Below, one piece after another: positions 1-64,000 of a DNA stretch of 64,000 bases. The position numbers were made by a program, and so were the translations under genes. Position 1 is the stretch's first letter. Every line of letters begins with the position of its first letter. The stretch is from Gammaproteobacteria bacterium (GTDB lineage: Bacteria > Pseudomonadota > Gammaproteobacteria > Steroidobacterales > Rariloculaceae): assembly GCA_035513215.1 (NCBI GenBank), contig DATKCK010000106.1, forward strand, positions 15,651-79,650. Direction: 5' to 3'. Below the pieces are notes generated by a model. It was not told the DNA's origin. It made no database searches and saw only the letters and a program-made list of their open reading frames with translations.

Positions 1-122
1 CCAGCATAGACCTTTCCGATACGGTCTCTGCGCTGCCGTGCCGTCTCGATTACGCCGCACGCGGTTGCATTGATCACGGCCGTAACGCCGCCGGACTGCG
101 CGTAGAACGCATTTGGCTTCAT
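1..122 (-). CDS. pfk: 6-phosphofructokinase (PfkA / PPi-PFK family), N-terminal ~40 codons only; the gene continues past the window start
   Basis: Reverse complement of 1-122 starts at CAT 120-122 and reads MKPNAFYAQSGGVTAVINATACGVIETARQRRDRIGKVYAG. This matches the PFK N-terminal nucleotide-binding pattern (AQSGG.T..IN). Absent from the ORF track because it is truncated. Confidence 0.7.
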   Translation of the reverse strand, partial: MKPNAFYAQSGGVTAVINATACGVIETARQRRDRIGKVYA

Positions 123-244
123 TCTTCCTCCGGGAGAACGGATCCTTCCTCGATCGCCAGAATAGCAAAGCCGAGTTCGCGATTGACGCTGCTTTCGGTG
201 GCAGCTAGCTTAGCCCGCCTCTTCGAGGCGGACGAGGTCAAGTC

Positions 245-901
245 ATGCGCATCGTCATGTTGGGTGCTCCGGGCTCGGGCAAGGGCACACAGGCCAAGAG
301 ACTGGAGGCACAGCATCGTTTGCCCCAGGTCTCGACGGGTGACCTTCTGCGCCAGGCCGTTGCGGACGAGACGGCGCTCGGTCTCAAGGCCAAGGCCGCG
401 ATGGACGCCGGCGACCTCGTATCGGACGACATCGTTCTCGGCATGATCAAGGAGCGCATAGCGCTCGACGATGCGAGGAACGGATTCATTCTGGACGGCT
501 ATCCACGCAACCGGCGGCAGGCACTGGACCTCGCGGCGGTTTTTTCCGAGCTCGGTCTGGCGCTCGATGCCGCCGCGCTCATGGATGTGCCGACCGAGGT
601 TCTGATGAAGCGCCTGACGGGCCGGCGTACGTGCTCTCTGACCGGCAAGCTGCTCAATATCTATTTCTCGTCACGGGACGAGATCGACGCCTGCGTCAGG
701 AACGGCGGCGAGCTCTTGCAGCGCAAGGACGACAACGAAGAGACGATAGCCAAGCGTCTTCAGGTCTACGAGCGCGCGACCGCGCCTCTGATCGAGCATT
801 ACCGGGACCAGGGGTTCTTGAAGACGATAGCCGCCGACGCGCCAGTGGACGAGGTTTACGAGCGGCTCGTCAGCGCTCTTGGCCTGAAACGAGGGGCTTG
901 A
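245..901 (+). CDS. adk: adenylate kinase
   Basis: 218 aa. P-loop MRIVMLGAPGSGKGTQA, VSTGDLLR, LID segment GRR...RKDD, ILDGYPR. Confidence 0.97.
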   Translation: MRIVMLGAPGSGKGTQAKRLEAQHRLPQVSTGDLLRQAVADETALGLKAKAAMDAGDLVSDDIVLGMIKERIALDDARNGFILDGYPRNRRQALDLAAVFSELGLALDAAALMDVPTEVLMKRLTGRRTCSLTGKLLNIYFSSRDEIDACVRNGGELLQRKDDNEETIAKRLQVYERATAPLIEHYRDQGFLKTIAADAPVDEVYERLVSALGLKRGA

Positions 902-1967
902 GAATCTCGTCGAGTATCGATCGCCGCCAGCCCGATGACAGCGACTCGGAAAGCTGACCCGACGCGGCCATCGCGATTTCGCGCCGCGTAGCCAGCAGCT
1001 CGGGCTGGATATCGAGCTCCTCGGCGCGCGCCCTGACCGCGGCCTGAATCGACTTGACGACGGCCTTGTCGGGCACCGGCCTGTCGGTCGCATCGAGTGC
1101 GGGTTCTGCCTCGCGAATCGCCGTCAGCAGTAAAGCGCCCGAGCTCGCAATGAGCTTCGGCGGCAGATTCTCGATGCGCTCGAGATCGGCGGGCGAACCG
1201 GGCAGAGTCTGGGCGATCCTGACGAGCTGATCGTCGGCCAGTATCCAGCGCCTGGGCCGGTTCTTTGCTTTCGCCCGCCGCTCGCGCCAGTCGAGCAGGG
1301 CAATGGCGGCCGCGCGCCGTTTGCCGCTGAGGGTTCCCGCGCCCCGGGTTCTTTCGAGGAGGGTCGAGAGGTCCGCCTCGATCGGAATGGCGAGCTGCCG
1401 CGCGCAGTCTTCCTCGAACCAGGCAGCCCGGCCTCTGGACTCGAGCTCGGTCGCGAGCTCGAGCCATGCCGGGATCAGATAGCGGACGTCATCGAGCGCA
1501 TAACGAACGAGCGGCCCGGGCAACGGCCTCCGGCTCCAGTCGGCCCGCGTATGCTCTTTCCCAATCGTGACGCCGAGTGTTTTCTCGAGCAGGCCTTGCA
1601 ATCCGGTCTGCAGCGGCAGGCCGATCAGGGCCGCCGCGATCTGCGTATCGATCAGTCTGGCGGGCAGCTTGCCCGCGCGATTGAACAGAACCTCGAGATC
1701 CTGACGCGCGCTGTGCAAGAGCCAGCTCTTGTCCGGCGAATGGAGCGTGGCAAGGAGCGGGTCGAGATCGATCGCCGCGAGGCAGTCGACCGCCGCAATG
1801 CTTGTTGCCGTCGCGATCTGGAGCACGCAAAGCTCGGGGTAGTAGGTTCGTTCGCGCACGAACTCCGTGTCGAGCGCCACGAGATCCACGTCGGCGATTC
1901 GCTCGCACAACTCGCGAAGGGCGCGCGAGTCGTCGATCAGGGGGTATTCAATCGGCTCCTGGCGCAT
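870..1967 (-). CDS. rnd: ribonuclease D
   Basis: 365 aa. DEDD 3'-5' exonuclease motifs (ALDTEFVRERTYYPELCVLQIA, YALDDVRYL) followed by an HRDC-like C-terminal region. Its 3' end overlaps the adk 3' end (convergent). Confidence 0.9.
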   Translation of the reverse strand: MRQEPIEYPLIDDSRALRELCERIADVDLVALDTEFVRERTYYPELCVLQIATATSIAAVDCLAAIDLDPLLATLHSPDKSWLLHSARQDLEVLFNRAGKLPARLIDTQIAAALIGLPLQTGLQGLLEKTLGVTIGKEHTRADWSRRPLPGPLVRYALDDVRYLIPAWLELATELESRGRAAWFEEDCARQLAIPIEADLSTLLERTRGAGTLSGKRRAAAIALLDWRERRAKAKNRPRRWILADDQLVRIAQTLPGSPADLERIENLPPKLIASSGALLLTAIREAEPALDATDRPVPDKAVVKSIQAAVRARAEELDIQPELLATRREIAMAASGQLSESLSSGWRRSILDEILKPLVSGQER

Positions 1968-2027
1968 AGGCAGCGGCGATTATTGCATAGGGTATGATCG
2001 CGCCATGGTGTCCTGGATATCGATCGC

Positions 2028-2543
2028 GTGTGGCAATTAGCATGGGCAATCGGCGAGATCGCGCTGCGTCGCCGAGGGCCGGAAAACCTCCCGGACTCGA
2101 CTTTTCTGACCGGTTTCTTGCTGACGGGCTACGTGTTCGTCGCCCTGATCCAACTCCTAGTACATGGGGCGTTGAGCTGGCTCAGTCTCGGCAATCTGGC
2201 GGCTCAGATCGCCCTGATTTTCGCCTTCGTGTTTGCCGTGCTGACGTTCTTCAAGCTGGAGCGGCGCTTTCGGCAGACGATGAGCGCGATCCTCGGGGTC
2301 AACATAGTCGTAGTCCTGGTTTACCTCCCTCTCGCTCTCGGCGGCCGAGTGCTGAACCTGGATCTCGACGGCGAGCCCTGGTTTTGGGTCATGCTCGGAT
2401 TCGTTCTTTGGTCCGTCTTGATGGAGGCTCACATATTGGCTCGCGCCGTGAGCCAGCCTCTGATTCTCGGATTCATGCTCGAGATACTGTACGTGCTTCC
2501 ATCGCTGAGCATCAGCGAGTTTTTTCTGGCGGCGACTGACTGA
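2028..2543 (+). CDS. hypothetical polytopic inner-membrane protein (4-5 predicted TM segments)
   Basis: 171 aa and very hydrophobic. The stop TGA (2541-2543) overlaps the mpl ATG (2543) by 1 nt, suggesting translational coupling. I recognise no family motif. Confidence 0.5.
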   Translation: MWQLAWAIGEIALRRRGPENLPDSTFLTGFLLTGYVFVALIQLLVHGALSWLSLGNLAAQIALIFAFVFAVLTFFKLERRFRQTMSAILGVNIVVVLVYLPLALGGRVLNLDLDGEPWFWVMLGFVLWSVLMEAHILARAVSQPLILGFMLEILYVLPSLSISEFFLAATD

Positions 2544-3928
2544 TGCGTATCCACATCCTCGGCATTTGCGGCACTTTCATGGGCGGCATCGCTGCGCTGG
2601 CCAAGGCGGCGGGACACCAGGTATCCGGGTCCGACGAGAACGTCTATCCGCCGATGAGCACGCAGCTACGCAAGCTCGGCATCAAGCTCCAGGAGGGTTA
2701 CGATCCCAAGCACCTCGCGTCCGATCTCGATTGCGTCCTCGTCGGCAACGTGCTGAGCCGCGGCAATCCGGCCGTCGAGGCGCTGCTCGATTCGGGAATG
2801 CCGTTCTACTCGGGCCCCGAGTGGCTCGCCCGCAACGTGCTCGTCGGCCGATGGGTCATGGCCGTGGCCGGCACGCATGGGAAGACGACGACGAGCAGCA
2901 TGCTCGCGTGGATCCTCGACTACGCCGGTCTCGAACCCGGGTTTCTGGTGGGCGGCGTGCCGCAGGACTTCTCGATCTCGGCGCGCCTAGGACGGTCGCG
3001 CTATTTCGTCGTCGAAGCGGACGAGTACGACACGGCCTTCTTCGACAAGCGCGCGAAATTCGTTCATTATCGACCGAAGACGCTCGCTATTACGAACATC
3101 GAGTTCGACCATGCGGACATCTATCCCGATCTCGATTCGATCCTGTGGCAGTTTCACCAATTGTTGCGCGTCGTTCCTCGATCGGGACTCGTTGCCGCAA
3201 ACGCGCGAAGCGATGCAATCGAGAAGCTGCTCAAGATGGGCGTCTGGACGCCGGTCGAGACATTCACTGCGACGGACGCCCCGGCGGACTGGTCGGCGGA
3301 CTACGAGCTGATCGGCGCCAAGAGCAGATTCAGCGTGCTGCACAAGGGCGAGAGAGTCGGACAGGCAGGCTGGGCGCTACTCGGCCGGCACAATCTCGAG
3401 AACGCGCTGGCTGCGGTCAGCGCGGCAGCGCATGCGGGGGTCGATGTCGATCTGGCGCTCGAGGCGTTGTCGAGGTTCAAAGGTGTCAAGCGGCGCCTGG
3501 AAAAACGCGGCGTGTTTCACGGCGTATCTCTCTACGAGGACTTTGCGCACCATCCGACGGCAATCACTCAGACGCTTGCGGCGCTGCGCGCGCAGCAGGG
3601 TGACCGCAGAATCGTGGCCATCGTCGAGCCACGCTCGAATACGATGCGCATGGGTGTCCATCGAGACGCGCTGACGAAGTCGCTGGCCGATGCCGATCAG
3701 GTCTACGTGCTCGAGTCCAAAGGGCTGCAATGGGATCCGCGCTCGGTGCTGGCCGGCATAGGCGACAAGCTTCGAGTTGAATCGGATGTGAGAAGCATCG
3801 TCGACAACGTGCTTGCCGATTCCCGTTCCGGCGATCAGATCGTCATGATGTCGAACGGGAGCTTCGATGGACTGCCGAGGTTGCTGCAGCAAGCCTTCAA
3901 GAGCGCCGACAGCCTCGGAGAGCACTGA
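2543..3928 (+). CDS. mpl: UDP-N-acetylmuramate:L-alanyl-gamma-D-glutamyl-meso-diaminopimelate ligase (murein peptide ligase)
   Basis: 461 aa. N-terminus [39 protein letters not shown] is typical of Mpl. Mur-ligase P-loop [11 protein letters not shown]. Confidence 0.93.
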
Positions 3929-3930
3929 GC

Positions 3931-4095
3931 GTGAAGACCTATATGTGCCTGATCTGCGGCTACATCTACAATGAGGCCGCCGGTTGTCCCGAGGAGGGCA
4001 TCCCGCCGGGGACGTGCTGGGAGGATGTTCCCCTGTCGTGGCGCTGCCCCGACTGCGGGTCGGGCAAGGAGGACTTCGAGATGGTCGAAGTCTGA
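3931..4095 (+). CDS. rubredoxin (54 aa)
   Basis: Not in the ORF track because it is under 60 aa. GTG 3931 (or ATG 3943) to TGA 4093-4095 reads [54 protein letters not shown]. It carries both rubredoxin iron-binding knuckles, C-x-x-C-G and C-P-x-C-G, with the conserved aromatic residues. Confidence 0.85.
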
Positions 4096-4106
4096 GCCGT
4101 TCGACG

Positions 4107-4925
4107 CTAGGGGTCGAGCCAGACGACTTTCGTGTCTATTTGCCCGTCGGGGTGGAGGGTGAGCCAGCGCATGCCGGGCGGGCGGCTGTCGATGGCGAAG
4201 AAATCACTGCTTGGGAGGAACTGCGAGCAGGTCGAGGGGGCGCTCATGAAGCGGATGTCGCCGCGCGTTCGCTCGGACGCCTGGTGAACGTGTCCCCATA
4301 ACACGGCTCTGACGCTTGTGCTGGCATCGAGCGCGGCGAGGAAGTTTTCGGCGTCTCGCAATCCGACACCGTCGAGCCAGGCGCTGCCCATATTCAAGGG
4401 TTGATGATGCATGCAGACGACGATGTGCTGGGTCTCGTGTTCCTTCAGAGAGGCGGTCAGCGCTTCGAGCCTTCTCCCGCCGAGGCCGCCCGCGTCTTCA
4501 CCGGTCAGAAATGTGTTGAGCAGAATGAAAGACCAGTTTCTCAGTCGTCGTGACCCGCAAAACTGGAATGGCTCGCCGCTCAGTATTTCGTCCATCAGCT
4601 TCGGGTCATCGTGATTGCCGGGCAGGCATAAGACCGTGACTTCGAGCTGCTCCATCTCGGAGCGAAACAGCTCGTATCCTGCGCGGCTTTCGTCTTGCAC
4701 GATGTCGCCGCTGACGATGACCGCGTCGGCCGGCCAGTACTTATCGGCACGGGCCCGATCGAGAACGGCACGGAAGGTGTCGTACGTGTTGACCCCGCGC
4801 ATCCGGCTGTCCTTCGTCGCGTGCAGGTGAGTATCGCTGATCTGCAGCAGGCGAAGGGCGGTGTCGCTCGAGTTCTCGGACATGGCGCGTTGCGATTTCT
4901 GATTCGAGCGCATTATCTTACTCAA
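4107..4925 (-). CDS. cpdA: 3',5'-cyclic-nucleotide phosphodiesterase (calcineurin-like metallophosphoesterase, CpdA type)
   Basis: 272 aa. Metallophosphoesterase motifs ISDTHL, SGDIV, GNHDD, MHHQP, GHVH. An alternative start at 4883 (MSENSS...) is possible. Confidence 0.8.
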   Translation of the reverse strand: MSKIMRSNQKSQRAMSENSSDTALRLLQISDTHLHATKDSRMRGVNTYDTFRAVLDRARADKYWPADAVIVSGDIVQDESRAGYELFRSEMEQLEVTVLCLPGNHDDPKLMDEILSGEPFQFCGSRRLRNWSFILLNTFLTGEDAGGLGGRRLEALTASLKEHETQHIVVCMHHQPLNMGSAWLDGVGLRDAENFLAALDASTSVRAVLWGHVHQASERTRGDIRFMSAPSTCSQFLPSSDFFAIDSRPPGMRWLTLHPDGQIDTKVVWLDP

Positions 4926-5041
4926 TGCAGCATCCCGGCTCTCGGATTTGGCTCACATATCAATCTGGGGTGCGGTTGCGTGGCGCGAGGCGCCTGAGCG
5001 AAAATCGAGCTTCCGATCCGCAAAGACAACCACAATAATTC

Positions 5042-7069
5042 ATGGCATCGAGTAGCGAGAAGGTCACGGCGGCCGGGCGGCCGTCCCGGCGCGAGCTTGC
5101 GAACGCGATTCGGGCGCTGTCGATGGACGCCGTGCAGGCGGCCAATTCGGGTCATCCCGGCATGCCTATGGGCATGGCCGATATCGCCGAGGTCCTGTGG
5201 AACGATTTCCTGCGGTTCAGTCCGCTCGATCCTGCGTGGCCGAACCGGGACCGTTTCGTGCTCTCGAACGGACATGGCTCGATGCTTCTGTATTCGGTGT
5301 CATATCTGACCGGATACCCGCTCGGCATCGACGAGATCAAGGCCTTTCGTCAGCTCGATTCGCGGACTGCGGGTCATCCCGAAAGAGAAATCGAGATCGG
5401 AATCGAGACGACGACGGGTCCGCTCGGGCAGGGACTCGCCAATGCCGTCGGAATGGCACTCGCCGAAAAGATCCTCGCCGGTCAGTTCAACCGTCCGGGT
5501 CATGAGATCGTCGACCATCATACCTACGTTTTCGTCGGCGACGGTTGCCTGATGGAAGGCATTTCGCACGAAGCATGTTCGCTGGCCGGAACTCTCGCGC
5601 TAGGAAAGCTGATCGCCATCTACGACGATAACGGTATTTCGATCGACGGAGAGACCAAAGGCTGGTTTCGCGACGACACGCCGATGCGGTTCCGGGCTTA
5701 CGGCTGGCACGTGATCGAAAACGTGGACGGGCATGACCCGGATGCAGTTGCGGCGGCGATCGAATCGGCGCGCGCGGAGACGGCCAGGCCCTCGCTCGTT
5801 TGTTGCAAGACGATCATCGGCTACGGCGCCCCCAACAAGCAGGGGACAGCGGCGACGCACGGGTCGGCGCTTGGGCCCCATGAGGTGGCCGCCGCCAGAG
5901 AGGCGCTCGGCTGGCCGCACGCCCCGTTCGAGGTGCCGGCGCATCTCAAGAACGTCTGGGACGCGCGCGAGCGCGGCCGCGAGCTCGTCGTTGCCTGGCA
6001 GAAGAAGCTCGAGAGCTATCGCGGCGCGCACGCCGAGCTTGCGACGGAGTTTGTGCGCCGGATCGGCGCCGAGCTGCCGAACGACTGGGCCGCATCGGCG
6101 GACGCGGTCATCGAAGCGATGGCAGACGAGGCATCGGCTGTTGCCACGCGCAAGGCCTCGGAACGCGCACTCGAAGGATTCGGCCCGTTGCTACCCGAGC
6201 TCGTCGGAGGGTCCGCGGATCTGACCGGCTCTAACAATACGTGGTTCTCGCGCTCTAAGCAGATCACGGACAACGATGCGAGCGGCAACTACATCTATTT
6301 CGGCGTCCGCGAGTTCGGCATGGGCGCGATCATGAGCGGCCTCGCCCTTCACGGCGGGCTGATACCCTACGGCGGGACCTTCCTCGTGTTCAGCGATTAC
6401 GCGCGCAACAGCATCCGCATGGCGTCGCTGATGAGACTGCAGACGATTTTCGTGCTGACGCACGATTCGATCGGTCTCGGCGAGGACGGGCCGACGCACC
6501 AGCCCGTGGAGCATTTGGCGAGCCTGCGCGCCATTCCGAACCTCGAGGTCTGGCGTCCGGCGGACGCGGTCGAGACCGGGGTTGCCTGGCGCCTGGCACT
6601 CGAACGCCGGGACGGGCCGACCTGCCTCGCGTTGAGCCGGCAGAACCTGCCCCACATCGTGCGCACGCGGGATCAGATCGCGACGATTGCGCGCGGCGCC
6701 TACATAGTGATGAACAGCGATCGAGCTCCCGATCTTGTTCTGATCGCAACCGGCTCCGAGCTCGGCCTTGCGGTCGACGCGGCTCGCGAGCTCGAGGCCG
6801 GCGGGATGGCCGTTCGGGTTGTCTCGATGCCTTCGGTCGAACGCTTCGAGGCCCAGGAGCAGTCGTACCGGGAACACGTGTTGCCCGCGGGCACGGCTCG
6901 AGTGATTATCGAGGCCGGTGTCGCCGATGGCTGGTGGCGCTTTGCGGGCAATCGAGGCGCCATCATCGCGATGAGCTCGTTCGGACACTCGGCGCCGGCG
7001 AAGCAGCTCTTCGAACGCTTCGGATTCACGGTAGAGGCGGTCGTCGAGGCGGCGCGCCGTCTCGCCTGA
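5042..7069 (+). CDS. tkt: transketolase
   Basis: 675 aa. [13 protein letters not shown], the ThDP motif [29 protein letters not shown]. Confidence 0.97.
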
Positions 7070-7123
7070 TGCAGATGTGCGCAGGAATATAGAGCAGGCT
7101 CAAGGGCCAAAAGGACGCTAGCT

Positions 7124-8137
7124 ATGCCGATCAAAATCGCGATCAATGGATACGGCCGGATCGGCCGCAATGTGCTTCGAGCACTGTACGAGGGGAAGCG
7201 TCGCGGCGAGATTCAAATCGTCGCGGTCAACGATCTCGGCGATGCCAGGACGAATGCGCATCTGACACGCTACGACTCCGCTCACGGGCCGTTCCCGTTC
7301 GAGGTTGCGGTCGACGGCGATGCGCTCGTCGTCGACGGAGACAGAATTGCCGTTTGCGCCGAGAGAGATCCCGGCAAGCTGCCGTGGTCCAGGCTCGGCG
7401 TCGATGTCGTGCTCGAGTGCACGGGTTTATTTGCGTCGAAGGAGAAAGCCTCGCCACATCTGACTGCGGGCGCCAAGAAGGTCGTGATCTCGGCCCCGGC
7501 CGGCAAGGCCGTCGACGCGACGATCGTATACGGCGTCAATCATGACACGCTCAAAGCATCGCATACCGTCATCTCCAACGCCTCCTGCACGACCAATTGC
7601 CTGGCTCCGCTCGCCATGGCAGTGAACGATGCCGTCGGAATCGAGTACGGCCTGATGACGACGATCCATGCGTACACGAACGATCAGGTCCTGACCGACG
7701 TTTACCACGAGGACTTGAGGCGCGCCCGGTCTGCGACTCAATCGATGATACCGACCAAGACCGGCGCCGCGGCGGCGGTCGGGCTCGTGCTGCCCGAGCT
7801 CGATGGCAGGCTCGACGGGTTCGCCGTTCGCGTGCCGACGATCAATGTCTCGATTGTCGATCTCACTTTCCAGGCCTCGCGCGCAACGACGGTCGAGGAG
7901 ATCAACGGGGCCGTCAGGTCGGCGAGCGAGGGGGCACTGGCCGGAATACTCACGTACAACGATGAGCCGCTCGTCTCGATAGACTTCAACCATAACCCTG
8001 CCTCTTCCATCTTCGACGCCGGGTTGACGAAGGTGCTCGGAGGCACGCAGGTCAAGGTTTGCGCCTGGTATGACAACGAGTGGGGATTCTCGAATCGCAT
8101 GCTCGATACGACCCTGGCGCTGATGGCGGCGCGCTGA
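7124..8137 (+). CDS. gap: glyceraldehyde-3-phosphate dehydrogenase (type I)
   Basis: 337 aa. NGYGRIGR Rossmann N-terminus, the active site [23 protein letters not shown]. Confidence 0.97.
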
Positions 8138-8147
8138 GGTCCGAACC

Positions 8148-9353
8148 ATGACGGCTCCGCTCGAGATGTCAGGGCTTGGCCTCAACGGCAAGCGCGTATT
8201 GATCCGCGCCGATCTCAATGTCCCAATCGAGAACGGCAAGGTCGGGAGCGATGCCCGGCTTCGCGCCGTCCTGCCGACGCTCAAGAGCGCGCTCGGTCAG
8301 AACGCTCGCGTCATACTGATGTCGCATCTCGGCCGGCCGGAGGAGGGCAGGCCAGATCCCAAGTACTCCCTCGCTCCCGTCGCCGACAGGCTCGGCGAGC
8401 TGCTCGGGCGCGAAGTTCGGCTCGCGCGCAATTGGCTCGACGGCGTCGAGGTCGAACCCGGCGAGCTCGTTCTGGCCGAGAACGTTCGATTCGAGGCGGG
8501 CGAGAAGAAGAACGATCCCGCGCTTGCGCGACGCATGGCGGCGCTTTGCGACGTCTTCGTCATGGATGCTTTCGGCACGGCGCATCGCGCGCAGGCGAGC
8601 ACGGTCGGTGTTGCCGAGCTTGCTCCGGTGGCTTGTGCCGGTCCCTTGCTTAGCGCCGAGCTCAAGGCGCTTTCCGCCGCGCTCGAGAGTCCGCGACGCC
8701 CGCTCGTCGCAATCGTCGGCGGCGCGAAGGTATCGACGAAGCTCGGCGTCCTGAAAAGCCTCGCCGGCAAGGTCGACAGTCTGATTCTCGGCGGCGGAAT
8801 CGCGAACACGATCATCGCTGCTGCCGGCCACGCCGTCGGCAGATCGCTGCACGAGGCCGAGATGCTCGATTTCGCGCGCGAGCTGCTGGACGGCAAATAC
8901 GGCAAGGCCACGATTCCGCTGGCTACGGATGTCGTCGTTGCGGCGAAGCTCGATTCGCAAGCGAAAGCTTCGACGAAGGCCGTAGCTGACGTCGGTCCCG
9001 ATGAGATGATTCTCGACATCGGACCCGATACAGCACGAATCTATTCGGACGTAATCGCGTCCGCCGGAACGATCGTCTGGAACGGGCCACTCGGCGTCTT
9101 CGAGATCGAGCAATTCGCGGGTGGAACACGAGCCCTGGCCGAAAGCGTTGCCGCGAGCGATGCCTTCTCGATCGTCGGCGGCGGCGACACGCTCGCGGCC
9201 GTCGAGCGCTTCGGCGTCGCCGACCGCATCTCCTATCTATCGACCGGAGGCGGCGCCTTCCTCGAGTTCCTCGAAGGCAAGGAGCTGCCCGCGGTTGCCG
9301 TCCTCAAACGTCGCGCCGAAGACGCCAACCGCCTAAGTGTCCTTTCAGGCTGA
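8148..9353 (+). CDS. pgk: phosphoglycerate kinase
   Basis: 401 aa. [34 protein letters not shown]. It has a short C-terminal extension compared with the E. coli protein as I recall it. Confidence 0.97.
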
Positions 9354-10611
9354 GATCGGAATGCTTCGGCGGGCCTTCGACACGGCGCTCGAGGCCGTTG
9401 CACCCGAGCGGCTCGTGCCCGAGGCCCTCGCTCGTATCCAGGACCATGGGCCCGCCGTGGTGCTCGGCGCCGGCAAGGGAGCCGCTGCAATGGCCGCGGC
9501 GTTTCACGCGCACTGGCGCGCGCCCGTCCGGGGGTATGTGGTCACGCGCTACGACCATGGGCTCAAGGCCGGCGAGGAATCGGGTGCGATAGAGATCGTC
9601 GAAGCCGGCCATCCGTCGCCCGACGAGGCGAGTGTCGCGGCGGGCCGAAGGCTTCTCGATCTGGCGGCCGGTCACGCGTCGGACGAGCGATTGTTCTTTC
9701 TCGTCTCGGGCGGAGGGTCCGCGCTCGCTTCGGCGCCGATCGCAGGCATCGATCTCGCGGCCAAGCGTGATGCCGCGAACTTCCTTATGAATGCGGGCGC
9801 GAACATCAGCGAGATCAACTGCGTGCGCAAGCATCTTTCGGCCCTGAAAGGGGGTCGTCTCGCCAAGGCGGCGCATCCGGCTCCGGTGACGACCTATGCG
9901 ATTTCGGACGTTCCCGGCGACGATATCGGCGACATCGCATCGGGTCCGACGATTGCCGACAGGACGACTCAGTCGGACGCGATTCGGATTCTCGGCGACT
10001 ACGGGTATCCGGGCCTGAGCGCGCTGATGGAAGTCTTGGGAAATCCGAGGAACGAATCGCCGAAACCCGACGATCCGGCGTTTCGGAACGATCATTACGA
10101 GCTCATCGGCTCGGCGGCCCGGGCTTTCGCGGCCGCGGCCGAATTCCTGCGCAGCCAGGGCTACGAGGTGCTCGAGCTCGGGGACGATCTCGATCGGGAG
10201 GCCAGGGCTCTGGGGCGGGAGCACGCCGGGCTCGCCCGGGAACGGATCCGGGCAGGGCGGCGCGTCGCTATTCTGTCGGGTGGCGAGGCGCGAGTGGTCA
10301 TCACGCGAACGAACGGTCGCGGCGGCCGCAATCTCGTCTATCTGTCGAGCCTGGCTCTCGCGCTCGACGGGCACCCCGGCATATTCGCGCTGGCGGCGGA
10401 CACGGACGGGATCGACGGCCACGGAGGTCATGCAGGGGGTATCGTTCTGCCTTCGACGATCGCCACGGCTGCCGAGCGCGGTGCTTCGCTAGAGGGATCG
10501 CTCGCCGCCGATGACAGCTATACTTTCTTCGATGCCTGCGATCTCCTGATCCTGACAGGTCCGACGCGAACGAATGTGAACGACTTCCGATTGATCCTAT
10601 GCCATCCGTAG
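9337..10611 (+). CDS. glycerate 2-kinase / hydroxypyruvate reductase-type protein (MOFRL / TtuD family)
   Basis: 424 aa. Family-typical segments [58 protein letters not shown]. The start may instead be the ATG at 9361, which would remove the 17-nt overlap with pgk. Confidence 0.8.
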
Positions 10612-12095
10612 CCCCGACCGACTCGACGATCGCGATTGCCCGTCACGCGCCCGCCAGGCGCCGGCGCACCAAGATCGTCGCCACGCTCGGGCCCGCGACC
10701 GATGACGAGGACACGCTTGCCAGCCTGTTCGAAACCGGAGTCGATGTCGCGCGCGTGAACTTTTCCCACGGATCGGCCGAGCAGCAGGCCGATCGCATCG
10801 AGCGCGTCAGGCGCGTGGCCAACAGGGTCGGGCGGTACGTCGGCATCATGGGCGACCTGCAGGGGCCGAAGATCCGAATTGAGTCATTCACTGCCGGCCA
10901 GACGCTGTTGCAGAAGGAGGCTGCGTTCACGCTCGATACCGCGATGAACCCTTCGGCCGGCACGGACTCGGCCGTCGGCGTCGCCTATCGCAATCTCGTG
11001 AACGACGTGATCGCCGGGGACATGCTGCTGCTCAACGACGGACAGATCGTGCTGAGCGTCCTCGAGATTACGGGAACCGAAGTGCGCTGCAAGGTTGTGC
11101 GCGGCGGCGTGCTTTCGAATCGCAAAGGGCTGAACAAGCAGGGAGGCGGATTGACCGCCGGTGCGCTGACCGCCAAGGACAGAAAGGACATCGTAACGGC
11201 GGCAAAGCTCGATATCGATTTCATCGCCGTTTCCTTCGTCCGCGGCGCCGGCGATGTCGGCGAGGCGCGTCGGTTGCTGACCGAAGCCGGAGGCTCGGGA
11301 CATATCATTGCCAAGATCGAGCGGGCCGAAGCTGTAGAGAACATCGATGCGATCATCGATGCGAGCAACGCGATCATGGTCGCGCGAGGCGATCTGGCCG
11401 TCGAGGTCGGCTATGCGGCGATGACCGGTCTGCAAAAGGGGCTGATCCGGACGGCGCGCTCGCGCAACAAGGTTTCGATTACGGCAACCCAGATGCTCGA
11501 ATCGATGATATCGAACCCCTCGCCGACGCGTGCCGAGGTCTCCGATGTCGCCAATGCCGTCATGGACGGGACCGACGCCGTCATGCTGTCCGCGGAGACG
11601 GCCGTCGGACAGTATCCGGTCGAAGCGGTACGGACCATGGCGGCTGTCTGCGTCGGCGCCGAGAAGCACGAGACCGCGCGCAGCAGGGTGTTCGTGCGCG
11701 ACGACGATCGCTTCGAGCACGTTGACCAGGCGATCGCGATGGCAGCCATGTATACGGCCAATCATCTGAGCGTCAAAGCGATCATCGCCCTGACCGAATC
11801 GGGCTCCACGGCGTTATGGATGTCGCGCCGGCGCAGTGACATTCCCATCTATGCCCTGACGCGTCACGAAGGCTCGCGGCGCAGGGTGGCTCTCTATCGT
11901 GGCGTCTACCCGGTGTCTTTCGACGTCGTCAAAGTCGAGCGAGACGAGATACGGCGAGCCGCGATCGCGCTGCTGCGCGAATCCGGCGATCTCGCCCCCG
12001 GCGATCTCGTCCTGTTTACCTACGGGCAACAGAAGGGCGTTGCCGGCGCGACCAATACGATGCAGATTCTCACCGTGCCCTTCGACGGCGCATGA
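10599..12095 (+). CDS. pyk: pyruvate kinase
   Basis: 498 aa. [42 protein letters not shown]. Overlaps the glycerate kinase stop by 13 nt. Confidence 0.93.
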
Positions 12096-12105
12096 TTCTG
12101 AAGCA

Positions 12106-13302
12106 GTGGCCGGAGGCATACGCAAGGCTCTGATACTGCCGGGCGCCGGCGCGCGCGGCGCCTACCAGATCGGCGTGCTGAAAGCCGTTGCCGAGCTGCT
12201 GCCGGCGGACGCGCCATGTCCCTTCAGCGTTTTGTCCGGTACGTCCGCCGGGGCGATCAATGCAGCCGTGCTCGCGAGCCGGGCCGGAAGCTTCGTCACG
12301 GCCGTCCGCGACATGGAGCAGGTCTGGTCCGGATTCTCGGTCGATCAGGTCTACCGGGCCGACGTTCTCGCGATGCTCAAGGCGAGCCTGCACTGGTTTG
12401 CCACCATCGTTCTCGGCGGGCTGGGCAAGCACAATCCCGTCTCGCTGCTCGATTCCTCGCCGCTGGAAGAGCTGTTGCAAAAGCACATTCGGTTTCCGGG
12501 CATTGATCGTGCGATTCGTCGCGGACAGATAGAAGCGCTGGCAGTGACGGCTTCAGCGTACACGTCGTCGCGCTCGGTCACGTTCTACCAATGTCACGGC
12601 GATGCGCCGTCGTGGCGCAGGACGCGGCGGATCGGGCGCCCGACGATGGTTCGTGTCGAGCACTTGATGGCGAGCACGGCCGTACCGTTCATTTTTCCGG
12701 CTATCCGGATAGGCACCGAGTACTACGGCGACGGGTCGATGCGGCATCGCGCTCCGTTGAGCGCGGCGATCCATCTCGGCGCCGATCGCCTGCTCGTCGT
12801 CAGTGTGCGCGACGAGCACCCGGACCCGGAGCCCACACCCGGCGACGAGCCGGGCGCGCCGAGCCTCGCCCATCTGGCCGGCTACATGCTCGATTCCCTG
12901 TTCATGGACGGCCTCTATGGGGACCTCGAACGGATCACGCGCATCAATATGATTCTCGAGCAACTCGGCACCGGCGGGCTTCGCGGCCCGATCGCGAATC
13001 TCAGAAGAATCGACAGCATGATCGTGCTGCCGAGCGAGGACATTCGAAACGTCGCCGGGCGTCACGCCCACGAGCTGCCGCTGCCCGTGCGCCTGTTGCT
13101 GAAAGGTCTCGGCGCAACGAGTCGCGACGGCCGCCAGCTGATCAGCTATCTCCTCTTCGAGTCGGGCTTCACGAGGGAGCTCATCGACATGGGCTACAAA
13201 GACGGTCTCGCAAAACGAGACGAGCTCGAAGCTTTCCTTTTCGACGAATCGATGGACTCCCTCGAAGCGCCGCCGTACCTGCGCGCTGATCTGGAACACT
13301 GA
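12106..13302 (+). CDS. patatin-like phospholipase family protein
   Basis: I trimmed the track ORF (11899-13302) to the first start after the pyk stop, GTG 12106. Oxyanion motif GAGARGAYQIG, nucleophile elbow GTSAGA, catalytic Asp motif DGS. Confidence 0.8.
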   Translation: MAGGIRKALILPGAGARGAYQIGVLKAVAELLPADAPCPFSVLSGTSAGAINAAVLASRAGSFVTAVRDMEQVWSGFSVDQVYRADVLAMLKASLHWFATIVLGGLGKHNPVSLLDSSPLEELLQKHIRFPGIDRAIRRGQIEALAVTASAYTSSRSVTFYQCHGDAPSWRRTRRIGRPTMVRVEHLMASTAVPFIFPAIRIGTEYYGDGSMRHRAPLSAAIHLGADRLLVVSVRDEHPDPEPTPGDEPGAPSLAHLAGYMLDSLFMDGLYGDLERITRINMILEQLGTGGLRGPIANLRRIDSMIVLPSEDIRNVAGRHAHELPLPVRLLLKGLGATSRDGRQLISYLLFESGFTRELIDMGYKDGLAKRDELEAFLFDESMDSLEAPPYLRADLEH

Positions 13303-13340
13303 GCGGCTTTTCGCATCAGGAGGGGATCGCGAGAACGCCG

Positions 13341-13490
13341 GGCGTGCGCGTGAACACGGGGGCGCTCCGGCTCAGACAGTCCTCGCGCGTGGGGCGTCGG
13401 GGGCGCAGCCCTTTTCGAACGAACGACTCTAGCGCAGGTAGCGGGGCGCTGCGGAACTCGCCTGAGCACCCCCGTGTTCACGCACGCGCC
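13341..13490. repeat. long imperfect inverted repeat / structured GC-rich element in a convergent intergenic region
   Basis: Left arm GGCGTGCGCGTGAACACGGGGG (13341-13362). Right arm CCCCCGTGTTCACGCACGCGCC (13469-13490). They are complementary at 20 of 22 positions (one would be a G-U pair, one a C-A mismatch). Further pairing continues just inside the arms (GCTC / GAGC). The arms enclose about 105 nt. Confidence 0.6.
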
Positions 13491-13522
13491 CTGCTTGGTC
13501 GGGGGCTCTGAGGCGGGGGTGG

Positions 13523-14881
13523 TTAGAGTAGGACCAGGGTGCCGATGCCGAGGAAGCTGACGAGGCCGACGACGTCGGTGATCGTTGTCAGGACTACGCC
13601 GCCGGCGAGCGCGGGATCGATCCGCAGGCGCTTGAGGCAGACGGGGACGAGGAACCCGCTGATGGCCGCGAACAGGAGGCTGACGCTGAGCGCGAGCGCC
13701 ATGACGGCGCCGACCTTCCAGGTGCCAAACCACCACGAGGTGACGAGCGCGACGACGATCGCCCACCCCGCGGCGTTGAGCAGGCCGACGCCGACTTCCT
13801 TTTGCAGCAGCCAGCGGGCGTTGGCGCGCTCGATCTGTCCCAGCGCGATACCCCGGGTTATCAGGATCAGCGTTTGAGTTCCCGCTACGCCGCCCATGCT
13901 TGGAACGACGGGCATCAGGATGGCAAGCATTACGACCTGATCGAGCGTCGCTTCGAACAGGCCGGCGACCCAGGCGGCGAGAAACGCGGTCGCAAGGTTC
14001 ACGCCGAGCCAGATGGAACGCCTGCGCGCGCTGGTCGCAATCGGCGCAAACATATCGTCGTCCTCGTCGAGACCGGCCATGCTGAGAACGGAATGGCTGG
14101 CTTCCTCCCGGATGACGTCGAGCACGTCATCGACGTTGATACGGCCGACGAGCTTCCCTTGGTCGTCGATGACGGGCGCAAGGATCAGATCGTAGTTCTC
14201 GAAGAGCGTTGCGACCTGGGCGGCCTCCATGTTCGTGTCGAGGACCGGCAGATTCTTGTCCATGACATCGGCCACCCTGGCCTCGAGGTCCGCCGTGACC
14301 AGGCGTGTCAGCGGCAGCGAGCCGAGGTAATCGCCCCTGCGATTGACGACGAAAACGGCATCCATGCCGTCCGGTAACTTCCCGCGTATTCTGAGATATC
14401 GGAGAACGACCTCGAGCGTGACGTCGGCGCGGACCGTCACCGTTTCTGGGTTCATCAAGCCGCCGGCACTATCCTCGTCGTACTTGAGAACGCTCTGCAG
14501 CCGCAGCCTGTCGCTCGCATCGAGGGATCGCAGGACTTCGCGATTGATGGCCTCGGGCAACTCTGCAAGCAGGTCGGCGAGATCGTCGAGCTCGAGATTG
14601 GCAGTTGCAGCGACGAGCTCCTCGGTCTTCATCGCGCCGATCAGCGTCGCGCGAACCTCCTCGTTCAGCTCGACCAGTACGTCGCCCTCGTCCTCGGTCG
14701 AGATCAGCTCCCAGACGACCCGGCGCTGCGCAGGCGGCAGCGACTCGAGCAGGTCCGCGATCTCGCCGGGGTTGAGCGAATTGACCATCCGCCTGAGCTG
14801 GCGCATGGCGCCGGTTTCGAGCGCCTCCTGTAGCGCTTTCAGCGAGGTTGAAACCGTGCTCGATTCCGGCGTGCGGTTCAT
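13523..14881 (-). CDS. mgtE: magnesium transporter MgtE
   Basis: 452 aa. N-terminal MgtE-N domain, tandem CBS domains, and a C-terminal 5-TM domain with PVVPSMGGVAGTQT and TDVVGLVSFLG. The start ATG overlaps the rapZ stop (ATGA at 14878-14881). Confidence 0.93.
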   Translation of the reverse strand: MNRTPESSTVSTSLKALQEALETGAMRQLRRMVNSLNPGEIADLLESLPPAQRRVVWELISTEDEGDVLVELNEEVRATLIGAMKTEELVAATANLELDDLADLLAELPEAINREVLRSLDASDRLRLQSVLKYDEDSAGGLMNPETVTVRADVTLEVVLRYLRIRGKLPDGMDAVFVVNRRGDYLGSLPLTRLVTADLEARVADVMDKNLPVLDTNMEAAQVATLFENYDLILAPVIDDQGKLVGRINVDDVLDVIREEASHSVLSMAGLDEDDDMFAPIATSARRRSIWLGVNLATAFLAAWVAGLFEATLDQVVMLAILMPVVPSMGGVAGTQTLILITRGIALGQIERANARWLLQKEVGVGLLNAAGWAIVVALVTSWWFGTWKVGAVMALALSVSLLFAAISGFLVPVCLKRLRIDPALAGGVVLTTITDVVGLVSFLGIGTLVLL

Positions 14882-15741
14882 CGTCCCGGCAGCTCGTGAT
14901 GCAGGGTTTGTATCTGCCCATAGCTCGCCGAAAGCTCATTCGCGAGCCTGTCTGCGATATAGACGGAGCGATGCTGACCTCCGGTGCAACCGATTGCGAC
15001 CGTCAGGTAGCTGCGCTGAAAGTCCTCGTACCTGGGAATCCAGATCCTCAGGAAGGCCGCGATGTCGTCGATCATCTTTGCGACTTCGGGCTCCGACCCA
15101 AGAAACGCCTTGACCTCTTCGTCCCGGCCGCACTTGTCGCGCAGCTCCGGAACCCAGTAGGGGTTCGGAAGGCAACGGACATCGAAAACGAAGTCTGCAT
15201 CCGCGGGCAGACCGTGCTTGTAGCCGAAGGATTCGATCAGTATCGACAGCCGATGCGGCTCCCGTTTCCCCACGCGTTCCCGGATGCGCCCCCTGAGCTC
15301 ATGGGCGGAGGTCTTGCTGGTATCGATGAGTACGTCAGCGGCATTGATGATCGACCCGAGCAGATCGCGCTCCTTGGCGATGGCTTCGCGCAGACCGGCT
15401 CCCTGAACCGACAGCGGATGCTTGCGCCTGGTTTCGCTGAATCGCGACATGAGCACTTCGTCGTCGGCCAGCAGGAACAACAGCTCGCAGTCGATGCCCG
15501 ACGCCTTCAGGTCCCCGATCAGACCGGGCACGCGGTCCACGTCATCCGGACGATTGCGCGCATCGAGGCCGACGCCGACGTTCTCGAAGACGCTGTCACA
15601 ACGCTCGAGGATGTGCTTGATCAGCGCATTGAGAAGTCCCGCGGGGATGTTGTCTACGCAGTAGAAGTCGAGATCTTCGAGCGCATGCAGGGCCACGCTC
15701 TTGCCCGAGCCCGAGAAGCCGCTAATGACGATGACACGCAC
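14878..15741 (-). CDS. rapZ: RNase adapter protein RapZ (YhbJ)
   Basis: 287 aa. MRVIVISGFSGSGKSVALHALEDLDFYCVDNIP, and the C-terminal GCTGGQHRSV motif. Confidence 0.93.
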   Translation of the reverse strand: MRVIVISGFSGSGKSVALHALEDLDFYCVDNIPAGLLNALIKHILERCDSVFENVGVGLDARNRPDDVDRVPGLIGDLKASGIDCELLFLLADDEVLMSRFSETRRKHPLSVQGAGLREAIAKERDLLGSIINAADVLIDTSKTSAHELRGRIRERVGKREPHRLSILIESFGYKHGLPADADFVFDVRCLPNPYWVPELRDKCGRDEEVKAFLGSEPEVAKMIDDIAAFLRIWIPRYEDFQRSYLTVAIGCTGGQHRSVYIADRLANELSASYGQIQTLHHELPGR

Positions 15742-15758
15742 TTTCGCGGCTGCCGCGC

Positions 15759-16079
15759 TCAGCGGGAACGAGACTTGCCTGCTTCGCGCGCATGATGATC
15801 GGTCAGCTTCTCCTTGTGCTTGGTGACCTGCCGGCTCAGCTTGTCGACCAAAGCATCCACCGCCGCATACATATCCTCATCGATTGCGTCGGCATGAATC
15901 GTTCCGCCACTGAGATGCACGGTCGCTTCGGCCTTGTGTCGAAGCTTTTCGACCGTGAGTATGCAGTGAATGTTCGTAAGATGATCGAAATGGCGCCCGA
16001 CTTTGGCAAGCTTCGATTCAATCTTGTTCTTTAGCGCTGGCGTCACGTCTATGTGATGGCCGGTGATAGTGAGCTGCAT
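15759..16079 (-). CDS. hpf: ribosome hibernation promoting factor (sigma-54 modulation protein, short form)
   Basis: 106 aa. MQLTITGHHIDVTPALKNKIESKL... Positioned immediately downstream of rpoN. Confidence 0.92.
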   Translation of the reverse strand: MQLTITGHHIDVTPALKNKIESKLAKVGRHFDHLTNIHCILTVEKLRHKAEATVHLSGGTIHADAIDEDMYAAVDALVDKLSRQVTKHKEKLTDHHAREAGKSRSR

Positions 16080-16090
16080 GATCGACTCCT

Positions 16091-17497
16091 TTAACTTGCA
16101 AGGTTGGTCTTCCTTCTTTCGCTGGAAGACGGGATGTTCATGGCCTCCCTGTATTTTGCAATCGTCCGCCTCGCGATCTTTACCCCGTCTTCCGAAAGCA
16201 GTTTGGCGATCTGATTATCGCTCATCGGCTTGGTCGGATTCTCGCCGCTTATCAACTTGCGAATCTTCGCGCGTACCGCGATCGATGACTGCTCGCCCTC
16301 GTCTCCCGCGACGTGACTCGAGAAGAAGTAGCGAAACTCGAAGACGCCGCGAGGCGTGTGCATGAACTTGTTGGTCGTGACACGCGAAACAGTCGACTCG
16401 TGCATCTCTATCGCCTCGGCGATGTCCCTGAGCACCATCGGCCGCATGTGTTCGTCGCCGTGCTCGAGAAACTCGGTCTGCCGCTGAACGATCGTGTGGG
16501 CGACCTTGAGCAGGGTCTCGTTGCGGATTTCGAGGCTGCGAATCAGCCACCGCGCTTCCTGAAGCTGAACTTTCAGGGCATCGTACTCTCCGCCGCGTCC
16601 GAGGGAGCCGGCATAGAGATCGTTGACCTTGAGTCTCGGAGCCAGCGATCCGTTGAGCTCGACGGTCCAGGTGCCGTCGATTTTGCGGACGAAGACGTCC
16701 GGCACGACGTACTCGGCGGCAGACGCATAAATCGCCGACCCGGGACGGGGATGACAGGCCCTGACCAGCGCGAGCGCCTCGTCGATCTCGTCCTCGGAAG
16801 ACTGGAGCACGCGGCGGAGCTGCGAATACTGGTGGTCCGCGACGAGCTCGAGGTGATTGCCGGCTATCTTCTCGGCGAGCTCGATTCCCGGGGTTGCGCG
16901 ATCGAGCTGATTCAATTGCAAGAGCACGCATTCGCTGACCGATCGTGCCGCGACGCCGACCGGGTCGAAGTTCTGAACAACGCGCAGAACCTCCTCGATC
17001 TCGTCCGTGGTCGTCAGAACATCGGGGGCCAGCGTCGCACGAATCTCCTCGAGGTCGTCATTGACGTAACCGTCCTCGTTGATCGCATCGATGATGGCCT
17101 GGCCTATGGTCGTGGTTCTCGAGTCGAGATTCTCGAGCTCCAGCTGCCAGAGCAGATGGTCCTTGAGGGTCTCTTCCGTGCGGTCGGCTTGCTCGAAGGT
17201 CAGATTCGAGTCGCTGGAGCGTACGGTATCGGCCGGCCCCGTCCGCTGTACCTCGTCCCAATCGGGCTCCTCCGCGGCGACCTCGGCGACCTCGTTCGGC
17301 TCTTCGCTTTCGGCGACTTCGGGCGCCTCGGCCGCGGCGGGTTCCTCGACCTCGAGCATGATGTTCTGCTCGAGCGCATCGTGGATCTGGGTCTGCAGCT
17401 CCATGACGGGTAGCTGCAACAAGCGGATCGCCTGCTGAAGCTGAGGCGTCATCGTCAACTGCTGACTGAGCCTTAGCTGTAGCGACGGTTTCAGCAT
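16091..17497 (-). CDS. rpoN: RNA polymerase sigma-54 factor
   Basis: 468 aa. N-terminal region I LRLSQQLTMTPQLQQAIRLLQL, and the C-terminal RpoN box ARRTIAKYRE. Confidence 0.97.
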   Translation of the reverse strand: MLKPSLQLRLSQQLTMTPQLQQAIRLLQLPVMELQTQIHDALEQNIMLEVEEPAAAEAPEVAESEEPNEVAEVAAEEPDWDEVQRTGPADTVRSSDSNLTFEQADRTEETLKDHLLWQLELENLDSRTTTIGQAIIDAINEDGYVNDDLEEIRATLAPDVLTTTDEIEEVLRVVQNFDPVGVAARSVSECVLLQLNQLDRATPGIELAEKIAGNHLELVADHQYSQLRRVLQSSEDEIDEALALVRACHPRPGSAIYASAAEYVVPDVFVRKIDGTWTVELNGSLAPRLKVNDLYAGSLGRGGEYDALKVQLQEARWLIRSLEIRNETLLKVAHTIVQRQTEFLEHGDEHMRPMVLRDIAEAIEMHESTVSRVTTNKFMHTPRGVFEFRYFFSSHVAGDEGEQSSIAVRAKIRKLISGENPTKPMSDNQIAKLLSEDGVKIARRTIAKYREAMNIPSSSERRKTNLAS

Positions 17498-17509
17498 GTG
17501 TCCGCCGGC

Positions 17510-18235
17510 TTAAAGCGAGAATCCTTCACCAAGATAGACTTCCCTGACGTTCTTGTTCGCGAGCACTTCGTCCGGCGTGCCCGAGGCCATCAACTGCCCT
17601 TCGTTGACGATATAGGCGTGGCCGCAAATTCCAAGTGTTTCGCGCACATTATGATCGGTGATCAGGACACCGATGCCGCGTTGGCTCAGGTGCCTGATGA
17701 TGCGTTGAATATCGAGCACCGAAATCGGGTCGACGCCAGCGAACGGCTCATCGAGCAGAATGAACTTGGGGTCGGTCGCGAGAGCCCTGGCAATCTCGAC
17801 GCGGCGGCGCTCGCCGCCGGAAAGGCTGATGCCGATGCTGTCGCGTACATGGCTGATATGGAGCTCCTCGAGAAGCTGCTCCAGATGTGCCTGCCGATCG
17901 GCTCTTCTGAGATTGCGTCTCGTTTCCAGAATGGCCTTGATGTTGTCGGTAACCGTCATGCCGCGAAAAATCGACGCTTCCTGCGGCAGGTAGCCGAGCC
18001 CAAGCCGCGCCCTCCTGTGCACGGGAAGACGCGAAATGTCGCGTCCGTTGAGTTCTATGCTGCCGGCATCGCAGCTTACGAGCCCGACGATCATATAAAA
18101 GGCCGTGGTCTTGCCGGCGCCGTTCGGCCCGAGCAGGCCGACGACGTCGCCGCTTTCGATGCTCAGTGACAGGCTCTTGACTACCTCGCGGCGCCGATAG
18201 CGCTTGGCGATCCCGCGCGCCTCGAGCCTGCTCAT
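17510..18235 (-). CDS. lptB: LPS export ABC transporter ATP-binding protein LptB
   Basis: I trimmed the track ORF (to 18307) to [13 protein letters not shown] at 18235, which overlaps the lptA stop as ATGA. Walker [10 protein letters not shown], signature LSGGERRR, Walker B ILLDEP. Confidence 0.95.
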
Positions 18236-18891
18236 GGCGACTCGTCTTGGCCTTGAGGGTCGCTGCTCTCCTCCGGCGGCGCCAGTCGAAACAGAACGCC
18301 GCTGCAATTGTCGCTGCCGCCACCGCTGTAGTTCTTTTCGACGAAGTTGTAGATCCAGTCGCAGCCCATGACTTCGTTTTCGCCGATCACGAGTGTGGCT
18401 TCGCCGATGAGGCGAACCGTCCCGCTTCTATTGTCGTAGGAAACGCTTTGCGCCGTGCCCCTAATCGGCGTCTCGCGTTCCTCGATATAGTCCGACATCA
18501 CGACCGGATTGCCGCTGAGCTCGCCGAACACGAGTTCACCGGTTTCGAACGTCAGCATCGCCTCGTTCGCCTGAATCTCCGTGGTGTCGAACAAAAGCTG
18601 CACGCCCTCGGTCAGTCTCCAGTGGCTGCCCCCGGTGTCGCTCTGGCTCATGGTGGCGCGGCCTGCCGATATCTCGTTCATCTCGTCGGCGAACCTGAAG
18701 CCCACGCAGACGGCCTCGTTGCTGCGCGCGTTGCCGGAAATCTCGGTGCAGCTATATTCGAGACCATTGATCGTCGTCTCCTGACTCTCGGCGTTCAGGA
18801 CGAGCAGGCCGAGCGCCAGGATGCCGCTACCGCGCCTGATGGACCGTGACATCTCGCTCATCCGAGTCATTCGAGCCGAGTTTCCATTCAT
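18232..18891 (-). CDS. lptA: LPS transport periplasmic protein LptA (OstA-like)
   Basis: 219 aa at the maximal ORF; the likely start is a few codons in (e.g. 18852, [19 protein letters not shown], which would be the signal peptide). Beta-jellyroll-like sequence located between lptC and lptB. Confidence 0.8.
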
Positions 18892-19411
18892 CGGTATCCA
18901 GGTTCAGCTCCAGGCCTTTCGCCGCAACCGACAGGCGGCCTTTCCTCATCGTCACCGGTTGATTCGTGGACGCGAAATACGCTCCGGCGTCCAGGTGCAA
19001 CTCGTTCGTTTCAAAAATCGTCTCGTCCTGATCGGCTTCGGCTGCATAGACGAGGCGAACACCTTCGGTCAGCCGTAATGCGTCGCGGTCGGCATCGGCG
19101 AAACCGCGCGCCGCGGACACGTCCCAGCGAACGTTCGAGTCGGGCGTATATTCTACGCGCATCCCCTCGAGCACGAAGTCCGCGCCCTCTGCTTCCTGCT
19201 CGACCCGATCGGCGAGGATGCGGTACGAAAGCCGGCCCTCGTCATCCGTGCGGTGCATCACGGCGCCCAAAAGGTAATAGCTTTGCGGCGCCGGACCCGG
19301 GTCGGCAGTCGCCGCGTCGCGTTCCGCCGAAACGCGGGCCAGCACCCAGGTCAAGAGCGCACTGCCCGCGAGGATGGCGAAGAGCAGCAGATTCCGTGGG
19401 TTGGCTCCCAT
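18827..19411 (-). CDS. lptC: LPS export system protein LptC
   Basis: 194 aa. A single N-terminal TM (LLLFAILAGSALLTWVL) followed by a periplasmic domain. The call rests mainly on architecture and on its position upstream of lptA-lptB. Confidence 0.7.
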   Translation of the reverse strand: MGANPRNLLLFAILAGSALLTWVLARVSAERDAATADPGPAPQSYYLLGAVMHRTDDEGRLSYRILADRVEQEAEGADFVLEGMRVEYTPDSNVRWDVSAARGFADADRDALRLTEGVRLVYAAEADQDETIFETNELHLDAGAYFASTNQPVTMRKGRLSVAAKGLELNLDTDEWKLGSNDSDERDVTVHQAR

Positions 19412-19456
19412 TTGGGATAGACTATCAGGCTTCCCGGTTCATGATGCGCGTCCTCC

Positions 19457-19699
19457 ATGGATCCCAACGAGATCGCAAGCCTGATCGAGCAGGGCCTTGA
19501 GAATGCCACGGCGCGAGTCGTGACCGATGGCCAGGGCCATTACGAGGCAGTCGTCGTTAGTCCCGCGTTCGAAGGTAAGCGTAGCCTGCCGCGACACCAG
19601 ATGGTTTACGCGACGCTCGGCAGCCGGGTCGGGCGCGAGATCCACGCCCTGGCCGTGAAGACCTACACGCCGGACGAGTGGCGGGCCGAGCAGGCATGA
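19457..19699 (+). CDS. ibaG: BolA-family protein (IbaG/YrbA type)
   Basis: 80 aa. GHYEAVVVSPAFEGKRSLPRHQMVY...IHALAVKTYTPDEW. Directly upstream of murA, as in other Gammaproteobacteria. Confidence 0.85.
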   Translation: MDPNEIASLIEQGLENATARVVTDGQGHYEAVVVSPAFEGKRSLPRHQMVYATLGSRVGREIHALAVKTYTPDEWRAEQA

Positions 19700-21004
<1,305 letters not shown>

Positions 21005-21091
21005 ACGGGGCCTCGGTCTCAGCTTCCGACGAAAGGATCGCGCTCGACGGCTAGCAACCGGCCTCGGTGGTCAGGTTCGGCGGACGCTGTG

Positions 21092-21097
21092 TATAAT
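21092..21097 (+). promoter_or_regulatory. candidate -10 hexamer (TATAAT) upstream of petA
   Basis: A perfect TATAAT about 125 nt upstream of the petA start. I see no good -35, so this is weak. Confidence 0.3.
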
Positions 21098-21223
21098 CGC
21101 GCGACACCCAGACCGGTTGGCAGAGCCTCATCGCGGGACTTCGAAAGCAGAGGTTGCCGGCAAACAAATGCAAAGTGCGAGTCCGGAGGCAGACGTGACG
21201 TCTCTCCGAGCGGCTAGGAGTGC

Positions 21224-21820
21224 TTGATGACAGAAAGTTCGGGGTTTACCAGGCGCCATTTTCTGACCGTCGCGACAGTGGTGACGGCTGGCGCCGGGAC
21301 GGCTGCCACGGCCGTGCCCTTCGTTGCTTCGTTCAAGCCGAGCGCCCGCGCGCAGGCGCTGGGCGCGCCGGTAGAGCGGGACGTCAGCAGGCTCGAGCCG
21401 GGCGGCATGGTCCGGGTCGAGTGGCGCGGCAGGGTGATCTTCATCCTGCGAAGAACTGAAGCCATGCTCGCGAAGCTCGACGAGCTCAACGACCTGCTCG
21501 CGGACCCGAACTCGGAGAACGTCGAGCAGCAGCCGGAATATGCGATGAATGTCCACCGCAGCATCAAGCGCGAATACCTCGTGGTCGAAGGCGTCTGCAC
21601 GCATTTCGGTTGCGCGCCGGTGGCCCGGTTCGAGCTCGGACCCGCCGATCTCGGGGCCGACTGGCCCGGCGGCTTCTTCTGCCCCTGCCATGGTTCGAAA
21701 TTCGATCTCGCGGGACGGGTCTTCAGCGGTGTCCCGGCGCCGGACAATCTCAGAGTGCCGCCGCATCGGTATGTCAACGACACGACGATCCTGATCGGCG
21801 TCGACACGGGGAGCGCGTAA
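21224..21820 (+). CDS. petA: ubiquinol-cytochrome c reductase, Rieske iron-sulfur subunit
   Basis: 198 aa. Tat-type signal RRHFLTVATVV. Rieske boxes CTHFGC and CPCHGSKF. Confidence 0.93.
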   Translation: MMTESSGFTRRHFLTVATVVTAGAGTAATAVPFVASFKPSARAQALGAPVERDVSRLEPGGMVRVEWRGRVIFILRRTEAMLAKLDELNDLLADPNSENVEQQPEYAMNVHRSIKREYLVVEGVCTHFGCAPVARFELGPADLGADWPGGFFCPCHGSKFDLAGRVFSGVPAPDNLRVPPHRYVNDTTILIGVDTGSA

Positions 21821-23077
21821 ATGGCAGCGACCGAAGCCGACGTATTCGATCGCCTCGGACGGCGGCTCAGCGCCTTTGGGGCGTGGATCGATGCGCGCTT
21901 CCCGATGACGAAGCTGATCAGGGAGCACGCAACCGAGTACTACGCCGCAAAAAACTTCAACTTCTGGTATGGCTTCGGCGTTATCGCCACCGTCGTGCTC
22001 GTCATTCAGATCGTCACGGGCATTTTCCTGACGATGAATTACAAGCCGTCCGCGGCCGAGGCATTCGCGTCCGTCGAATACATCATGCGAGATGTCGAGT
22101 GGGGCTGGCTGATTCGCTACCTCCACTCGACGGGTGCCTCGGCATTCTTCATCGTCGTCTACCTGCACATGTTCCGGGGACTGCTATACGGTTCCTACAA
22201 GAAGCCGCGGGAGCTCGTCTGGATCATCGGCATGTTCATCTATCTTTGCCTGATGGCGGAAGCCTTCTTCGGCTACATCCTGCCGTGGGGCAACATGTCG
22301 TACTGGGGCGCCCAGGTCATCGTCAACCTGTTCGGAACGATCCCCTGGGTCGGCGAGGGCATCGCCGAGTGGCTGCGGGGCGATTTCTACATTTCGGACA
22401 TCACGCTCAACCGATTCTTCGCCTTTCACGTGATCGCGATGCCGCTGCTGCTCGTGTTGCTGGTAGTCATGCACATCATGGCTCTGCATGAGGTCGGGTC
22501 GAACAATCCCGACGGCATCGAGATCAAGGAGCACAAGGGCCCCGACGGCAAGCCGATCGACGGCATCGCGTTCCACCCCTATCACACCAGCAAGGATCTC
22601 GTCATCGTCGTGATCTTCCTGATCGCGTTCGCAGCGGTCGTGTTCTTCGCCCCCGAGATGGGCGGCTACTTCCTCGAGCACGCGAACTTCGATGCGGCCG
22701 ATACGCTGGCGACTCCCGAGCACATCGCACCGGTTTGGTATTTCACGCCGTTCTACGCGATCCTGAGAGCCGTCGACAACAAGCTGCTTGGGGCCATTCT
22801 GATGGGCGCCGCCGTGCTGCTGCCGTTCTTCCTGCCGTGGCTCGATCGCTGCCGCGTCAAGTCGATTCGCTACCGAAGCTGGATATACAAGACGGCGCTG
22901 GGGCTTTTCGCGATCAGCTTTCTGGCGCTCGGCTATCTCGGTCTGCAAGTGCCGACCGATCTTTACAAGCTGCTCGGGCAGATCTTTACGACGATCTACT
23001 TCGCCTTCTTCATACTGATGCCTTACTACTCCGCCATCGAAACGACCAAGCCCGTTCCGACCCGGGTGACGAAATGA
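21821..23077 (+). CDS. petB: cytochrome b (bc1 complex)
   Basis: 418 aa. NFNFWYGFG, the His ligands in RYLHSTGAS and HVIAMPLL, and the PEWYF-like PVWYFTPFY. Confidence 0.95.
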   Translation: MAATEADVFDRLGRRLSAFGAWIDARFPMTKLIREHATEYYAAKNFNFWYGFGVIATVVLVIQIVTGIFLTMNYKPSAAEAFASVEYIMRDVEWGWLIRYLHSTGASAFFIVVYLHMFRGLLYGSYKKPRELVWIIGMFIYLCLMAEAFFGYILPWGNMSYWGAQVIVNLFGTIPWVGEGIAEWLRGDFYISDITLNRFFAFHVIAMPLLLVLLVVMHIMALHEVGSNNPDGIEIKEHKGPDGKPIDGIAFHPYHTSKDLVIVVIFLIAFAAVVFFAPEMGGYFLEHANFDAADTLATPEHIAPVWYFTPFYAILRAVDNKLLGAILMGAAVLLPFFLPWLDRCRVKSIRYRSWIYKTALGLFAISFLALGYLGLQVPTDLYKLLGQIFTTIYFAFFILMPYYSAIETTKPVPTRVTK

Positions 23078-23808
23078 GGCTCGGGCGCGGTTTGCTCGCC
23101 GTCGCCGCGCTTGCGGCCGGCGCGGCTCATGCCCAGCATGAGGCCGAGCTCGACCACGCGAACAACAACGTCGCCAATACTCCGTCGCTGCAGCGAGGCG
23201 CGCGGTATTTCGTGAACTATTGCCTGGGTTGCCATTCGGCGCAGTACGTGCGGTACAACCGGCTCGCTGAGGATTTGCAGCTCACCGAGGATCAGCTGCT
23301 GGAAAACCTAATGTTCACGGGCGAACGTCCGTTCGACACGATGAGCGTCGCGATGGGCTCGAACGATGCGGCGCGGTGGTTCGGCATCGCGCCGCCGGAT
23401 CTTTCGCTCGTCGCGCGCAGCCGCGGCGTGGACTACCTTTACACGTTCCTCCAGAGCTTCTACGTCGACGAATCGAGCCCGACCGGCGTCGATAATGTCG
23501 TGCTCGAGGGCACGGCCATGCCTCACGTGCTCTGGGAGCTGCAGGGCATTCAGGAAGCGGTCTATGAGCCTGACCCCGAGCACGAGGGCGAGGAAATCCG
23601 GGTGGGTCTGGAGCTCTCGAGTCCAGGAACTTTCAACCAAGAGGAATTCGACGAGGTCGTGCGCGATATCGTGAATTTTCTCGACTATATCGCCGAGCCG
23701 ATTCAGCTCAAGCGCCAGAGTCTCGGCATCCGGGTGATCGCATTCCTGCTCGTGCTTCTCCTGATTTCCTATATGCTAAAGCGAGAGATCTGGAAAGACG
23801 TTGACTAA
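23074..23808 (+). CDS. petC: cytochrome c1
   Basis: I trimmed the track ORF 22735-23808 to ATG 23074, which overlaps the petB stop as ATGA. Signal peptide MRLGRGLLAVAALAAGAAHA, heme motif CLGCHS, C-terminal TM anchor. Confidence 0.9.
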   Translation: MRLGRGLLAVAALAAGAAHAQHEAELDHANNNVANTPSLQRGARYFVNYCLGCHSAQYVRYNRLAEDLQLTEDQLLENLMFTGERPFDTMSVAMGSNDAARWFGIAPPDLSLVARSRGVDYLYTFLQSFYVDESSPTGVDNVVLEGTAMPHVLWELQGIQEAVYEPDPEHEGEEIRVGLELSSPGTFNQEEFDEVVRDIVNFLDYIAEPIQLKRQSLGIRVIAFLLVLLLISYMLKREIWKDVD

Positions 23809-23844
23809 CTGGATCTCGAACGGCTGTCTCACAAGGGCTCCTCA

Positions 23845-24474
23845 ATGGCGAACATGTCGCAACATCATTTCGTCATGACGCTTTTCTCCAAGCCCAACGA
23901 CCCCTGGAGCCATCGGACGCGTCTGGTCCTGGCGGAGAAGAGCATCAGTATCGATATCGTCGATGTCGACGACGGCAATCTGCCCGAGGACCTGCTCGAT
24001 CTCAATCCGTACAACAGCGTGCCGACACTCGTCGATCGGGACCTCGTCCTCTACGACTCCCGCGTCATCATCGAGTATCTCGATGAGCGGTTTCCGCACC
24101 CGCCGCTCATGCCGGTCGATCCGGTAACGCGGGCGCAATTCCGGCTGGCCTTGTACCGTATCGAGAAAGACTGGTATTCGCTGGCCGACGACATACTCGC
24201 TGCCGGCGATCGCAAGCCGCCGGCCCGCTCGGCGCGGGCGCTGGAGGAAAGCGTTCTGTCGAGCGTCGATATTTTCGCGGCCAAGACTTTCTTTCTGAGC
24301 GACGAGTTTTCCCTCGTCGACTGCACGATTGCGCCGATTCTGTGGCGGCTGCCGGCGTTCGGAATCTCGTTGCCCACGCGCGCAAAGCCGATTCGGAACT
24401 ACATGGACGAAGTTTTCTCGAGACCATCGTTTCAGGCGAGCCTGACCGATCAGGAGCAGGAGATCCGGCAGTAG
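23845..24474 (+). CDS. sspA: stringent starvation protein A (GST-like)
   Basis: 209 aa. GST-fold N-terminus (PYNSVPTLVDRDLVLYDSRVIIEYLDERFPHPPLMP). Paired with sspB downstream. Confidence 0.92.
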   Translation: MANMSQHHFVMTLFSKPNDPWSHRTRLVLAEKSISIDIVDVDDGNLPEDLLDLNPYNSVPTLVDRDLVLYDSRVIIEYLDERFPHPPLMPVDPVTRAQFRLALYRIEKDWYSLADDILAAGDRKPPARSARALEESVLSSVDIFAAKTFFLSDEFSLVDCTIAPILWRLPAFGISLPTRAKPIRNYMDEVFSRPSFQASLTDQEQEIRQ

Positions 24475-24493
24475 AGGATCTGAAGCATCGTCC

Positions 24494-25469
<976 letters not shown>

Positions 25470-25841
25470 TCAAGCTGCGTCGAAAGCATTCCTGACCCAT
25501 TGGATCTCGGGCTTCCCCGAATCGATTCGGTCGATTGCCACGACGTCGAAGCGAATGCGCCGAGAGAACCATTTCGGATTTCGCATCAGAAAATGCCGGG
25601 TTGCGTTGATGATTCGGCGCTGCTTGCGGAAGCTGACAGTCTCGATCGCCGTGCCCCCGCGTCCGCGGGCGCGAACCTCGATGATGACGAGCACGTTCCC
25701 GTCGACGCCGACGAGGTCGATCTCGCCCAATCGGCAACGGTAACCTCGCTCGATGATACGGATGCCGCGAGCGGCAAGAAACCGGGCGGCGCGCGCTTCC
25801 CAGGCCTGGCCCAGGGTCAGCGCGTCGACGCCGGGACTCAT
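25470..25841 (-). CDS. yraN: YraN family (UPF0102) endonuclease-like protein
   Basis: 123 aa. GEIDLVGVDGNVLVIIEVRAR and RFDVVAI, typical of UPF0102. Confidence 0.85.
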   Translation of the reverse strand: MSPGVDALTLGQAWEARAARFLAARGIRIIERGYRCRLGEIDLVGVDGNVLVIIEVRARGRGGTAIETVSFRKQRRIINATRHFLMRNPKWFSRRIRFDVVAIDRIDSGKPEIQWVRNAFDAA

Positions 25842-27586
25842 CGTGAGCTGAAGAAGCCGAGCGTCGCCGTCAGAGGCTCGGGACGTCCGTCCCGAAACTC
25901 GGCGAATGGCAGGTCGCGCCGGATTCGGCCGTTGTCGCCGAGGTAGAGATCGCCGGTCGCCCCCGACATCGGCCAGCGCGCATTCCCGGCCGAAGCCAGC
26001 GCGCCGACGAGCCCGTAGGCGTCATAGCCGAAAGCGAAGAGTCGCTTCCATTGCTCGGCATTGACCGGCGTGAATTCGCCGAGTCGCGCCGCGGCCGCGC
26101 GCCCGCTGCCGGCCGGATCAATGAGCAGCGGCAGCTCCGGAAAGATCAGGCCATTGAGATCGGCGTCCGCGCCGGTGCGCGTCGGATCGAAAACCTCTGA
26201 CAGGGCATAGGTCGGAATATCGCCCGCCCCGTTGTCGCGGAGCAGCGGGACGAGCAGGCGCCCGACGGCAGGCTCGGCCTGAAGAAAGATCATGTCGATG
26301 TCGGCCCGCCGCCGCGGCTCGAACTCGACCGCCCGGCCCAGATCCGACTGTAGCCGGTTGCGACGGCCCTCGCTCGTGGTGATGTTGAGCAACTGCTCGA
26401 TCGGCGTCTGGAACGTTTGCCGATCCTGGTCGCTGACGTATGCGGACTGGCTGATGACGCGCCCGCCGCGCGCCTCGAACGCATCGCGGAACGCGCTCCC
26501 GAGCCGGTAGCCGCGTTCCGTGCTCGAGATCAGGACGACCGCGGTCTCATGCCCATTCGCGATCGCGCGCGCGGCGATCGCCTCGACCTCGTCGTCCGAC
26601 GATAGCGCGAACTGATAGAAGTTCGGCGCCGCGGTGAGTTCCGAGGTTCCGAGATTCAGCGCCAGCGTCGGAACGAAGCCGGCCTGTCTTTGCACCTGCA
26701 CAACCTCTTCCGGCAGCAATGGTCCGACGACGAAATCGGCACCCTCGAGCTGCGCCGTCAGGAAGCTCTCGACGCCGCCGCGTTGCGCCGTGTCATAAAC
26801 CTGGACGGTGCGCTGCTCCGCCATTCCGCTATCGAAGTGGTGGGCGAAGAATCCCTCGAGGACGGCACGCGCCTGCCCGCGCCTTTCGATCGAGCCGAGC
26901 GGCAGCAGCAGCGCGACCCTGTCGGCGCGCAAGGTTTCGCCGCGTCGCGCGGCGAGACTCTCGGCGAGAACGCTGCCGGCTGCCGGGTGGTTCGGAAACT
27001 CCTCGCGCCAGGCGACGAGCGCTTCGAGCAGCTCTCCGCTGTCTTCGGTCAATCCGGTCAGTGGCGTCAATGCCAGCCAGCCATCGATCATCGAATCGCC
27101 GGTTCTGAGCCGCGCGGCGGAGGCGCTGGCAGGCAGGCTGAGGCCATCCCAGATCGTCGCGTGATTCTCCCGTAGCTCGGCCGGCGACTCGAGCCAGATC
27201 TCACGCTCGACGAGCAGCGTGACGGCTTCGACGGTGCGGCCCAGGCGGAACAGCGCCAACGCGCGGACCAAGGAGCGCTCCGATTCCAGCGAGGTCGTTG
27301 ACGGACCCGCGATCGCATCGAGCTCGGCCAGAGCCAGCTCGGCATTGCCGAGCTCGACCTCGGCGCGCGCGAGTCCGAGCCGGAAGCGATCCCGCTCCAT
27401 GCCCTGGCTTCGCGCTACGAGCCCGGCATAGAGATCGCGCGCCGCGGCCGCGTCGCCGAGCCGAAGCGCCTCGGCTGCGCGCGCCTCGCGGGCGTCGGAG
27501 TCAACGGGGGCAACGACGGGCGCGCCGGTGCAGGCGGCGAGCAGCGCGGCAGCCAGGGCCGCTAAACTGGCGATTCGGAGTCTCAT
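25838..27586 (-). CDS. lpoA: penicillin-binding protein activator LpoA (outer-membrane lipoprotein)
   Basis: 582 aa. Lipobox LLAAC. N-terminal TPR-like region, then a periplasmic-binding-protein-like C-terminal domain. Conserved position next to yraN and divergent from rsmI. Confidence 0.8.
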   Translation of the reverse strand: MRLRIASLAALAAALLAACTGAPVVAPVDSDAREARAAEALRLGDAAAARDLYAGLVARSQGMERDRFRLGLARAEVELGNAELALAELDAIAGPSTTSLESERSLVRALALFRLGRTVEAVTLLVEREIWLESPAELRENHATIWDGLSLPASASAARLRTGDSMIDGWLALTPLTGLTEDSGELLEALVAWREEFPNHPAAGSVLAESLAARRGETLRADRVALLLPLGSIERRGQARAVLEGFFAHHFDSGMAEQRTVQVYDTAQRGGVESFLTAQLEGADFVVGPLLPEEVVQVQRQAGFVPTLALNLGTSELTAAPNFYQFALSSDDEVEAIAARAIANGHETAVVLISSTERGYRLGSAFRDAFEARGGRVISQSAYVSDQDRQTFQTPIEQLLNITTSEGRRNRLQSDLGRAVEFEPRRRADIDMIFLQAEPAVGRLLVPLLRDNGAGDIPTYALSEVFDPTRTGADADLNGLIFPELPLLIDPAGSGRAAAARLGEFTPVNAEQWKRLFAFGYDAYGLVGALASAGNARWPMSGATGDLYLGDNGRIRRDLPFAEFRDGRPEPLTATLGFFSSR

Positions 27587-27610
27587 TAATATGCAAGCTA
27601 AGCAAAACCG

Positions 27611-28453
27611 GTGACAAATTCCAGCTCAGAATCGGCCGGAATGCTTTATGTCATTGCGACGCCGATCGGCAACCTGGCGGACCTCGGATCGCGCGCAAGG
27701 GATGTGCTCGATGCCGTCGATCTGGTCGTCGCCGAGGATACTCGTCGCGCGGGCCGGCTGCTTGCGCATCTCGGCCTCAAGAAGAAGCTCGTGTCGCTGC
27801 ATGAGCACAACGAGGACGAGCAGACGCCGAAGCTTCTGGCGGAGCTCGAACGCGGCCGCCGGCTCGCGCTGATCTCGGATGCCGGCACGCCGCTCATCAG
27901 CGATCCGGGTCTGAAGCTCGTGGCCGGCGCGAGGGCCAGGCGCCTGACGGTCGTCGGCATTCCCGGTGCCTCGGCTGTGACCGCCGCGCTCAGTGTCGCG
28001 GGCCTGCCGACCGATCGTTTCGTTTTCGAGGGATTCCTGCCGCGCCGACAGAAGCAGCGGCGCGCGCGCCTGGAGGCCCTGGCCCCGGAGTCGAGAACGC
28101 TCGTGTTCTTCGAGGCCGTGCACCGGATCGAAGCCACTCTCGACGACATGATCGAAGCGTTCGGCCCGCAGCGAAGGGCCGTGCTCGCGCGCGAGCTGAC
28201 CAAGCTGCACGAGCAGGTTCTCGACGGAGCGCTTGGCGAGATACGCGCGGCGCTCGGTGTCGGCATGCCGCTGCTCGGCGAGTTCGTCATCGTCGTCGCC
28301 GGAACCGACGAGAGTCCGAGGGCGGGCGACGACGAGGTCAGGCATCTGTACCGGCTCCTCGTCGCGGAGATTGCGCCATCGCGCGCGGTCGCCCTTTGCG
28401 CCCGGATCACGGGCCGGTCGCGCAACGAGGTCTATGCCCTGACCCGGGCCTGA
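27611..28453 (+). CDS. rsmI: 16S rRNA (cytidine1402-2'-O)-methyltransferase
   Basis: 280 aa. LYVIATPIGNLADL, VAEDTR, ISDAGTPLISDPG, GASA. The start may be ATG 27641 rather than GTG 27611. Confidence 0.93.
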   Translation: MTNSSSESAGMLYVIATPIGNLADLGSRARDVLDAVDLVVAEDTRRAGRLLAHLGLKKKLVSLHEHNEDEQTPKLLAELERGRRLALISDAGTPLISDPGLKLVAGARARRLTVVGIPGASAVTAALSVAGLPTDRFVFEGFLPRRQKQRRARLEALAPESRTLVFFEAVHRIEATLDDMIEAFGPQRRAVLARELTKLHEQVLDGALGEIRAALGVGMPLLGEFVIVVAGTDESPRAGDDEVRHLYRLLVAEIAPSRAVALCARITGRSRNEVYALTRA

Positions 28454-28487
28454 TCGCGGCCGCGGCACTAGCGGCTGTTCTGGCCTC

Positions 28488-28493
28488 TATAAT
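28488..28493 (+). promoter_or_regulatory. candidate -10 hexamer (TATAAT) for rnpB
   Basis: A perfect TATAAT 6-7 nt upstream of the predicted 5' end of RNase P RNA. The -35 is poor. Confidence 0.5.
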
Positions 28494-28498
28494 GGCGG

Positions 28499-28840
28499 CG
28501 GGAGTCGGCCGAGCAGTCGCCGGGAGCAATCCCGGAGGAAAGTCCGGGCTCCATTGGGCAAGGTGCCAGGTAACACCTGGGGGGCGTGAGCCCACGGCCA
28601 GTGCAACAGAAAGCATACCGCCGGATCCGTCCGGTAAGGGTGAAATGGTGCGGTAAGAGCGCACCGCGCTCGTGGCAACACTGAGCGGCAGGGTAAACCC
28701 CACCTGGAGCAAGACCGAATAGGGAAGCGTTGAGTGTGCCCACACGAGCTTCCGGGTAGGTCGCTCGAGGCGTCCGGAGACGGGCGCCCCAGATGAATGA
28801 CTGCTCTCGACAGAACCCGGCTTACAGGCCGACTCCCTTT
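28499..28840 (+). ncRNA. rnpB: RNase P RNA, bacterial type A
   Basis: Universally conserved blocks are present in the correct order: GGAGGAAAGTCCGGGCTCCA, ACAGAAAGCATACCGCC, GGTAAGGGTGAAA, GGTAAACCCCACC, AGATGAATGACTGC, ACAGAACCCGGCTTA. The P1 pairing is GGGAGTCGGCC...GGCCGACTCCC. The ends are approximate (+/- 3 nt). The track ORFs 28407-28745(-) and 28487-29029(-) over this region are spurious. Confidence 0.92.
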
Positions 28841-28843
28841 CTT

Positions 28844-28860
28844 TCGGGGTCTGACCCCGA
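28844..28860 (+). terminator. short hairpin just downstream of rnpB (possible 3' end / terminator)
   Basis: TCGGGG-TCTGA-CCCCGA directly follows a TTTCTT run. There is no U-tract after the stem, so this is weak. Confidence 0.3.
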
Positions 28861-28933
28861 TACTCCTCCTCACACCGTCGCCGGGCTGCGACACTAACCT
28901 ACTGTCAATCAAAGGGAAATCTTCCGGTTCTCG

Positions 28934-28963
28934 TTGACACCGGGCCCTGGCAGTCCCTATAGT
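28934..28963 (+). promoter_or_regulatory. sigma-70 promoter of the dcw cluster (Pmra)
   Basis: TTGACA (28934-28939), an 18-bp spacer, then TATAGT (28958-28963). Located about 50 nt upstream of the mraZ ATG. Confidence 0.65.
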
Positions 28964-28971
28964 GCGACGAG

Positions 28972-28996
28972 GTGGAGAAAAGTGGGGAAAAGTGGG
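28972..28996 (+). promoter_or_regulatory. three phased GTGGR boxes, candidate MraZ operator
   Basis: GTGGAgaaaaGTGGGgaaaaGTGGG: three direct repeats with exact 10-bp periodicity, immediately downstream of the -10. This matches the published E. coli arrangement of MraZ-binding GTGGG repeats at Pmra. Confidence 0.65.
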
Positions 28997-29010
28997 TCTT
29001 TTAGTTTCGG

Positions 29011-29466
29011 ATGTTTCGCGGTCCCTCAAAAGTCACCTTGGATGCCAAGGGACGGCTGGCCATACCGAGCCGCCATCGCGAGCGCATCTTAACGCGCGCG
29101 GGCGGCCTGCTGGTAGCGACCGTCGACCGTGACTATTGCCTGCTGATCTACCCGTTACCCGAGTGGGAGGAGATCGAACGCAAGCTCGTGCGCCTGCCGT
29201 CTCTGCATAAGGACGCGCGCAAGCTGCAGCGATTGATGCTCGGGTACGCCACCGAACTAGAAATGGACAACCAGGGACGCATTCTTCTGCCCCGCGAGCT
29301 CAGGGAGTTCGCCGGGCTCGAGCAAAAGGCCATGCTGATCGGTCAGGGCAACAAGCTCGAGCTTTGGGATGAGGAGCGGTGGAACGAACGCCGCGATGAA
29401 TGGTTGGCCGGGGGCGACAGCGATTACAAGGATCTGCCTGCAGAGCTCGAGTCACTGTCGTTGTAA
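29011..29466 (+). CDS. mraZ: transcriptional regulator MraZ
   Basis: 151 aa. MFRGPSKVTLDAKGRLAIPSRHR, and a second SpoVT-AbrB-like repeat with DNQGRILLP. Confidence 0.95.
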   Translation: MFRGPSKVTLDAKGRLAIPSRHRERILTRAGGLLVATVDRDYCLLIYPLPEWEEIERKLVRLPSLHKDARKLQRLMLGYATELEMDNQGRILLPRELREFAGLEQKAMLIGQGNKLELWDEERWNERRDEWLAGGDSDYKDLPAELESLSL

Positions 29467-29483
29467 CAGGCCTGGGTGCGGCC

Positions 29484-30428
29484 ATGGTTAAGCATCAGCC
29501 GGTGCTCGCGACCGAGGCGCTGGCTGGTTTGGCGGTAATAAGAGATGGCTGCTACGTGGATGGCACGTACGGACGTGGGGGGCATAGCGCGGCGATTCTC
29601 GCAGAACTCGGAGCGGCGGGCAGGCTGCTCGCGCTCGACAAGGACCCCGATGCCGTCGCCGACGCGAGGCAGCGGTTTCGGGACGATTTTCGGTTCGCAA
29701 TCAGGCATGCGGGTTACGAGGACATGCTGCGTGTCGCCGGCGAAGAGCTTGGCGACCGCGCTGTCCTCGGCGTTTTGCTCGATCTCGGCGTCTCGTCGCC
29801 GCAGCTCGAAGATCCCGCAAGAGGGTTCAGCTTTCGAATTTCAGGCCCTCTCGATATGCGAATGAACACGAGTCGGGGCGTGACGGCCGCCGAATGGCTC
29901 GGCAAGGTCAGCGAGGAGGAGCTGGCCGCGGTGCTGAGGCGCTTCGGCGAGGAGCCGAAAGCCGGCCGGATCGCCAGGGCCATCGTCGCCGCAAGAGCCA
30001 GACAGCCGATAACGACGACGGCCGAGCTTGCGGACATCGTCGAGCGGGCCGCTCCCGGCCGCGGGAGACGCAGGATACACCCGGCAACCCGCGCCTTTCA
30101 GGCGATTCGAATCGCCGTCAACGACGAGCTCGCGGCGCTAGAGTGCGGGCTCGATGCCGCGGTCGAGCTCCTCGCCGCGGGCGGGCGGCTCGTCGTCATC
30201 AGCTTCCATTCGCTCGAGGACCGGATCGTCAAGCGGTTCATCGTCCGCGAGTCGCGGGGCGATCCCGTTTACGCCGGCCTGCCCGAGATGCCACCGGCGG
30301 CGCGACCGCGCCTCAGACCCGTCGGCGGCCTGGTCCGGCCCGGTCCCGCGGAGCTCGAATCGAACCCGAGATCACGCAGCGCCCGGCTGCGCGTCGCCGA
30401 GAAGCTAGCCGGGGAGCCGGCCCGATGA
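29484..30428 (+). CDS. rsmH: 16S rRNA (cytosine1402-N4)-methyltransferase
   Basis: I trimmed the track ORF 29400-30428 to ATG 29484 (MVKHQPVLATEAL). YVDGTYGRGGHS, LLDLGVSSPQLED, GFSF, DMRM, SFHSLEDR. Confidence 0.95.
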   Translation: MVKHQPVLATEALAGLAVIRDGCYVDGTYGRGGHSAAILAELGAAGRLLALDKDPDAVADARQRFRDDFRFAIRHAGYEDMLRVAGEELGDRAVLGVLLDLGVSSPQLEDPARGFSFRISGPLDMRMNTSRGVTAAEWLGKVSEEELAAVLRRFGEEPKAGRIARAIVAARARQPITTTAELADIVERAAPGRGRRRIHPATRAFQAIRIAVNDELAALECGLDAAVELLAAGGRLVVISFHSLEDRIVKRFIVRESRGDPVYAGLPEMPPAARPRLRPVGGLVRPGPAELESNPRSRSARLRVAEKLAGEPAR

Positions 30429-30706
30429 GGCTCGCCATCCTGGAGATCATGCTTGCCGTAGTTTTGCTCGGCGGCATCGTCAGCACCGGCATGGCGCTCG
30501 TGTCGACGACCCACGAGTCGCGGCGACTGTTCCGCGAGGTCGAGCTGCTGCGGCGGGAGCAGGACCGCTTGCGAGACGAGTGGAGCGCGCTGACACTCGA
30601 GGTATCGCATCTTGCAGGCCACGCCCGAATCGATGAGATCGCGCGCGATGAGCTCGGACTCGTCGAGCCCGATGCGGGCCGGCTCTACGTCGAGGTCGCC
30701 CCTTGA
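30425..30706 (+). CDS. ftsL: cell division protein FtsL
   Basis: 93 aa, embedded in track ORF 29894-30706. ATG 30425 overlaps the rsmH stop as ATGA. A single TM (ILEIMLAVVLLGGIVSTGMALV) followed by a leucine-zipper-like coiled coil. Canonical position between rsmH and ftsI. Confidence 0.85.
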   Translation: MRLAILEIMLAVVLLGGIVSTGMALVSTTHESRRLFREVELLRREQDRLRDEWSALTLEVSHLAGHARIDEIARDELGLVEPDAGRLYVEVAP

Positions 30707-32442
30707 ACCGCCGTCGCCACAAGGCGAAGCCCGTCATGCCGGCGTGGCGTCCGAAGCTGCTGCTCGGGCTCTTCGCGCTCGTCGCCGTGACGCTCGAGGC
30801 ACGTCTCGTCTGGCTGCAGCTCTTTCAGGGGGACTTCCTCGCTGCCGAAGGCAATGAGCGTCAGCTGCGTGTCGTCGAGATGCCGGCCCACCGGGGCCTC
30901 CTGCTCGACCGACATGGCGAGCCGCTTGCGGTCAGCACGCCGGTCGAAAGTTTGTTCGTCGATCCGCAAAGGGTCCCGCTCGATCGGATCGGCGAGCTTG
31001 CCCGGCCGCTCGGCCGCGATGCCGACGTTCTCGAGCGCGAAATCACGAGCCGCCAGGATCGTGAATTCTACTGGCTCGCGCGTAGGCTCGCCCCGGGCGA
31101 TGCCGCCGAGGTTCTCGATCTCGGTATCGAAGGCGTATCGACGCGACGCGAGTACAAGCGCTACTACCCGCAACACGAGGTCACCTGTCACCTTCTCGGC
31201 TTTACCGGCGACGAGGATATCGGTCAGGAAGGGCTCGAATTCGCACTGGATGCTCGCCTGGCCGCCGAGCCCGGCAGCAAGCTCGTTCAGCGCGACCGGC
31301 GCGGCCGATACATTGCCGACGTCGAGGAGATCGACCCGCCGCGACCCGGGCGCGACATCCGCACCAGCATCGATCTGCGTCTGCAGTGGCCGGCCTATCG
31401 CGCGCTGAAGGCGGCCGTGCTTGCGAGCGAGGCGAGCTCCGGATCGCTCGTCGTGCTCGATGTCGAGACTGGCGAAGTGCTGGCGATGGTCAATCAGCCG
31501 ACCTGCAACCCGAACGATCCTGGGCAGCGGGCCGAACCCTGGCGGTTCCGGAATCGTGCAATCACCGATCCGGTCGAGCCGGGATCGGCGATCAAGCCGC
31601 TGATTCTGGCCGCGGCGCTCGACTCCGGTTACACGCCGGAAACGCTGATCGATGTGCCGAAGGTCCTCTACGTCGCCGGGCAGGACGTGACGCGCGACGA
31701 TAACGGGCCGCTCGGCGTCGTCACCGTCACCGAGATACTGGCGCGATCGAGCAGCGTTGGCATGGGTCTCATCGGGCTCGAGCTCGATCGCGCCGATATC
31801 TGGCGAACGCTCAAGGCTTTCGGAATCGGGGAATGGACCGGCAACGGCGAGTCGGTCGGCAACGTGCTCGGCAGGCTCGAGTCGCCCGGCAAGCTCGAGG
31901 ACTACGAGCACTGGGGCCAGGTGGGGCAGGCGACGCTTTCGTACGGCTACCGGCTCTCGGTCACGTCGCTGCAGCTCGCCCGCGCCTACGCCGCGATCGG
32001 CTCGGGGGGCCTCCTCCCGCCCGTCTCGTTCGAAGCCCTGACCGAGCCGCCGAAGCGTGTCCGCGCGATCAGTCCCGAGATTGCGGCCGACCTCATGACG
32101 ATGCTCGAGGCCGTTGTCTATTCCGAAGGCGCCACGGCGGCGCGCGCCGACATTCCGAACTATCGCAGTGCCGGCAAGACGGGCACCGCCCGCATGCTCG
32201 AAGCGGGCGAGTATTCGAACGACAAGTATCGCGCGATCTTCGCCGGGCTCGCGCCGGCCAGCCGGCCGCGCTTCGTGGCCGTCGTCGTGATCAGCGACCC
32301 GCGCAGCGAGGCCTATCACGGCGGCGACGTGGCCGCGCCGGTCTTCGCCAAGGTCATGAGCGCGGCGTTGCGGATCTACGGCATCGCGCCCGACGCGGCT
32401 GCCGAGCCGGTGCTGATCTCCCGCGCCGAGGATCCGCGATGA
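30703..32442 (+). CDS. ftsI: peptidoglycan D,D-transpeptidase FtsI (PBP3)
   Basis: 579 aa. N-terminal TM, PBP dimerisation domain, and the transpeptidase motifs SAIKP (SxxK), SSS/SxN region and KTGTA. Confidence 0.95.
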   Translation: MNRRRHKAKPVMPAWRPKLLLGLFALVAVTLEARLVWLQLFQGDFLAAEGNERQLRVVEMPAHRGLLLDRHGEPLAVSTPVESLFVDPQRVPLDRIGELARPLGRDADVLEREITSRQDREFYWLARRLAPGDAAEVLDLGIEGVSTRREYKRYYPQHEVTCHLLGFTGDEDIGQEGLEFALDARLAAEPGSKLVQRDRRGRYIADVEEIDPPRPGRDIRTSIDLRLQWPAYRALKAAVLASEASSGSLVVLDVETGEVLAMVNQPTCNPNDPGQRAEPWRFRNRAITDPVEPGSAIKPLILAAALDSGYTPETLIDVPKVLYVAGQDVTRDDNGPLGVVTVTEILARSSSVGMGLIGLELDRADIWRTLKAFGIGEWTGNGESVGNVLGRLESPGKLEDYEHWGQVGQATLSYGYRLSVTSLQLARAYAAIGSGGLLPPVSFEALTEPPKRVRAISPEIAADLMTMLEAVVYSEGATAARADIPNYRSAGKTGTARMLEAGEYSNDKYRAIFAGLAPASRPRFVAVVVISDPRSEAYHGGDVAAPVFAKVMSAALRIYGIAPDAAAEPVLISRAEDPR

Positions 32443-33907
32443 TGGCGGCGGTCGTCGCTGCGATGACGCTCGGCGAGCTTTTGGGATCCGCCGCCGGCGC
32501 GCATGAGCGTATCACCGTGACCGATCTCGTCAGCGACAGTCGCGAGGTCACACCCGGCGCTGCTTTCATTGCGCTCGCAGGCCACCGCAGTCACGGTCTC
32601 GACCATGCAGCCGAGGCGCTCGCTGCCGGCGCGAGCATCGTCGTCTACGAGCCGCCTGCCGGAGGCGTGGACGTGCCCGCGCCGTCGCTCGCCCTGCCCG
32701 GGCTGACGCGCAGGCTCGGTGAGCTCGGGCGAAAGTTCTATGGGCGCCGGCGCCCGCCCGACGGGCTCGTCGGGGTAACGGGCACGAACGGCAAGACCAC
32801 GGTCGCATGGCTCATCGCCTCGGCCCTGACGACGCTCGGCGAGCCTTGCGCCTACCTCGGAACGCTCGGCTACGGCGTCGGCGGGGCGCTGAAGCCGCAG
32901 TCGCTGACGACGCCCGATTGCCTGAGCCTGCATCGGAAGCTCGCGGAGCTCGGCACGCCGCGAGCTGCGCTTGAAATCTCGTCGCACGCGATCGCGCAGG
33001 ACCGCATCGCGGGTCTCGGCATCGAGGGCGCCGTATTCACGAACTTAAGCCACGATCATCTCGACTGGCACGGCTCGATGGGCGCCTATTTTGAGACCAA
33101 GGCGAAGCTCTTCGATCGCGACGGCTTGAAGTTCGCCGTCGTCAACTCGGGCGACGCCTACGGCCAAAAGCTCCTCGCCCGGATCGCACCGTCGGCGCGT
33201 CGCATATCGGTCAGGCTCGACGACACCGCCTCCGCTGATCTGACGGCTAGGTGCGAGAGCCGCGGATTCGCGGGGCAGATCCTGAACGTCTCTGGCAGCC
33301 GAGGCGTGGCCCGTATCGAGTCGCCGCTGATCGGCGAGTTCAATGCCGAGAACCTGATGCTTGCGTTTGCTGCGGCCGTTGCCGCCGGTCACGATTTCGA
33401 AAGGGCGGCCGCCGCGCTGTCCAAGGCCGCGGCGCCGCCCGGTCGCATGGAGGTCTTCGGCGGGCCGCCCGCTCGCCCGTGGGTGATCGTCGACTATGCG
33501 CACACGCCGGCCGCGCTGGCGCGCGCGCTCGCGGCGGCCGTGGCCATGAAATCGGGCGATCTGACCTGCGTTTTCGGCTGCGGCGGCGACCGCGATCGTG
33601 ACAAGCGAGCGCCGATGGGCCGGGCCGCGGCCGACAACGCCGATCACATCGTGCTGACCGACGACAATCCTAGAGGCGAGGATCCGGCCGCGATCGTCGC
33701 CGCCATCGCGGCCGGAGCCGCCGGCCACCGGGACGTTCGGATCGAGCACGCCAGAGATCTTGCCATCGAAGGCGCCATCCGCCGCGCGCGACCGGGCGAC
33801 GTCGTCCTCGTCGCGGGCAAAGGCCACGAGACGCGGCAGCTCGCGCGGGGTGAATCGCGGCCGTTCGACGACAGGGCCGTGGTTCGAAGCGTTCTGGAGG
33901 GCGGGGG

Positions 33908-33911
<4 letters not shown>
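32439..33911 (+). CDS. murE: UDP-N-acetylmuramoyl-L-alanyl-D-glutamate--2,6-diaminopimelate ligase
   Basis: I trimmed the track ORF 31833-33911 to ATG 32439, which overlaps the ftsI stop. GVTGTNGKTT, and the DNPR motif (TDDNPRGEDP) characteristic of DAP-adding MurE. Confidence 0.95.
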
Positions 33912-35265
<1,354 letters not shown>

Positions 35266-35272
<7 letters not shown>

Positions 35273-36354
35273 TGCTCCTGTCGGAATACCTCACGCAGTT
35301 CTATTCGGGGTTCAACGTCTTCAGCTATCAGACGATGCGCGCGATTCTCGGCGCCCTCACGGCTCTGGTCCTGTCGCTCGCGCTCGGGCCCTACCTGATT
35401 AGCCGGCTCTCGAAGGGCCACGTCGGACAGCAAGTCCGCGAGATCGGTCCGGCATCCCATCTGCCGAAGGCCGGCACGCCGACGATGGGCGGCGCGCTGA
35501 TTCTGATTGCGATAGCCGTCAGCACGCTGCTCTGGGCGGATCTTAACAATCGATTCGTCTGGATCGTGCTCGGTGTGACGATGATTTTCGGTCTCATCGG
35601 GTTTGTCGATGACTACAAGAAGCTTAGGGTCCGAAACTCGGAGGGCTTAAGCCCGCGAACGAAATTCTTCTGGCAATCGATTGCGGCGCTCGCTGCGGCC
35701 CTGCTGCTCTACTACACGGCCGACGACCCGCTCGTCGAGCACGCGCTGCTGATTCCCTATTTCCCCAGTCTCCTCGTGCCGTTGAGCATGTTCTTCTACG
35801 TTGCGTTCGTCTATTTCGTCATCGTCGGGAGCTCCAATGGAGTCAACCTGACCGACGGGCTCGATGGCCTCGCGATCATGCCCGCCGTGCTCGTCGGCGG
35901 CGCGCTCGGTCTTTTCGCCTGGGTTTCGGGCAACGTCAACGTTTCCGAATATCTCGACATCCCCTATATCGCGGGGGCGGGCGAGATGCTGATTTTCTGT
36001 GCGGCCCTGGCTGGCGCCGGCCTGGGCTTCTTGTGGTTCAACACGTATCCCGCGCAGGTCTTCATGGGCGACGTCGGTGCGCTTGCACTTGGCGCCGCTC
36101 TCGGCCTCGTGGCGGTCGTGGCGCGGCAGGAACTGGTATTGCTCATCATGGGCGGTGTATTCGTCGTCGAAACCGTCTCGGTCATTATCCAGGTTGCCTC
36201 GTACAAGATGACGGGCCGGCGCATTTTTCGGATGGCCCCGCTGCACCATCACTTCGAGCTCAAGGGCTGGGCAGAGCCGAAGGTTATCGTCCGATTCTGG
36301 ATCATCACGGTCATTCTCGTGCTGGTCGGCCTCGCGAGCCTCAAGGTTCGCTGA
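35266..36354 (+). CDS. mraY: phospho-N-acetylmuramoyl-pentapeptide transferase
   Basis: 362 aa. [49 protein letters not shown]. Confidence 0.97.
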
Positions 36355-37712
36355 TGGCCGCGGTCATGAATGCAACCGGCAAGACATCGGCCCGCTATAC
36401 GCTCGTCGTCGGTCTCGGCGCGAGCGGCCTCGCCGCGGCCCGCTATCTGTGCGCTCAGGGAGAGCCGGTGCTCGTGATCGACAGTCGCCTGGCGCCTCCG
36501 GGGCTCGAGGCGCTCGCCCGCGAGCAAGCCAGGGTCAGGATCGAGCTCGGGACGCTCGACCCGAAGTGGCTCGCCGGCGCCACGCGCATCGTGCTGTCCC
36601 CGGGTCTCTCGGTCGACCTGCCATTGATGGCGGAGGCGCGAAGCCGCGGCATCGAAATCGTCGGCGAGCTCGAGCTGTTCGCCCGGGCCGCGGTCGCGCC
36701 GGTGATCGCGGTAACGGGTTCGAACGGCAAGAGCACGGTAACGAGCCTGGTTGCCGCCTTGCTGAAGGCTGAAGGGTTCGACGCGCCCGCGGGCGGGAAT
36801 CTCGGTCCGCCCGCGCTCGAGTTGCTGGAGCATCGGGACGTCGATGCCTACGTCGTCGAGATCTCGAGCTTTCAGCTCGAGACGGTTCGTTCTATGAAGC
36901 CGGCGGCCGCGGCGCTGCTCAATGTTTCAGCCGATCACATCGACCGGCACGGCAGTCTCGATCGCTACGCATCGCTGAAGGGCTCGTTGCTCACGTCCGC
37001 CCGACGCGCGATCGTCAACTGGGACGACCCGATCGTTCGCGAGCTGGCGCCGCGCGGCGGCGAAACGATCGCCTTTTCCGTCGTGGAGCCCCTGGCTGAC
37101 GGCTGGTCGGTCGTCGAGAAGTCGGGTGAGCGGTGGCTTGCGCGAAGACTCGAGCCCCTGATCCGAAGCGTGGATCTCGGGCTTCCCGGCAGAACCGGCG
37201 AGGCCAACTCCCTTGCGGCGCTGGCGCTCGCCGATTGCCTGGGCGGCGATCTCGCGCCTGCGGTTGCGGCGCTTGCCCGGTTTCGTGGCTTGCCGCACCG
37301 GCTCCAGCTCGTGCGCGAGCTTAACGGAGTGAGCTATGTCAACGACTCCAAGGGCACGAACGTGGGCGCGACGGTCGCGGCGCTTGCAGGCAGCGACAGC
37401 CCGACGGTGTTGATCGCCGGCGGTCAGTCGAAAGGCGCCGACTTTCGGCCGCTCGCCGACGCGCTCGAAGGACGCGTCAAGGCCGTCATCCTGATCGGCG
37501 AGGCGGCGGGCGAGCTCGGGTCGCTCCTTCAGGGCCGCGCACGGGTCGTCCGAGCGGAGAGTCTCGACGTCGCGGTCGAAAAGGCTGCCGCAATCGCCGA
37601 GCCCGGCGACCGCGTGTTGCTGTCGCCGGCCTGCGCCAGTCAGGACATGTTCGTCGACTACAGGGATCGCGGTGATGCTTTCGCGCGCGCCGTCCGAGGG
37701 TTGCCGGAATGA
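36354..37712 (+). CDS. murD: UDP-N-acetylmuramoylalanine--D-glutamate ligase
   Basis: I trimmed the track ORF 36033-37712 to ATG 36354, which overlaps the last base of the mraY stop. GLGASG Rossmann motif, VTGSNGKSTV, NDSKGTN. Confidence 0.95.
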   Translation: MAAVMNATGKTSARYTLVVGLGASGLAAARYLCAQGEPVLVIDSRLAPPGLEALAREQARVRIELGTLDPKWLAGATRIVLSPGLSVDLPLMAEARSRGIEIVGELELFARAAVAPVIAVTGSNGKSTVTSLVAALLKAEGFDAPAGGNLGPPALELLEHRDVDAYVVEISSFQLETVRSMKPAAAALLNVSADHIDRHGSLDRYASLKGSLLTSARRAIVNWDDPIVRELAPRGGETIAFSVVEPLADGWSVVEKSGERWLARRLEPLIRSVDLGLPGRTGEANSLAALALADCLGGDLAPAVAALARFRGLPHRLQLVRELNGVSYVNDSKGTNVGATVAALAGSDSPTVLIAGGQSKGADFRPLADALEGRVKAVILIGEAAGELGSLLQGRARVVRAESLDVAVEKAAAIAEPGDRVLLSPACASQDMFVDYRDRGDAFARAVRGLPE

Positions 37713-38860
37713 CCGTCTCTCTCAGAGCGCCGGCCCCGCCCGATCCGGTGCTGGTCGGCACGTCGCTCGCGCTGATCGGCATCGGCGCGATCATGGCGGG
37801 CTCGGCATCGATCGGCGTGGCTGACGAAGATGTCGGCGAGCCGCTGTTTTTTTTCGTGCAGCATCTCGGGGCGCTCGCGATCGGCCTGGCCGGAATGCTG
37901 CTTGCGATCAAGACGCCGTTGGAATGGTGGCACCGTCTCGCGAGCCTGATGCTGGCCGGCGCTTTCGCCGTACTGATTCTGGTGCTGTTGCCCGGTATCG
38001 GCGACACGGTCAACGGCGCCAGGCGATGGCTCGACATCGGCCCGATCGGATTCCAGGCGTCGGAGCTCGCCCGGTTCATGCTCCTTATGTATCTCGCAAG
38101 CTATGGCGTGCGCCATCGCGAGGCGCTCGCTTCGGGTCTTGCCGGATTCCTGCGACCGATGGTGCTCGTCGGCCTCGCCTCGCTGCTGCTATTGCTCGAA
38201 CCGGATTTCGGAGCCACCGCCGTTCTGATCGCGACGAGCCTCGGGCTTTTGTTCGTCGCCGGCGCGAGGCTGCGCGACCTCAGTGCCGCCGCGCTGGCGG
38301 CGGGCGCGACATTCGCGGCGCTGATCTGGTTCGAGCCGTATCGACTCGATCGTCTACTGTCATGGCTCAACCCCTGGGAAGACGCGCTCGACAGCGGATA
38401 CCAGCTCGTCAACTCGTTCATCGCGATCGGCAGCGGTACCTGGTTCGGCGTCGGTCTCGGTCAGGGCGTGCAGAAAATGCACTACCTGCCGGAGCCGCAC
38501 ACCGATTTCGTGTTCGCCGTGCTGGCCGAAGAGGTCGGACTGGTCGGCGCCACGGTCGTTATCATTCTGTTCTCGATCCTCGTCTTTCGCGCCTTCGAGC
38601 TTGGCCGGCGGGCGCTGGCCGCCGAGCAGACCTTCAACGCGCTGCTTGCGATCGGTATCGGTTTGTCGCTCGGTTTGCAGGCAGCGATCAGCATCGGTGT
38701 CAACACGGGCCTGCTGCCGACCAAGGGACTGACCTTGCCTCTGATCAGTTTCGGCCGGACCAGCATCGTCGTGACATTGTTCGCGCTCGGTCTCCTGCTG
38801 CGAGTGGCACGCGAAATCGAGAATCCGCCGCTGCCGCGACGCGAGAGGGCCGAAGCATGA
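37709..38860 (+). CDS. ftsW: peptidoglycan glycosyltransferase FtsW (SEDS family)
   Basis: 383 aa and polytopic. FQASELARF, HTDFVFAVLAEEVGL, TKGLTLPLISFGRTS. Confidence 0.95.
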   Translation: MTVSLRAPAPPDPVLVGTSLALIGIGAIMAGSASIGVADEDVGEPLFFFVQHLGALAIGLAGMLLAIKTPLEWWHRLASLMLAGAFAVLILVLLPGIGDTVNGARRWLDIGPIGFQASELARFMLLMYLASYGVRHREALASGLAGFLRPMVLVGLASLLLLLEPDFGATAVLIATSLGLLFVAGARLRDLSAAALAAGATFAALIWFEPYRLDRLLSWLNPWEDALDSGYQLVNSFIAIGSGTWFGVGLGQGVQKMHYLPEPHTDFVFAVLAEEVGLVGATVVIILFSILVFRAFELGRRALAAEQTFNALLAIGIGLSLGLQAAISIGVNTGLLPTKGLTLPLISFGRTSIVVTLFALGLLLRVAREIENPPLPRRERAEA

Positions 38861-39942
38861 GCGCCGCGCCGATTCTGATCATGGCCGGCGGAACCGGAGG
38901 CCACGTGTTCCCGGGGCTCGCCGTCGCAGAGGCGCTGCTGGCGCGCAATCAGTCCGTGGTCTGGCTCGGCACGCGGCGCGGACTCGAGGCCGAGCTCGTG
39001 CCCGCGCGCGAAATCGACATCGAGTGGATATCGATTGCGGGCGTGCGCGGCCGCGGCTTCGGCGCCTGGATCGTTGCACCGTTCAAGATCGTCTGGGCGA
39101 TGTTTCAGGCGCTCGCCGTGATGGTTCGTCGTCGGCCGGGCGCCGTGCTCGGTCTCGGCGGCTTCGTGGCGGGGCCTGGAGGCATCGCCGCCTGGCTCGC
39201 GCGAAAGCCGCTCGTGATTCACGAGCAAAACGCCGTTGCCGGCACGACGAACCGGCTGCTTGCGCGATTCGCAAGCCGCGTCTTCGAAGCGTTTGCCAAC
39301 AGCTTTCCGGCGAGCGCGCAGGCGATCGAGATCGGCAACCCCGTGCGGGCATCGATTCTCGCTCGAAGGCACGAGACGTCGGACCTGACGACGGCCGATC
39401 GTCCCGTGCATCTGCTCGTTCTCGGCGGCAGCCAGGGCGCGCTCGCGCTGAACCGGGCCGTGCCCGCCGCCATTGCGCGGCTTCGAGCAGACCTCAAGCC
39501 TACGATTCGGCATCAGGCCGGCCGCAGCCTCGAGGCAGCCGAGCAGGCTTACCGCATGGCCGGGGTCGAGTCCGAGAGCGTTGCCTTCATCGACGACATG
39601 GCCGAAGCCTATGCCTGGGCGGACATCGTCGTCGCGCGCGCCGGCGCATTGACGCTGTCCGAGCTTGCGGCGGCGGGCGTCGGTGCGATCCTCGTGCCGT
39701 TCCCGCATGCGATCGACGATCATCAACGCAAGAATGCCGAGGTTTTCGCGGCCGCCGGCGCCGCGCTGATCGTGCCGCAGGACGAGCTCGAAGCCGAGCC
39801 GCTGGCGGCGGAGCTCACGCGCCTCTTCGCTGACCGCGCCGAGCTCGTGGCGATGGGGAAACGCTGCCGATCGCTCGCGCGACCCGACGCGGCGCGCGTG
39901 CTCGCCGACGCCTGCATAGATCTTGCCGGAGCGCGGCCATGA
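38857..39942 (+). CDS. murG: undecaprenyldiphospho-muramoylpentapeptide beta-N-acetylglucosaminyltransferase
   Basis: I trimmed the track ORF 37924-39942 to ATG 38857 (ATGA overlap with ftsW). [45 protein letters not shown]. Confidence 0.95.
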
Positions 39943-41363
39943 ACGAGCGCATGGGCAACATTCAGACCATTCACTTCGTCGGCATCGGCGGCGTTGGCAT
40001 GGCCGGCATCGCCGAGGTCCTGATCAGTCTCGGCTACCGCGTTCAGGGCTCCGACCTGAAGGCCGGCAACGCAACGGCCAGGCTCGAAAGGCTCGGGGCC
40101 GACATCGCGATCGGCCATCGATCCGAGAATCTCGCCTCGGCCGACGTCGTCGTCGTCTCGAGCGCCGTGTCCGCCGATAACCCGGAAGTCGTTGCCGCGC
40201 AAACGGCGAGGATTCCCGTCGTTCGCCGCGCTCAGATGCTCGCCGAGCTCATGCGCTTTCGCTACGGCATCGCTGTTGCCGGCACCCACGGCAAGACCAC
40301 GACCACGAGTCTCGTTGCGAGCATTCTCGCGGAGGGCGGTCTCGATCCGACATTCGTGATCGGCGGGCGGCTCGCGAGCGTCGATGCCAATGCGCGCCTC
40401 GGTGCCGGACGCTACCTCGTCGCCGAAGCCGACGAGAGCGATGCTTCGTTCCTTCATCTGCAACCGATGATCTCGGTCGTCACGAACATCGATGCCGATC
40501 ATCTGGTCGCCTACGGCGGTGAGATCGCAAAGCTCAAGCAGGGGTTCCTCGAGTTCCTGCACAACCTTCCCTTCTATGGGCTCGCCGTCATGTGCAGCGA
40601 TGACGACAATACGCGCGAGCTGATCCCCGACGTCGGCAGGCGCGTCGTCAGCTACGGCTTCGGCGAGCACGACGATGCTCGCGTCGAGGTGCTCGAGGCC
40701 CGCGGGCTCACGACGACGTTTCGGATTCACCACAACGGGCTCCCCGCAGCCGAGACCTTCGATCTGAACCTCCCGGGCCGGCACAATGTTCTGAACGCCA
40801 CGGCCGCGATCTCGGTGGCCGTCGAGCTCGGTGTCGATATCGACGCGATCAGGCGCGCTCTGGCCGGATTCTCGGGTATCGATCGGCGTCTCCAGGTGTT
40901 GGGAGAAGTCGACACGCGGGCCGGCTCCGTCCTCTTCGCCGACGATTACGGTCACCATCCGACCGAGATTGCGGCCACGCTCGCGGCCGCTGGCGATGCC
41001 TGGCCCGGGCGGCGGCTCGTCGTCGTATTCCAGCCGCATCGCTATACGAGAACGCATGAGCTGTTCGACGAGTTCGCCCGGGTCCTGTCGACCTGCGACG
41101 CGCTCGTGTTGTTGCCGGTCTATCCGGCAGGCGAGCAGCCGATCACGGGGGCGGACAGCAAGAGTCTGGCACGCGCCATCCGCGCGCGCGGATCGGTCGA
41201 GCCCGTGCTCGTCGATGAGCTCGACGGCCTGCCCGACGTGCTCGGCAACATCGTCAAGGCCAACGACGTCGTGCTGACGCTCGGTGCCGGGAGCATCGGG
41301 TCCGTCGCGTCCGGGCTCGTCGATGCGATGCGCGCGCGCCGCCCGGTCGGAGTCAAGGCGTGA
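39939..41363 (+). CDS. murC: UDP-N-acetylmuramate--L-alanine ligase
   Basis: 474 aa. [39 protein letters not shown]. Confidence 0.96.
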
Positions 41364-42265
41364 GTGTGGCAATCAATCCGATGAGCGACAAATCCACCGT
41401 GCGGCGCTCAGAACCGATGTCGCGGCACACGTCGTGGCGCGTCGGGGGAGCCGCCGATCTCTATTACGAGCCTGGGACGGTCGAGGAGCTCGGGTCTTTC
41501 CTCGCGTCCCTGCCGCAAGACTGCCCCGTCACCTGGATCGGGCTCGGCTCGAACCTGCTCGTGCGCGACGGCGGCATCCGCGGCGCCGTCGTCGCTACGA
41601 GCGCGCTGCCGAAGATCTTCGAGCACGCGAGCGGAGGCCGCGTTCGGGCGAGCGCCGCCTTGCCGTGCGCGACCCTGGCGAAGCGCGCCGCCCGTCTGGG
41701 ATTGGGGCCCGCGGCCTTCTTCGCAGGAATCCCGGGCAGCGTCGGTGGCGCGCTGGCGATGAACGCAGGCGCTTTCGGAGGTGAGACCTGGGACAGCGTC
41801 GCGAGCGTCGAGACCATCGATCGCGCCGGGGCGATCAGAGCGCGGGGCAGGAGCGACTATGAAATCGGTTACCGGTCCGTGCGGGGTCCCGAACGGGAGT
41901 GGTTTCTCGCGGCGACATTCGCCTTTGCCGAAGCCTTGCCGGCGGAGCCTGCAAGGATTCGGTCGCTGCTCAGGGAGCGATCGGACAAGCAGCCGCTCGG
42001 GCTGCCGAGCGCAGGGTCCGTGTTCCGGAATCCGGAAGGCGCGCACGCCGGGGAGCTGATCGAGAAGGCGGGGCTCAAGGGCATGCGTCGCGGCGGCGCC
42101 GTCGTTGCCGATAAGCATGCCAACTTCATCATCAATACCGGTTCCGCCACAGCGGCCGATATCGAGACGCTGATCGAAGCCATCAGGCAGCGCGTCAGCG
42201 AGGCGACCGGTATCGAGCTCGTGCCCGAAGTGCGAATCCTCGGTGAGCGGAAGGAGAGCCGCTAG
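41360..42265 (+). CDS. murB: UDP-N-acetylenolpyruvoylglucosamine reductase
   Basis: 301 aa. FAD-binding [46 protein letters not shown]. Confidence 0.93.
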
Positions 42266-43069
42266 ATGGCGCGCTCCCGACGCAATCGACTGAAGAGCCC
42301 GAAGCGCGAGTTGCCGAAGCTCCCGCCCCTGCCGCGTCCGACCATCGACTTTGGCGCGGTCTTCGCCGCCGTCGCTTTGAGCGCCATTGCGCTCATCAGC
42401 TTCGCGCTCGGCCGGGAGCTTCTCGATCTTCCGGTCAGGACGCTCGACATCGAGGGCAGGTTCCAGCGCGTCACCAAGCTCGAAATCCTCGCGGCGGCGC
42501 AGCCGGCTCTCAGGGAGAGCTTTCTGACGCTCGACCTCGAGGACATCAGGCGCCGCGTTGCCGCCATCGACTGGGTCGATACGGTCAGACTGCGGCGCGT
42601 TTGGCCCGATACCTTGAAGATCTCGTATCAGGAGCACCGTGCCGCGGCGAGCTGGGGGGACGACGGACTGCTCAATACTCGCGGTGAGCTCTTCGCCAGC
42701 GACGTGCAACGCGAGTATCTGGAGCTGCCGCGGCTCGCGGGCCCCGAGGGCAGCCATCAGCGCGTGGCGGCGACGTATGTCGCCGTGCGCGACAGGCTGA
42801 CGCGCGCGAACCTGATTCTCGAATCGATCGAGATGGATGCGCGCGGTGCGTTCTCGATCGGGCTCGCCGGAGGCATGAGGGTCCGGATCGGGCGCGACGA
42901 TGTCGACGGCCGCATCGACCGGTTCTTCGCCGCGGCAGTGCCGACGCTCGCGGGTGAGATCGATCGGATCGACTACATCGATCTGCGTTATGCGAACGGC
43001 TTTGCCGTCGGTTGGCGCGACGAAGCGGTTTCGGATGCGACGACGGTGAGGGTCGAAGGCGGTGGCTAG
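42266..43069 (+). CDS. ftsQ: cell division protein FtsQ
   Basis: 267 aa. Basic N-terminus, a single TM (VFAAVALSAIALISFAL), and a POTRA region (VRTLDIEGRFQRVTKLEI...). The ATG directly abuts the murB TAG. Confidence 0.88.
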   Translation: MARSRRNRLKSPKRELPKLPPLPRPTIDFGAVFAAVALSAIALISFALGRELLDLPVRTLDIEGRFQRVTKLEILAAAQPALRESFLTLDLEDIRRRVAAIDWVDTVRLRRVWPDTLKISYQEHRAAASWGDDGLLNTRGELFASDVQREYLELPRLAGPEGSHQRVAATYVAVRDRLTRANLILESIEMDARGAFSIGLAGGMRVRIGRDDVDGRIDRFFAAAVPTLAGEIDRIDYIDLRYANGFAVGWRDEAVSDATTVRVEGGG

Positions 43070-44297
43070 GCGCGACGATCGCAATCTGCTCGTCGGGCTC
43101 GACATCGGGACGTCGAAGGTCGTCGCTATCGTCGCCGAGGTGTCGCCGGAAGGTCTCATCGAGGTTATCGGGCTCGGCTCGAGCACGTCGCGAGGCCTGA
43201 AGCGGGGCGTCGTGGTCAATATCGAATCGACGGTGCAGTCGATTCAGCGCGCGATCGAGGAAGCGGAACTCATGGCCGGCTGCGAGATCAACACGGTCTA
43301 TACGGGGATAGCGGGCAGTCACGTCAAGAGCCTGAACTCTCACGGCATCGTCGCGATCCGCGACAAGGAGGTCAGCGCGACCGACGTCGAGCGTGTCATC
43401 GATGCCGCCAAAGCCGTCGCGATTCCGGCGGATCAGCGCGTGCTGCACGTCCTGCCGCAGGAGTTCATCATCGATTCGCAGGAAGGCATCCCCGAGCCGA
43501 TCGGCATGTCGGGCGTCAGGCTCGAGGCCCGCGTGCACCTCGTGACGGGCGCCGTCAGCGCCGCGCAAAACATCGTCAAGTGCGTGCAGCGCTGCGGGCT
43601 CAGCGTCGAGGACATCGTCCTCGAGCAGCTCGCGTCGAGCTATGCCGTTTTGACCGAGGACGAGAAGGAACTCGGGATCTGCATCATCGACATGGGCGGC
43701 GGAACGACGGACATCGCGGTTTTCTGCGGCGGGGCCATCCAGCACACGGCCGTCATTCCGATCGCGGGCGCACAGGTCACGAACGACATTGCCGTGTCGC
43801 TCAGGACGCCGGCCCAGTACGCCGAAGAGATCAAGATCAAGTACGCCTGCGCGCTGTCGCAGCTCGCCAACCCCGACGAGACGATCGAGGTGCCGAGCGT
43901 CGGCGACAGGCCGCCGCGGCGCCTCGCGCGACAGACGTTGGCCGAGGTCGTCGAGCCGCGCTACGAGGAATTGTTCCACCTCGTGCGCAAGGAGCTGCGT
44001 CGTTCGGGGTTCGAGGAGCTGATTGCGGCCGGCATCGTGCTTACCGGTGGCAGCGCGAAGATGGAAGGCGCGATCGAGCTGGCCGAAGAGGTCTTTCACA
44101 TGCCGGTTCGTCTCGGCGTGCCGCAATACGTCGAAGGCCTTTCCGACGTCGTTCGCAATCCGATTCATGCAACCGGAGTCGGGCTCCTGCTCTACGGGCG
44201 GGAGGCTCTACAGGCGCGCGCGGAAGCGGCGCAATCGAAGCTGGGTTTGGGCAGTGTATTCCGACGAATGAAGTCATGGTTTCAAGGGAATCTTTAG
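43062..44297 (+). CDS. ftsA: cell division protein FtsA
   Basis: 411 aa. Actin-like ATPase motifs LDIGTSKVVAIV, IDMGGGTTDIAVF, VLTGGSA. The C-terminal amphipathic tail is FRRMKSWFQGNL. Confidence 0.96.
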   Translation: MARRDDRNLLVGLDIGTSKVVAIVAEVSPEGLIEVIGLGSSTSRGLKRGVVVNIESTVQSIQRAIEEAELMAGCEINTVYTGIAGSHVKSLNSHGIVAIRDKEVSATDVERVIDAAKAVAIPADQRVLHVLPQEFIIDSQEGIPEPIGMSGVRLEARVHLVTGAVSAAQNIVKCVQRCGLSVEDIVLEQLASSYAVLTEDEKELGICIIDMGGGTTDIAVFCGGAIQHTAVIPIAGAQVTNDIAVSLRTPAQYAEEIKIKYACALSQLANPDETIEVPSVGDRPPRRLARQTLAEVVEPRYEELFHLVRKELRRSGFEELIAAGIVLTGGSAKMEGAIELAEEVFHMPVRLGVPQYVEGLSDVVRNPIHATGVGLLLYGREALQARAEAAQSKLGLGSVFRRMKSWFQGNL

Positions 44298-44321
44298 TGT
44301 TGTCGTTTAAGGAGTTTGAAC

Positions 44322-45464
44322 ATGTTTGAGTTGATGGACGGCTACAGCGAAACAGCGATCATCAAGGTCATCGGTATTGGCGGTGGCGGTGGCAACGCCG
44401 TAGCGCATATGGTCCGGGCGGGCATCGACGGGGTGGATTTCATTTGCGCCAACACCGACGCGCAGGCGCTCAAGAACGCGAAGGTCAAGACGGGGCTTCA
44501 GATCGGCTGCAACATCACCAAGGGTCTCGGGGCGGGCGCCAACCCGGAGGTGGGACGACAGGCAGCGATCGAGGATCGGGACCGGATTCATGAGGTCATC
44601 GAAGGCGCCGACATGCTCTTTATCACGGCGGGTCTCGGCGGCGGCACGGGCACCGGCGCGGCGCCGATCATCGCCCAGCTTGCCAAGGAGCTCGGGGTAC
44701 TGACGGTCGCCGTCGTGACGCGGCCGTTCGAGATGGAAGGCACGAAGCGCATGCGTGTCGCCGACCAGGGCATCGCGGAGCTCGCGAAGTACGTCGACTC
44801 GCTGATCACGATTCCGAACGAGAAGCTTCTGACCGTGCTCGGGCCGCAGACGACGTTGCTCGATGCTTTCCGCGCGGCGAACGAGGTTCTTCAGGGGGCC
44901 GTGCAGGGCATCGCCGAGCTGATCACGCGGCCGGGGCTCATCAACGTCGACTTCGCCGATGTCAGGACCGTCATGTCCGAGATGGGCATGGCCATGATGG
45001 GCTCGGGCACGGCGACGGGCGAGGATCGCGCGCGGGTCGCGGCGGAAGCGGCCATTTCGAGCCCGCTGCTCGAGGACATCAATCTCGCCGGCGCCAACGG
45101 CATTCTCGTCAACGTGACGGCAGGCATGGATCTGTCGATCGGCGAGTTCCAGGAGGTCGGGGACACGGTCAAGCAATTCGCGTCGGACGACGCGACCGTC
45201 GTCATCGGGACGGTCATCGATCCCGAGATGTCGCAGGAGATCAGGGTCACGGTCGTCGCTACGGGTCTCGGTCAGGGCGCGGTCGCGGCGAAGGATCCGC
45301 AGGTTCGCATCGTGGCGCCCCCGAGGCACCGCGAGACGAATTACCGGGACTTCGACACTCCTTCGGTGCAGCGGAAGCTCAGCGTGGGAGAGTCGAGGAG
45401 CGAGGACGAGGAGCTGCAGGAGATGCTCGACGTGCCGGCCTTCCTTCGCCGCCAGGCCAACTGA
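44322..45464 (+). CDS. ftsZ: cell division GTPase FtsZ
   Basis: The start is taken at ATG 44322 (MFELMD...), 7 nt after AAGGAG (44309-14), rather than the track's TTG 44316. The tubulin signature [10 protein letters not shown] is present. The conserved C-terminal peptide is [11 protein letters not shown]. Confidence 0.97.
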
Positions 45465-45547
45465 AGAGCCGTTTCCTTGCCGAGCGACAGGTCGCGTGCT
45501 ACCGTCCCGGGCCCGCTCGCTCGACCAGTGGAAAAGGGAAGCTTCAC

Positions 45548-46459
45548 TTGAGGCAGCGTACGCTCAAAGACTCGATCCGGGCGACCGGAATCGGCCTGCA
45601 CGGGGGGGCCAAGGTCTATATGACCCTGCGTCCGGCGCCGGCGAACACCGGCATCGTGTTTCGGCGCCTGGATCTGGCCGAGCCGGTCGATGTGCCGGCT
45701 ACGGCCCTCAACGTGACCGAAACCAACCTCGGAACGACGCTCGAGAACGGCGCGGGGAAGGTCGCGACCGTCGAGCATCTGATGTCGGCGCTGGCGGGCC
45801 TCGGCATCGATAACGTGCTGATCGACCTGACTGGCGCCGAGGTGCCGATCATGGACGGCAGCGCGGCGCCGTTCGTTTTTCTGATCCAGTCCGCCGGCAT
45901 CGAAGAGCAGCCGGCGGACAAGCGCTTCATTCGTATCCTGCGGCCGATCGAGGTGACCGAAGGCGACAAATGGGCGCGGCTCGAGCCCTACGACGGCTTC
46001 AAGGTCAATTTCGAGATCGACTTCGATCATCCCGTGCTGCGAAAGCATCGGCAAAGAGCGAGCCTCGACTTCTCGACGACCGCGTTTCTCAAGGAGATCA
46101 GCCGGGCACGGACGTTCGGATTTCTGAAGGACGTCGAAACGCTGCGGGCCAACGAGCTCGCTCTCGGAGGCAGCCTCGATAATGCGATCGTCATGGACGA
46201 ATATCGTGTCCTGAACGAGGACGGGCTCAGATTCAAGGACGAGTTCGTCCGCCACAAGGTGCTCGATGCCGTCGGCGACCTCTATCTGCTCGGATCGTGT
46301 CTGATCGGCGAGTTCACGGGGTTCAAGTCCGGTCACAGGCTCAACAATCTCCTGCTGCGCGCCTTGCTCGAGCAGCCCGAAGCCTTTGAAGAGATCATTT
46401 TCGACACGGTGAGGCCCTCGCCCGTGTCCTATCAGCTTCAGCCGGCAGCCGCCGACTGA
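45548..46459 (+). CDS. lpxC: UDP-3-O-acyl-N-acetylglucosamine deacetylase
   Basis: 303 aa with a TTG start. [37 protein letters not shown]. Confidence 0.96.
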
Positions 46460-46473
46460 GCGTCCGGACCGGC

Positions 46474-46761
46474 CTAGGCCTGACCACCGCCAGGCACGGA
46501 CACGCGTACCCTGACGGGCCGACCGCAAAGCTCCGACACCGAATACCGCAGGCGCGCGGCCCAGGCCGAGGAGTCCATGCCGATGACGAGGCGTCCCTGA
46601 TCGTCGAGGTGCGCGCTGACCACATGTCCCGCCTCGGCTTCCGGGAGCTCGGATCGGACCTGCTCGGCGAGCTCCCGGCGCTCGAGCGCCTCGCGCCGGA
46701 GCCGCGATATGTCGCCAGTTTGCAACAGTTCGCCGATGGATCGGGGGCTGTTACCCCTCAT
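46474..46761 (-). CDS. DUF721 family protein (DciA-like)
   Basis: 95 aa. The C-terminal segment GRLVIGMDSSAWAARLRY fits the DUF721 consensus as I remember it (L.v.v.ssawa.eL). Its position between lpxC and secA is conserved in many Gamma- and Betaproteobacteria. Confidence 0.65.
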   Translation of the reverse strand: MRGNSPRSIGELLQTGDISRLRREALERRELAEQVRSELPEAEAGHVVSAHLDDQGRLVIGMDSSAWAARLRYSVSELCGRPVRVRVSVPGGGQA

Positions 46762-47030
46762 TCTGAGACCAGCGTCAACGTTTTGGGTCTCGAAGCTTGA
46801 GCCTGGCTCCGGATGCGCTCATGCTGGCCGAGCGCGAGAATGGGCAAACCGTTCGCGAGAACGGGACGCAAAGCCACCGATCTTGTGGATCGATTCCGAA
46901 GACAGCGGGGTTGCGAGGTGCAGTACAGCAAAATTCGTTATACTCGGGACGCTTCGAGCTCGCGCGTCGCGCCATGGTCGGCGCGTGAGAATAATAACGC
47001 TGTCAGACATCGCATTCGAGGCGTGCGTAA

Positions 47031-47945
47031 ATGCAGTTAGTCATCCTGTCAAAGGATAAGGGTCACCTCGGTCAATTCAGTGCCGGCCGAGCCTGGTTCT
47101 GTCTCGGCATTGCCGCCATCGCCATCTGCGCACTGACCTTCTACGTAGGATTCCGCGTCGCCGCGGCCTTCGGCGTTCACAATCCCGAAGCTCAGGTCGC
47201 CGAGTGGGAGGCGGGGCTCAAGCAGCAGGAGAGGCTCCTCGCCTCGACGCGCGCGGCGCTGCGGCAGAATCTCGATGCGCTGGCGCTGCGAATCGGTCAG
47301 ATGAACGCGCATGTCGTCAGGCTCGACGCGCTCGGTTCGAGATTGACTCTGATGGCGGGCCTCAACGACGGCGAATTCGATTTCAGCACGATTCCGCCGC
47401 TCGGCGGACCCGAGGCGCTCGTCTTCGGCGCCGACGGCAATCAGCTCGGCCGCGTCGTCGAGACCCTCGATCGCCTCGACCTGCAGCTGACGGATCGCAG
47501 CCAGCAGCTCGGCGTGCTCGAGGATCTGCTGCTGAATCGCAAGCTGGCCGATGAGGTGCACCCCGAAGGCCGGCCGGTCACAACCGGTTACATCTCGTCG
47601 ACTTTCGGCGAACGCAGCGACCCGTTCACGGGTCGTCGTGCGTTTCACGAGGGCGTCGATTTCGCCGGCCGCGAAGGCAACGACATCGTCGCCGTCGCTT
47701 CCGGCGTCGTGACCTGGGCCGGCGACCGCTACGGTTACGGCCAGATGGTCGAGGTCAATCACGGCAACGGTTACGCCACGCGCTATGCGCATAACGCCGA
47801 GAACCTCGTCAGCGTCGGCGAGACCGTCAAGCGCGGTGACGTCATCGCGCGGATGGGCGACACGGGGCGCGCTACGGGGCCGAACCTCCACTTCGAAGTG
47901 CTGCGCGACGGGCGAGCGGTCGATCCTCTGACCGTCATCAACTAA
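47031..47945 (+). CDS. M23 family metallopeptidase (membrane-anchored, coiled-coil N-terminal part)
   Basis: 304 aa. N-terminal TM, then the LytM/M23 catalytic motifs HEGVDFAG, GYGQMVEVNHGNGYATRYAH and GDTGRATGPNLHFEV. Confidence 0.88.
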   Translation: MQLVILSKDKGHLGQFSAGRAWFCLGIAAIAICALTFYVGFRVAAAFGVHNPEAQVAEWEAGLKQQERLLASTRAALRQNLDALALRIGQMNAHVVRLDALGSRLTLMAGLNDGEFDFSTIPPLGGPEALVFGADGNQLGRVVETLDRLDLQLTDRSQQLGVLEDLLLNRKLADEVHPEGRPVTTGYISSTFGERSDPFTGRRAFHEGVDFAGREGNDIVAVASGVVTWAGDRYGYGQMVEVNHGNGYATRYAHNAENLVSVGETVKRGDVIARMGDTGRATGPNLHFEVLRDGRAVDPLTVIN

Positions 47946-48122
47946 GTCGCTCGCCTGATTCCACGTTCGTACCGGTCCATGACCGCAGCCCTTCGAGGCT
48001 GCCCAAGGGACCTCTTCCGGCGTGTCGCGCCAACACGCCCTGCGTCCAGGCGCTCCCGTGCGACAGCGCCCTGCAGGAAAAGGGTGTCTGGCCCCCTTTA
48101 CTTGTGGGAGTTCGGTCCCAAT

Positions 48123-51110
48123 ATGGATCGGAAATCCCTAGAATATCGCCTCCCGCCCGCAGCCCAAGGACCTCGTTTGCCCAACTTTGCTACCCACTTC
48201 CTGACCGGCATCTTCGGCAGCCGCAACCAGCGCCTGCTGAAGCAGTACCAGGCCCAGGTCAGCGCAGCCAACGCTCTCGAGGAAAAGATCAAGGCGCTCA
48301 GCGACGAGCGGCTCAGGGAAAAGACCGCGGAGCTCAAGTCGCGTTACCAGGCCGAGGGCAGTCTCGAGCCGGTTCTGCCGGAAGCTTTCGCCGTGGTGCG
48401 CGAGGCTGCCGTGCGGACGCTCGGGATGCGGCATTTCGACGTCCAGCTCATCGGTGGAATCGCCCTGCATCAGGGCAAGATCGCCGAGATGCGCACAGGC
48501 GAGGGCAAAACGCTCGTCGCGACGCTCGCCGCCTATCTCAACGCCCTGACGGGCGGGGGCGTGCATATCGTCACCGTCAACGACTATCTGGCGCAGCGCG
48601 ATGCCGACTGGATGGGGCCGGTGTACCGGTTTCTCGGGCTCGAGGTTGGCGTGGTCAAGAGCGGACAGTCGACCGAAGAGAAACGCCGGGCCTATGCGGC
48701 AGACATCACCTACGGCACGAATAATGAGTTCGGCTTCGACTACCTGCGCGACAATCTGGCCTTTCGCGTGGAGGACAGGGCGCAGCGCAAGCTGTCCTTC
48801 GCGATCGTCGACGAGGTCGACTCCATCCTGATCGACGAAGCGCGCACTCCGCTGATCATCTCGGGAAGGTCCGAGGAGAGCACCGAGCTCTACGTGCGCA
48901 TCAACGCCATTATTCCGAAGCTGAAGCCACACGTTGTCCCGGCAGGGCCGACCAACGAGGCCATCGAGGCTCCGAAGGTCGATGTGATCGGAGTCGGGGA
49001 CGAGCAGCTCGGTGTCATGTCACGCGCCGAGGCCCTGGCGAAGGCCGAGGACGGCGGCCATCACCTCGTCGTCGTCGATCAGCAGGCGAGGCCCGCGAGG
49101 GCGAAACTCTTCGTGCCGGGCGACTACACGGTCGACGAGAAGGCGAAGCAGGCTCATCTGACCGAGGAGGGCCACGACCGCATCGAGGGGCTCCTGACGC
49201 GAGCCGGAATCCTCGAGGCCGGACAGAGTCTCTACGACCCGGCCAATATCCGGCTGATGCACCACCTGACGGCGGCGCTCAGGGCCCATGCGCTCTACAA
49301 GCGCGAGGTCGACTATATCGTCAGCAATGACGAGGTCGTCATCGTCGATGTGTTCACGGGCCGGACCATGCCCGGAAGGCGCTGGTCGGACGGGCTGCAT
49401 CAGGCAATCGAGGCGAAGGAAGGCGTGCGCGTCAAGGAAGAGAATCAGACCGTCGCGTCGATCACCTTCCAGAACTTCTTCAGGCTCTATTCCAAGCTCG
49501 CCGGCATGACAGGCACGGCCGATACCGAAGCCTTCGAGTTCCAGCAGATTTACGGTCTGGAGGTCGTCGTCATTCCGACGCACAAGGAAATGATTCGGCT
49601 CGACGCGCCGGATCTCGTTCACCTCACCGAAGACGACAAATTCGATGCGATCCTCGACGACATCGCCGATTGCCGCGAGCGCGAGCAGCCCGTGCTCGTC
49701 GGCACGACGTCGATCGAGACGTCGGAGCTGCTGTCGGCCAAGCTCAAGAAGCGCGGTATCCCGCATAACGTGCTCAACGCCAAGTACCACGAGCGCGAAG
49801 CCGAGATCGTCATGCAGGCCGGGCGGCCCGGGGCCGTGACCATCGCGACGAACATGGCCGGCCGCGGCACCGATATCGTGCTCGGCGGCAGTCTCGCGGC
49901 CGAGAAGGAAGCGCTCGGGCCTGACGCCGATCCCGAGGGGATCTCAGCGCTTACAGCCGACTGGAAAGAGCGCAACGCCAAGGTTCTCGAGAAGGGCGGG
50001 CTCCATATCGTCGGGACCGAGCGGCACGAATCGCGGCGCATCGACAACCAGCTCCGGGGCCGCTCGGGCCGGCAGGGCGACCCGGGCTCGAGCCGCTTCT
50101 ATCTGTCGATGGAAGACAGTCTGATGCGCATCTTCGGCGATCCCGAGCGCACCAAGCGGCTTTTGTCCGTCGCCGGCATGAAACAGGGTGAGGCGATCGA
50201 AAGCCGCCTGCTGTCGCGGCAGATCGAGCGTGCCCAGCGCAAGGTCGAGGCGCACAACTTCGATATCCGCAAGCAGCTCCTCGAGTACGACGACGTCGCG
50301 AACGATCAGCGCAAGGTGGTCTATCAGCAGCGCACCGAGCTGATGGACGCCGACGACGTCGCCGATGCGATCGCCGGCATTCGCGAAGAGGTCGTCGACG
50401 ATCTCGTTGCCGAGTACATCCCGCCCGAGAGCGTCGAGGAGCTATGGGACCTCGAGGGGCTGACGAAGGCGCTCGAGCGCGAGTTCGGCCTTTATCTCGA
50501 CGTCGCCCAGATGGTCGAGCAGGACGAAACGCTGAGCGAGAGGGAGATCGCCCGGCGCGTGCTCGAGGCGATCGTCGCGGCCTACGAGGCCAAGACGGCT
50601 TCCGTCGGCGAGCCCGTCATGCGCGAGCTCGAGAAAGTCGTGATGCTGCGTCAGCTCGATTCGCACTGGAAGGAGCACATCGGCGCGCTCGACTACCTGC
50701 GGCAGGGGATCGGTCTGCGCAGCTTCGCGCAGCGCAATCCGAAGCAGGAATACAAGCGCGAAGCCTTCCAGATGTTTTCGGACATGCTCGATCGGGTCAA
50801 GCGCGAGACAATCGCGATTCTCTCGAGGGTCGAGATTCGCAGGCCGGAGGACGTCCGCGCCGCCGAGGCCCCGAGGCCGGCGCCGGGATCGCTGAGCTTC
50901 CAGCATGCCCAGCCGCCCGGGCTGGCTCAGGCAGCGCCGCGACTGCCGGAGGGTCAGGCACCGCCGGCCGCAACGGCCGGTCAGCCGCGTCGGCCGGCGG
51001 CCGCGCCGGTCGAGCCGTTCGTCCGTGAGCAGCCGAAGGTCGGGCGCAATCAGCCTTGTCCGTGCGGCTCGGGGAAGAAATACAAGCAGTGCCACGGGCG
51101 CCTGAGCTGA
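48123..51110 (+). CDS. secA: preprotein translocase ATPase SecA (with an atypical ~50-aa insertion, see findings)
   Basis: [65 protein letters not shown], and the C-terminal zinc site [14 protein letters not shown]. The track ORF starts at 47979. The first in-frame ATG is 48123, and an in-frame TTG at 48177 would give an N-terminus closer to typical SecA. Confidence 0.95.
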
Positions 51111-51568
51111 GCGAAGCCGGCGCGCAGGTCGATGCGCTCGATGTCATCGTCGGCATCGTTCGTGATTCCGCCTCGAGAGTCCTGATCGGCCAGAGACCCG
51201 AAGGCAAGCATATGGCGGGCTTCTGGGAGTTTCCGGGCGGCAAGCTCCTGACGGGCGAGCCGCCGTTGGCCGGTCTGAAGCGCGAGCTCTACGAGGAGCT
51301 CGGCATCGTCGTCGGGGCCGCGGAGCCGTTCCTCGAGCAGACCCATCGGTATCCGGAGCGCGCGGTGAAGCTCGATATCTGGTGGATTCTGGACTATGCC
51401 GGCGAGGCCAGGTCGCGCGAGGGGCAGCGGCTGCGCTGGGTCGACGGCGACGAGCTCGCCGAAGCGCCGTTGCTGCCGGCCGACGCTCCGATCGTCGCCG
51501 CCGTGCGTAAGCGGCTCGCCCTGGGAAACTCCGGGGCGATTGCTAGCAAAGCGCCAGAAAGAACGTAA
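51089..51568 (+). CDS. mutT: NUDIX hydrolase, MutT (8-oxo-dGTP diphosphatase) type
   Basis: NUDIX box [24 protein letters not shown] preceded by WEFPGGK. The start is uncertain: GTG 51089 or ATG 51056, and both overlap the secA 3' end. Position after secA as in E. coli. Confidence 0.75.
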
Positions 51569-52346
51569 CGTCGCCGACCGTCTGCCTGGCGCGCTGCTCC
51601 GTCCCCTGCCATTCGACGAAACGAACCGTGAACCGGTGCTGGCCGGCGCTGATCTCCGGATACAGGCCCGAGGCCCTCGCGACGAGGACGCGGATCAGCT
51701 CGACGTTCTCTTCCTTGCCGAGCGTATGCTGGTAGAGGCCGCGCTCGGCCAGCGTCCTCGCCGGCGTGCTCGCCTCGCGCGTGAGCCAGAGGATCTGGTC
51801 GATCGAATCGCAGAGCGGCTTGAGATGGCCGAGCCAGCTCCGAAGCTGCTCGGATCGCTCGGACCGCGGCAGGTTGAGCCAGTAGCCGTAATCCGGTAAA
51901 TCGAACATGCAGGTGCCGCCCGGGATCGAGCTGCGATGCCGAATCGCGCTCAGAAACTCGTTCTCGCGCAACGGAGCCAGGAACTGCTTGCCGGCGTCCG
52001 ATAGCGCCCGCCTTATTCCGTCGACCTCCTTGATGAGGCGAGCCAGGCGATCGGCGTCGACGCCCGGGCTTTGCCGGAAATGGCTAAGCCGGAGCATGTG
52101 CCGGTCGAGCTCCTTGAGCGCATCGGCGCGAATGTCGCCGCGCCCCGTGATGGCAAGGATTTCGAGCAGGTTTGCGATCGCGGCGCGGGCGGCGTAGGCG
52201 GCTTCCTGCCGCGAATGGAGCAGCGCCTGGCTGTGCAGGAACTCCACTCGCAGGAACGTACGCATGCGCTCGCTGAGCGGCTGCTCGAACGCGATCAGGC
52301 GGTTCTCGGCGCGGGCTCCTGGTTCGTTCTGTGGCGCTTCGACCAT
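51543..52346 (-). CDS. zapD: cell division protein ZapD (YacF, DUF1342)
   Basis: 267 aa. IAFEQPLSERMRTFLRVEFL is typical of the ZapD N-terminus. Downstream of coaE as in E. coli. Its 3' end overlaps the mutT 3' end by 26 nt. Confidence 0.88.
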   Translation of the reverse strand: MVEAPQNEPGARAENRLIAFEQPLSERMRTFLRVEFLHSQALLHSRQEAAYAARAAIANLLEILAITGRGDIRADALKELDRHMLRLSHFRQSPGVDADRLARLIKEVDGIRRALSDAGKQFLAPLRENEFLSAIRHRSSIPGGTCMFDLPDYGYWLNLPRSERSEQLRSWLGHLKPLCDSIDQILWLTREASTPARTLAERGLYQHTLGKEENVELIRVLVARASGLYPEISAGQHRFTVRFVEWQGTEQRARQTVGDVTFFLALC

Positions 52347-52350
52347 CGCA

Positions 52351-52974
52351 CTATTCTGCGCGACCTTGCGTCCCCGGGCAATTTTGGGCGAGCCTCAAGT
52401 AGCTCGCGTGAAGGGCCGCGACGCCGTCGCGTGTGGCCTCGATCGTCGTGCTCGAGTCGATGATGTCATCGGCGAGGGATTGCCTCTCGGCCCGTTCCAT
52501 CTGCGCATCGATGATGGCGCGGGCTTCGTCGCGGTCGGTTTCGTCGCGGGCCATGAGCCTTTCGATCTGTAGCGCCTCGGGACAATCGACGGCGACGGTG
52601 CGCTCGACGAGCCGGTCGAACCCGGACTCGAACAGCAGCGGCACGACGAAGATCACATAGGGCCCCGCACACCCGGCCGATCTCGCAAGCGCCGTCTCCC
52701 GAATCCGGGGGTGAAGAATCGCCTCGAGACGGTGTCGCCGATCGGCATCACCGAAGACGATACGGCGCATCAGGTGCCGGTCGAGCGTGCCGTCGGGGCC
52801 AAGAACGCTCTGACCGAAGGCCTCGACGATCTCGCCAAGGACCGGTCCGCCGGGAGCGACGAGCTCCCGCGCGATGGCGTCGGTATCGATGACACAGACC
52901 CCGAGCTCGGCGAACATAGCAGCCACCGTCGATTTTCCGCTGGCAATGCCGCCGGTCAGGCCGATGCGGAGCAC
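52351..52974 (-). CDS. coaE: dephospho-CoA kinase
   Basis: I trimmed the track ORF (52351-53652, 433 aa) to GTG 52974, 2 nt after the pilD stop. VLRIGLTGGIASGKST P-loop and VVPLLFE. The upstream part of the track ORF overlaps pilD in another frame and is an artefact. Confidence 0.9.
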   Translation of the reverse strand: MLRIGLTGGIASGKSTVAAMFAELGVCVIDTDAIARELVAPGGPVLGEIVEAFGQSVLGPDGTLDRHLMRRIVFGDADRRHRLEAILHPRIRETALARSAGCAGPYVIFVVPLLFESGFDRLVERTVAVDCPEALQIERLMARDETDRDEARAIIDAQMERAERQSLADDIIDSSTTIEATRDGVAALHASYLRLAQNCPGTQGRAE

Positions 52975-52976
52975 GC

Positions 52977-53876
52977 TTATCCCGTCAGGCTCAGGTACCA
53001 GCTCATGATATCCCGGCCGAACAGCAGGGCCAGCCAGCCGGCGCCGGCGAGATACGGGCCGAACGGGATCTCGGCCTGCCGCGAGCGCTGGCCGGTCAGG
53101 ATCAGCGAGAGGCCGACGATCGAGCCGACGGCGGCCGAGAGCACGATGACCAGGGGCAGGAGCTGCCAGCCGAGCCAGGCGCCGAGCGCCGCGAGCAGCT
53201 TGAAGTCCCCGTACCCCATGCCTTCCTTGCCGGTGACGAGCTTGAATATCTGATAGACGCTCCAGAGGCTGAGATACCCCGCCGCCGCGCCGATGACGCT
53301 CGATCGGAGATCGGGCCCGGCGAAAACCGGAGCACCGTCGATCCGAACCAGGGTCAAGATAATGCCGATCCAGAGCAGCGGCAGCGTCATGCTGTCCGGC
53401 AAAAGCTTGTGGTCGAGGTCGATCAGCGACAGCGCGATCAGATACCAGGTGAGAACGAGCGCGGCCGGCGTGGCCCACGTCGCGCCGAATCGGATCGCAA
53501 CGACGACGCTCAGAATCCCGGTCAGCGCCTCGACGATCGGATAGCGCGGCGATATCGCTGCTCGGCAGTGGCCGCAGCGGCCCTTGAGCAGGAGGTAGCT
53601 CAGGATCGGAACGTTCCGGCTCGCCGGGATCGGGTGACGGCAATGGGGGCATCGGGACCGGGGCGAGACCAGGTCGAAGCGCTCTTCTTCGACGGGGGGC
53701 GCGCCGTGCGCTTCGGCCGCCTCGGCCCGCCAGGCGCGCTGCATCATCAGCGGCAGCCGGAATGCCACGACGTTGAGAAAGCTGCCGACGACGAGCCCGA
53801 TCGCGAGGCTCGCGACGATCAGGGCCGGTGGCCAGACCTCGAAGATGTCCAAAACGGCGGTGTCAGACCACGGCAC
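52977..53876 (-). CDS. pilD: prepilin peptidase / N-methyltransferase (A24 family)
   Basis: 299 aa. Cys-rich cytoplasmic segment CPHCRHPI...CGHCR, catalytic Asp motifs (DLDHKLLPD and GYGDFKLLAALGAWLG), and multiple TMs. Confidence 0.93.
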   Translation of the reverse strand: MPWSDTAVLDIFEVWPPALIVASLAIGLVVGSFLNVVAFRLPLMMQRAWRAEAAEAHGAPPVEEERFDLVSPRSRCPHCRHPIPASRNVPILSYLLLKGRCGHCRAAISPRYPIVEALTGILSVVVAIRFGATWATPAALVLTWYLIALSLIDLDHKLLPDSMTLPLLWIGIILTLVRIDGAPVFAGPDLRSSVIGAAAGYLSLWSVYQIFKLVTGKEGMGYGDFKLLAALGAWLGWQLLPLVIVLSAAVGSIVGLSLILTGQRSRQAEIPFGPYLAGAGWLALLFGRDIMSWYLSLTG

Positions 53877-55080
53877 CCATCTTGAATATCGGCAGGTACA
53901 TGGCGATGACGAGACCGCCGACGAGAACGCCCAGTATCGCCATGATCAGCGGTTCGAGCAGGCTCGACATGCTGTCGACGGCGTTGTCGACTTCTTCCTC
54001 ATAGAAATCCGCGACCTTGGCCGACATGTCGTCGAGCGAGCCCGATTCCTCGCCGACGGCAATCATCTGGTTGACCATGTTCGGGAAGAGGTCGGTATTC
54101 TCCATGGCGCGCTGAAGGCGCTGACCGGTTGCGACCTCGTCGCGCATCTGGTGCACGGCCGTCTCGTAGACGATGTTGCCGGTGGCGCCCGCGACCGAGT
54201 CGAGAGCCTCGACCAGCGGCACGCCGGCCGCAAACGTCGTCGAAAGCGTACGCGCATAGCGCGCGATCGCCGACTTGTTCAGGATCGGGCCGATGATCGG
54301 TATGCGCAGCACGAGCCGATCCAGGAAATGCCGCAAGGCGCGGGAGCGCTTCTTGAAATAGAAGAACGCGGCGACGACGGCAGCCATGACGATAACGATC
54401 AGCCAGCCCTGATTCTGCACGAAGTTCGAGATATCGATGACGAATCGCGTGAACGCCGGGAGGTCGGCACCGAAGCCCTGAAACAGCGACTCGAACTCCG
54501 GAATGACGAAAATGAGCAGGATGGCCGTGACGATGAACGCGACGGCGACGACGGCGGCCGGATAGAAGAGCGCCTTTTTGACCTTCTTCTTGATGGCCTC
54601 GGTCTTTTCCTTGTAGGTCGCGATCTTGTCGAGCAGCGTCTCGAGCGCGCCGGCCTGCTCGCCGGCGCTGACGAGATTGACGAAGAGATCATCGAAATGC
54701 AGCGGGTGCTTTGAGAGCGCGTTGGCGAGCGTGGTGCCGCCCTCGATGTCACCCTTAATCGCCAGAATCAGCTTTTGCATCGCCGGGTTATCGTGTCCGG
54801 CGCCTACGATGTCGAAGGACTGCACGAGCGGAATGCCGGCGGACATCATCGTCGCGAGCTGGCGCGAGAAGATCGCGATGTCGGCCGTCGTGACCTTGCC
54901 TTTGTTCTGGAACAGCGTGCTCTGCTTGCGCACGCGGGTAGCGACGACACCCTGGCGTCTGAGCTCCGTGCGCACGGCGGCCTCGTTGCTCGCAACGACC
55001 TTGCCTCTGACCTTCTTGCCGGCGCGGTCGGTCCCTTCCCAGCTGAAGGGAATATTCTTGATCGCAGCTGATTGAGCCAT
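53863..55080 (-). CDS. pilC: type IV pilus assembly platform protein PilC (GspF family)
   Basis: 405 aa. Duplicated GspF domains (FSRQLATMMSAGIPL..., ARTLSTTFAAGVPL...), with three TM regions. Confidence 0.93.
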   Translation of the reverse strand: MAQSAAIKNIPFSWEGTDRAGKKVRGKVVASNEAAVRTELRRQGVVATRVRKQSTLFQNKGKVTTADIAIFSRQLATMMSAGIPLVQSFDIVGAGHDNPAMQKLILAIKGDIEGGTTLANALSKHPLHFDDLFVNLVSAGEQAGALETLLDKIATYKEKTEAIKKKVKKALFYPAAVVAVAFIVTAILLIFVIPEFESLFQGFGADLPAFTRFVIDISNFVQNQGWLIVIVMAAVVAAFFYFKKRSRALRHFLDRLVLRIPIIGPILNKSAIARYARTLSTTFAAGVPLVEALDSVAGATGNIVYETAVHQMRDEVATGQRLQRAMENTDLFPNMVNQMIAVGEESGSLDDMSAKVADFYEEEVDNAVDSMSSLLEPLIMAILGVLVGGLVIAMYLPIFKMGAVV

Positions 55081-55130
55081 CTGTTAGCGTCTCCCGAAGA
55101 GTCCGGGGGTCGAACTGGGCGCCGAAACGC

Positions 55131-56855
<1,725 letters not shown>

Positions 56856-57042
56856 CGGCGGTGCTTACGGCTCAATTTGTCGCTGGCAGAGAGCTTGGTA
56901 CTTTCACCGTTGAGGCCTGAACCTGTCAACTTCCGAGTGCCTCTTTTGTGACAGAGATTTAACTTATCCCACGCCCCGGTAAGGGGTATCGGGCGGGGGT
57001 CCCAAGGCCGGCCGAGCGTGCCCCCGGAGAGCATCTGTCGCC

Positions 57043-57080
57043 AAAAAAAGACAAGCCCCGCCGGGGTCCGGCGGGGCTTG
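57043..57080 (-). terminator. rho-independent terminator downstream of pilA
   Basis: On the minus strand, AAGCCCCGCCGG-ACC-CCGGCGGGGCTT is followed by GTCTTTTTTT, 54 nt after the pilA stop. A 12-bp GC-rich stem plus a U-tract. Confidence 0.85.
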
Positions 57081-57133
57081 AGCCTTGGTTCCCGCGGGCT
57101 CGAGACCCGTGCCCCGAGTCCGCAGCTAAGGTC

Positions 57134-57634
57134 TTAGCCGCGGCAGTTGGCCGGGCGGTACTTCTGCTCGACGCTACCGCCTGCGCCCTGAGCGGCCGCG
57201 GTTCCACCCGACGCGACGACCAAACCAGAGCCCATCTGCCAGCTACCACACTGCCAGGAGACGTCGCCGTTCACGCTCGTGAACGGTGTCAGTGTTAACG
57301 TGTCATTCGCAATGTTGCTGTGGGCCTGATGGCCGTACATGATCGTGATCAGACCGGGGTTGCTGACACCAACCGAAAGCACATACTTACCGCTGATGTC
57401 CGTCGCGTTGGTAGAGAGGCCGGCTTCCGCGTTGCTGGTCGGCCAGTTGCTCGTCGAGCTGAACGTCTCGGCGATGGCCGTCTTGGCCGAGCTCGCGAGG
57501 TTCAGGCCTTCAGTGACCTGCGCGCGGATCGTGTAGTCCTGGTAGGCCGGGATCGCGATCGCCGCAAGAATGCCGATGATCGCCACGACGATCATCAATT
57601 CGATGAGGGTGAAACCCTGTTGAACTTTCTTCAT
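57134..57634 (-). CDS. pilA: type IVa major pilin
   Basis: 166 aa. Class III signal [34 protein letters not shown], with Glu at +5. Two C-terminal Cys (residues 129 and 164). AGGAG lies upstream of the ATG. Confidence 0.93.
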
Positions 57635-57714
57635 TTCCGTGAAACTCCTGAGTACGTTGCTTGGGTCGTAAAGCCAGACCGATGGCGAGGCATCGCATCT
57701 TGTCTATGGGGAAT

Positions 57715-57730
57715 TGCAATCCCCGTGCCA
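57715..57730 (-). promoter_or_regulatory. sigma-54 (-24/-12) promoter of pilA
   Basis: The minus strand reads TGGCAC-GGGGA-TTGCA, an exact match to the TGGCAC-N5-TTGCW consensus, about 80 nt upstream of the pilA ATG. Confidence 0.85.
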
Positions 57731-57848
57731 ACGATGCCGTGAATATGTCTCCTGGCCCGCAAATCCTTAGGGGCGGTCGTCCTAGCGACGCCCGGCCCGA
57801 ACCCGTTGAACATATTGCCCGTTCACAGAGCCTGGCCCTAGACCCAAA

Positions 57849-57865
57849 ACGTCAGAAACTGACGT
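57849..57865. repeat. perfect palindrome ACGTCAG-AAA-CTGACGT between pilR and the pilA promoter
   Basis: 7-bp arms with a 3-bp spacer. On the minus strand it is followed by TTTTGGG. It lies 37 nt after the pilR stop and about 120-135 bp upstream of the sigma-54 promoter. Confidence 0.6.
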
Positions 57866-57901
57866 ATATCGGCACGCACCGAGGCGATGTCACAAGGGGA
57901 T

Positions 57902-64000: not shown

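Follow-up and report, generated by a model that had tools for sequence, protein, structure and literature searches.

An IF3 N-domain homologue within the preprotein cross-linking domain of SecA in uncultured Gammaproteobacteria

Few bacterial machines have been studied as much, or are as conserved, as SecA; its preprotein cross-linking domain (PPXD) is the clamp, which moves, catches the substrate and docks on SecY. In the secA gene of the stretch of DNA analysed here (64 kb, referred to below as the window), the original prediction had noticed an insertion of about 50 residues that resembles the N-terminal domain of translation initiation factor IF3 (IF3-N). The locus raises the questions of what this segment is, how it came to lie in the clamp, and whether it still does in SecA what it does in IF3.

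The host protein is canonical housekeeping SecA, as judged by family models, domain set and locus. Both SecA equivalogs of NCBIfam score above their cut-offs (NF009538, 1239.7 bits, cut-off 814; TIGR00963, 1096.5 bits, cut-off 800), and the Pfam families SecA_DEAD, SecA_PP_bind, P-loop_SecA, SecA_SW and SEC-C all exceed theirs, which covers NBD1/DEAD, PPXD, NBD2, the scaffold/wing region and the C-terminal zinc motif. GEGKT, DEVD and the C-terminal zinc motif were all located, and the catalytic motifs are conserved in sequence, ATP-driven translocation via SecYEG being the presumed activity. An assignment to accessory SecA2 was rejected, every SecA2 equivalog model scoring below its cut-off (TIGR03714, 711 bits against 930; TIGR04221, 618.5 against 725; TIGR04397, 870 against 1085; NF012136, 627 against 1100). 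The gene order in the window is lpxC, M23 peptidase, secA, NUDIX, zapD and coaE, and the same lpxC...coaE order stands after ftsA-ftsZ in one relative; the insert-bearing gene, the only secA and a canonical one, occupies the lpxC-secA-mutT locus where the cell-division cluster ends. An identical public protein exists (HUF74311.1, 977 aa). The length of 995 residues given at first holds for the in-frame ATG at 48123, but not for the public annotation, which begins at TTG 48177 and gives 977 aa.

When the region is compared with all solved SecA chains, its alignment splits at query residues 50/115; each of the 25 distinct SecA and SecA2 sequences of known structure that it matched has a short loop here, and none aligns to the 64 inserted residues. 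The quoted insert peptide is encoded exactly at 48927-49127, in frame, and the E. coli loop at this site, described as short at first, indeed has 13 residues (239-251), for a net gain of about 51 aa. The insert had been placed at the junction of NBD1 and PPXD; it actually lies within PPXD, which spans residues 221-377 of E. coli SecA (PMC6620043), about 20 residues past the strand TPLIISG and between positions 19 and 20 of the Pfam SecA_PP_bind profile. This strand belongs to the pair of clamp beta-strands (TC-beta) and corresponds to residues 219-224 in B. subtilis SecA (PMC9926265). In the open reading frames listed for the window, the SecA frame runs uninterrupted across the insert with canonical SecA sequence around it, in agreement with an in-frame domain insertion rather than a frameshift. 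The features of the gene are:

48177-51110, + strand: secA coding sequence, stop codon included; 977 aa from TTG 48177, as in HUF74311.1.
48498-48512, + strand: Walker A motif GEGKT of NBD1; invariant in an alignment of 107 homologues.
48846-48866, + strand: TPLIISG, the strand joining NBD1 to PPXD (TC-beta; role from PMC9926265); invariant in the alignment of 107 homologues.
48867-48923, + strand: first PPXD helix, 19 aa, directly 5' of the insert; aligns with E. coli SecA up to residue 238; helix 233-248 in the full-length model.
48924-49115, + strand: inserted segment KPHVV...AKLFV, 64 aa (residues 250-313 in the 977-aa numbering), in place of E. coli loop 239-251; without counterpart in any solved SecA.
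48924-48953, + strand: conserved entry linker, consensus L-K-x-H-x-P-P-x-G-K-A, with H4, P7 and G9 nearly invariant by column counts; pLDDT 81-83 in the full-length model.
48954-49118, + strand: IF3-N-type four-stranded beta-grasp core NEAIEA...KLFVP; gapless against IF3 N16-D69 (E. coli numbering), aligned with E. coli, Bacillus and Thermus IF3; the insert profile matches IF3 chains in the PDB.
48975-49112, + strand: secondary structure of the inserted domain as predicted by AlphaFold2 on the insert: beta1, 48975-48989; beta2, 49005-49022; helix, 49023-49055; beta3, 49062-49079; beta4, 49095-49112.
49119-49412, + strand: remainder of PPXD from GDYTVDEK... onward, where canonical sequence resumes; SecA_PP_bind positions 20-110 match residues 319-430 (995-aa reading); aligns with E. 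coli 252-376.
51057-51098, + strand: C-terminal SEC-C zinc-binding motif, 14 aa; Pfam SEC-C, E 3.6e-10.

The inserted segment and the IF3 N-terminal domain are truly homologous, and their similarity goes far beyond chance. The predicted likeness was borne out by Pfam, where IF3_N (PF05198) matches SecA at 48.6 bits (gathering cut-off 26.9; E 9.3e-13); the match spans profile positions 1-67 of 70, corresponding to residues 277-343 (995-aa reading) and nucleotides 48951-49151. The insert taken alone scores 51.5 bits (E 1.1e-13) against the same cut-off. A profile built from 54 inserts matches solved IF3 chains (8jsg, 1.1e-12; 1tif, 2.8e-10; 5lmn, 6.3e-10), and among solved structures it has no SecA match. 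When an E. coli IF3 sequence was used as a tblastn query, the 64-kb window gave a single match, the insert, at E 3e-6 with 36.8% identity across 68 aa. Compared with IF3-N of known structure (1TIF, 8JSG, 5LMN), the insert aligns with no gaps for about 55 residues, its identity to the E. coli domain being 36-42%, and the motifs N-x-x-I, L-G, E-A-L-x-x-A, L-V and P-x-x-C-(R/Q) are common to both. The protein is not an IF3: the full-length model TIGR00168 reaches 32.7 bits (cut-off 60) over profile positions 7-74 of 170 only, and Pfam finds no IF3_C domain in it. The insert is embedded in SecA, whereas IF3-N leads into a linker helix and a C-terminal domain.

An exhaustive phmmer search of the insert against 1.84 billion protein representatives returned 13 matches: four SecA fragments with the insert, seven IF3 sequences and two repetitive proteins. 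The top IF3 match is of the gammaproteobacterial type (P0127), and we infer that the source of the insert was probably a proteobacterial infC. The repetitive proteins (P0125 and P0129) were rejected as compositional false positives. No full-length SecA was matched among these representatives, the 50% clusters presumably being represented by insert-free sequences. The short insert searched against a word index of 5.8 billion proteins gave two candidates, neither of which scored though the identical protein is included, a result that reflects a limit of the word index with short queries and is no evidence of rarity.

The inserted segment is predicted to be a compact four-stranded beta-grasp domain, the basal fold of IF3-N (PMC1949818), with the same beta-beta-alpha-beta-beta topology. 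Modelled alone with AlphaFold2, it has strands at 19-23, 29-34, 48-53 and 59-64 and a helix at 35-45, with a mean pLDDT of 79.3; the full-length model repeats these elements at pLDDT 81-90 (strands 267-271, 277-282, 296-301 and 307-312; helix 283-293). The full-length model comes from a shallow alignment (pTM 0.39, NBDs poorly modelled), and no inter-domain geometry was drawn from it. A Foldseek search with the insert model agrees with the fold originally proposed, PDB ranks 1-10 all being IF3 N-domains at a TM-score of about 0.7; for 1tif the scores are 0.71/0.62 with a probability of 1.00.

We then considered whether chimeric assembly, read-through of a frameshift or a chance resemblance of a low-complexity variable loop to IF3 could account for these observations. 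The window derives from a metagenome-assembled genome, and some related long-read assemblies do carry secA frameshifts (L017, L019, L021-L023). Against this, the insert recurs with unchanged position and reading frame in over 200 clusters drawn from independent short- and long-read assemblies (NCBI, ENA, JGI, Logan), it is present in 23 species genomes, its E-values against curated and structure-derived IF3 profiles are 1e-12 to 1e-13, its predicted fold matches IF3, and its base composition equals that of the rest of the gene (GC3 of 0.83 versus 0.85 in the rest of secA, within one standard deviation of the gene's). The artefact reading is refuted, and with it falls any appreciable chance that the insert is spurious. 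A recent horizontal origin of the insert likewise finds no support, since its GC3 is near that of the rest of secA.

Among SecA orthologues, the insert is conserved in more than 200 independent assemblies, and its carriers form a large clade of uncultured Gammaproteobacteria, mostly from soil. PF05198 is precomputed in 120/120 of the SecA homologues listed, and again in 120/120 listed from a second search that used the most divergent insert-bearing SecA (L020) as the query and in which the insert-free sister lineage was not among the matches listed (240/240 for both searches together). All 221 full-length SecA sequences keep the insert, with a segment length of 66 aa in 208 of them; some lineages are without four residues of the beta3-beta4 loop or without two residues of the helix. 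The insert was found in at least 23 GTDB species genomes, which is a lower bound because the subgroup alignment used for sampling was restricted to lineages with the motifs AKAKEGGH or GKAN[DE][ED]IE.

What the domain may do was approached through the residues that it has lost and gained relative to IF3. In IF3, the invariant R25 and the conserved R66 both contact the elbow of initiator tRNA, and mutation of R25 cripples IF3 function (PMC9723500). None of 176 distinct inserts has Lys or Arg in the R25 column (Glu in 92, Ser in 49, Ala in 12, Asp in 7, Gln in 5, Gly in 3, Val in 2 and Ile in 2), and the R66 column is mostly Gln (133, with Arg in 29 and Lys in 3). New residues have appeared as well: column 48, equivalent to IF3 D52 and at the start of strand 3, is a near-invariant His (174/176), and column 16 is Glu in 170/176; the I-E-A motif with its mostly conserved Glu, in place of IF3 R20, is a feature of the inserts, as is their own conserved Pro/Gly/His entry linker. 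Because R25 is never basic and a near-invariant His is new, IF3-like tRNA contact by the inserted domain is unlikely. The neighbouring column 19 is Arg in 70/176 and Arg or Lys in 85/176 inserts; since some sub-lineages also keep Arg at the R66 equivalent (29/176), a differently shaped basic patch is possible. H4, H47/H48 and C61 were considered as a metal site, which was rejected as a general feature, C61 being Ala in 65/176 and H47 variable.

These patterns bear on the attractive but speculative idea that the inserted domain is still IF3-like, docking on the small-subunit platform, on tRNA or on other RNA, and would thereby anchor SecA at ribosomes, translating or initiating, so that substrates are captured co-translationally, or would let SecA regulate translation, e.g. 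of its own mRNA. The domain is a true IF3-N homologue with the whole fold kept, SecA is known to bind ribosomes (PMC6620043), and the basic residues in the R66 and 19 columns could serve such contacts. IF3-N initially occupies the 30S platform close to uS11, where residue-level contacts are not well defined (PMC5037330), and the loss of R25 would for this reason be compatible with platform docking. On the other hand, the position of the tRNA-contact arginine whose mutation cripples IF3 is most often Glu in the inserts; the IF3 linker and C-terminal domain, which are the main 30S binders (PMC5037330), are absent from the SecA insert; and PPXD is not among the parts of SecA known to contact the ribosome, which are the N-terminal helix, the N-terminal HSD, F399 and the C-terminal metal-binding domain (PMC6620043). 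The evidence leans against a ribosome-related function, and we consider a retained IF3-like activity improbable. That the module recognises a translation component (the 30S platform/uS11, a tRNA-like elbow or an mRNA leader) and wires the Sec motor to translation initiation or ribosomes via the clamp strikes us as slightly more doubtful still.

The history of the insert is clearer. Its dN/dS is 0.30, compared with 0.09-0.17 in the flanking SecA regions, and its rate of evolution is about three times that of the SecA core; insert identity drops to 36% where the rest of SecA stays at or above 72%. The two identities are correlated across sequences (r = 0.84). The insert is inherited vertically under purifying selection, and the co-divergence among insert-bearing SecA proteins, rather than a rooted tree, suggests that it was acquired once.

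The same rates also fit a near-neutral passenger, an infC fragment duplicated into a tolerant surface loop and kept only because it must stay folded, with no function of its own. The loop that hosts the insert is variable among solved SecA proteins, few surface positions of the insert are universal in the wider clade, and the small deletions in the beta3-beta4 loop and helix fit the same picture. This reading has difficulty with two observations: (i) the domain is never lost among the listed homologues and full-length sequences described above, and (ii) positions specific to this family and foreign to IF3 (His in column 48, Glu in column 16, and H4, P7 and G9 of the linker) are strongly conserved, which points to a new constraint beyond staying folded. 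We hold the passenger explanation to be unlikely, though with a real share of the probability.

The complete IF3-N copy lies in a surface loop of PPXD, the mobile clamp, after its first helix. We propose that this copy no longer works as IF3 does and has been co-opted as a rigidly mounted protein-contact module. Such a module would bind neither tRNA nor the 30S subunit; it may adjust how the clamp swings between the HWD side and the NBD2 side, or how the clamp docks on SecY or on a lineage-specific partner. A single acquisition in the clamp followed by vertical inheritance and co-option of this kind is, in our judgement, the probable course of events, the role being suggested by residue patterns. 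The fast evolution of the insert, which also fits a weakly constrained decoration, was counted against the clamp-module view.

Around the insert, PPXD is otherwise canonical. Relative to PF01043 domains of known structure (E. coli 2FSF/2VDA, B. subtilis 1M6N, T. maritima 3DIN), it shares the connecting strands, the first helix and the following beta-hairpin GDYTVDEK, local identity to E. coli being about 70-80% near the insertion point, and differs by its 64 inserted residues in place of a short loop; the gene also shares the locus of canonical secA. Other SecA lineages carry insertions of their own, for example in NBD2 of E. coli, where it forms the variable (VAR) subdomain, and in NBD1 of Thermotoga. 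All are lineage-restricted extra segments tolerated on the surface of a conserved motor; to our knowledge, neither VAR nor the Thermotoga insertion is a recognisable copy of a domain from another family, whereas the insert described here is an identifiable translation-factor domain and lies in PPXD. Lineage-specific sequence insertions are also found in the beta and beta-prime subunits of bacterial RNA polymerase, which offer an analogy only: a small, independently folding domain in a surface loop of an essential enzyme, vertical in its clade and faster than the core. The host and the donor fold are different there, and no functional parallel is implied.

The original prediction knew of no described SecA with an IF3_N-like module, and full-text searches of the literature found none; the combination of SecA with an IF3-N domain appears undescribed. 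If ribosome or RNA contact did remain, the insert would represent a new coupling of translation and secretion, and if the module recognised the translation machinery, synthesis and export would be coupled directly at the level of a domain, which is not seen in model bacteria. The insert is a clean case of a "universal" IF3-N domain recruited outside translation, with an RNA-contact arginine lost and new conserved residues gained. Fixed in the clamp throughout a whole clade of abundant uncultured soil bacteria, the borrowed domain is a natural experiment on clamp decoration and provides a handle on the control of clamp movement.

The secA gene is open across the insert in a single uninterrupted ORF, in line with the original prediction:

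47979-51110, + strand: secA ORF at its maximal extent
48924-49115, + strand: inserted segment of 64 residues, without counterpart in any solved SecA chain

The start underlying the earlier length of 995 residues (ATG 48123) is in frame, but the identical public protein HUF74311.1 ('MAG TPA: preprotein translocase subunit SecA [Gammaproteobacteria bacterium]') begins at TTG 48177 and has 977 residues. The 230 nt from the stop codon of the M23-peptidase gene to this annotated TTG (47946-48176) are open in the secA frame back to ATG 47979. The protein exceeds the cut-offs of the NCBIfam SecA equivalog models by a wide margin, none of the SecA2 models scored against it (all of them) reaches its cut-off, and the locus reads lpxC, M23 peptidase, secA, NUDIX (mutT-like), zapD, coaE; the insert-bearing protein is therefore the canonical SecA.

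The peptide originally quoted is the exact translation of 48927-49127. Alignments with every solved SecA chain break off after ...IIPKL and pick up at PGDYTVDEK, and none of these chains contains anything resembling the insert at this site. E. coli SecA has 13 residues here (239-251), and the net insertion of about 51 residues agrees with the earlier estimate. The placement at the junction of NBD1 and the preprotein cross-linking domain (PPXD) is, on the other hand, wrong: the insert splits the Pfam SecA_PP_bind profile between positions 19 and 20, and the E. coli PPXD comprises residues 221-377 (PMC6620043), which, as judged by alignment, puts the site inside the PPXD, following its first helix.

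The resemblance of the insert to IF3 is real, with four independent results in agreement. (i) With Pfam IF3_N (PF05198), residues 277-343 of the 995-residue reading score well above threshold (E 9.3e-13; 48.6 bits, gathering threshold 26.9) over profile positions 1-67 of 70, and the insert alone reaches E 1.1e-13. (ii) The NCBIfam full-length IF3 model matches the insert via its N-terminal part only (32.7, cut-off 60); Pfam IF3_C has no match in the window SecA. (iii) In tblastn with an E. coli IF3 query, the insert is the sole match in the 64-kb window (36.8% identity over 68 residues, E 3e-6), and infC is absent from it. (iv) A profile of 54 different SecA inserts retrieves IF3 from the PDB (E. 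coli 8jsg, 1.1e-12; Bacillus 1tif, 2.8e-10; Thermus 5lmn, 6.3e-10) and zero solved SecA structures. At the 3' junction (49116-49130, ...FVPGDYTV...), the SecA-native GDY of GDYTVDEK aligns with the DY of IF3 ...CRIMDYGKF, so that the Pfam alignment extends into native SecA; the coincidence may be due to chance or go back to microhomology where the insertion first took place. Two non-SecA matches of the insert search, P0126 (185 aa) and P0132 (297 aa), each contain by eye two tandem IF3_N-like domains, which suggests that this small domain is duplicated in IF3-like proteins too.

AlphaFold2 on the insert alignment predicts a beta-beta-alpha-beta-beta fold (mean pLDDT 79.3). It is best matched by IF3 N-domains: the top ten Foldseek hits in the PDB are all of this kind, bacterial and mitochondrial (TM about 0.7, probability 1.00), followed with far weaker scores by the beta-grasp proteins protein L, ubiquitin and SUMO, RNA polymerase II Rpb2 and IscB. 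This ranking agrees with the placement of IF3-N among the basal four-stranded beta-grasps (PMC1949818). The same elements recur in the full-length SecA model with pLDDT 81-90, in a whole model that is poor (pTM 0.39).

Precomputed PF05198 matches are present in 120/120 of the best SecA homologues listed for the window protein (71-100% identity) and in 120/120 of those listed for L020, the most divergent insert-bearing SecA found and our second query; this second list contributes about 100 new clusters. These sequences were drawn from short-read as well as long-read assemblies of NCBI, ENA, JGI and Logan. When one genome per GTDB species was scanned at the DNA level, the insert turned up in at least 23 species, a lower bound since the scan relied on two peptide motifs only; almost all of them come from MAG sets of soil and fen and carry the label of uncultured Gammaproteobacteria. 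An artefact, or an insert private to one genome, is thereby ruled out. One insert-bearing protein is labelled Candidatus Rariloculaceae (order Ca. Rariloculales, Gammaproteobacteria), and in that MAG ftsA-ftsZ precede the same lpxC-to-coaE block.

The L...P segment has 66 residues in 208 of 221 full-length sequences, the others differing by 1-4. Pairwise identities of the insert (36-100%) and the remainder of SecA (72-100%) are correlated (Pearson r = 0.84), dN/dS is 0.30 in the insert and 0.09-0.17 in flanking SecA segments, and insert and gene agree in GC3 (0.83 and 0.85 +/- 0.03, respectively). Together with the shared occurrence, these values show that the insert is a folded domain of long standing, passed on vertically and held under purifying selection, though less tightly than the motor core. 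The main alternative to the co-opted role favored below is a near-neutral passenger domain.

Inserts of 62 residues occur in P0158, P0160, P0163, P0169 and P0173, and of 64 residues in L020/P0136/P0137. Missing in these sub-lineages are either four residues of the beta3-beta4 loop (...EVEPGGCRLIVP) or two helix residues (...EALARRGAHH...). The fold thus tolerates some trimming, and the domain is never lost among the sampled sequences. In five long-read MAGs (L017, L019, L021, L022, L023) the secA frame is broken in or near the insert, around locus position 6000, with about 30 codons out of frame in L019; these are most likely homopolymer indel assembly errors rather than pseudogenes.

Other features of the window are:

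46833-46918, + strand: c-di-GMP-I riboswitch (RF01051), 61.8 bits, gathering threshold 35
28501-28840, + strand: bacterial RNase P RNA class A (RF00010), 335.5 bits
52351-53652, - strand: maximal ORF with a CoaE (dephospho-CoA kinase) domain at residues 230-404

The riboswitch sits between lpxC and the M23-peptidase gene, which directly precedes secA, and a search of the interval from riboswitch to secA in the window revealed no terminator-like or sigma-70-like site. Of 12 related loci scanned, 10 have the riboswitch at the equivalent position (L003-L006, L008, L010-L012, L014, L016; at about 3880-4150), one of them as the GGC variant RF03167; it was not detected in L018 and L020, the two most divergent insert-bearing loci. 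The search for tRNA genes gave no match in the 64-kb window. The Arg/Pro-rich N-terminal extension of the CoaE ORF (229 residues) has no Pfam match, CoaE of the relative L024 has only 203 residues, and in this GC-rich DNA the ORF has probably been called too long.

In IF3, the initiator-tRNA elbow is contacted by the invariant R25, the well conserved R66 and Q33, and mutation of R25 impairs function (PMC9723500). The N-domain is first located near uS11 on the platform and later moves along with the tRNA elbow, and most 30S binding is supplied by the linker and C-domain (PMC5037330). Across 176 distinct SecA inserts, whose core aligns with IF3 without gaps in most cases, R25 is replaced throughout, R66 mostly by Gln and D52 by His:

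IF3 R25 column: E 92, S 49, A 12, D 7, Q 5, G 3, V 2, I 2; K or R never
IF3 R66 column: Q 133, R 29, K 3
IF3 R20 column: E in 170/176
IF3 D52 column: H in 174/176

The inserts also have an additional, strongly conserved entry linker outside the IF3 fold (consensus L-K-x-H-x-P-P-x-G-K-A). Branches that are more IF3-like exist (…GCRLIVPGDY, compared with …VCRIMDYGK in IF3), which suggests an ancestral insert nearer to IF3 than present ones. From these substitutions we infer that the insert has probably given up the tRNA contact made by IF3-N and been co-opted. A ribosome-related function, raised in the original prediction, becomes less likely: SecA is known to contact ribosomes through its N-terminal helix and N-terminal HSD, through F399 and through its C-terminal metal-binding domain, but not through the PPXD (PMC6620043), and the inserts lack an R25 equivalent.

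Full-text literature searches yielded no description of a SecA with an IF3-N domain, as had been supposed, yet Pfam matches for this architecture are already present in precomputed tables. In a large clade of uncultured Gammaproteobacteria, the housekeeping SecA contains within its PPXD a complete IF3-N homologue that is maintained by selection. The PPXD is a mobile clamp that swings between HWD and NBD2 and is seated on SecY loop 8/9 (PMC9926265, PMC6620043), and the conserved linker and the pLDDT in the full-length context suggest a defined mounting of the insert. Based on these observations, we favor the reading that the inserted domain would be a protein-contact or regulatory module, which may act on clamp movement or docking.
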